Below are positions 1 through 64,000 of a stretch of 64,000 nt of DNA, piece by piece. Source of the DNA: Eledone cirrhosa (Eukaryota); the NCBI GenBank assembly GCA_964016885.1, contig OZ024757.1, forward strand, positions 3,968,001-4,032,000. The letters are read 5' to 3'. The position numbers and the translations under genes were made by a program. Each line of letters starts with the position of its first letter. The stretch's first letter is position 1. Below the pieces are notes generated by a model. The model saw only the letters and a program-made list of their open reading frames with translations, ran no database searches and was not told where the DNA came from.

Positions 1-3000
1 TTCTGTTAATCTAATGGAATATATTCTGTTCATCTAACGGAATACATTCTGCTAATCTATCGTAATATAGTCTGTTAATCTAACGTATATATTCTGTTAA
101 TCTAACGTAATATATTCTGGTAATCTAACGTAATATATTCTAGTAATCTAATGAAATATATTCTCGTAATCTAACGTAATATATTCTGTTAATCAAACGG
201 AATACATTCTGTTATACTAACGGAATACATTCTGCTAATCTAACGTAATATATTCTGTTAATCTAACGTAATATATTCTGTTAATGTAACGTAATATAAT
301 CTGCTAATGTAACGTAATATATTCATTTAATCTAACGTAATATATTCTGTTAATCTAACCTAATGTATTCTGGTAATTTAACGTAATATTTTCTGTTAAT
401 CTAACCTAATATATTCTGGTAATCTAACGTAAAAAAATCTGGTATTCTAACGTAATATATTCTGCTAATCTAACGTAATATATTCTGCTAATCTAACGTA
501 ACATATTCTGTTAATCTAACGTAATATATTCAATAATCTAATGCAATATATTCTAGTAATCTAATGGAATATATTCTGGTAATCTAACGGAATAAATTAT
601 AGTAATCTAATGGAATATATTCTTGTAATCTAACGGAATATATTCTGCTAATCTAACGGAATACATTATGTTAATCTAATGGAATATATTCTGTTAATCT
701 AATGTAATATATTATGTTAATCTAATGGAATATATTCTGTTAATCTAACGGAATATTTTCTGTTAATCTAACGTAATAAATTCTGCTAATCTAACGTAAT
801 ATATTCTGTTAATCTAACGTAATATATTCTGTTAATCTAATGGAATATATTCTGTTAATCTAACGTAATATATTCTGTTCATCTAATGGAATATATTCTG
901 TTAATCTAACGTAATATATTCTGTTAATGTAACGTAATATATTCTGCTAATGTAACGTAATATATTCTGTTAATCTAACGTAATAAATTTTGGTAATCTT
1001 ACGTAATATTATCTGTTAATCTAACGGAATACATTATGTTAATCTAATGGAATATATTCTGTTAATATAACGGAATATATTCTGTTAATCTAACGTAATA
1101 TATTCTGCTAATCTAACGTAATATATTCTGTTAATCTAACGTAATATATTCTGTTAATCTAACGTAATATATTCTGTTAATCTAACGTAATATATTCTGT
1201 TAATCTAACGTAATACATTGTAGTAATCTAACGTAATATATTCGGCTAATCTAACGTAATATATTTTGTTAATCTAACGTAAAATATTCTGTTAATCTAA
1301 CGTAATATATTCTGCTAATCTAACGTAATATATTCTGTTAATCTAACGTAATATATTCTGGTAATCTTACGTAATATATTCTGTTAATCTAACGTAATAT
1401 ATTCTAGTAATCTAATGGAATATATTCTGGTAGTCTAACGGAATATATTCTAGTAATCTAATGGAATATATTCTTGTAATCTAACGGAATATATTCTGTT
1501 AATCTAACGGAATACATTATGTTAATCTAATGGAATATATTCTGTTAATCTAATGTAATATATTATGTTAATCTAATGGAATATATTCTGTTAATCTAAA
1601 GGAATATTTTCTGTTAATCTAACGTAATAAATTCTGCTAATCTAACGTAATATATTCTGTTAATCTAACGTAATATATTCTGTTAATCTAATGGAATATA
1701 TTCTGTTCATCTAATGGAATATATTCTGTTAATCTAATGTAATATGTTCTGTTAATCTAACATATATAATCTGTTAAACTAACGTAATATATTCTGGTAA
1801 TCTAACGTAATATATTCTGTTAATCTAACGGAATACATTCTGTTTATCTAACGTAATATATTCTAGTAATCTAATGGAATATATTTTGTTAATCTAACGG
1901 AATATATCCTGTTAATATAACGTAATACATTCTGTTAATCTAACGTAATATATTCTGGTAATCTTACGTAATATATTCTGTTAATCTAACGTAATATATT
2001 CTGTTAATCTAACGTAATATATTCTGCTAATCTAACGTAATGTATTCTGTTAATCTAACGTAATATATTCTGGTAATCTAACGGAATATATTCTAGTAAT
2101 CGAATGGAATATATTCTGTTAATCTAAAGGAATACATTATTTTAATCTAATGGAATATATTATGTTAATCTAATGGAATAAATTCTGTTAATATAACGGA
2201 ATATATTCTGTTAGTCTATCGTAATATATTGGCTAATCTAACGTAATATATTCTGTTAATCTAACGTAAATTATTCTGCTAATCTAACGTAATATATTCT
2301 GCTAATCTAAAGTAATATATTCTGTTAATCTAACGTAATATATTCTCGTAATCTAACGTAATACATTCTGGTAATCTAACGTAATATATTCTGCTAATCT
2401 AACGTAATATATTCTGTTTATCTAACGTAATATATTCTGTTAATCTAACGTAATATATTCTGCTAATCTAACGTAATATATTCTGTTAATCTAACGTAAT
2501 ATATTCTGGTAATCTTACGTAATATATTCTGTTAATCTAACGTAATATATTCTGTTAATCTAACGTAATGTATTCTGGTAATCTAACATAATATATTCTG
2601 GTAATCTAACGTAATATTTTCTGTTAATCTAACGTAATATATTCTGGTAATCTAACGTAATATATTCTAGTAATCTAATGGAAAATATTCTGGTAATCTA
2701 ACGTAATATATTCTGTTAATCTAACGGAATATATTCTGTTAATCTAACGGATTATATTCTGCTAATCTAACGTAATATATTCTGTTAATCTAACGTAATA
2801 TATTCTGCTCATCTAACGTAATATATTCTGCTAATCTAATGAAATATATTCTGTTAATCTAACGTAATATATTCTAGTAATCTAATGGAATATATTCTAG
2901 TAATCCAATGGAATATATTCTGGTAATCTAACGGAATATATTCTAGTAATCTAATGGAATATATTCTTGTAATCTAACGGAATATATTCTGGTAATCTAA

Positions 3001-6000
3001 CGGAATACATTATGTTAATCTAATGGAATATATTCTGTTAATCTAATGTAATATATTATGTTAATCTAATGGAATATATTCTGTTAATCTAAAGGAATAT
3101 TTTCTGTTAATCTAACGTAATAAATTCGGCTAATCTAACGTAATATATTCTGTTAATCTAACGTAATATATTCTGTTAATCTAATGGAATATATTCTGTT
3201 CATCTAATGGAATATATTCTGTTAATCTAATGTAATATGTTCTGTTAATCTAACATATATAATCTGTTAAACTAACGTAATATATTCTGGTAATGTAACG
3301 TAATATATTCTGTTAATCTAACGTAATATATTCTGTTAATCTAATGGAATATATTCTGTTCATCTAATGGAATATATTCTGTTAATCTAACGTAATATAT
3401 TCTGCTAATCTAACGTAATGTATTCTGTTAATCTAACGTAATATATTCTGGTAATCTAACGGAATATATTCTAGTAATCGAATGGAATATATTCTGTTAA
3501 TCTAAAGGAATACATTATGTTAATCTAATGGAATATATTATGTTAATCTAATGGAATAAATTCTGTTAATATAACGGAATATATTCTGTTAATCTATCGT
3601 AATATATTGGCTAATCTAACGTAATATATTCTGTTAATCTAACGTAAATTATTCTGCTAATCTAACGTAATATATTCTGCTAATCTAAAGTAATATATTC
3701 TGTTAATCTAACGTAATATATTCTCGTAATCTAACGTAATACATTCTGGTAATCTAACGTAATATATTCTGCTAATCTAACGTAATATATTCTGTTTATC
3801 TAACGTAATATATTCTGTTAATCTAACGTAATATATTCTGCTAATCTAACGTAATATATTCTGTTAATCTAACGTAATATATTCTGGTAATCTTACGTAA
3901 TATATTCTGTTAATCTAACGTAATATATTCTGTTAATCTAACGTAATGTATTCTGGTAATCTAACATAATATATTCTGGTAATCTAACGTAATATTTTCT
4001 GTTAATCTAACGTAATATATTCTGGTAATCTAACGTAATATATTCTAGTAATCTAATGGAAAATATTCTGGTAATCTAACGTAATATATTCTGTTAATCT
4101 AACGGAATATATTCTGTTAATCTAACGGATTATATTCTGCTAATCTAACGTAATATATTCTGTTAATCTAACGTAATATATTCTGCTCATCTAACGTAAT
4201 ATATTCTGCTAATCTAATGAAATATATTCTGTTAATCTAACGTAATATATTCTAGTAATCTAATGGAATATATTCTAGTAATCCAATGGAATATATTCTG
4301 GTAATCTAACGGAATATATTCTAGTAATCTAATGGAATATATTCTTGTAATCTAACGGAATATATTCTGGTAATCTAACGGAATACATTATGTTAATCTA
4401 ATGGAATATATTCTGTTAATCTAATGTAATATATTATGTTAATCTAATGGAATATATTCTGTTAATCTAAAGGAATATTTTCTGTTAATCTAACGTAATA
4501 AATTCGGCTAATCTAACGTAATATATTCTGTTAATCTAACGTAATATATTCTGTTAATCTAATGGAATATATTCTGTTCATCTAATGGAATATATTCTGT
4601 TAATCTAATGTAATATGTTCTGTTAATCTAACATATATAATCTGTTAAACTAACGTAATATATTCTGGTAATGTAACGTAATATATTCTGTTAATCTAAC
4701 GTAATATATTCTGTTAATCTAATGGAATATATTCTGTTCATCTAATGGAATATATTCTGTTAATCTAACGTAATATATTCTGGTAATCTAACGTAATATT
4801 TTCTGTTAATCTAACCTAATATATCCTGGTAATCTAACGTAATATATTCTGTTTATCTAACGGAATATATTCTGTTAATCTAACGGAATATATTCTGCTA
4901 ATCTAACGTAATATATTCTGTTAATCTAACGTAATATATTCTGCTCATCTAACGTAATATATTCTGCTAATCTAATGTAATATATTCTGTTAATCTAACG
5001 TAATATATTCTAGTAATCAAATGGAATATATTCTAGTAATCTAATGTAATATATTCTAGTAATCTAATGGAATATATTCTGGTAATCTAACGGAATATAT
5101 TCTAGTAATCTAATGGAATATTTTCTGGTAATCTAACGGAATATATTATGTTAATCTAATGGTATATATTCTGCTAATCTAACGTAATATATGCTGTTAA
5201 TCTAACGTAATATATTCTAGTAGTCTAAAGGAATATATTCTGTTAATCTAATGCAATATATTCTAGTAATCTAATGGAATATATTCTGGTAATCTAACGG
5301 AATAAATTCTAGTAATCTAATGGAATATATTCTTGTAATCTAACGGAATATATTCTGTTAATCTAACGGAATACATTATGTTAATCTAATGGAAAATATT
5401 CTGTTAATCTAATGTAATATATTATGTTAATCTAATGGAATATATTCTGTTAATCTAACGGAATATTTTCTGTTAATCTAACGTAATAAATTCTGCTAAT
5501 CTAACGTAATATATTCTGTTTATCTAACGTAATATATTCTGTTAATCTAATGGAATATATTCTTGTTCATCTAACGGAATATATTCTGCTAATCTAACGT
5601 AATATGTTCTGTTAATCTAACATATATAATCTGTTAAACTAACGAAATATATTCTGGTAATCTAACGTAATATATTCTGTTAATCTAACGGAATACATTC
5701 TGTTTATCTAACGTAATATATTCTAGTAATCTAATGGAATATATTTTGTTAATCTAACGGAATATATCCTGTTAATCTAACGTAATACATTCTGTTAATC
5801 TAACGTAATATATTCTGGTAATCTTACGTAATATATTCTGTTAATCTAACGTAATATATTCTGTTAATCTAACGTAATATATTCTGCTAATCTAACGTAA
5901 TGTATTCTGTTAATCTAACGTAATATATTCTGGTAATCTAACGGAATATATTCTAGTAATCTAATGGAATATATTCTGTTAATCTAAAGGAATACATTAT

Positions 6001-9000
6001 GTTAATCTAATGGAATATATTCTGTTAATCTAATGTAATATATTATGTTAATCTAATGGAATAAATTCTGTTAATATAACGGAATATATTCTGTTAATCT
6101 AACGTAATATATTGGCTAATCTAACGTAATATATTCTGTTAATCTAACGTAATATATTCTGCTAATCTAACGTAATATATTCTGCTAATCTAAAGTAATA
6201 TATTCTGTTAATCTAACGTAATATATTCTCGTAATCTAACGTAATACATTCTGTTAATCTAACGTAATATATTCTGCTAATCTAACGTAATATATTCTGT
6301 TAATCTAACGTAATATATTCTGTTAATCTAACGTAATATATTCTGCTAATCTAACGTAATATATTCTGCTAATCTAACGTAATATTTTCTGTTAATCTAA
6401 CGTATATATTCTGTTAATCTAACCTAATATATTCTGGTAATCTAACGTAATATATTCTAGTAATCTAATGAAATATATTCTGGTAATCTAACGTAATATA
6501 TTCTGTTAATCAAACGGAATACATTCTGTTATACTAACGGAATACATTCTGCTAATCTAACGTAATATATTCTGTTAATCTAACGTAATATATTCTGTTA
6601 ATGTAACGTAATATATTCTGCTAATGTAACGTAATATATTCTGTTAATCAAACGTAATAAATTCTGGTAATCTTACGTAATATTATCTGTTAATCTAACG
6701 GAATACATTATGTTAATCTAATGGAATATATTCTGTTAATATAACGGAATATATTCTGTTAATCTAACGTAATATATTCTGCTAATCTAACGTAATATAT
6801 TCTGTTAATCTAACGTAATATATTCTGTTAATCTAACGTAATATATTCTGTTAATCTAACGTAATATATTCTGTTAATCTAACGTAATATATTCTGGTAA
6901 TCTAACGTAATACATTGTAGTAATCTAACGTCATATATTCGGCTAATCTAACGTAATATATTTTGTTAATCTAACGTAAAATATTCTGTTAATCTAACGT
7001 AATATATTCTGCTAATCTAACGTAATATATTCTGTTAATGTAACGTAATATATTCTGGTAATCTTACGTAATATATTCTGTTAATCTAACGTAATATATT
7101 CTAGTAATCTAATGGAATATATTCTAGTAATCTAATGGAATATATTCTTGTAATCTAACGGAATATATTCTGTTAATCTAACGGAATACATTATGTTAAT
7201 CTAATGGAATATATTCTGTTAATCTAATGTAATATATTATGTTAATCTAATGGAATATATTCTGTTAATCTAAAGGAATATTTTCTGTTAATCTAACGTA
7301 ATAAATTCTGCTAATCTAACGTAATATATTCTGTTAATCTAACGTAATATATTCTGTTAATCTAATGGAATATATTCTGTTCATCTAATGGAATATATTC
7401 TGTTAATCTAATGTAATATGTTCTGTTAATCTAACATATATAATCTGTTAAACTAACGTAATATATTCTGGTAATCTAACGTAATATATTCTGTTAATCT
7501 AACGGAATACATTCTGTTTATCTAACGTAATATATTCTAGTAATCTAATGGAATATATTTTGTTAATCTAACGGAATATATCCTGTTAATCTAACGTAAT
7601 ACATTCTGTTATTCTAACGTAATATATTCTGGTAATCTTACGTAATATATTCTGTTAATCTAACGTAATATATTCTGTTAATCTAACGTAATATATTCTG
7701 CTAATCTAACGTAATATATTCTGCTAATCTAACGTAATATTTTCTGTTAATCTAACGTATATATTCTGTTAATCTAACCTAATATATTCTGGTAATCTAA
7801 CGTAATATATTCTAGTAATCTAATGAAATATATTCTGGTAATCTAACGTAATATATTCTGTTAATCAAACGGAATACATTCTGTTATACTAACGGAATAC
7901 ATTCTGCTAATCTAACGTAATATATTCTGTTAATCTAACGTAATATATTCTGTTAATGTAACGTAATATATTCTGCTAATGTAACGTAATATATTCTGTT
8001 AATCAAACGTAATAAATTCTGGTAATCTTACGTAATATTATCTGTTAATCTAACGGAATACATTATGTTAATCTAATGGAATATATTCTGTTAATATAAC
8101 GGAATATATTCTGTTAATCTAACGTAATATATTCTGCTAATCTAACGTAATATATTCTGTTAATCTAACGTAATATATTCTGTTAATCTAACGTAATATA
8201 TTCTGTTAATCTAACGTAATATATTCTGTTAATCTAACGTAATATATTCTGGTAATCTAACGTAATACATTGTAGTAATCTAACGTCATATATTCGGCTA
8301 ATCTAACGTAATATATTTTGTTAATCTAACGTAAAATATTCTGTTAATCTAACGTAATATATTCTGCTAATCTAACGTAATATATTCTGTTAATGTAACG
8401 TAATATATTCTGGTAATCTTACGTAATATATTCTGTTAATCTAACGTAATATATTCTAGTAATCTAATGGAATATATTCTAGTAATCTAATGGAATATAT
8501 TCTTGTAATCTAACGGAATATATTCTGTTAATCTAACGGAATACATTATGTTAATCTAATGGAATATATTCTGTTAATCTAATGTAATATATTATGTTAA
8601 TCTAATGGAATATATTCTGTTAATCTAAAGGAATATTTTCTGTTAATCTAACGTAATAAATTCTGCTAATCTAACGTAATATATTCTGTTAATCTAACGT
8701 AATATATTCTGTTAATCTAATGGAATATATTCTGTTCATCTAATGGAATATATTCTGTTAATCTAATGTAATATGTTCTGTTAATCTAACATATATAATC
8801 TGTTAAACTAACGTAATATATTCTGGTAATCTAACGTAATATATTCTGTTAATCTAACGGAATACATTCTGTTTATCTAACGTAATATATTCTAGTAATC
8901 TAATGGAATATATTTTGTTAATCTAACGGAATATATCCTGTTAATCTAACGTAATACATTCTGTTATTCTAACGTAATATATTCTGGTAATCTTACGTAA

Positions 9001-12000
9001 TATATTCTGTTAATCTAACGTAATATATTCTGTTAATCTAACGTAATATATTCTGCTAATCTAACGTAATGTATTCTGTTAATCTAACGTAATATATTCT
9101 GGTAATCTAACGGAATATATTCTAGTAATCTAATGGAATATATTCTGTTAATCTAAAGGAATACATTATGTTAATCTAATGGAATATATTCTGTTAATCT
9201 AATGTAATATATTATGTTAATCTAATGGAATAAATTCTGTTAATATAACGGAATATATTCTGTTAATCTATCGTAATATATTGGCTAATCTAACGTAATA
9301 TATTCTGTTAATCTAACGTAATATTTTCTGCTAATCTAACGTAATATATTCTCGTAATCTAACGTAATACCTTCTGGTAATCTAACGTAATATATTCTGC
9401 TAATCTAACGTAATATATTCTGTTAATCTAACGTAATATATTCTGTTAATCTAACGTAATATATTCTGCTAATCTAACGTAATATATTCTGTCAATCTAA
9501 CGTAATATATTCTGGTAATCTTACGTAATATATTCTGTTAATCTAACGTAATATATTCTGTTAATCTAACGTAACGTATTCTGGTAATCTAACATAATAT
9601 ATTCTGGTAATCTAACATAATATTTTCTGTTAATCTAACGTAATATATTCTGGTAATCTAACGTAATATATTCTAGTAATCTAATGGAAAATATTCTGGT
9701 AATCTAACGTAATAAATTCTGGTAATCTTACGTAATATTATCTGTTAATCTAACGGAATACATTATGTTAATCTAATGGAATATATTCTGTTAATATAAC
9801 GGAATATATTCTGTTAATCTAACGTAATATATTCTGCTAATCTAACGTAATATATTCTGTTAATCTAACGTAATATATTCTGTTAATCTAACGTAATATA
9901 TTCTGTTAATCTAACGTAATATATTCTGTTAATCTAACGTAATATATTCTGGTAATCTAACGTAATACATTGTAGTAATCTAACGTAATATATTCGGCTA
10001 ATCTAACGTAATATATTTTGTTAATCTAACGTAAAATATTCTGTTAATCTAACGTAATATATTCTGATAATCTAACGTAATATATTCTGTTAATCTAACG
10101 TAATATATTCTGGTAATCTTACGTAATATATTCTGTTAATCTAACGTAATATATTCTAGTAATCTAATGGAATATATTCTGGTAATCTAACGGAATATAT
10201 TCTAGTAATCTAATGGAATATATTCTTGTAATCTAACGGAATATATTCTGTTAATCTAATGTAATATATTATGTTAATCTAATGGAATATATTCTGTTAA
10301 TCTAATGTAATATATTATGTTAATCTAATGGAATATATTCTGTTAATCTAAAGGACTATTTTCTGTTAATCTAACGTAATAAATTCTGCTAATCTAACGT
10401 AATATATTCTGTTAATCTAACGTAATATATTCTGTTAATCTAATGGAATATATTCTGTTCATCTAATGTAATATGTTCTGTTAATCTAACATATATAATC
10501 TGTTAAACTAACGTAATATATTCTGGTAATCTAACGTAATATATTCTGTTAATCTAACGGAATACATTCTGTTTATCTAACGTAATATATTCTAGTAATC
10601 TAATGGAACATATTTTGTTAATCTAACGTAATATATCCTGTTAATATAACGTAATACATTCTGTTAATCTAACGTAATATATTCTGGTAATCTTACGTAA
10701 TATATTCAGTTAATCTAACGTAATATATTCTGTTAATCTAACGTAATATATTCTGCTAATCTAACGTAATGTATTCTGTTAATCTAACGTAATATATTCT
10801 GGTAATCTAACGGAATATATTCTAGTAATCTAATGGAATATATTCTGTTAATCTAAAGGAATACATTATGTTAATCTAATGGAATATATTCTGTTAATCT
10901 AATGTAATATATTATGTTAATCTAATGGAATAAATTCTGTTAATATAACGGAATATATTCTGTTAATCTATCGTAATATATTGGCTAATCTAACGTAATA
11001 TATTCTGTTAATCTAACGTAATATATTCTGCTAATCTAACGTAATATATTCTGCTAATCTAAAGTAATATATTCTGTTAATCTAACGTAATATATTCTCG
11101 TAATCTAACGTAATACATTCTGGTAATCTAACGTAATATATTCTGCTAATCTAACGTAATATATTCTGTTAATCTAACGTAATATATTCTGGTAATCTTA
11201 CGTAATATATTCTGTTAATCTAACGTAATATATTCTGTTAATCTAACGTAATGTATTCTGGTAATCTAACATAATATATTCTGGTAATCTAACGTAATAT
11301 TTTCTGTTAATCTAACGTAATATATTCTGGTAATCTAACGTAATATATTCTAGTAATCTAATGGAAAATATTCTGGTAATCTAACGTAATATATTCTGTT
11401 AATCTAACGGAATATATTCTGTTAATCTAACGGTATATATTCTGCTAATCTAACGTAATATATTCTGTTAATCTAACGTAATATATTCTGCTCATCTAAC
11501 GTAATATATTCTGCTAATCTAATGAAATATATTCTGTTAATCTAACGTAATATATTCTAGTAATCTAATGGAATATATTCTAGTAATCCAATGGAATATA
11601 TTCTGGTAATCTAACGGAATATATTCTAGTAATCTAATGGAATATTTACTGGTAATCTAACGGAATATATTATGTTAATCTAATGGAATATATTCTGCTA
11701 ATCTAACGTAATATATTCTGGTAATCTAACGGAATATTTTCTAGTAATCTAATGGAATATATTCTTGTAATCTAACGGAATATATTCTGGTAATCTAACA
11801 GAATACATTATGTTAATCTAATGGAATATATTCTGTTAATCTAATGTAATATATTATGTTAATCTAATGGAATATATTCTGTTAATCTAAAGGAATATTT
11901 TCTGTTAATCTAACGTAATACATTCGGCTAATCTAACGTAATATATTCTGTTAATCTAACGTAATATATTCTGTTAATCTAATGGAATATATTCTGTTCA

Positions 12001-15000
12001 TCTAATGGAATATATTCTGTTAATCTAATGTAATATGTTCTGTTAATCTAACATATATAATCTGTTAAACTAACGTAATATATTCTGGTAATGTAACGTA
12101 ATATATTCTGTTAATCTAACGTAATATATTCTGTTAATCTAATGGAATATATTCTGTTCATCTAATGGAATATATTCTGTTAATCTAACGTAATATATTC
12201 TGGCAATCTAACGTAATATTTTCTGTTAATCTAACCTAATATATCCTGGTAATCTAACGTAATATATTCTGTTTGTCTAACGGAATATATTCTGTTAATC
12301 TAACGGAATATATTCTGCTAATCTAACGTAATATATTCTGTTAATCTAACGTAATATATTCTGCTCATCTAACGTAATATATTCTGCTAATCTAATGTAA
12401 TATATTCTGTTAAAATAACGTAATATATTCTAGTAATCTAATGGAATATATTCTAGTAATCTAATGTAATATATTCTAGTAATCTAATGGAATATATTCT
12501 GGTAATCTAACGGAATATATTCTAGTAATCTAATGGAATATTTTCTGGTAATATAACGGAATATATTATGTTAATCTAATGGTATATATTCTGCTAATCT
12601 AACGTAATATATGCTGTTAATCTAACGTAATATATTCTAATAGTCTAAAGGAATATATTCTGTTAATCTAATGGAATATATTCTAGTAATCTATGGAATA
12701 TATTCTGGTAATCTAACGGAATAAATTCTAGTAATCTAATGGAATATATTCTTGTAATCTAACGGAATATATTCTGTTAATCTAACGGAATACATTATGT
12801 TAATCTAATGGAAATTATTCTGTTAATCTAATGTAATATATTATGTTAATCTAATGGAATATATTCTGTTAATCTAACGGAATATTTTCTGTTAATCTAA
12901 CGTAGTAAATTCTGCTAATCTAACGTAATATATTCTGTTAATCTAACGTAATATATTCTGTTAATCTAATGGAATATATTCTTGTTCATCTAACGGAATA
13001 TATTCTGCTAATCTAACGTAATATATTCTGTTAATCTAACATATATAATCTGTTAAACTAACGTAATATATTCTGGTAATCTAACGTAATACATTCTGTT
13101 AATCTAATGGAATACATTCTGTTTATCTAACGTAATATATTCTAGTAATCTAATGGAATATATTTTGTTAATCTAACGGAATATATCCTGTTAATCTAAC
13201 GTAATACATTCTGTTAATCTAACGCAATATATTCTGGTAATCTTACGTAATATATTCTGTTAATCTAACGTAATATATTCTGTTAATCTAACGTAATATA
13301 TTCTGCTAATCTAACGTAATGTATTCTGTTAATCTAACGTAATATATTCTGGTAATCTAACGGAATATATTCTAGTAATCTAATGGAATATATTCTGTTA
13401 ATCTAAAGGAATACATTATGTTAATCTAATGGAATATATTCTGTTAATCTAATGTAATATATTATGTTAATCTATTGGAATAAATTCTGTTAATATAACG
13501 GAATATATTCTGTTAATCTAACGTAATATATTGGCTAATCTAACGTAATATATTCTGTTAATCTAACGTAATATATTCTGCTAATCTAACGTAATATATT
13601 CTGCTAATCTAAAGTAATATATTCTGTTAATCTAACGTAATATATTCACGTAATCTAACGTAATACATTCTGGTAATCTAACGTAATATATTCTGCTAAT
13701 CTAACGTAATATATTCTGTTAATATAACGTAATATATTCTGTTAATCTAACGTAATATATTCTGCTAATCTAACGTAATATATTCTGCTAATCTAACGTA
13801 ATATATTCTGTTAATCTAACGTATATATTCTGTTAATCTAACCTAATATATTCTGGTAATCTAACGTAATATATTCTCGTAATCTAATGAAATATATTCT
13901 GGTAATCTATCGTAATATATTCTGTTAATCAAACGGAATACATTCTGTTATAATAACGGAATACATTCTGCTAATCTAACGTAATATATTCTGTTAATCT
14001 AACGTAATATATTCTGTTAATGTAACGTAATATATTCTGCTAATGTAACGTAATATATTCTGTTAATCTAACGTAATAAATTCTGGTAATCTTACGTAAT
14101 ATTATCTGTTAATCTAACGGAATACATTATGTTAATCTAATGGAATATATTCTGTTAATATAACGGAATATATTCTGTTAATCTAACGTAATATATTCTG
14201 CTAATCTAACGTAATTTATTCTGTTAATCTAACGTAATATATTCTGTTAATCTAACGTAATATATTCTGTTAATCTAACGTAATATATTCTGTTAATCTA
14301 ACGTAATATATTCTGGTAATCTAACGTAATACATTGTAGTAATCTAACGTAATATATTCGGCTAATCTAACGTAATATATTTTGTTAATCTAACGTAAAA
14401 TATTCTGTTAATCTAACGTAATATATTCTGCTAATCTAACGTAATATATTCTGTTAATCTAACGTAATATATTCTGGTAATCTTACGTAATATATTCTGT
14501 TAATCTAACGTAATATATTCTAGTAATCTAATGGAATATATTCTGGTAATCTAACGGAATATATTCTAGTAATCTAATGGAATATATTCTTGTAATCTAA
14601 CGGAATATATTCTGTTAATCTAACGGAATACATTATGTTAATCTAACGTAATAAATTCTGCTAATTTAACGTAATATATTCTGTTAATCTAACGTAATAT
14701 ATTCTGTTAATCTAATGGAATATATTCTGTTCATCTAATGGAATATATACTGTTAATCTAATGTAATATGTTCTGTTAATCTAACATATATAATCTGTTA
14801 AACTAACGTAATATATTCTGGTAATCTAACGTAATATATTCTGTTAATCTAACGGAATACATTCTGTTTATCTAACGTAATATATTCTAGTAATCTAATG
14901 GAATATATTTTGTTAATCTAACGGAATATATCCTGTTAATCTAACGGAATACATTCTGTTAATCTAACGTAATATATTCTGGTAATCTTACGTAATATAT

Positions 15001-18000
15001 TCTGTTAATCTAACGTAATATATTCTGTTAATCTAACGTAATATATTCTGCTAATCTAACGTAATGTATTCTGTTAATCTAACGTAATATATTCTGGTAA
15101 TCTAACGGAATATATTCTAGTAATCTAATGGAATATATTCTGTTAATCTAAAGGAATACATTATGTTAATCTAATGGAATATATTCTGTTAATCTAATGT
15201 AATATATTATGTTAATCTAATGGAATAAATTCTGTTAATATAACGGAATATATTCTGTTAATCTATCGTAATATATTGGCTAATCTAACGTAATATATTC
15301 TGTTAATCTAACGTAATATATTCTGCTAATCTAACGTAATATATTCTCGTAATCTAACGTAATACATTCTGGTAATCTAACGTAATATATTCTGCTAATC
15401 TAACGTAATATATTCTGTTAATCTAACGTAATATATTCTGTTAATCTAACGTAATATATTCTGCTAATCTAACGTAATATATTCTGTTAATCTAACGTAA
15501 TATATTCTGGTAATGTTACGTAATATATTCTGTTAATCTAACGTAATATATTCTGTTAATCTAACGTAATGTATTCTGGTAATCTAACATAATATATTCT
15601 GGTAATCTAACGTAATATTTTCTGTTAATCTAACGTAATATATTCTGGTAATCTAACGTAATATATTCTAGTAATCTAATGGAAAATATTCTGGTAATCT
15701 AACGTAATATATTCTGTTAATCTAACGGAATATATTCTGTTAATCTAACGGAATATATTCTGCTAATCTAACGTAATATATTCTGTTAATCTAACGTAAT
15801 ATATTCTGCTCATCTAACGTAATATATTCTGCTAATCTAATGAAATATATTCTGTTAATCTAACGTAATATATTCTAGTAATCTAATGGAATATATTCTA
15901 GTAATCCAATGGAATATATTCTGGTAATCTAACGGAATATATTCTAGTAATCTAATGGAATATATTCTGGTAATCTAACGGAATATATTATGTTAATCTA
16001 ATGGAATATATTCTGCTAATCTAACGTAATATATTCTGGTAATCTAACGGAATATTTTCTAGTAATCTAATGGAATATATTCTTGTAATCTAACGGAATA
16101 TATTGTGTTAATCTAACGGAATACATTATGTTAATCTAATGGAATATATTCTGTTAATCTAATGTAATATATTATGTTAATCTAATGGAATATATTCTGT
16201 TAATCTAAAGGAATATTTTCTGTTAATCTAACGTAATAAATTCGGCTAATCTAACGTAATATATTCTGTTAATCTAACGTAATATATTCTGTTAATCTAA
16301 TGGAATATATTCTGTTCATCTAATGGAATATATTCTGTTAATCTAATGTAATATGTTCTGTTAATCTAACTTATATAATCTGTTAAACTAACGTAATATA
16401 TTCTGGTAATGTAACGTAATATATTCTGTTAATCTAACGGAATACATTCTGTTTATCTAACGTAATATATTCTAGTAATCTAATGGAATATATTTTGTTA
16501 ATCTAACGGAATATATCCTGTTAATCTAACGTAATATATTCTGTTAATCTAACGTAATATATTCTGGTAATCTTAATTAAAATATTCTGTTAATCTAACG
16601 TAATATATTCTGTTAATCTAACGTAATATATTCTGCTAATCTAACGTAATGTATTCTGTTAATCTAACGTAATATATTCTGGTAATCTAACGGAATATAT
16701 TCTAGTAATCTAATGGAATATATTCTGTTAATCTAAAGGAATACATTATGTTAATCTCATGGAATATATTCTGTTAATCTAATGTAATATATTATGTTAA
16801 TCTAATGGAATAAATTTTGTTAATATAACGGAATATATTCTGTTAATCTAACGTAATATATTGGCTAATCTAACGTAATATATTCTGTTAATCTAACGTA
16901 ATATATTCTGCTAATCTAACGTAATATATTCTGCTAATCTAAAGTAATATATTCTGTTAATCTAACGTAATATATTCTCGTAATCTAACGTAATACATTC
17001 TGGTAATCTAACGTAATATATTCTGCTAATCTAACGTAATATATTCTGTTAATCTAACGTAATATATTCTGTTAATCTAACGTAATATATTCTGCTAATC
17101 TAACGTAATATATTCTGTTAATCTAACGTAATATATTCTGGTAATGTTACGTAATATATTCTGTTAATCTAACGTAATATATTTTGTTAATGTAACGTAA
17201 TATATTCTGTTAATCTAACGTAATATATTCTGCTAATCTAACGTAATATATTCTGTTAATCTAACGTAATATATTCTGGTAATCTAACGTAATATATTCT
17301 AGTAATCTAACGGAATATATTCTGTTAATCTAACGGAATATATTCTGCTAATCTAACGTAATATATTCTGTTAATCTAACGTAATATATTCTGCTCATCT
17401 AACGTAATATATTCTGCTAATCTAATGAAATATATTCTGTTAAAACGTAATATATTCTAGTAATCTAATGGAATATATTCTAGTAATCCAATGGAATATA
17501 TTCTGGTAATCTAACGGAATATATTCTAGTAATCTAATGGAATATATACTGGTAATCTAACGGAATATATTATGTTAATCTAATGGAATATATTCTGCTA
17601 ATCTTACGTAATATATTCTGGTAATCTAACGGAATATTTTCTAGTAATCTAATGGAATATATTCTTGTAATCTAACGGAATATATTCTGGTAATCTAACA
17701 GAATACATTATGTTAATCTAATGGAATATATTCTGTTAATCTAATGTAATATATTATGTTAATCTAATGGAATATATTCTGTTAATCTAAAGGAATATTT
17801 TCTGTTAATCTAACGTAATACATTCGGCTAATCTAACGTAATATATTCTGTTAATCTAACGTAATATATTCTGTTAATCTAATGGAATATATTCTGTTCA
17901 TCTAATGGAATATATTCTGTTAATCTAATGTAATATGTTCTGTTAATCTAACATATATAATCTGTTAAACTAACGTAATATATTCTGGTAATGTAACGTA

Positions 18001-21000
18001 ATATATTCTGTTAATCTAACGTAATATATTCTGTTAATCTAATGGAATATATTCTGTTCATCTAATGGAATATATTCTGTTAATCTAACGTAATATATTC
18101 TGGCAATCTAACGTAATATTTTCTGTTAATCTAACCTAATATATCCTGGTAATCTAACGTAATATATTCTGTTTATCTAACGGAATATATTCTGTTAATC
18201 TAACGGAATATATTCTGCTAATCTAACGTAATATATTCTGTTAATCTAACGTAATATATTCTGCTCATCTAACGTAATATATTCTGCTAATCTAATGTAA
18301 TATATTCTGTTAATCTAACGTAATATATTCTAGTAATCTAATGGAATATATTCTAGTAATCTAATGTAATATATTCTAGTAATCTAATGGAATATATTCT
18401 GGTAATCTAACGGAATATATTCTAGTAATCTAATGGAATATTTTCTGGTAATCTAACGGAATATATTATGTTAATCTAATGGTATATATTCTGCTAATCT
18501 AACGTAATATATGCTGTTAATCTAACGTAATATATTCTAATAGTCTAAAGGAATATATTCTGTTAATCTAATGGAATATATTCTAGTAATCTATGGAATA
18601 TATTCTGGTAATCTAACGGAATAAATTCTAGTAATCTAATGGAATATATTCTTGTAATCTAACGGAATATATTCTGTTAATCTAACGGAATACATTATGT
18701 TAATCTAATGGAAAATATTCTGTTAATCTATTGTAATATATTATGTTAATCTAATGGAATATATTCTGTTAATCTAACGGAATATTTTCTGTTAATCTAA
18801 CGTAATAAATTCTGCTAATCTAACGTAATATATTCTGTTAATCTAACGTAATATATTCTGTTAATCTAATGGAATATATTCTTGTTCATCTAACGGAATA
18901 TATTCTGCTAATCTAACGTAATATATTCTGTTAATCTAACATATATAATCTGTTAAACTAACGTAATATATTCTGGTAATCTAACGTAATACATTCTGTT
19001 AATCTAACGGAACACATTCTGTTTATCTAACGTAATATATTCTAGTAATCTAATGGAATATATTTTGTTAATCTAACGGAATATATCCTGTTAATCTAAC
19101 GTAATACATTCTGTTAATCTAACGCAATATATTCTGGTAATCTTACGTAATATATTCTGTTAATCTAACGTAATATATTCTGTTAATCTAACGTAATATA
19201 TTCTGCTAATCTAACGTAATGTATTCTGTTAATCTAACGTAATATATTCTGGTAATCTAACGGAATATATTCTAGTAATCTAATGGAATATATTCTGTTA
19301 ATCTAAAGGAATACATTATGTTAATCTAATGGAATATATTCTGTTAATCTAATGTAATATATTATGTTAATCTATTGGAATAAATTCTGTTAATATAACG
19401 GAATATATTCTGTTAATCTAACGTAATATATTGGCTAATCTAACGTAATATATTCTGTTAATCTAACGTAATATATTCTGCTAATCTAACGTAATATATT
19501 CTGCTAATCTAAAGTAATATATTCTGTTAATCTAACGTAATATATTCTCGTAATCTAACGTAATACATTCTGGTAATCTAACGTAATATATTCTGCTAAT
19601 CTAACGTAATATATTCTGTTAATCTAACGTAATATATTCTGTTAATCTAACGTAATATATTCTGCTAATCTAACGTAATATATTCTGCTAATCTAACGTA
19701 ATATATTCTGTTAATCTAACGTATATATTCTGTTAATCTAACCTAATATATTCTGGTAATCTAACGTAATATATTCTAGTAATCTAATGAAATATATTCT
19801 GGTAATCTATCGTAATATATTCTGTTAATCAAACGGAATACATTCTGTTATACTAACGGAATACATTCTGCTAATCTAACGTAATATATTCTGTTAATCT
19901 AACGTAATATATTCTGTTAATATAACGTAATATATTCTGCTAATGTAACGTAATATATTCTGTTAATCTAACGTAATAAATTCTGGTAATCTTACGTAAT
20001 ATTATCTGTTAATCTAACGGAATACATTATGTTAATCTAATGGAATATATTCTGTTAATATAACGGAATATATTCTGTTAATCTAACGTAATATATTCTG
20101 CTAATCTAACGTAATATATTCTGTTAATCTAACGTAATATATTCTGTTAATCTAACGTAATATATTCTGTTAATCTAACGTAATATATTCTGGTAATCTA
20201 ACGTAATACATTGTAGTAATCTAACGTAATATATTCGGCTAATCTAACGTAATATATTTTGTTAATCTAACGTAAAATATTCTGTTAATCTAACGTAATA
20301 TATTCTGCTAATCTAACGTAATATATTCTGTTAATCTAACGTAATATATTCTGGTAATCTTACGTAATATATTCTGTTAATCTAACGTAATATATTCTAG
20401 TAATCTAATGGAATATATTCTGGTAATCTAACGGAATATATTCTAGTAATCTAATGGAATATATTCTTGTAATCTAACGGAATATATTCTGTTAATCTAA
20501 CGGAATACATTATGTTAATCTAACGTAATAAATTCTGCTAATTTAACGTAATATATTCTGTTAATCTAACGTAATATATTCTGTTAATCTAATGGAATAT
20601 ATTCTGTTCATCTAATGGAATATATACTGTTAATCTAATGTAATATGTTCTGTTAATCTAACATATATAATCTGTTAAACTAACGTTATATATTCTGGTA
20701 ATCTAACGTAATATATTCTGTTAATCTAACGGAATACATTCTGTTTATCTAACGTAATATATTCTAGTAATCTAATGGAATATATTTTGTTAATCTAACG
20801 GAATATATCCTGTTAATCTAACGTAATACATTCTGTTAATCTAACGTAATATATTCTGGTAATCTTACGTAATATATTCTGTTAATCTAACGTAATATAT
20901 TCTGTTAATCTAACGTAATATATTCTACTAATCTAAGGTAATGTATTCTGTTAATCTAACGTAATATATTCTGGGAATCTAACGGAATATATTCTAGTAA

Positions 21001-24000
21001 TCTAATGGAATATATTCTGTTAATCTAAAGGAATACATTATGTTAATCTAATGGAATATATTCTGTTAATCTAATGTAATATATTATGTTAATCTAATGG
21101 AATAAATTCTGTTAATATAACGGAATATATTCTGTTAATCTATCGTAATATATTGGCTAATCTAACGTAATATATTCTGTTAATCTAACGTAATATATTC
21201 TGCTAATCTAACGTAATATATTCTCGTAATCTAACGTAATACATTCTGGTAATCTAACGTAATATATTCTGCTAATCTAACGTAATATATTCTGTTAATC
21301 TAACGTAATATATTCTGTTAATCTAACGTAATATATTCTGCTAATCTAACGTAATATATTCTGTTAATCTAACGTAATATATTCTGGTAATCTTACGTAA
21401 TATATTCTGTTAATCTAACGTAATATATTCTGTTAATCTAACGTAATGTATTCTGGTAATCTAACAATATATTCTGGTAATCTAACGTAATATTTTCTGT
21501 TAATCTAACGTAATATATTCTGGTAATCTAACGTAATATATTCTAGTAATCTAATGGAAAATATTCTGGTAATCTAACGTAATATATTCTGTTAATCTAA
21601 CGGAATATATTCTGTTAATCTAACGGAATATATTCTGCTAATCTAACGTAATATATTCTGTTAATCTAACGTAATATATTCTGCTCATCTAACGTAATAT
21701 ATTCTGCTAATCTAATGAAATATATTCTGTTAATCTAACGTAATATATTCTAGTAATCTAATGGAATATATTCTAGTAATCCAATGGAATATATTCTGGT
21801 AATCTAACGGAATATATTCTAGTAATCTAATGGAATATATTCTGGTAATCTAACGGAATATATTATGTTAATCTAATGGAATATATTCTGCTAATCTAAC
21901 GTAATATATTCTGGTAATCTAACGGAATATTTTCTAGTAATCTAATGGAATATATTCTTGTAATCTAACGGAATATATTCTGTTAATCTAACGGAATACA
22001 TTATGTTAATCTAATGGAATATATTCTGTTAATCTAATGTAATATATTATGTTAATCTAATGGAATATATTCTGTTAATCTAAAGGAATATTTTCTGTTA
22101 ATCTAACGTAATAAATTCGGCTAATCTAACGTAATATATTCTGTTAATCTAACGTAATATATTCTGTTAATCTAATGGAATATATTCTGTTCATCTAATG
22201 GAATATATTCTGTTAATCTAATGTAATATGTTCTGTTAATCTAACATATATAATCTGTTAAACTAACGTAATATATTCTGGTAATGTAACGTAATATATT
22301 CTGTTAATCTAACGGAATACATTCTGTTTATCTAACGTAATATATTCTAGTAATCTAATGGAATATATTTTGTTAATCTAACGGAATATATCCTGTTAAT
22401 CTAACGTAATATATTCTGTTAATCTAACGTAATATATTCTGGTAATCTTAATTAAAATATTCTGTTAATCTAACGTAATATATTCTGTTAATCTAACGTA
22501 ATATATTCTGCTAATCTAACGTAATGTATTCTGTTAATCTAACGTAATATATTCTGGTAATCTAACGGAATATATTCTAGTAATCTAATGGAATATATTC
22601 TGTTAATCTAAAGGAATACATTATGTTAATCTCATGGAATATATTCTGTTAATCTAATGTAATATATTATGTTAATCTAATGGAATAAATTTTGTTAATA
22701 TAACGGAATATATTCTGTTAATCTAACGTAATATATTGGCTAATCTAACGTAATATATTCTGTTAATCTAACGTAATATATTCTGCTAATCTAACGTAAT
22801 ATATTCTGCTAATCTAAAGTAATATATTCTGTTAATCTAACGTAATATATTCTCGTAATCTAACGTAATACATTCTGGTAATCTAACGTAATATATTCTG
22901 CTAATCTAACGTAATATATTCTGTTAATCTAACGTGATATATTCTGTTAATCTAACGTAATATATTCTGCTAATCTAACGTAATATATTCTGTTAATCTA
23001 ACGTAATATATTCTGGTAATGTTACGTAATATATTCTGTTAATCTAACGTAATATATTTTGTTAATCTAACGTAATATATTCTGTTAATCTAACGTAATG
23101 TATTCTGGTAATCTAACATAATATATTCTGGTAATCTAACGTAATATTTTCTGTTAATCTAACGTAATATATTCTGGTAATCTAACGTAATATATTCTAG
23201 TAATCTAACGGAATATATTCTGTTAATCTAACGGAATATATTCTGCTAATCTAACGTAATATATTCTGTTAATCTAACGTAATATATTCTGCTCATCTAA
23301 CGTAATATATTCTGCTAATCTAATGAAATATATTCTGTTAATCTAACGAAATATATTCTAGTAATCTAATGGAATATATTCTAGTAATCCAATGGAATAT
23401 ATTCTGGTAATCTAACGGAATATATTCTAGTAATCTAATGGAATATATTCTGGTAATCTAACGGAATATATTATGTTAATCTAATGGAATATATTCTGCT
23501 AATCTAGCGTAATATATTCTGTTAATCTAACGTAATATATTCTAGTAATCTAATGGAATATATTCTGTTAATCTAACGTAATATATTCTGTTAATCTAAC
23601 GTAATATATTCTGTTAATCTAACGTAATATATTCTGTTAATCTAACGTAATATATTCTGGTAATCTAACGTAATATATTCTGCTAATCTAACGTAATATA
23701 TTCTGTTAATCTAACGTAATATATTCTGTTAATTTAACGTAATATATTCTGGTAATCTAACGTAATATATTCTAGTAATCTAATGAAATATATTCTGGTA
23801 ATCTAACGTAATATATTCTGTTAATCTAACGGAATACATTCTGTTAATCTACCGGAATACATTCTGTTAATCTAATGGAATATATTCTGTGAATCTAACG
23901 GAATACATTCTGTTAATCTAATGGAATATATTCTGTTAATCTAACGTAATATATTCTGTTAATCTAAAGGAATACATTCTGTTAATCTAACGTAATACAT

Positions 24001-27000
24001 TCTGTTAATCTAATGGAATATATTCTGTTAATCTAACGTAATATATTCTGGTAATGTTACGTAATATATTCTGTTAATCTAACGTAATATATTTTGTTAA
24101 TCTAACGTAATATATTCTGTTAATCTAACGTAATGTATTCTGGTAATCTAACATAATATATTCTGATAATCTAACGTAATATTTTCTGTTAATCTAACGT
24201 AATATATTCTGGTAATCTAACGTAATATATTCTAGTAATCTAATGGAAAATATTCTGGTAATCTAACGTAATATATTCTGTTAATCTAACGGAATATATT
24301 CTGTTAATCTAACGGAATATATTCTGCTAATCTAACGTAATATATTCTGTTAATCTAACGTAATATATTCTGCTCATCTAACGTAATATATTCTGCTAAT
24401 CTAATGAAATATATTCTGTTAATCTAACGTAATATATTCTAGTAATCTAATGGAATATATTCTAGTAATCCAATGGAATATATTCTGGTAATCTAACGGA
24501 AATATATTCTAGTAATCTAATGGAATATATTCTGGTAATCTAACGGAATATATTATGTTAATCTAATGGAATATATTCTGCTAATCTAACGTAATATATT
24601 CTGTTAATCTAACGTAATATATTCTAGTAATCTAATGGAATATATTCTGTTAATCTAACGTAATATATTCTGTTAATCTAACGTAATATATTCTGTTAAT
24701 CTAACGTAATATATTCTGTTAATCTAACGTAATATATTCTGGTAATCTAACGTAATATATTCTGCTAATCTAACGTAATATATTCTGTTAATCTAACGTA
24801 ATATATTCTGTTAATTTAACGTAATATATTCTGGTAATCTAACGTAATATATTCTAGTAATCTAATGAAATATATTCTGGTAATCTAACGTAATATATTC
24901 TGTTAATCTAACGGAATACATTCTGTTAATCTACCGGAATACATTCTGTTAATCTAATGGAATATATTCTGTTAATCTAACGGAATACATTCTGTTAATC
25001 TAATGGAATATATTCTGTTAATCTAACGTAATATATTCTGTTAATCTAACGGAATACATTCTGTTAATCTAACGTAATACATTCTGTTAATCTAATGGAA
25101 TATATTCTGTTAATCTAACGTAATATATTCTGTTAATCTAACGTAATACATTCTGGTAACCTAACGTAATATATTCTGCTAATCTAACGTAATATATTCT
25201 GTTAATCTAACGGAATATATTATGCTAATCTAACGTAATATATTCTGTTAATCTAACGTAATATATTCTGCTCATCTAACGTAATATATTCTGTTAATCT
25301 AACGTAATATATTCTAGTAATCTAATGGAATATATTCTAGTAATCTAATGGAATATATTCTGGTAATCTAACGGAATATATTATGTTAATCTAATGTAAT
25401 ATATTCTGCTAATCTAACGTAATATATTCTTTTAATCTAACGTAATATATTCTAGTAATCTAATGGAATATATTCTGTTAATCTAACGGAATATATCCTG
25501 TTAATCTAACGTAATACATTCTGTTAATCTAACGTAATATGTTCTGGTAATCTTACGTAATATATTCTGTTAATCTAACGTAATATATTCTGTTAATCTA
25601 ACGTAATATATTCTGCTAATCTAACGTAATGTATTCTGTTAATCTAACGTAATATATTCTGGTAATCTAACGGAATATATTCTAGTAATCTAATGGAATA
25701 TATTCTGTTAATCTAAAGGAATACATTATGTTAATCTAATGGAATATATTCTGTTAATCTAATGTAATATATTATGTTAATCTAATGGAATAAATTCTGT
25801 TAATATAACGGAATATATTCTGTTAATCTAACGTAATATATTCTGCTAATCTAACGTAATATATTCTCGTAATCTAACGTAATACATTCTGGTAATCTAA
25901 CGTAATATATTCTGCTAATCTAACGTAATATATTCTGTTAATCTAACGTAATATATTCTGTTAATCTAACGTAATATATTCTGCTAATCTAACGTAATAT
26001 ATTCTGTTAATCTAACGTAATATATTCTGGTAATCTTACGTAATATATTCTGTTAATCTAACGTAATATATTCTGTTAATCTAACGTAATGTATTCTGGT
26101 AATCTAACATAATATATTCTGGTAATCTAACGTAATATTTTCTGTTAATCTAACGTAATATATTCTGGTAATCTAACGTAATATATTCTAGTAATCTAAT
26201 GGAAAATATTCTGGTAATCTAACGTAATATATTCTGTTAATCTAACGGAATATATTCTGTTAATCTAACGGAATATATTCTGCTAATCTAACGTAATATA
26301 TTCTGTTAATCTAACGTAATATATTCTGCTTATCTAACGTAATATATTCTGCTAATCTAATGAAATATATTCTGTTAATCTAACGTAATATATTCTAGTA
26401 ATCTAATGGAATATATTCTAGTAATCCAATGGAATATATTCTGGTAATCTAACGGAATATATTCTAGTAATCTAATGGAATATATTCTGGTAATCTAACG
26501 GAATATATTATGTTAATCTAATGGAATATATTCTGCTGATCTAACGTAATATATTCTGGTAATCTAACGGAATATTTTCTAGTAATCTAATGGAATATAT
26601 TCTTGTAATCTAACGGAATATATTCTGTTAATCTAACGGAATACATTATGTTAATCTAATGGAATATATTCTGTTAATCTAATGTAATATATTATGTTAA
26701 TCTAATGGAATATATTCTGTTAATCTAAAGGAATATTTTCTGTTAATCTAACGTAATAAATTCGGCTAATCTAACGTAATATATTCTGTTAATCTAACGT
26801 AATATATTCTGTTAATCTAATGGAATATATTCTGTTCATCTAATGGAATATATTCTGTTAATCTAATGTAATATGTTCTGTTAATCTAACTTATATAATC
26901 TGTTAAACTAACGTAATATATTCTGGTAATGTAACGTAATATATTCTGTTAATCTAACGGAATACATTCTGTTTATCTAACGTAATATATTCTAGTAATC

Positions 27001-30000
27001 TAATGGAATATATTTTGTTAATCTAACGGAATATATCCTGTTAATCTAACGTAATATATTCTGTTAATCTAACGTAATATATTCTGGTAATCTTAATTAA
27101 AATATTCTGTTAATCTAACGTAATATATTCTGTTAATCTAACGTAATATATTCTGCTAATCTAACGTAATGTATTCTGTTAATCTAACGTAATATATTCT
27201 GGTAATCTAACGGAATATATTCTAGTAATCTAATGGAATATATTCTGTTAATCTAAAGGAATACATTATGTTAATCTCATGGAATATATTCTGTTAATCT
27301 AATGTAATATATTATGTTAATCTAATGGAATAAATTTTGTTAATATAACGGAATATATTCTGTTAATCTAACGTAATATATTGGCTAATCTAACGTAATA
27401 TATTCTGTTAATCTAACGTAATATATTCTGCTAATCTAACGTAATATATTCTGCTAATCTAAAGTAATATATTCTGTTAATCTAACGTAATATATTCTCG
27501 TAATCTAACGTAATACATTCTGGTAATCTAACGTAATATATTCTGCTAATCTAACGTAATATATTCTGTTAATCTAACGTAATATATTCTGTTAATCTAA
27601 CGTAATATATTCTGCTAATCTAACGTAATATATTCTGTTAATCTAACGTAATATATTCTGGTAATGTTACGTAATATATTCTGTTAATCTAACGTAATAT
27701 ATTTTGTTAATCTAACGTAATATATTCTGTTAATCTAACGTAATATATTCTGTTAATCTAACGTAATATATTCTGCTAATCTAACGTAATATATTCTGTT
27801 AATCTAACGTAATATATTCTGGTAATCTAACGTAATATATTCTAGTAATCTAACGGAATATATTCTGTTAATCTAACGGAATATATTCTGCTAATCTAAC
27901 GTAATATATTCTGTTAATCTAACGTAATATATTCTGCTCATCTAACGTAATATATTCTGCTAATCTAATGAAATATATTCTGTTAATCTAACGTAATATA
28001 TTCTAGTAATCTAATGGAATATATTCTAGTAATCCAATGGAATATATTCTGGTAATCTAACGAAATATATTCTAGTAATCTAATGGAATATATACTGGTA
28101 ATCTAACGGAATATATTATGTTAATCTAATGGAATATATTCTGCTAATCTTACGTAATATATTCTGGTAATCTAACGGAATATTTTCTAGTAATCTAATG
28201 GAATATATTCTTGTAATCAAACGGAATATATTCTGGTAATCTAACAGAATACATTATGTTAATCTAATGGAATATATTCTGTTAATCTAATGTAATATAT
28301 TATGTTAATCTAATGGAATATATTCTGTTAATCTAAAGGAATATTTTCTGTTAATCTAACGTAATACATTCGGCTAATCTAACGTAATATATTCTGTTAA
28401 TCTAACGTAATATATTCTGTTAATCTAATGGAATATATTCTGTTCATCTAATGGAATATATTCTGTTAATCTAATGTAATATGTTCTGTTAATCTAACAT
28501 ATATAATCTGTTAAACTAACGTAATATATTCTGGTAATGTAACGTAATATATTCTGTTAATCTAACGTAATATATTCTGTTAATCTAATGGAATATATTC
28601 TGTTCATCTAATGGAATATATTCTGTTAATCTAACGTAATATATTCTGGCAATCTAACGTAATATTTTCTGTTAATCTAACCTAATATATCCTGGTAATC
28701 TAACGTAATATATTCTGTTTATCTAACGGAATATATTCTGTTAATCTAACGGAATATATTCTGCTAATCTAACGTAATATATTCTGTTAATCTAACGTAA
28801 TATATTCTGCTCATCTAACGTAATATATTCTGCTAATCTAATGTAATATATTCTGTTAATCTAACGTAATATATTCTAGTAATCTAATGGAATATATTCT
28901 AGTAATCTAATGTAATATATACTAGTAATCTAATGGAATATATTCTGGTAATCTAACGGAATATATTCTAGTAATCTAATGGAATATTTTCTGGTAATCT
29001 AACGGAATATATTATGTTAAACTAATGGTATATATTCTGCTAATCTAACGTAATATATGCTGTTAATCTAACGTAATATATTCTAATAGTCTAAAGGAAT
29101 ATATTCTGTTAATCTAATGGAATATATTCTAGTAATCTATGGAATATATTCTGGTAATCTAACGGAATAAATTCTAGTAATCTAATGGAATATATTCTTG
29201 TAATCTAACGGAATATATTCTGTTAATCTAACGGAATACATTATGTTAATCTAATGGAAAATATTCTGTTAATCTATTGTAATATATTATGTTAATCTAA
29301 TGGAATATATTCTGTTAATCTAACGGAATATTTTCTGTTAATCTAACGTAATAAATTCTGCTAATCTAACGTAATATATTCTGTTAATCTAACGTAATAT
29401 ATTCTGTTAATCTAATGGAATATATTCTTGTTCATCTAACGGAATATATTCTGCTAATCTAACGTAATATATTCTGTTAATCTAACATATATAATCTGTT
29501 AAACTAACGTAATATATTCTGGTAATCTAACGTAATACATTCTGTTAATCTAACGGAACACATTCTGTTTATCTAACGTAATATATTCTAGTAATCTAAT
29601 GGAATATATTTTGTTAATCTAACGGAATATATCCTGTTAATCTAACGTAATACATTCTGTTAATCTAACGCAATATATTCTGGTAATCTTACGTAATATA
29701 TTCTGTTAATCTAACGTAATATATTCTGTTAATCTAACGTAATATATTCTGCTAATCTAACGTAATGTATTCTGTTAATCTAACGTAATATATTCTGGTA
29801 ATCTAACGGAATATATTCTAGTAATCTAATGGAATATATTCTGTTAATCTAAAGGAATACATTATGTTAATCTAATGGAATATATTCTGTTAATCTAATG
29901 TAATATATTATGTTAATCTATTGGAATAAATTCTGTTAATATAACGGAATATATTCTGTTAATCTAACGTAATATATTGGCTAATCTAACGTAATATATT

Positions 30001-33000
30001 CTGTTAATCTAACGTAATATATTCTGCTAATCTAACGTAATATATTCTGCTAATCTAAAGTAATATATTCTGTTAATCTAACGTAATATATTCTCGTAAT
30101 CTAACGTAATACATTCTGGTAATCTAACGTAATATATTCTGCTAATCTAACGTAATATATTCTGTTAATCTAACGTAATATATTCTGTTAATCTAACGTA
30201 ATATATTCTGCTAATCTAACGTAATATATTCTGCTAATCTAACGTAATATATTCTGTTAATCTAACGTATATATTCTGTTAATCTAACCTAATATATTCT
30301 GGTAATCTAACGTAATATATTCTAGTAATCTAATGAAATATATTCTGGTAATCTATCGTAATATATTCTGTTAATCAAACGGAATACATTCTGTTATACT
30401 AACGGAATACATTCTGCTAATCTAACGTAATATATTCTGTTAATCTAACGTAATATATTCTGTTAATGTAACGTAATATATTCTGCTAATGTAACGTAAT
30501 ATATTCTGTTAATCTAACGTAATAAATTCTGGTAATCTTACGTAATATTATCTGTTAATCTAACGGAATACATTATGTTAATCTAATGGAATATATTCTG
30601 TTAATATAACGGAATATATTCTGTTAATCTAACGTAATATATTCTGCTAATCTAACGTAATATATTCTGTTAATCTAACGTAATATATTCTGTTAATCTA
30701 ACGTAATATATTCTGTTAATCTAACGTAATATATTCTGGTAATCTAACGTAATACATTGTAGTAATCTAACGTAATATATTCGGCTAATCTAACGTAATA
30801 TATTTTGTTAATCTAACGTAAAATATTCTGTTAATCTAACGTAATATATTCTGCTAATCTAACGTAATATATTCTGTTAATCTAACGTAATATATTCTGG
30901 TAATCTTACGTAATATATTCTGTTAATCTAACGTAATATATTCTAGTAATCTAATGGAATATATTCTGGTAATCTAACGGAATATATTCTAGTAATCTAA
31001 TGGAATATATTCTTGTAATCTAACGGAATATATTCTGTTAATCTAACGGAATACATTATGTTAATCTAACGTAATAAATTCTGCTAATTTAACGTAATAT
31101 ATTCTGTTAATCTAACGTAATATATTCTGTTAATCTAATGGAATATATTCTGTTCATCTAATGGAATATATACTGTTAATCTAATGTAATATGTTCTGTT
31201 AATCTAACATATATAATCTGTTAAACTAACGTAATATATTCTGGTAATCTAACGTAATATATTCTGTTAATCTAACGGAATACATTCTGTTTATCTAACG
31301 TAATATATTCTAGTAATCTAATGGAATATATTTTGTTAATCTAACGGAATATATCCTGTTAATCTAACGTAATACATTCTGTTAATCTAACGTAATATAT
31401 TCTGGTAATCTTACGTAATATATTCTGTTAATCTAACGTAATATATTCTGTTAATCTAACGTAATATATTCTGCTAATCTAACGTAATGTATTCTGTTAA
31501 TCTAACGTAATATATTCTGGGAATCTAACGGAATATATTCTAGTAATCTAATGGAATATATTCTGTTAATCTAAAGGAATACATTATGTTAATCTAATGG
31601 AATATATTCTGTTAATCTAATGTAATATATTATGTTAATCTAATGGAATAAATTCTGTTAATATAACGGAATATATTCTGTTAATCTATCGTAATATATT
31701 GGCTAATCTAACGTAATATATTCTGTTAATCTAACGTAATATATTCTGCTAATCTAACGTAATATATTCTCGTAATCTAACGTAATATATTCTGGTAATC
31801 TAACGTAATATATTCTTTTAATCTAACGTAATATATTCTGTTAATCTAACGTAATATATTCTGTTAATCTAACGTAATATATTCTGCTAATCTAACGTAA
31901 TATATTCTGTTAATCTAACGTAATATATTCTGGTAATCTTACGTAATATATTCTGTTAATCTAACGTAATATATTCTGTTAATCTAACGTAATGTATTCT
32001 GGTAATCTAACAATATATTCTGGTAATCTAACGTAATATTTTCTGTTAATCTAACGTAATATATTCTGGTAATCTAACGTAATATATTCTGTTAATCTAA
32101 CGGAATATATTCTGTTAATCTAACGGAATATATTCTGCTAATCTAACGTAATATATTCTGTTAATCTAACGTAATATATTCTGCTCATCTAACGGAATAT
32201 ATTCTGCTAATCTAATGAAATATATTCTGTTAATCTAACGTAATATATTCTAGTAATCTAATGGAATATATTCTAGTAATCCAATGGAATATATTCTGGT
32301 AATCTAACGGAATATATTCTAGTAATCTAATGGAATATATTCTGGTAATCTAACGGAATATATTATGTTAATCTAATGGAATATATTCTGCTAATCTAAC
32401 GTAATATATTCTGGTAATCTAACGGAATATTTTCTAGTAATCTAATGGAATATATTCTTGTAATCTAACGGAATATATTCTGTTAATCTAACGGAATACA
32501 TTATGTTAATCTAATGGAATATATTCTGTTAATCTAATGTAATATATTATGTTAATCTAATGGAATATATTCTGTTAATCTAAAGGAATATTTTCTGTTA
32601 ATCTAACGTAATAAATTCGGCTAATCTAACGTAATATATTCTGTTAATCTAACGTAATATATTCTGTTAATCTAATGGAATATATTCTGTTCATCTAATG
32701 GAATATATTCTGTTAATCTAATGTAATATGTTCTGTTAATCTAACATATATAATCTGTTAAACTAACGTAATATATTCTGGTAATGTAACGTAATATATT
32801 CTGTTAATCTAACGGAATACATTCTGTTTATCTAACGTAATATATTCTAGTAATCTAATGGAATATATTTTGTTAATCTAACGGAATATATCCTGTAAAT
32901 CTAACGTAATATATTCTGTTAATCTAACGTAATATATTCTGGTAATCTTAATTAAAATATTCTGTTAATCTAACGTAATATATTCTGTTAATCTAACGTA

Positions 33001-36000
33001 ATATATTCTGCTAATCTAACGTAATGTATTCTGTTAATCTAACGTAATATATTCTGGTAATCTAACGGAATATATTCTAGTAATCTACTGGAATATATTC
33101 TGTTAATCTAAAGGAATACATTATGTTAATCTCATGGAATATATTCTGTTAATCTAATGTAATATATTATGTTAATCTAATGGAATAAATTTTGTTAATA
33201 TAACGGAATATATTCTGTTAATCTAACGTAATATATTTGCTTAATCTATCGTAATATATTCTGTTAATCTAACGTAATATATTCTGCTAATCTAACGTAA
33301 TATATTCTGCTAATCTAAAGTAATATATTCTGTTAATCTAACGTAATATATTCTCGTAATCTAACGTAATACATTCTGGTAATCTAACGTAATATATTCT
33401 GCTAATCTAACGTAATATATTCTGTTAATCTAACGTGATATATTCTGTTAATCTAACGTAATATATTCTGCTAATCTAACGTAATATATTCTGTTAATCT
33501 AACGTAATATATTCTGGTAATGTTACGTAATATATTCTGTTAATCTAACGTAATATATTTTGTTAATCTAACGTAATATATTCTGTTAATCTAACGTAAT
33601 GTATTCTGGTAATCTAACATAATATATTCTGGTAATCTAACGTAATATTTTCTGTTAATCTAACGTAATATATTCTAGTAATCTAACGGAATATATTCTG
33701 TTAATCTAACGGAATATATTCTGCTAATCTAACGTAATATATTCTGTTAATCTAACGTAATATATTCTGCTCATCTAACGTAATATATTCTGCTAATCTA
33801 ATGAAATATATTCTGTTAATCTAACGAAATATATTCTAGTAATCTAATGGAATATATTCTAGTAATCCAATGGATTATATTCTGGTAATCTAACGGAATA
33901 TATTCTAGTAATCTAATGGAATATATTCTGGTAATCTAACGGAATATATTATGTTAATCTAATGGAATATATTCTGCTAATCTAGCGTAATATATTCTGT
34001 TAATCTAACGTAATATATTCTAGTAATCTAATGGAATATATTCTGTTAATCTAACGTAATATATTCTGTTAATCTAACGTAATATATTCTGTTAATCTAA
34101 CGTAATATATTCTGTTAATCTAACGTAATATATTCTGGTAATCTAACGTAATATATTCTGCTAATCTAACGTAATATATTCTGTTAATCTAACGTAATAT
34201 ATTCTGTTAATTTAACGTAATATATTCTGGTAATCTAACGTAATATATTCTAGTAATCTAATGAAATATATTCTGGTAATCTAACGTAATATATTCTGTT
34301 AATCTAACGGAATACATTCTGTTAATCTACCGGAATACATTCTGTTAATCTAATGGAATATATTCTGTTAATCTAACGGAATACATTCTGTTAATCTAAT
34401 GGAATATATTCTGTTAATCTAACGTAATATATTCTGTTAATCTAACGGAATACATTCTGTTAATCTAACGTAATACATTCTGTTAATCTAATGGAATATA
34501 TTCTGTTAATCTAACGTAATATATTCTGGTAATGTTACGTAATATATTCTGTTAATCTAACGTAATATATTTTGTTAATATAACGTAATATATTCTGTTA
34601 ATCTAACGTAATGTATTCTGGTAATCTAACATAATATATTCTGGTAATCTAACGTAATATTTTCTGTTAATCTAACGTAATATATTCTGGTAATCTAACG
34701 TAATATATTCTAGTAATCTAATGGAAAATATTCTGGTAATCTAACGTAATATATTCTGTTAATCTAACGGAATATATTCTGTTAATCTAACGGAATATAT
34801 TCTGCTAATCTAACGTAATATATTCTGTTAATCTAACGTAATATATTCTGCTCATCTAACGTAATATATTCTGCTAATCTAATGAAATATATTCTGTTAA
34901 TCTAACGTAATATATTCTAGTAATCTAATGGAATATATTCTAGTAATCCAATGGAATATATTCTGGTAATCTAACGGAAATATATTCTAGTAATCTAATG
35001 GAATATATTCTGGTAATCTAACGGAATATATTATGTTAATCTAATGGAATATATTCTGCTAATCTAACGTAATATATTCTGTTAATCTAACGTAATATAT
35101 TCTAGTAATCTAATGGAATATATTCTGTTAATCTAACGTAATATATTCTGTTAATCTAACGTAATATATTCTGTTAATCTAACGTAATATATTCTGTTAA
35201 TCTAACGTAATATATTCTGGTAATCTAACGTAATATATTCTGCTAATCTAACGTAATATATTCTGTTAATCTAACGTAATATATTCTGTTAATTTAACGT
35301 AATATATTCTGGTAATCTAACGTAATATATTCTAGTAATCTAATGAAATATATTCTGGTAATCTAACGTAATATATTCTGTTAATCTAACGGAATACATT
35401 CTGTTAATCTACCGGAATACATTCTGTTAATCTAATGGAATATATTCTGTTAATCTAACGGAATACATTCTGTTAATCTAATGGAATATATTCTGTTAAT
35501 CTAACGTAATATATTCTGTTAATCTAACGGAATACATTCTGTTAATCTAACGTAATACATTATGTTAATCTAATGGAATATATTCTGTTAATCTAACGTA
35601 ATATATTCTGTTAATCTAACGTAATACATTCTGGTAACCTAACGTAATATATTCTGCTAATCTAACGTAATATATTCTGTTAATCTAACGGAATATATTA
35701 TGCTAATCTAACGTAATATATTCTGTTAATCTAACGTAATATATTCTGCTCATCTAACGTAATATATTCTGTTAATCTAACGTAATATATTCTAGTAATC
35801 TAATGGAATATATTCTAGTAATCTAATGGAATATATTCTGGTAATCTAACGGAATATATTATGTTAATCTAATGTAATATATTCTGCTAATCTAACGTAA
35901 TATATTCTTTTAATCTAACGTAATATATTCTAGTAATCTAATGGAATATATTCTGTTAATCTAACGGAATATATTCTGTTAATCTAACGTAATATATTCT

Positions 36001-39000
36001 GTTAATCTAACGTAATATATTCTGCTAATCTAACGTAATATATTCTGTTAATCTAACGTAATATATTCTGTTAATCTTACGTAATATATTCTAGTAATCT
36101 AATGGAATATATTCTAGTAAGCTAATGGAATATATTCTGTTAATCTAATGTAATATATTATGTTAATCTAACGTAATATATTATGTTAATCTAACGTAAT
36201 ATGTTCTGGTAATCTTACGTAATATATTCTGTTAATCTAACGTAATATATTCTGTTAATCTAACGTAATATATTCTGGTAATCTAACGTAATATTTTCTG
36301 GTAATCTAACGTAATATATTCTGTTAATCTAAGGTAATATATTCTGGTAATCTAACGTAATATATTCTAGTAATCTAATGGAATATATTCTGGTAATCTA
36401 ACGTAATATATTCTGTTAATCTAACGGAATATATTCTGTTAATCTAACGGAATATATTCTGCTAATCTAACGTAATATATTCTGTTAATCTAACGTAATA
36501 TATTCTGCTAATCTAACGTAATATATTCTGTTAATCTAACGTAATATATTCTGTTAATCTTACGTAATATATTCTAGTAATCTAATGGAATATATTCTAG
36601 TAAGCTAATGGAATATATACTAGTAATCTAATGTAATATATTATGTTAATCTAACGGAATATATTCTAGTAATCCAATGGAATATATTCTGGTAATCTAA
36701 CGGAATATATTCTAGTAATCTAATGGAATATATTCTGGTAATCTAACGGAATATATTATGTTAATCTAATGGAATATATTCTGCTAATCTAACGTAATAT
36801 ATTCTGGTAATCTAACGGAATATTTTCTAGTAATCTAATGGAATATATTCTTGTAATCTAACGCAATATATTCTGTTAATCTAACGTAATATATTCTGTT
36901 AATCTAACGTAATATATTCTGTTAATCTAATGGAATATATTCTGTTCATCTAATGGAATATATTCTGTTAATCTAATGTAATATGTTCTGTTAATCTAAC
37001 ATATATAATCTGTTAAACTAACGTATTATATTCTGGTAATGTAACGTAATATATTCTGTTAATCTAACGGAATACATTCTGTTTATCTAACGTAATATAT
37101 TCTAGTAATCTAATGGAATATATTTTGTTAATCTAACGGAATATATCCTGTTAATCTAACGTAATATATTCTGTTAATCTAACGTAATATATTCTGGTAA
37201 TCTTAAGTAAAATATTCTGTTAATCTAACGTAATATATTCTGTTAATCTAATGTAATATATTCTGCTAATCTAACGTAATGTATTCTGTTAATCTAACGT
37301 AATATATTCTGGTAATCTAACGGAATATATTCTAGTAATCTAATGGAATATATTCTGTTAATCTAAAGGAATACATTATGTCAATCTCATGGAATATATT
37401 CTGTTAATCTAATGTAATATATTATGTTAATCTAATGGAATAAATTCTGTTAATATAACGGAATATATTCTGTTAATCTAAGGTAATATATTGGCTAATC
37501 TAACGTAATATATTCTGTTAATCTAACGTAATATATTCTGCTAATCTAACGTAATATATTCTGCTAATCTAAAGTAATATATTCTGTTAATCTAACGTAA
37601 TATATTCTCGTAATCTAACGTAATACATTCTGGTAATCTAACGTAATATATTCTGCTAATCTAACGTAATATATTCTGTTAATCTAACGTAATATATTCT
37701 GTTAATCTAACGTAATATATTCTGCTAATCTAACGTAATATATTCTGTTAATCTAAAGTAATATATTCTGTTAATCTTACGTAATATATTCTAGTAATCT
37801 AATGGAATATATTCTAGTAAGCTAATGGAATATATACTAGTAATCTAATGGAATATATTCTGTTAATCTACCGGAATACATTATGTTAATCTAATGGAAT
37901 ATATTCTGTTAATCTAATGTAATATATTATGTTAATCTAACGTAATATATTATGTTAATCTAACGTAATATATTCTGGTAATCTTACGTAATATATTCTG
38001 TTAATCTAACGTAATATATTCTGTTAATCTAACGTAATATATTCTGGTAATCTAACGTAATATATTCTGTTAATCTAACGGAATATATTCTGTTAATCTA
38101 ACGGAATATATTCTGCTAATCTAACGTAATATATTCTGTTAATCTAACGTAATATATTCTGCTCATCTAACGGAATATATTCTGCTAATCTAATGAAATA
38201 TATTCTGTTAATCTAACGTAATATATTCTAGTAATCTAATGGAATATATTCTAGTAATCCAATGGAATATATTCTGGTAATCTAACGGAATATATTCTAG
38301 TAATCTAATGGAATATATTCTGGTAATCTAACGGAATATATTATGTTAATCTAATGGAATATATTCTGCTAATCTAACGTAATATATTCTGGTAATCTAA
38401 CGGAATATTTTCTAGTAATCTAATGGAATATATTCTTGTAATCTAACGGAATATATTCTGTTAATCTAACGGAATACATTATGTTAATCTAATGGAATAT
38501 ATTCTGTTAATCTAATGTAATATATTATGTTAATCTAATGGAATATATTCTGTTAATCTAAAGGAATATTTTCTGTTAATCTAACGTAATAAATTCGGCT
38601 AATCTAACGTAATATATTCTGTTAATCTAACGTAATATATTCTGTTAATCTAATGGAATATATTCTGTTCATCTAATGGAATATATTCTGTTAATCTAAT
38701 GTAATATGTTCTGTTAATCTAACATATATAATCTGTTAAACTAACGTAATATATTCTGGTAATGTAACGTAATATATTCTGTTAATCTAACGGAATACAT
38801 TCTGTTTATCTAACGTAATATATTCTAGTAATCTAATGGAATATATTTTGTTAATCTAACGGAATATATCCTGTTAATCTAACGTAATATATTCTGTTAA
38901 TCTAACGTAATATATTCTGGTAATCTTAATTAAAATATTCTGTTAATCTAACGTAATATATTCTGTTAATCTAACGTAATATATTCTGCTAATCTAACGT

Positions 39001-42000
39001 AATGTATTCTGTTAATCTAACGTAATATATTCTGGTAATCTAACGGAATATATTCTAGTAATCTAATGGAATATATTCTGTTAATCTAAAGGAATACATT
39101 ATGTTAATCTCATGGAATATATTCTGTTAATCTAATGTAATATATTATGTTAATCTAATGGAATAAATTTTGTTAATATAACGGAATATATTCTGTTAAT
39201 CTAACGTAATATATTTGCTTAATCTATCGTAATATATTCTGTTAATCTAACGTAATATATTCTGCTAATCTAACGTAATATATTCTGCTAATCTAAAGTA
39301 ATATATTCTGTTAATCTAACGTAATATATTCTCGTAATCTAACGTAATACATTCTGGTAATCTAACGTAATATATTCTGCTAATCTAACGTAATATATTC
39401 TGTTAATCTAACGTGATATATTCTGTTAATCTAACGTAATATATTCTGCTAATCTAACGTAATATATTCTGTTAATCTAACGTAATATATTCTGGTAATG
39501 TTACGTAATATATTCTGTTAATCTAACGTAATATATTTTGTTAATCTAACGTAATATATTCTGTTAATCTAACGTAATGTATTCTGGTAATCTAACATAA
39601 TATATTCTGGTAATCTAACGTAATATTTTCTGCTAATCTAACGTAATATATTCTAGTAATCTAACGGAATATATTCTGTTAATCTAACGGAATATATTCT
39701 GCTAATCTAACGTAATATATTCTGTTAATCTAACGTAATATATTCTGCTCATCTAACGTAATATATTCTGCTAATCTAATGAAATATATTCTGTTAATCT
39801 AACGAAATATATTCTAGTAATCTAATGGAATATATTCTAGTAATCCAATGGAATATATTCTGGTAATCTAACGGAATATATTCTAGTAATCTAATGGAAT
39901 ATATTCTGGTAATCTAACGGAATATATTATGTTAATCTAATGGAATATATTCTGCTAATCTAGCGTAATATATTCTGTTAATCTAACGTAATATATTCTA
40001 GTAATCTAATGGAATATATTCTGTTAATCTAACGTAATATATTCTGTTAATCTAACGTAATATATTCTGTTAATCTAACGTAATATATTCTGTTAATCTA
40101 ACGTAATATATTCTGGTAATCTAACGTAATATATTCTGCTAATCTAACGTAATATATTCTGTTAATCTAACGTAATATATTCTGTTAATTTAACGTAATA
40201 TATTCTGGTAATCTAACGTAATATATTCTAGTAATCTAATGAAATATATTCTGGTAATCTAACGTAATATATTCTGTTAATCTAACGGAATACATTCTGT
40301 TAATCTACCGGAATACATTCTGTTAATCTAATGGAATATATTCTGTTAATCTAACGGAATACATTCTGTTAATCTAATGGAATATATTCTGTTAATCTAA
40401 CGTAATATATTCTGTTAATCTAACGGAATACATTCTGTTAATCTAACGTAATACATTCTGTTAATCTAATGGAATATATTCTGTTAATCTAACGTAATAT
40501 ATTCTGGTAATGTTACGTAATATATTCTGTTAATCTAACGTAATATATTTTGTTAATCTAACGTAATATATTCTGTTAATCTAACGTAATGTATTCTGGT
40601 AATCTAACATAATATATTCTGGTAATCTAACGTAATATTTTCTGTTAATCTAACGTAATATATTCTGGTAATCTAACGTAATATATTCTAGTAATCTAAT
40701 GGAAAATATTCTAGTAATCTAACGTAATATATTCTGTTAATCTAACGGAATATATTCTGTTAATCTAACGGAATATATTCTGCTAATCTAACGTAATATA
40801 TTCTGTTAATCTAACGTAATATATTCTGCTAATCTAACGTAATGTATTCTGTTAATCTAACGTAATATATTCTGGTAATCTAACGGAATATATTCTAGTA
40901 ATCTAATGGAATATATTCTGTTAATCTAAAGGAATACATTATGTCAATCTCATGGAATATATTCTGTTAATCTAATGTAATATATTATGTTAATCTAATG
41001 GAATAAATTCTGTTAATATAACGGAATATATTCTGTTAATCTAAGGTAATATATTGGCTAATCTAACGTAATATATTCTGTTAATCTAACGTAATATATT
41101 CTGCTAATCTAACGTCATATATTCTGCTAATCTAAAGTAATATATTCTGTTAATCTAACGTAATATATTCTCGTAATCTAACGTAATACATTCTGGTAAT
41201 CTAACGTAATATATTCTGCTAATCTAACGTAATATATTCTGTTAATCTAACGTAATATATTCTGTTAATCTAACGTAATATATTCTGCTAATCTAACGTA
41301 ATATATTCTGTTAATCTAAAGTAATATATTCTGTTAATCTTACGTAATATATTCTAGTAATCTAATGGAATATATTCTAGTAAGCTAATGGAATATATAC
41401 TAGTAATCTAATGGAATATATTCTGTTAATCTACCGGAATACATTATGTTAATCTAATGGAATATATTCTGTTAATCTAATGTAATATATTATGTTAATC
41501 TAACGTAATATATTATGTTAATCTAACGTAATATATTCTGGTAATCTTACGTAATATATTCTGTTAATCTAACGTAATATATTCTGTTAATCTAACGTAA
41601 TATATTCTGGTAATCTAACGTAATATATTCTGTTAATCTAACGGAATATATTCTGTTAATCTAACGGAATATATTCTGCTAATCTAACGTAATATATTCT
41701 GTTAATCTAACGTAATATATTCTGCTCATCTAACGGAATATATTCTGCTAATCTAATGAAATATATTCTGTTAATCTAACGTAATATATTCTAGTAATCT
41801 AATGGAATATATTCTAGTAATCCAATGGAATATATTCTGGTAATCTAACGGAATATATTCTAGTAATCTAATGGAATATATTCTTGTAATCTAACGGAAT
41901 ATATTCTGTTAATCTAACGGAATACATTATGTTAATCTAATGGAATATATTCTGTTAATCTAATGTAATATATTATGTTAATCTAATGGAATATATTCTG

Positions 42001-45000
42001 TTAATCTAAAGGAATATTTTCTGTTAATCTAACGTAATAAATTCGGCTAATCTAACGTAATATATTCTGTTAATCTAACGTAATATATTCTGTTAATCTA
42101 ATGGAATATATTCTGTTCATCTAATGGAATATATTCTGTTAATCTAATGTAATATATTCTGTTAATCTAACATATATAATCTGTTAAACTAACGTAATAT
42201 ATTCTGGTAATGTAACGTAATATATTCTGTTAATCTAACGGAATACATTCTGTTTATCTAACGTAATATATTCTAGTAATCTAATGGAATATATTTTGTT
42301 AATCTAACGGAATATATCCTGTTAATCTAACGTAATATATTCTGTTAATCTAACGTAATATATTCTGGTAATCTTAATTAAAATATTCTGTTAATCTAAC
42401 GTAATATATTCTGTTAATCTAACGTAATATATTCTGCTAATCTAACGTAATGTATTCTGTTAATCTAACGTAATATATTCTGGTAATCTAACGGAATATA
42501 TTCTAGTAATCTAATGGAATATATTCTGTTAATCTAAAGGAATACATTATGTTAATCTCATGGAATATATTCTGTTAATCTAATGTAATATATTATGTTA
42601 ATCTAATGGAATAAATTTTGTTAATATAACGGAATATATTCTGTTAATCTAACGTAATATATTTGCTTAATCTATCGTAATATATTCTGTTAATCTAACG
42701 TAATATATTCTGCTAATCTAACGTAATATATTCTGCTAATCTAAAGTAATATATTCTGTTAATCTAACGTAATATATTCTCGTAATCTAACGTAATACAT
42801 TCTGGTAATCTAACGTAATATATTCTGCTAATCTAACGTAATATATTCTGTTAATCTAACGTGATATATTCTGTTAATCTAACGTAATATATTTTGTTAA
42901 TCTAACGTAATATATTCTGTTAATCTAACGTAATGTATTCTGGTAATCTAACATAATATATTCTGGTAATCGAACGTAATATTTTCTGTTAATCTAACGT
43001 AATATATTCTAGTAATCTAACGGAATATATTCTGTTAATCTAACGGAATATATTCTGCTAATCTAACGTAATATATTCTGTTAATCTAACGTAATATATT
43101 CTGCTCATCTAACGTAATATATTCTGCTAATCTAATGAAATATATTCTGTTAATCTAACGAAATATATTCTAGTAATCTAATGGAATATATTCTAGTAAT
43201 CCAATGGAATATATTCTGGTAATCTAACGGAATATATTCTAGTAATCTAATGGAATATATTCTGGTAATCTAACGGAATATATTATGTTAATCTAATGGA
43301 ATATATTCTGCTAATCTAGCGTAATATATTCTGTTAATCTAACGTAATATATTCTAGTAATCTAATGGAATATATTCTGTTAATCTAACGTAATATATTC
43401 TGTTAATCTAACGTAATATATTCTGTTAATCTAACGTAATATATTCTGTTAATCTAACGTAATATATTCTGGTAATCTAACGTAATATATTCTGCTAATC
43501 TAACGTAATATATTCTGTTAATCTAACGTAATATATTCTGTTAATTTAACGTAATATATTCTGGTAATCTAACGTAATATATTCTAGTAATCTAATGAAA
43601 TATATTCTGGTAATCTAACGTAATATATTCTGTTAATCTAACGGAATACATTCTGTTAATCTACCGGAATACATTCTGTTAATCTAATGGAATATATTCT
43701 GTTAATCTAACGGAATACATTCTGTTAATCTAATGGAATATATTCTGTTAATCTAACGTAATATATTCTGTTAATCTAACGGAATACATTCTGTTAATCT
43801 AACGTAATACATTCTGTTAATCTAATGGAATATATTCTGTTAATCTAACGTAATATATTCTGGTAATGTTACGTAATATATTCTGTTAATCTAACGTAAT
43901 ATATTTTGTTAATCTAACGTAATATATTCTGTTAATCTAACGTAATGTATTCTGGTAATCTAACATAATATATTCTGGTAATCTAACGTAATATTTTCTG
44001 TTAATCTAACGTAATATATTCTGGTAATCTAATGTAATATATTCTAGTAATCTAATGGAAAATATTCTGGTAATCTAACGTAATATATTCTGTTAATCTA
44101 ACGGAATATATTCTGTTAATCTAACGGAATATATTCTGCTAATCTAACGTAATATATTCTGTTAATCTAACGTAATATATTCTGCTCATCTAACGTAATA
44201 TATTCTGCTAATCTAATGAAATATATTCTGTTAATCTAACGTAATATATTCTAGTAATCTAATGGAATATATTCTAGTAATCCAATGGAATATATTCTGG
44301 TAATCTAACGGAAATATATTCTAGTAATCTAATGGAATATATTCTGGTAATCTAACGGAATATATTATGTTAATCTAATGGAATATATTCTGCTAATCTA
44401 ACGTAATATATTCTGTTAATCTAACGTAATATATTCTAGTAATCTAATGGAATATATTCTGTTAATCTAACGTAATATATTCTGTTAATCTAACGTAATA
44501 TATTCTGTTAATCTAACGTAATATATTCTGTTAATCTAACGTAATATATTCTGGTAATCTAACGTAATATATTCTGCTAATCTAACGTAATATATTCTGT
44601 TAATCTAACGTAATATATTCTGTTAATTTAACGTAATATATTCTGGTAATCTAACGTAATATATTCTAGTAATCTAATGAAATATATTCTGGTAATCTAA
44701 CGTAATATATTCTGTTAATCTAACGGAATACATTCTGTTAATCTACCGGAATACATTCTGTTAATCTAATGGAATATATTCTGTTAATCTAACGGAATAC
44801 ATTCTGTTAATCTAATGGAATATATTCTGTTAATCTAACGTAATATATTCTGTTAATCTAACGGAATACATTCTGTTAATCTAACGTAATACATTCTGTT
44901 AATCTAATGGAATATATTCTGTTAATCTAACGTAATATATTCTGTTAATCTAACGTAATACATTCTGGTAACCTAACGTAATATATTCTGCTAATCTAAC

Positions 45001-48000
45001 GTAATATATTCTGTTAATCTAACGGAATATATTATGCTAATCTAACGTAATATATTCTGTTAATCTAACGTAATATATTCTGCTCATCTAACGTAATATA
45101 TTCTGTTAATCTAACGTAATATATTCTAGTAATCTAATGGAATATATTCTAGTAATCTAATGGAATATATTCTGGTAATCTAACGGAATATATTATGTTA
45201 ATCTAATGTAATATATTCTGCTAATCTAACGTAATATATTCTTTTAATCTAACGTAATATATTCTAGTAATCTAATGGAATATATTCTGTTAATCTAACG
45301 GAATATATTCTGTTAATCTAACGTAATATATTCTGTTAATCTAACGTAATATATTCTGCTAATCTAACGTAATATATTCTGTTAATCTAACGTAATATAT
45401 TCTGTTAATCTTACGTAATATATTCTAGTAATCTAATGGAATATATTCTAGTAAGCTAATGGAATATATTCTGTTAATCTAATGTAATATATTATGTTAA
45501 TCTAACGTAATATATTATGTTAATCTAACGTAATATGTTCTGGTAATCTTACGTAATATATTCTGTTAATCTAACGTAATATATTCTGTTAATCTAACGT
45601 AATATATTCTGGTAATCTAACGTAATATTTTCTGGTAATCTAACGTAATATATTCTGTTAATCTAAGGTAATATATTCTGGTAATCTAACGTAATATATT
45701 CTAGTAATCTAATGGAATATATTCTGGTAATCTAACGTAATATATTCTGTTAATCTAACGGAATATATTCTGTTAATCTAACGGAATATATTCTGCTAAT
45801 CTAACGTAATATATTCTGTTAATCTAACGTAATATATTCTGCTAATCTAACGTAATATATTCTGTTAATCTAACGTAATATATTCTGTTAATCTTACGTA
45901 ATATATTCTAGTAATCTAATGGAATATATTCTAGTAAGCTAATGGAATATATACTAGTAATCTAATGTAATATATTATGTTAATCTAACGGAATATATTC
46001 TAGTAATCCAATGGAATATATTCTGGTAATCTAACGGAATATATTCTAGTAATCTAATGGAATATATTCTGGTAATCTAACGGAATATATTATGTTAATC
46101 TAATGGAATATATTCTGCTAATCTAACGTAATATATTCTGGTAATCTAACGGAATATTTTCTAGTAATCTAATGGAATATATTCTTGTAATCTAACGCAA
46201 TATATTCTGTTAATCTAACGTAATATATTCTGTTAATCTAACGTAATATATTCTGTTAATCTAATGGAATATATTCTGTTCATCTAATGGAATATATTCT
46301 GTTAATCTAATGTAATATGTTCTGTTAATCTAACATATATAATCTGTTAAACTAACGTATTATATTCTGGTAATGTAACGTAATATATTCTGTTAATCTA
46401 ACGGAATACATTCTGTTTATCTAACGTAATATATTCTAGTAATCTAATGGAATATATTTTGTTAATCTAACGGAATATATCCTGTTAATCTAACGTAATA
46501 TATTCTGTTAATCTAACGTAATATATTCTGGTAATCTTAAGTAAAATATTCTGTTAATCTAACGTAATATATTCTGTTAATCTAATGTAATATATTCTGC
46601 TAATCTAACGTAATGTATTCTGTTAATCTAACGTAATATATTCTGGTAATCTAACGGAATATATTCTAGTAATCTAATGGAATATATTCTGTTAATCTAA
46701 AGGAATACATTATGTTAATCTCATGGAATATATTCTGTTAATCTAATGTAATATATTATGTTAATCTAATGGAATAAATTCTGTTAATATAACGGAATAT
46801 ATTCTGTTAATCTAAGGTAATATATTGGCTAATCTAACGTAATATATTCTGTTAATCTAACGTAATATATTCTGCTAATCTAACGTAATATATTCTGCTA
46901 ATCTAAAGTAATATATTCTGTTAATCTAACGTAATATATTCTCGTAATCTAACGTAATACATTCTGGTAATCTAACGTAATATATTCTGCTAATCTAACG
47001 TAATATATTCTGTTAATCTAACGTAATATATTCTGTTAATCTAACGTAATATATTCTGCTAATCTAACGTAATATATTCTGTTAATCTAAAGTAATATAT
47101 TCTGTTAATCTTACGTAATATATTCTAGTAATCTAATGGAATATATTCTAGTAAGCTAATGGAATATATACTAGTAATCTAATGGAATATATTCTGTTAA
47201 TCTACCGGAATACATTATGTTAATCTAATGGAATATATTCTGTTAATCTAATGTAATATATTATGTTAATCTAACGTAATATATTATGTTAATCTAACGT
47301 AATATATTCTGGTAATCTTACGTAATATATTCTGTTAATCTAACGTAATATATTCTGTTAATCTAACGTAATATATTCTGGTAATCTAACGTAATATTTT
47401 CTGGTAATCTAACGTAATATATTCTGTTAATCTAACGTAATATATTCTGGTAATCTAACGTAATATATTCTAGTAATCTAATGGAATATATTCTGGTAAT
47501 CTAACGTAATATATTCTGTTAATCTAACGGAATATATGCTGTTAATCTAACGGAATATATTCTGCTAATCTAACGTAATATATTCTGTTAATCTAACGTA
47601 ATATATTCTGCTAATCTAACGTAATGTATTCTGTTAATCTAACGTAATATATTCTGTTAATCTTACGTAATATATTCTAGTAATCTAATGGAATATATTC
47701 TAGTAAGCTAATGGAATATATACTAGTAATCTAATGGAATATATTCTGTTAATCTACCGGAATACATTATGTTAATCGAATGGAATATATTCTGTTAATC
47801 TAATGTAATATATTATGTTAATCTAACGGAATATATTCTAGTAATCCAATGGAATATATTCTGGTAATCTAACGGAATATATTCTAGTAATCTAATGGAA
47901 TATATTCTGGTAATCTAACGGAATATATTATGTTAATCTAATGGAATATATTCTGCTAATCTAACATAATATATTCTGGTAATCTAACGGAATATTTTCT

Positions 48001-51000
48001 AGTAATCTAATGGAATATATTCTTGTAATCTAACGGAATATATTCTGTTAACCTAACGGAATACATTATGTTAATCTAATGGAATATATTCTGTTAATCT
48101 AATGTAATATATTATGTTAATCTAATGGAATATATTCTGTTAATCTAAAGGAATATTTTCTGTTAATCTAACGTAATAAATTCGGCTAATCTAACGTAAT
48201 ATATTCTGTTAATCTAACGGAATATATTCTGTTAATCTAACGGAATATATTCTGCTAATCTAACGTAATATATTCTGTTAATCTAACGTAATATATTCTG
48301 CTAATCTAACGTAATATATTCTGTTAATCTAACGTAATATATTCTGTTAATCTTACGTAATATATTCTAGTAATCTAATGGAATATATTCTAGTAAGCTA
48401 ATGGAATATATACTAGTAATCTAATGGAATATATTCTGTTAATCTACCGGAATACATTATGTTAATCTAATGGAATATATTCTGTTAATCTAATGTAATA
48501 TATTATGTTAATCTAACGTAATATATTATGTTAATCTAACGTAATATATTCTGGTAATCTTACGTAATATATTCTGTTAATCTAACGTAATATATTCTGG
48601 CAATCTAACGTAATATTTTCTGGTAATCTAACGTAATATATTCTGTTAATCTAACGTAATATATTCTGGTAATCTAACGTAATATATTCTAGTAATCTAA
48701 TGGAATATATTCTGGTAATCTAACGTAATATATTCTGTTAATCTAACGGAATATATTCTGTTAATCTAACGGAATATATTCTGCTAATCTAACGTAATAT
48801 ATTCTGTTAATCTAACGTAATATATTCTGCTCATCTAACGTAATATATTCTGCTAATATAACGTAATATATTCTGTTAATCTAACGTAATATATTCTAGT
48901 TATCTAATGGAATATATTCTAGTAATCTAATGGAATATATTCTAGTAAGCTAATGGAATATATTCTGGTAATCTAACGGAATATATTCTAGTAATCTTAT
49001 GGAATATATTATGCTAATCTAACGTAATATATTCTGTTAATCTAACGTAATATATTCTGCTAATCTAACGTAATATATTCTGTTAATCTAACGTAATATA
49101 TTCTGTTAATCTTACGTAATATATTCTAGTAATCTAATGGAATATATTCTAGTAAGCTAATGGAATATATACTAGTAATCTAATGGAATATATTCTGTTA
49201 ATCTACCGGAATACATTATGTTAATCTAATGGAATATATTCTGTTAATCTAATGTAATATATTATGTTAATCTAACGTAATATATTATGTTTATCTAACG
49301 TAATATATTCTGGTAATCTTACGTAATATATTCTGTTAATCTAACGTAATATATTCTGTTAATCTAACGTAATATATTCTGGCAATCTAACGTAATATTT
49401 TCTGGTAATCTAACGTAATATATTCTGTTAATCTAACGTAATATATTCTGGTAATCTAACGTAATATATTCTAGTAATCTAATGGAATATATTCTGGTAA
49501 TCTAACGTAATATATTCTGTTAATCTAACGGAATATATTCTGTTAATCTAACGGAATATATTCTGCTAATCTAACGTAATATATTCTGTTAATCTAACGT
49601 AATATATTCTGCTCATCTAACGTAATATATTCTGCTAATCTAACGTAATATATTCTGTTAATCTAACGTAATATATTCTAGTTATCTAATGGAATATATT
49701 CTAGTAATCTAATGGAATATATTCTAGTAAGCTAATGGAATATATTCTGGTAATCTAACGGAATATATTCTAGTAATCTTATGGAATATATTATGGTAAT
49801 CTGACGGAATATGTTATGTTAATCTAATGGAATATATTCTGCTAATCTAACGTAATACATTATGTTAATCTAACGTAATATATTCTATTAATCTAATGGA
49901 ATAGATTCTGTTAATCTAACGGAATATATTCTGGTAATCTAACGTAATATATTCTGGTAATCTAACGTAATATATTCTGCTAATCTAACGTAATATATTC
50001 TGTTAATCTAACGTAATATATTCCGTTAATCTAACGTAATATATTCTGCTAATCTAACGTAATATATTCTGTTAATCTAACGTAATATATTCTGTTAATC
50101 TTTCGTACTATATTCTGTTAATCTAACGTAATATATTCTGTTAATCTAACGTAATATATTCTGCTAATCTAACGTAATATATTCTGCTAATCTAACGTAA
50201 TATATTCTAGTAATCTAACGTAATATATTCTGGTAATCCTACGTAATATATTCTGTTAATCTAACGTAATATATTCTGTTAATCTAACATAATATATTCT
50301 GTTAATCCAACGGAATATATTCTGCTAATCTAACGTAATATATTCTGTTAATCTAACGTAATATATCTGGTAATCTTACGTAATATATTCTGTTAATCTA
50401 ACGTAATATATTCTGTTAATCTAACATAATATATTCTGCTAATCTAACGTAATATATTCTCGTAATCTAACGTAATATATTTTGTTAATCTAACGTAATA
50501 TATTCTGGTAATCTAATGTAATATATTCTAGTAATCTAATGAAATATAGTCTGGTAATATAACGTAATATATTCTGTTAATCTAACGGAATACATTCTGT
50601 TAATCTAACGGAATACATTCTGTTAATCTAATGGAATATATTCTGTTAATCTAACGGAATACATTCTGTTAATCTAACGTAATACATTCTGTTAATCTAA
50701 CGGAATATATTCTTCTAATCTAACGTAATATATTCTGTTAATCTAACGTAATATATTCTGCTCATCTAACGTAATATATTCTGCTAATCTAACGTAATAT
50801 ATTCTGTTAATCTAACGCAATATATTCTAGTTATCTAATGGAATATATTCTAGTAATCTAATGGAATATATTCTAGTATTCTAATGGAATATATTCTGGT
50901 AATCTAACGGAATATATTCTAGTAATCTTATGGAATATATTATGGTAATCTGACGGAATATGTTATGTTAATCTAATGGAATATATTCTGCTAATCTAAC

Positions 51001-52705
51001 GTAATACATTATGTTAATCTAACGTAATATATTCTAGTAATCTAATGGAATAATTCTGTTAATCTAACGGAATATATTCTGTTAATCTAACGTAATATAT
51101 TCTGTTAATCTAACGTAATATATTCTGCTAATCTAACGTAATGTATTCTGTTAATCTAACGTAATATATTCTGGTAATCTAACGGAATATATTCTAGTAA
51201 TCTAATGGAATATATTCTGTTAATCTAAAGGAATACATTATGTTAATCTCATGGAATATATTCTGTTAATCTAATGTAATATATTATGTTAATCTAATGG
51301 AATAAATTCTGTTAATATAACGGAATATATTCTGTTAATCTAAGGTAATATATTGGCTAATCTAACGTAATATATTCTGTTAATCTAACGTAATATATTC
51401 TGCTAATCTAACGTAATATATTCTGCTAATCTAAAGTAATATATTCTGTTAATCTAACGTAATATATTCTCGTAATCTAACGTAATACATTCTGGTAATC
51501 TAACGTAATATATTCTGCTAATCTAACGTAATATATTCTGTTAATCTAACGTAATATATTCTGTTAATCTAACGTAATATATTCTGCTAATCTAACGTAA
51601 TATATTCTGTTAATCTAACGTAATATATTCTGTTAATCTTACGTAATATATTCTAGTAATCTAATGGAATATATTCTAGTAAGCTAATGGAATATATACT
51701 AGTAATCTAATGGAATATATTCTGTTAATCTAATGGAATATATTCTGTTAATCTAACGGAATACATTCTGTTAATCTAACGTAATACATTCTGTTAATCT
51801 AACGGAATATATTCTTCTAATCTAACGTAATATATTCTGTTAATCTAACGTAATATATTCTGCTCATCTAACGTAATATATTCTGCTAATCTAACGTAAT
51901 ATATTCTGTTAATCTAACGTAATATATTCTAGTTATCTAATGGAATATATTCTAGTAATCTAATGGAATATATTCTAGTATTCTAATGGAATATATTCTG
52001 TTAATCTAACGTAATATATTCTGTTAATCTTTCGTACTATATTCTGTTAATCTAACGTAATATATTCTGTTAATCTAACGTAATATATTCTGCTAATCTA
52101 ACGTTATATATTCTGCTAATCTAACGTAATATATTCTAGTAATCTAACGTAATATATTCTGTTAATCTAACGTAATATATTCTGCTAATCTAACGTTATA
52201 TATTCTGCTAATCTAACGTAATATATTCTAGTAATCTAACGTAATATATTCTGGTAATCATACGTAATATATTCTGTTAATCTAACGTAATATATTCTGT
52301 TAATCTAACATAATATATTCTGTTAATCTAATGTACTATATTCTGTTAATCTAACATAATATATTCTGCTAATCTAACGTAATATATTCTCGTAATCTAA
52401 CGTAATACATTCTGTTAATCTAACGTAATATATTCTGGTAATCTAACGTAATATATTCTAGTAATCTAATGAAATATAGTCTGGTAATCTAACGTAATAT
52501 ATTCTGTTAATCTAACGGAATACATTCTGTTAATCTAACGGAATACATTCTGTTAATCTAATGGAATATATTCTGTTAATCTAACGGAATACATTCTGTT
52601 AATCTAACGTAATACATTCTGTTAATCTAATGGAATATATTCTGTTAATCTAACGTAATATATTCTGTTAATCTAACGGAATATATTCTGTTAATCTAAC
52701 GTAAT
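1..52705. repeat. 23-bp tandem satellite array, consensus TTCTGTTAATCTAACGTAATATA, about 2,290 monomers in the window; open at the left edge
   Basis: Directly visible 23-nt periodicity throughout, with recurrent variants (gtt/gct/ggt/agt; cgt/cgg/tgg). The ORF track is empty over the whole array. The array ends abruptly at ...ctaacgtaat (52705). Confidence 0.99.
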
Positions 52706-52836
52706 TCCGTTAGACCAGAGGTAAGTCGTGTTCATCAGTCCTCGCTGCTTTCTATTTTATTCTGTGCAGATTTTTTAAAGAATAAAAAATTTCCAACAAT
52801 TTTTTATTCTTTTCAATATGTTTTCGTCTACCTCTT

Positions 52837-53014
52837 ATTATTCATATTTAAACATTTCGATTCTTTAAAGATCAAATGTTTAAATATGAATAATTGTTTC
52901 TACTTTTGATCTTTAAAGAATCGAAAAATAAAGCACCAATGAGTACTGGTGTCAATTTAATCGAACCCCTCCCCTCAAATTGCTGGCCTTGTGCCTAAAG
53001 TAGAAACAATTATT
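52837..53014. repeat. Three interlocking perfect inverted repeats (21, 22 and 18 bp)
   Basis: 52837-52857 vs 52874-52894, 52855-52876 vs 52905-52926, and 52889-52906 vs 52997-53014 are exact reverse complements. Confidence 0.92.
52921..53014 (+). mobile_element. 5'-truncated SINE 3' end resembling an abundant octopus SINE family
   Basis: The string gcaccaatgagtactggtgtcaatttaatcga...cccctcaaattgctggccttgtgcctaaagtagaaacaattatt resembles, from memory, the tail of a common Octopus SINE. Not database-verified. Confidence 0.6.
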
Positions 53015-53281
53015 TTAATTTACCCTATAAGATGAACTTATTTTAAACGCCAAAGATTAAAAGAAAATTCAATGAAATAATCCACACTGACAGAATTTAA
53101 CAATTATTGGATCATAAGGGCTCGCTTGGATCCGGCTTGATTGGAGCCACTATCGCACGAGGCTGGTCGATGAGAACCCGTGGGGATTTCTACACCAATG
53201 ATTATACTTTATTCAATGAGGCCTTATTATATTACAAAGTAACTTAATGCAGCCTTTCAACACGAAATGGTTCCCTACCTC

Positions 53282-53322
53282 TATGTTAATCTAACATTCT
53301 GTTATTCTAACAATATAATATT
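53282..53322 (+). repeat. Orphan degenerate fragments of the 23-bp satellite monomer
   Basis: tatgttaatctaac-attctgttattctaac-aatataatatt matches monomer parts, about 580 bp outside the array. Confidence 0.65.
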
Positions 53323-53714
53323 TCGGCCCTCTTTCCTATTAAGCCCTCCCTTCTCACACCTATATATATTGCTACATACATATATTCAGACCTGCCAACC
53401 TCTAGAAACCGAAAAAAGGGGGAACCATAAAAAAGTGCTTCAAAATGGGAAGAAATTGGACAAAATGGGGAGATTTTACAAATGAAAGGTATACCCATTT
53501 TCAGAAGAGAATACATCTCTTACTCACCCAAACTGGCTGAAAAATCTCTCCGCCAAGCGGGAGGGGGGTTGACAGGTCTGTATATTGCTTCTACGTGGAA
53601 TTTGTTCACAGATATTCGGATTTATTTCAACTGATTCGCATTTTTCTAGTTTATCCTGGGTTCAATCGGCGGTAACCACAGTAACTAAGGTACTCAATAC
53701 AAAACAGAGTATAA

Positions 53715-53835
53715 ATATTTAATGTAGAAAGGCTTCTACAGGACTAGAACTGTTTCATTCCGGAGAAATCATTAGAATGCCCCTGATGATTCTCCGAGAT
53801 GAAACAGTTCTAGTCCTGTAGAAGCCTTTCTACAT

Positions 53836-53842
<7 letters not shown>
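53715..53842. repeat. Fold-back element: 44-bp perfect inverted arms around head-to-head hammerhead-like cores
   Basis: 53715-53758 is the reverse complement of 53799-53842. The + arm reads CTGATGA(53783)-ttctccgagat-GAAA-CAG-ttctagtc-CTG-TA; the - arm has CTAATGA. Confidence 0.8.

Positions 53843-53932
<90 letters not shown>
53839..53932. repeat. (TA)n microsatellite
   Basis: Direct read. Confidence 0.99.
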
Positions 53933-53933
<1 letters not shown>

Positions 53934-53934
53934 T

Positions 53935-54852
53935 ATATCACGATAAATTAACTGACCCATAGACTCTCGCTATTCCCTGTCAGTAATGTGTTGAAAGGAG
54001 AAGGAATCCTGAGCTCTTTAAAATATATGTTGAAAAGGTAACACACTAGAGAGAGATAGTGCACCATCAATAACACAGGGAAAAACCACCAGTGTATGGA
54101 ATCTAACCTATGAAAGGCAGAGTAGACACACGGTAATTAAAAATGTAAATTCAAGTGTATATACAAACCTCTATAACTATATAACACACACGTACAAATC
54201 CAAAGAGATCTGTTTCGCCAATAATTTGTTGACAGAAATAAATAGCCCATGGTTCATCAACTATACATTTCAGACAACTCTAAGAGAATTTAAAGCGACT
54301 GTCCAGCTACACGTGGGAGAGACAAGTCACGGCGTGTTTAGGGCAGGGAACCAGTGGTGTCTGAGGGACGAGCTGCTAGAAAGAGCAGCCCAAAACCACT
54401 CAGAGGAGTGTTCTCAACCACACAGAAAGAGAGGAAAGACTGTTATAAGGAGCGAAATATCACGATATATAACGGAGCCATAGACTCTCGCTATTCCCTG
54501 TCAATAATGTGCTCAAAGGAGAAGAAATCCTGAGCTCTTTAAAATACAATATGTTGAAAAGGTAACACACTAGAGAGATAGTGCGCCATCAATAAAACAG
54601 TGTATAGCCTTACACACGCTGATGAACCATGGGCTATTTATTTCTGTCAACAAATTATTGGCGAAACAGATCTTTTTGGATTTGTACGTGTGGTATATAG
54701 TTATAGAGGTTTGTATATACACTTTAATTTATATTTTTAATTACCGTGTGTCTACTCTGCCTTCCATAGGTTAGACTCCATATACTGGTGGTTTTTCCCT
54801 GTTTTATTGATGGCGCACTGTATCTCTCTCTAGTGTGTTACCTTTTCAACAT

Positions 54853-54854
<2 letters not shown>
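53935..54854 (-). mobile_element. Non-autonomous HHR-bearing element with Penelope-type architecture (partial tandem, ~522-bp period, plus an inverted segment)
   Basis: Direct repeat 53935-54078 / 54457-54600. Inverted repeat 54025-54267 / 54601-54854. HHR core present in both inverted arms. Flanked on both sides by (TA)n. Confidence 0.75.
54613..54692 (+). ncRNA. Type I hammerhead ribozyme (predicted cleavage after GUA, 54686)
   Basis: Stem I CACACG/CGTGTG; CTGATGA 54619-54625; stem II CCA/TGG after an A.C mismatch; GAAA 54663-54666; stem III CAGATC/GATTTG; then TA. Confidence 0.82.
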
Positions 54855-54856
<2 letters not shown>

Positions 54857-54946
<90 letters not shown>

Positions 54947-54954
54947 GAGAGAGA
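54857..54954. repeat. Compound (TA)n(GA)n microsatellite
   Basis: Direct read. Confidence 0.99.
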
Positions 54955-55303
54955 TATGCAAAAAATACGGATATACAGAAATAGATAGATGGAGGCGAGT
55001 GGTATTTCCGGATGGTTCCTGAAACTGTAGAGCGTGGGGTAAGGGGGTGGGGTAAGAGGGTTATAGGGTGCGTCTATGAGGAGAGGTGGCGAGAATACTA
55101 ATAAAAAGACAAAATGGAAGCAAAATAAAAAAAATTTTAATGAAGACAAAAATTAGTGGTAAGAAGAAGAGGAGGGGGAGTTGAAGTACTTAGAGGAATA
55201 TTCACTAAATGTTGTGGTGGTTTGATGGAGTTGCGTGTGTCTGTATATAGTATTTCTTGGGTCTGTATATACTTCTAGTAAATAAAATCAGTTTAATGTT
55301 TCT

Positions 55304-55780
55304 GAGGAGAGGTTAAAACAACTGAAACTCTACTCCTTGCAACGAAAGCAGGAGAAATACGCAGTTATATACATATGAAAGATCCTGGAGGGAATAGCAC
55401 CAAACTTTGGCATTGGGAGTTCGACCAACCTCGAACAGGACGTCACTCTGTGGTGCCAAAAGTTCCTGTCTTTCACATCTAGAATAAGGAGCAGATATTG
55501 TAATATCCTGGGGTTCAAAAGCCCTCAACTCTTCAAGAATGCCAAGAAATTTGAGAGATCTGCATGATGTAGACGTGGATGTTTTCAAGGAACATCTTGA
55601 CACTCTGCTATCCAGGATCCAAGATGACCCCCACAACACGGTACGAAGGTAACGTAAGGGCAGCAACAAAGAACTCCCACTTACGCCAATAGCCAGCCAA
55701 CACGGACTGGATATAGCAAGTGAAGCAAAAAGAGCGGTGCCCTAACATGGGCTCAGCCGGATGGCTGGAACAGGTAAAAG
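55304..55780 (+). mobile_element. 5'-truncated, decayed LINE (CR1-like) ORF2 C-terminus and 3' UTR
   Basis: Manual translation across stops and frameshifts: EERLKQLKLYSLQRKQEKYAVIYI*KILEGIAPNFGI...RTGRH...PQLF...PRNLRDLHDVDVDVFKEHLDTLLSRIQDDP. This matches the RLxxLxLYSLxRRRxR...FKxxLD pattern of CR1-group ORF2 ends. Confidence 0.8.
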
Positions 55781-55792
55781 AGTATACATACG

Positions 55793-55824
55793 TATATATA
55801 TATATATACACACATATAAGTACT

Positions 55825-55865
<41 letters not shown>

Positions 55866-55892
55866 ACACACACACATATATATATATATATA
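55793..55892. repeat. (TA)n/(CA)n microsatellite tract
   Basis: Direct read. Confidence 0.95.
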
Positions 55893-56110
55893 AGGGATAA
55901 CAAGTTATTGTTATAGGTAATCCAGTTAGAGGTTGTGAATACCCCGTATTGTGGATAGTTTTAGCGTACGGCGTTGTTTGACTCAACAAGAGCTTTCCTT
56001 GGGTAGCGAGTTTGTGAGTTCTCGGGAGTTCCTATGCAAGTTAATCTTGGAGTAATAATAGTGAAAGAGTGTAGAATAACATGGTCAACAGTACAAAAAG
56101 GGTTTTATTT

Positions 56111-56225
56111 ACAGTATTAACAATTGTTTCATTGATTAAGTTGTCTAAAAATTGCTAATCACTTGAAGTTGTGTCACTCAATTTTAAATACAATGCATGC
56201 TTAACCAAATCATCAGAAAAACTGT
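56111..56225 (-). ncRNA. Hammerhead ribozyme-like fold in the Penelope 3' region (pLTR HHR)
   Basis: The - strand reads ACAGttttt-CTGATGA-t-TTGGTTAAG...CTTAATCAA-t-GAAAC-AATT-GTT-aatACTGT: a 9-bp stem II, palindromic stem III AACAATTGTT and an imperfect stem I. Confidence 0.7.
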
Positions 56226-56773
56226 TTAACATTATACACGGCGTTTGTAATATACTAGGGAAATTAAAATTACAACATCAGTAATAAAGAAAGAAAAAGG
56301 AATAAAGAAAAAGATAGAGAGAAAAAGAAAGAAGAAAAAAGAAAAAGAAAAAGAAAAAATAATAAATAAATAATAATAAATAATAAATAAGTTATAATGA
56401 AGATGATAAAAAAAATGTATGTGTGCGAAGAGAAGTGAACATAATATGATTGTTGAAAATAGTTGTGGTGTTGGTGGTTAAAATATAAAGATGTGATGGT
56501 ATAAAGATGAAAATATTAAATATATTCATATATGTATTGGTTAAATTAATAAATTAATAAATTGGAAGTTATGTTAGAAGTGAAGAGAATACGATAGGAT
56601 ATAATGTAAGAGGTGAAACATATTTAGGGAAAGAGAGTGAAAGAGAGAAAAGTTAGAAGGTTATGATGTTGATTCATTGATTAGGTGATTTATTGACAGT
56701 TAATAATAACAATAATGGGTTATTATAATAGACTCAGGTGGTACAATTTGAATTATGGAATTGTTGGGTCGAA

Positions 56774-58240
56774 TCAAATTGGTTTGAAATTAGCGAATTT
56801 AGTAGCTGCTTTATGCCTACAGAAAATTGACCGTTCAATTTTGCTGTTAAGCAGCATTTTGTCATATTTTAAAATATGAAGCAACTCCATATTGCGAAGT
56901 CCGCAGTGGAACATTCCATTTCTGTAGGCCTTTGTCCATGACAGTTTCGACCAGCTAATCAACTATTCTTGGTTTGTATCTTTAAGCTGCGAGATTTTAT
57001 TGGCGAGCGTTGTTGTGCTCATTAGTTTACGGTTCTTTATAGAGTGGCTGTGGACGTACCATCTTTTTTAACTCCCCCGCCGTAGAACCTATGTAGTGCC
57101 ATGCTAAGTTGCCTGAATTTATAGTACACAGGTACACTATATTTGACTCCAGGCAACTATTTTGTAGTGGGCACTTATCCGGTAAGTGCCAGTTACATTT
57201 TTAGGCTTTCCTGTGTGCCGGTTCAACGATGCGGTTTTGTATGGGCTGAGATTTAGGTTTATTGATGTTTTGTTGTGATGCGTTTTGACGTGTGTGTGGT
57301 TGTGATGTTGTTATGTGTTTGTGATTTATATTTGGTGTTATGGTGTTTGTTTGTAGGTTATTTTCATTAGAGATTCTTTTATAGTTAATGTTATGTATGT
57401 GTGATTCTATGTTGGTTGCAGTAGAGTAAGATAGTTTGATAGTATTTCTATTAAACATTTTATGGTTTTTGTGAAGTTTAGGGAACTGCTTGTCAATTAA
57501 TTTAAAGAATGTAGAAGGTAGTTTGGTTTTTATAGAGGAGTTATATATTGGATTGAACCATAAGTATATCCTATCTCTGGATTTTCTATAGTTCCTAGGG
57601 GTCCTTATATTAATATTCGGTTCATTTATTTCTGGTGTTCGTTGTCTATTTCTATGTTTAGTCTTATATTTGTTATTTCTATAGGTGTGGCTGGTGTTAT
57701 TGCTGTTAAGTGTGTGTTGTTTTTTGTATCTGGTATGTTTTGAGCCTCTCTTTGTGGTCTGCCTTAAGTAAAGTTATGTTGTAGTAGTTAGCGTGTTCAT
57801 TAAAAATCTCTAGGTTAGAAGTTAAGCGTGAAATTCTAAGGGATATACTACGTGCTATGGAGTTAATTATGGAGCGAGGGTGGTTTAAGTTGTAACTAAT
57901 GTAGGCTAGATTTTCGTTATTTTTATGGAAGGGCTCTATTAGTCCTATGATACATCCAAGAAGTTAGCTTTTTTAGAGTTGAGTTCGAAAGTGATGCTTA
58001 GGCCTAGTTTATTGAAGAAGGTTCTAACCTTTTTACGTAATCTTTCTAAGTTTTGATTATTTAAGTTTTTAGCTAAAAGTAAGTAGTGTATCGTCTCTAT
58101 AAATTCCTCCCTGGAGGTTATCTAATTCCCTATGTAAGATATGTGCTATATTATTCCAACTATGCCGGTTACTTGAGCTGAGTCGTTAGATCCCATACTG
58201 ATATTAAAGTTATTCTGTCTGTTTTTTTTCTTTCCCAGTA
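56774..58240 (-). pseudogene. Penelope-like reverse transcriptase / GIY-YIG endonuclease ORF, disrupted by stops and frameshifts
   Basis: Manual translation gives FNISMGSNDSAQV, GIYRDD (YRDD at 58090-58101), GLSITFELNSKKANFLDV, NHPRSII, WFNPIY, FNRNTIKLSYS, CNWxxxxxCPLQNSCLESNIVY, YIGST and LLNSKIE...CRH. It includes the track ORFs 57201-57458 and 56774-56962. Confidence 0.92.

Positions 58241-58242
<2 letters not shown>

Positions 58243-58284
<42 letters not shown>
58243..58284. repeat. (TA)n microsatellite
   Basis: Direct read. Confidence 0.99.
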
Positions 58285-58285
<1 letters not shown>

Positions 58286-58376
58286 CGAAAGACTAGTATG
58301 TTCCGTTGATGACTCAATGAATACAATTTTACAATAGATTAGAAGCACTCAACAGCAATGTTTTCCTGAAGGTTTA

Positions 58377-58588
58377 ATATTATTCAAAATATTAACAAAT
58401 GAAAAATATTCTCATTATCAAAATATATACTTTATTATATATATTTCAGAGGTACTGTGTTGTTTTTTCAGTACGTCGTCATCAGACAAAATATATGATT
58501 TGATATATGACATACCGCTACGGTCTTGATTATTCAATTCCAGTATTCCATTTGATAATGAGATTATTTTTCATTTGTTAATAATTTG

Positions 58589-58596
<8 letters not shown>
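58377..58596. repeat. 46-bp near-perfect inverted repeat bracketing an HHR
   Basis: 58377-58422 vs 58551-58596, with about 2 mismatches. Confidence 0.85.
58426..58495 (-). ncRNA. Type I hammerhead ribozyme (AUA triplet, palindromic stem III)
   Basis: The - strand reads TATATTTTGT-CTGATGA-cGAcGTACTG-loop-CAGTACcTCt-GAAA-TATATA-TA-ATAAAGTATA: a 10-bp stem I (2 wobbles) and a 6+2-bp stem II. Confidence 0.72.

Positions 58597-58664
<68 letters not shown>
58593..58664. repeat. (TA)n microsatellite
   Basis: Direct read. Confidence 0.99.
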
Positions 58665-58667
<3 letters not shown>

Positions 58668-58668
<1 letters not shown>

Positions 58669-58763
58669 AAATATGTTGAAAAGGTAACACACAAGAGAGA
58701 GAGATAGTGCGCCATCAATCAAACAGGGAAAACCACCAGTTTATGGAATCTATAACCCATGGA

Positions 58764-58764
<1 letters not shown>
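58668..58764. mobile_element. Fragment of the same family as the 53935-54854 element
   Basis: atatgttgaaaaggtaacacac...gatagtgcgccatcaat...cagggaaaaccaccagt...atggaatcta is shared with 54025-54110. Confidence 0.85.
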
Positions 58765-58794
<30 letters not shown>

Positions 58795-59007
58795 GGTACA
58801 TGTATATACATATATGTACATATATATATATAGATATATCTATATACGCATGTAAATATATATATATACATATGTATACACACATACACACATGTATATA
58901 CACATACACACATGTATATACAAATACACACACATATATATACACATGTATATATATATATACACACACATATATATACACATATATATACATATATATA
59001 TATATAC

Positions 59008-59039
<32 letters not shown>

Positions 59040-59217
59040 TCAAATATATATATGCACATATACATGTATATATGTACACATATACATACAAATATATACA
59101 CACATATACATACATATATAATCATATATATACACATACATATACATGCATACACATATAAATATATATGTACAAATGTACATATATATATACACATACA
59201 CATATATATATATATAT
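58765..59217. repeat. Degenerate (TA)/(CA) low-complexity tract
   Basis: Direct read; it is the source of the overlapping Y/I/H-rich spurious ORFs. Confidence 0.95.
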
Positions 59218-59479
59218 TGTAATCTTTCTTTTTTCGGTTGGTGTAGGACACAACAAAAGAGAGACACAAAATAGAAACCTAGTCGCTGAGGAGGTCTCAA
59301 CAGTGTGACGAAAGAGCGTAGACAATATATAAACAACCTTTCGGTTATCGAACCAACCACGTAACTGGAAATTTATAATAAATTGAAGTGAAAACCCTCC
59401 CAAAGTATAGCTATATCTGTTTCAACCCACGGTTTCAGATAAGAAATCTTGCAAAACAAATTAAAAAACGATATATATA

Positions 59480-60093
59480 TATATCATAAAACTTGTCTAT
59501 AGAATCACCAGATAAAATATATATCGTTTCCTCTCCCAATTAGCATAATTAACCATATAAAAAATCAATTAGACGAAGCTATAAGAATAAAGGCTCCTAT
59601 GAAGAAATCTCCGACAAATAACCGAAAGCAGCCCTTCGCGGCTGTTGCGACGGAGTATTTATCGAGTATTTCGACAGCGTGTATAAATCGACCAGATATA
59701 CAGTCAACTAAACAGAATTAGGTGTAAAATAAACTAGGAGAAAAGTGAACATATTTAGTTAACTCTACCATGGTTTCGTCCGCATTTTAAGATATCCGAT
59801 AACATTGGAAATCTGGAGCACCGGACTCTTCAGCAGTTAGCTCAAATTTAGACAATTAATTTTCCAAAGTGATCGCGCCAAGAATACATAGGTTGAGATA
59901 CAATTTTGGCTGTATTGGGCTGCGCTTTCTAGCAAAAGGCGACCAACCGTAAGCAACTAATCACATTCTTTCTAACTTGACCGCTGTCACGTCACGATTC
60001 TGAGCCATTTTTCAATGTATTCTTGGCGCAATCACTTTGGAAAATTAATTGTCTAAATTTGAGCTAACTCCTGAAGAGTCCGGTGCTCCAGAT
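59480..60093. mobile_element. Diverged relative of the 664-bp unit, in an inverted (about 59480-59889) plus forward (59890-60093) arrangement
   Basis: The reverse complement aligns by eye to the array unit (e.g. ttatttgtcggagattt, gaaaccatggtagag). A 79-bp inverted repeat lies at 59811-59889 / 60015-60093. Confidence 0.85.
59760..59839 (-). ncRNA. Type I hammerhead ribozyme, diverged homolog of the array HHR
   Basis: The - strand reads TAACTg-CTGAAGA-GTCCG...AGATTTCC-loop-GGATATCT...CGGAC-GAAAC-CATG-GTA-GAGTTA, with a canonical G10.1-C11.1 pair. Confidence 0.85.
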
Positions 60094-60440
60094 ATACATA
60101 TATTTTATTATCTGATGATTCTAAAGACATGATTTATGATATAATGCTCTGATTTGTTAATTTATTAATTCTTCATAGAGCTTAAAAGTGACCAGTTGCA
60201 ACATGTATATATCTATAACTTTATGTATATGTTAACCTTTATATTTAATAATCTCCCAATAGGTTGAGATTAAATTTGGCGATATTTGGCTGCGCTTTCT
60301 AGCAGCAAGCCTACCTGCCGTAAGCAACCAATCACATCCTTTCTCTATGCCTTGTCCACAGCCACATAGCGTATCTTAGCCATTTTTGAATTTATTTTTG
60401 GCAGGATCGGATTGAAAAACTAGATGTCTGATTTTGAGTT

Positions 60441-60518
60441 TGTCTCCTGATGAATCCTAACTCAGGACATTCCTATTATTTGGATGTCTAAAATATGGAA
60501 GAAACCATGGTAGAGATA
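60441..60518 (+). ncRNA. Type I hammerhead ribozyme, array unit 1 (predicted cleavage after 60512)
   Basis: TGTCTC-CTGATGA-aTCC...GGACATTC/GGATGTCT...GGAa-GAAAC-CATG-GTA-GAGATA. Confidence 0.78.
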
Positions 60519-61104
60519 TAATTACGGTATGTGCGCATTTCTTCTAAGTTAAATTTTACACATAATTGTGTATGGCTGATAGTATATTTAGTCAGTTTCT
60601 ACATGCTGTCGAAATGTTGGATAAATACTCGAGTTAGGCCGCCGCGAAGAGGCTACGTTCGGTTATTTGTCGGAGATTTCCCCATAAGAGCATTTATACT
60701 TATAGCTTGTTCTGATTGATTTTTTATATGGTTAGTTGTGCTAATTAGAAGAAGAAATAGTATATATTTTATTATCTGATGATTCTAAAGACATGATTTA
60801 TGATATAATGCTCTGATTTTTTAATTTATTAATTCAACATAGAGCTTAAAAGTGACTAGTTGCAACATGTATATATCTATACCTTTATGTATATGTTAAC
60901 CTTTATATTTAATAATCTCCCAATAGGTTGAGATTAAATCTGGCGATATTTGGCTGCGCTTTCTAGCAGCAAGCCTACCCGCCGTAAGCAACCAATCACA
61001 TCCTTTCTCTCTGCCTTGTCCACAGCCACATAGCGTATCTTAGCCATTTTTGAATTTATTTTTGGCAGGATCGGATTGAAAAACTAGATGTCTGATTTTG
61101 AGTT

Positions 61105-61182
61105 TGTCTCCTGATGAATCCTAACTCAGGACATTCCTATTATTTGGATGTCTAAAATAAGGAAGAAACCATGGTAGAGATA
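61105..61182 (+). ncRNA. Type I hammerhead ribozyme, array unit 2 (cleavage after 61176)
   Basis: Same fold, with stem II TCCT/AGGA. Confidence 0.8.
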
Positions 61183-61768
61183 TAATTACGGTTTGTGCGC
61201 ATTTCTTCTAAGTTAAATTTTACACCTAATTGTGTATGGCTGATGGTATATTTAGTCAGTTTCTACATGCTGTCGAAATGTTGGATAAATACTCGAGTGA
61301 GGCCGCCGCGAAGAGGCTACGTTCGGTTATTTGTCGGAGATTTCCCCATAAGAGCATTTATTCTTATAGCTTGTTCTGATTGATTTTTTATGTGGTTAGT
61401 TATGCTAATTAGAAGAAGAAATAGTATATATTTTATTATCTGATGATTCTAAAGACATGATTTATGATATAATGCTCTGATTTGTTAATTTATTAATTCT
61501 TCATAGAGCTTAAAAGTGACCAGTTGCAACATGTATATATCTATAACTTTATGTATATGTTAACCTTTATATTTAATAATCTCCCAATAGGTTGAGATTA
61601 AATTTGGCGATATTTGGCTGCGCTTTCTAGCAGCAAGCCTACCCGCCGTAAGCAACCAATCACATCCTTTCTCTCTGCCTTGTCCACAGCCACATAGCGT
61701 ATCTTAGCCATTTTTGAATTTATTTTTGGCAGGATCGGATTGAAAAACTAGATGTCTGATTTTGAGTT

Positions 61769-61846
61769 TGTCTCCTGATGAATCCTAACTCAGGACATTC
61801 CTATTATTTGGATGTCTAAAATAAGGAAGAAACCATGGTAGAGATA
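61769..61846 (+). ncRNA. Type I hammerhead ribozyme, array unit 3 (cleavage after 61840)
   Basis: Same as unit 2. Confidence 0.8.
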
Positions 61847-62432
61847 TAATTACGGTTTGTGCGCATTTCTTCTAAGTTAAATTTTACACCTAATTGTGTA
61901 TGGCTGATGGTATATTTAGTCAGTTTCTACATGCTGTCGAAATGTTGGATAAATACTCGAGTGAGGCCGCCGCGAAGAGGCTACGTTCGGTTATTTGTCG
62001 GAGATTTCCCCATAAGAGCATTTATTCTTATAGCTTGTTCTGATTGATTTTTTATGTGGTTAGTTATGCTAATTAGAAGAAGAAATAGTATATATTTTAT
62101 TATCTGATGATTCTAAAGACATGATTTATGATATAATGCTCTGATTTGTTAATTTATTAATTCTTCATAGAGCTTAAAAGTGACCAGTTGCAACATGTAT
62201 ATATCTATAACTTTATGTATATGTTAACCTTTATATTTAATAATCTCCCAATAGGTTGAGATTAAATTTGGCGATATTTGGCTGCGCTTTCTAGCAGCAA
62301 GCCTACCCGCCGTAAGCAACCAATCACATCCTTTCTCTCTGCCTTGTCCACAGCCACATAGCGTATCTTAGCCATTTTTGAATTTATTTTTGGCAGGATC
62401 GGATTGAAAAACTAGATGTCTGATTTTGAGTT

Positions 62433-62510
62433 TGTCTCCTGATGAATCCTAACTCAGGACATTCCTATTATTTGGATGTCTAAAATAAGGAAGAAACCAT
62501 GGTAGAGATA
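62433..62510 (+). ncRNA. Type I hammerhead ribozyme, array unit 4 (cleavage after 62504)
   Basis: Same as unit 2. Confidence 0.8.
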
Positions 62511-63096
62511 TAATTACGGTTTGTGCGCATTTCTTCTAAGTTAAATTTTACACCTAATTGTGTATGGCTGATGGTATATTTAGTCAGTTTCTACATGCTG
62601 TCGAAATGTTGGATAAATACTCGAGTGAGGCCGCCGCGAAGAGGCTACGTTCGGTTATTTGTCGGAGATTTCCCCATAAGAGCATTTATTCTTATAGCTT
62701 GTTCTGATTGATTTTTTATGTGGTTAGTTATGCTAATTAGAAGAAGAAATAGTATATATTTTATTATCTGATGATTCTAAAGACATGATTTATGATATAA
62801 TGCTCTGATTTGTTAATTTATTAATTCTTCATAGAGCTTAAAAGTGACCAGTTGCAACATGTATATATCTATAACTTTATGTATATGTTAACCTTTATAT
62901 TTAATAATCTCCCAATAGGTTGAGATTAAATTTGGCGATATTTGGCTGCGCTTTCTAGCAGCAAGCCTACCCGCCGTAAGCAACCAATCACATCCTTTCT
63001 CTCTGCCTTGTCCACAGCCACATAGCGTATCTTAGCCATTTTTGAATTTATTTTTGGCAGGATCGGATTGAAAAACTAGATGTCTGATTTTGAGTT

Positions 63097-63174
63097 TGTC
63101 TCCTGATGAATCCTAACTCAGGACATTCCTATTATTTGGATGTCTAAAATAAGGAAGAAACCATGGTAGAGATA
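63097..63174 (+). ncRNA. Type I hammerhead ribozyme, array unit 5 (cleavage after 63168)
   Basis: Same as unit 2. Confidence 0.8.
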
Positions 63175-63760
63175 TAATTACGGTTTGTGCGCATTTCTTC
63201 TAAGTTAAATTTTACACCTAATTGTGTATGGCTGATGGTATATTTAGTCAGTTTCTACATGCTGTCGAAATGTTGGATAAATACTCGAGTGAGGCCGCCG
63301 CGAAGAGGCTACGTTCGGTTATTTGTCGGAGATTTCCCCATAAGAGCATTTATTCTTATAGCTTGTTCTGATTGATTTTTTATGTGGTTAGTTATGCTAA
63401 TTAGAAGAAGAAATAGTATATATTTTATTATCTGATGATTCTAAAGACATGATTTATGATATAATGCTCTGATTTGTTAATTTATTAATTCTTCATAGAG
63501 CTTAAAAGTGACCAGTTGCAACATGTATATATCTATAACTTTATGTATATGTTAACCTTTATATTTAATAATCTCCCAATAGGTTGAGATTAAATTTGGC
63601 GATATTTGGCTGCGCTTTCTAGCAGCAAGCCTACCCGCCGTAAGCAACCAATCACATCCTTTCTCTCTGCCTTGTCCACAGCCACATAGCGTATCTTAGC
63701 CATTTTTGAATTTATTTTTGGCAGGATCGGATTGAAAAACTAGATGTCTGATTTTGAGTT

Positions 63761-63838
63761 TGTCTCCTGATGAATCCTAACTCAGGACATTCCTATTATT
63801 TGGATGTCTAAAATAAGGAAGAAACCATGGTAGAGATA
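63761..63838 (+). ncRNA. Type I hammerhead ribozyme, array unit 6 (cleavage after 63832)
   Basis: Same as unit 2. Confidence 0.8.
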
Positions 63839-64000
63839 TAATTACGGTTTGTGCGCATTTCTTCTAAGTTAAATTTTACACCTAATTGTGTATGGCTGAT
63901 GGTATATTTAGTCAGTTTCTACATGCTGTCGAAATGTTGGATAAATACTCGAGTGAGGCCGCCGCGAAGAGGCTACGTTCGGTTATTTGTCGGAGATTTC

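Follow-up and report, generated by a model that had tools for sequence, protein, structure and literature searches.

Newt satellite 2 and schistosome Sm-alpha are hammerhead satellites in which each unit carries one type I hammerhead. A cave cricket hammerhead repeat of ~500 bp has also been described (PMC2837043), and circles have been demonstrated for the retrozymes of coral, mussel and axolotl (PMC7229834). Retrozyme families are reported to span 51-972 bp, with a mean of 650 bp in ray-finned fish, and one of nine predicted retrozyme dimers is recorded as cleaved (bioRxiv 10.64898/2026.07.22.740005). Mobilisation of animal retrozymes by Penelope-like elements (PLEs) was proposed from co-occurrence and pLTR kinship, with the mechanism called open. 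PLE insertions are described as typically truncated at the 5′ end, accompanied by an inverted 5′ copy, tailed on one side and biased towards microsatellites (PMC8557442), the tail being the stretch between two internal reverse-transcription start sites (PMC11167929). In vitro, uncleaved RNA is described as the main PLE substrate, and insertion is unimpaired in hammerhead mutants (Frangieh et al. 2024, PMC11167929).

Here, we analysed a window of 64,000 nt (C18:3968001-4032000) from a 3.0-Gb genome, in which a 664-nt periodicity begins at 60098 and runs on the forward strand to 64000 and on to C18:4033290. The array thus extends only ~1.3 kb past the window, its last unit carrying an internal deletion before (TA)n follows. 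With unit position 1 set at 61177, the base following a predicted cut, the array is 5′-truncated at unit 250 and has its 3′ end at unit 295. Its period is beyond the reach of Tandem Repeats Finder, whose limit is 500. Six CUGAUGA...GAAA-CCAUGG-UA motifs start at 60447, 61111, 61775, 62439, 63103 and 63767, spaced by exactly 664 nt, and each contains the palindrome ACCATGGT (at 60504, 61168, 61832, 62496, 63160 and 63824); the whole array holds about eight motifs. With units counted from the core, 14 substitutions set the first apart from the next four, which are identical to one another. The unit has a G+C content of ~0.35, and the longest stop-free frame listed is 65 aa, occurring once per unit, which bears out the non-coding units of the preliminary description.

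The six motifs (60441-60518, 61105-61182, 61769-61846, 62433-62510, 63097-63174 and 63761-63838, all on the forward strand) have predicted cuts after 60512, 61176, 61840, 62504, 63168 and 63832, respectively, and the first has an extra stem II mismatch at 60496. In the second, the predicted fold comprises stem I (61105-61110 with 61177-61182; UGUCUC/GAGAUA), the CUGAUGA core (61111-61117), a 4-bp stem II (61119-61122 with 61160-61163) capped by an inner hairpin, GAAA at 61165-61168, a 2-bp stem III within the palindrome (61168-61175) and a GUA triplet at the cut. All six carry the elements of a type I core, that is C3-A9, G12-A14, A15.1-U16.1, an NUH triplet and stems I-III. The spacing and the palindromic stem III noted earlier were thus confirmed, and the cuts foreseen after 61176 and 61840 agree with the placement of the GUA. 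What had been overlooked is that the stem II pair adjacent to the core, 10.1/11.1, is an A·A mismatch (61118/61164) in all six; in addition, Rfam returned no hammerhead match at E values up to 1 or 10. A mismatch at 10.1/11.1 would be expected to slow cleavage, and efficient cleavage by the A·A lineage is therefore doubtful. The position is described as a highly conserved G-C pair (PMC4209133); our literature search, with most subscription papers outside its scope, found no data on A·A there. The mismatch lowers the status of the motif as a canonical hammerhead, not as one that works like a hammerhead. Palindromic stems III of this type are described as favouring dimer cleavage (PMC4209133), and the energies are consistent with the same earlier suggestion for this repeat: -11.2 kcal/mol for the 8-bp intermolecular duplex versus +2.9 for the monomer hairpin.

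Genome-wide, a 19-nt pattern for the 3′ core of the hammerhead finds 2,389 exact matches, and its reversed control none. When the structure was laid over 14 family members (a hand-picked set, with the structure taken from the window sequence and hence favoured), 91.7% of cells were paired and 12 double-sided changes were found; none of 500 shuffles scored as high, and slid controls reached 31-48%. The core is invariant and the stems covary across subfamilies up to ~25-30% divergent, with stem II alternating between G-C and A-U. At 10.1/11.1, a count of one motif per locus over 132 loci, with redundant loci removed and sampling biased towards the window's subfamily, gave 58 A·A, 40 A-U, 22 G-C and 12 others, and exact patterns genome-wide gave 141 A·A versus 1,292 purine/pyrimidine versions, many of these being A·C. 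On a midpoint-rooted tree, the A·A loci form a single group within A-U (support 0.25 for the exact node and 0.89 for the parent node of 62 tips). Some A·A tip lineages have lost further stem II pairs and are still found at several dispersed loci, and three of the further-eroded ones show a compensatory change in stem I. Thus, a derived A·A lineage lost a key stem II pair yet yielded many dispersed copies. Since tip lineages that erode stem II remain dispersed, the 10.1/11.1 pair appears to be loosely constrained for spread, and the core and stem I look retained. Two other ideas were rejected: an alternative stem II (UUCCU with AGGAA, with a hairpin inserted after A9) proved, when judged by eye, to be broken in the tip lineages, and A·A loci are derived without being clearly the youngest subfamily, arm divergence being alike in A·A and A-U loci.

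The 664-nt repeat is a dispersed, protein-free mobile family, with arrays as a secondary feature, and not mainly the satellite that it had been taken for. A search with the unit gave 108 scored matches on C1-C5, C7, C18 and C917, from the 28 of 4,154 candidates that were scored, and contigs from two sequencing runs of one sample contain many divergent copies. Most copies are dispersed and 5′-truncated and lie in (TA)n, which follows directly on unit 295 or ~399, so that the family has two fixed 3′ ends 104 nt apart. In the array, the main end (unit 295) corresponds to 61464-61471 and recurs every 664 nt, and the second (unit 396-399) to 61566-61575, both on the forward strand. Exact junctions to (TA)n numbered 345 for unit 295 and 77 for unit 396-399, with none in the controls. 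The copies are built as partial tandems in head-to-tail order and show no terminal repeats enclosing a distinct interior; dispersed insertions typically comprise 0.1-2 units and arrays are few. Roughly half of the arms measure less than 270 nt; among 222 arms, 53 are longer than one unit and three longer than two, the last figure being partly limited by the length of locus sequence taken.

The anatomy of these insertions was mapped at most of the first 100 of the 345 unit-295 junction loci and most of the 77 unit-399 junction loci, from which 155 unique events emerged; 81 of them are head-to-head insertions and 74 are single ones. Among the 81 inverted insertions, end 295 is paired with end 399 in 67 and the same end never occurs twice, the remaining 14 being cut off, degraded or mis-registered; (TA)n also ends the partner arm in 57 of the 67. 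Where at least 60 columns were shared (32 pairs), the two arms of an insertion differ by 1.8%, compared with 7.1% to other loci, and 31 of the 32 pairs lie below the others' median. The arms of one insertion thus probably derive from a single template or source, barring later gene conversion, which could explain part of the similarity. The family therefore combines 5′ truncation, an inverted 5′ copy, a one-sided tail and a microsatellite target. Our literature search, with most subscription papers outside its scope, turned up no account of retrozymes that insert into (TA)n with such a pairing of ends.

The array has a neighbour of this kind. An arm of a related subfamily, 70-80% identical, occupies 59480-59889 on the reverse strand; it carries a canonical G10.1-C11.1 hammerhead (core start 59833, predicted cut after 59766) and its end, at the counterpart of unit 295, lies in a short (TA)n stretch (59471-59479). 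The opposite arm of this head-to-head insertion (59888-60093, forward strand) breaks off within loop II of its hammerhead, at the point at which the 664-nt array starts. Taken together, the related element and the array would pair end 295 with end 295, in violation of the 295/399 rule, and the inverted element at 59480-60093 and the adjoining array are therefore likely to represent two separate, fused insertion events.

The genome is rich in intact PLE frames of two types, with open frames of up to 1,329 aa and ~713 aa, which we take to be Neptune-type and Hydra-type from their motifs and domain order. The ends of one type abut (TA)n, their offsets being 1-2, 43-46 and 60 (16 of 18 ends). The unit itself lacks a reading frame for reverse transcriptase and GIY-YIG, and we infer that the mobilising enzyme is a PLE. 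The earlier proposal of a retrozyme-like element spread by PLE enzymes thus gains good indirect evidence from the (TA)n targets and the paired 295/399 ends.

Taken together, these observations argue for the array being one insertion of a dispersed non-coding hammerhead element, likely copied in trans by a PLE reverse transcriptase/endonuclease, with the identical inner units likely arising from later DNA duplication; we put the probability of this reading at roughly 0.78. Counting against it, the search for an autonomous partner came back empty, both directly upstream of the unit at 274 loci and in the 3′ flanks of the two PLE families compared (the best 30 loci of each). Under such a scheme, the + strand of the 664-nt element would be transcribed, a PLE enzyme would nick the (TA)n target, and reverse transcription would begin within the RNA, one target strand being primed at 295 and the other at ~399, which would make 295 and 396-399 the putative start sites 1 and 2 and the stretch between them a tail of ~104 nt. 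The tandem hammerheads would be cut as dimers after GUA, weakly.

According to the strongest alternative, which is close to the preliminary description and which we consider unlikely, the array would be a source from which retrozymes arise efficiently: its transcripts would be cleaved into 664-nt monomers, which would then circularise and be reverse-transcribed by rolling circle, a process that would also build the array. The palindromic stem III and intact core would serve such a source, as would a highly paired unit (folded as a circle, it is predicted to do better than 25 shuffles, z -4.4), and circles are known for the coral, mussel and axolotl retrozymes (PMC7229834). The 53 of 222 arms that exceed one unit, most of them crossing the cut site, and the template variants common to units of one array could likewise be products of rolling circles. 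However, the mismatch stands where G-C is described as highly conserved (PMC4209133), stem II has eroded further in tip lineages that are still spreading, and hammerhead mutants are described as inserting unimpaired in vitro (PMC11167929). Read-through that efficiently yields monomers or circles, as first envisaged, is also hard to reconcile with the single cleaved dimer among nine predicted ones (bioRxiv 10.64898/2026.07.22.740005), and only three of 222 arms, a figure partly limited by the sequence length taken, exceed two units. The arrays themselves speak of expansion as DNA: a tree of 69 units groups them by locus, blocks of five and of six units are duplicated within a 30-kb array on C1, nested variants occur in an array on C4, and in the window the four identical units and the sixth have three variants in common that are absent from the first. 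Locus-wise clustering, nested variants and block duplications therefore point to arrays having expanded as DNA after insertion, rather than by one long rolling-circle product, and the identical inner units of the window could be an assembly artefact.

The 5′ ends of the arms provide a record of whether the templates had been cleaved: had cut RNA been copied, they would be expected to accumulate at unit position 1. Of the arms that reach the predicted cut site, 95 of 106 read through it. With 53 of 222 arms longer than a unit, most templates were therefore continuous over the cut site, either as circles or as uncleaved multimers, two forms that the genome cannot separate. For the A·A lineage, we regard mostly uncleaved multimeric RNA as fairly probable, because uncleaved RNA is the main substrate in vitro, one of nine dimers was cleaved and the mismatch is present; mostly re-ligated 664-nt circles are a less likely template, at clearly less than even odds. 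A minority of cleaved linear RNAs likely served as templates as well. Across 37 bins, the 5′-end rate of the inverted arms peaks in the 18-nt one at the cut site, with 10 events from 8 insertions against ~3 expected from an AT-content fit (P ~0.001 uncorrected, ~0.04 corrected for 37 bins, with bin edges set after viewing the data), and at two separate loci, L126 and L188, both arms stop there. Non-inverted copies have three 5′ ends at the cut site versus 1.2 expected, which is not significant (P 0.11). Stops at the cut site in A·A versus other lineages numbered 1 of 33 versus 5 of 31 in inverted arms and 4 of 57 versus 5 of 46 in all arms (P 0.51, no significant difference), using a classifier correct for 125 of 132 and a merging rule that left out L188. 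A further 5′-end hot zone at unit 200-265 is common to both arm types and would fit a transcription start site or the foot of a predicted 24-256 hairpin; as the ends gather at these unit positions and not at one arm length, a stall on completing one turn of a circle is not supported as its cause.

Another reading, which we hold to be very improbable, is that the copies are merely 5′-truncated pLTRs of an autonomous PLE, with no independent non-autonomous element. Their ends are structured like those of PLE insertions, roughly half of the arms fall short of 270 nt, and the two PLE families examined are probably two of many. Nevertheless, head-to-tail units without an intervening reading frame occur in both dispersed copies and arrays, and a PLE frame lies directly upstream of the unit at none of 274 loci, the one match, 634 nt away, being a separate insertion. 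The sole long insert within a unit, of 730 nt at L029, was considered as a remnant reading frame and proved to be unrelated DNA. A comparison of the unit with the 3′ flanks of both PLE families (the best 30 loci of each, and 620 nt of the second type, short of its end) revealed no similarity, 53 and 15 of 100 shuffles, respectively, scoring as high. A pattern for hammerheads that combine shorter stems with this palindrome matched at 40 places, and none of the 30 inspected had an adjoining PLE frame; Pfam gave no match in nine frames, PLE-like or other. Finally, an ordinary satellite with chance hammerhead-like words, in keeping with the lack of an Rfam match and with a 95-nt hammerhead region that folds no better than shuffles (z -0.16), is refuted to the point of a negligible likelihood by the invariant core and covarying stems across ~25-30% divergent subfamilies, together with thousands of dispersed copies with fixed ends.

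Returning to a dispersed element copied in trans, we tentatively propose, as a possibility with the odds against it, that the paired-stem-II lineages record reverse-transcriptase run-off at the ribozyme cut, and hence cleavage in vivo, that the stepwise-eroded A·A lineage still transposed, in which case spread would require neither cleavage nor circles, and that reverse transcription of one template began at two sites, 104 nt from each other and each serving one strand of the target. If true, the family would be a natural experiment on the role of the hammerhead in PLE-driven retrozymes. Its natural ribozyme variants differ at a single pair beside the core (G-C, A-U, A·C or A·A, besides more eroded forms) and come with countable transposition records and copy numbers. 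The counts of insertion anatomy support PLE mobilisation of animal retrozymes from another angle, and the family would also show arrays arising from single insertions.

Among the known systems, the hammerhead satellites, namely cave cricket pDo500 (PMC2837043), newt satellite 2 and schistosome Sm-alpha, are alike in their tandem units, each with a single type I hammerhead, in the dimer cleavage proposed for them and in compensatory changes at 10.1/11.1. Cleavage has been shown for these satellites, whereas that of the 664-nt family is predicted, and the family consists mostly of dispersed insertions. Endonuclease-positive PLE insertions (Craig et al. 2021, PMC8557442; Frangieh et al. 2024, PMC11167929) resemble those of the family in their 5′ truncation, partial tandems, inverted 5′ copy, one-end tail, microsatellite bias, terminal-repeat hammerhead and two inferred internal start sites. 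Unlike these PLEs, the 664-nt unit has no reading frame, and its tail is ~104 nt as opposed to 30-40 nt; in the work of Frangieh et al. no RNA reads ended at the cut, whereas some genomic 5′ ends of the 664-nt family lie there.

The closest resemblance is to animal non-LTR retrozymes, as these are portrayed by Cervera and de la Pena (2020, PMC7229834) and by Li, Clavereau and Pollet (2026, bioRxiv 10.64898/2026.07.22.740005). The 664-nt unit is longer than the experimentally tested circles of 170-400 nt; it differs also in its long branched stem II with A·A at 10.1/11.1, and in having its (TA)n target and two paired 3′ ends resolved. In Xenopus, a pLTR match to an autonomous PLE is given for 21 of 57 retrozyme families, whereas none was found for the 664-nt unit in the two PLE families compared. 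The features held in common are non-coding tandem units with one type I hammerhead each, a G+C content below 45%, a range from monomers to long arrays, co-existing PLEs and a length within 51-972 bp, so that a 664-nt monomer is not, as first supposed, unusually long. At the level of sequence, the family thus appears to be an animal non-LTR retrozyme and would work like these; it represents no new kind of system, but a new example of animal retrozymes.

A large array of the 664-nt family lies on another contig of the E. cirrhosa genome, C1 (G000:C1:92985600-93016036; loci L053, L054, L140 and L141), where about 45 units are organized into higher-order blocks and the array as a whole is bounded by one 399 arm and one 295 end, the arms being copies joined to (TA)n whose 3′ end is fixed at unit position ~399 or 295. 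Its hammerheads are of the A·A type, named after bases 10.1/11.1 closing stem II, many with additional stem II changes, and its inverted arm carries an A-U hammerhead.

Truncations at the 5′ side concentrate in a hot zone at unit positions 200-265 (window 61376-61441) that is common to both arm types and to both passes through the unit; transcription may start here, or the zone may mark the foot of a predicted long hairpin. Just past the window (L142:497-994), positions 348-510 are missing from one unit of the array, and the sequences on either side of the gap overlap by 3 nt where they join.

Stem II is mostly unpaired in one tip lineage (L113, L115, L132, L177 and their relatives), and in three of these four named loci a stem I pair has changed from U-A to C-G, a compensatory replacement. 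A second hammerhead family (L279, L293, L295, L303 and L046) has the same palindromic stem III as the 664-nt family, the remaining sequence being different, and some of its copies end in (TA)n. Two Penelope-like element (PLE) families with long open frames are highly abundant and young (L143-L172 and L305-L334); the former ends in (TA)n with offsets near 1, 46 and 60, and its 3′ flank holds a minimal hammerhead-like motif.

Within the window, positions 1-52705 are filled by a 23-bp satellite (~2,294 copies, 89% matches). Hammerhead-core-like words also occur at 53783, 54619 and 59286, inside short fold-back or PLE-end-like remnants adjoining (TA)n (within 53720-53838, 54041-54836 and 59280-59440), and a 149-nt inverted repeat of 91% identity lies at 54041/54836. 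The broken-up frames at 55300-55740 resemble the terminal part of a LINE-type element; a Pfam search of the one on the minus strand gave no match. A decayed, frameshifted PLE reverse transcriptase/endonuclease frame at 56780-58229 (minus strand), which shares 30-46% identity with the PLE frames of the other loci retrieved, has no relation to the 664-nt array; from its WFNP motif, we take it to be of the Hydra type.
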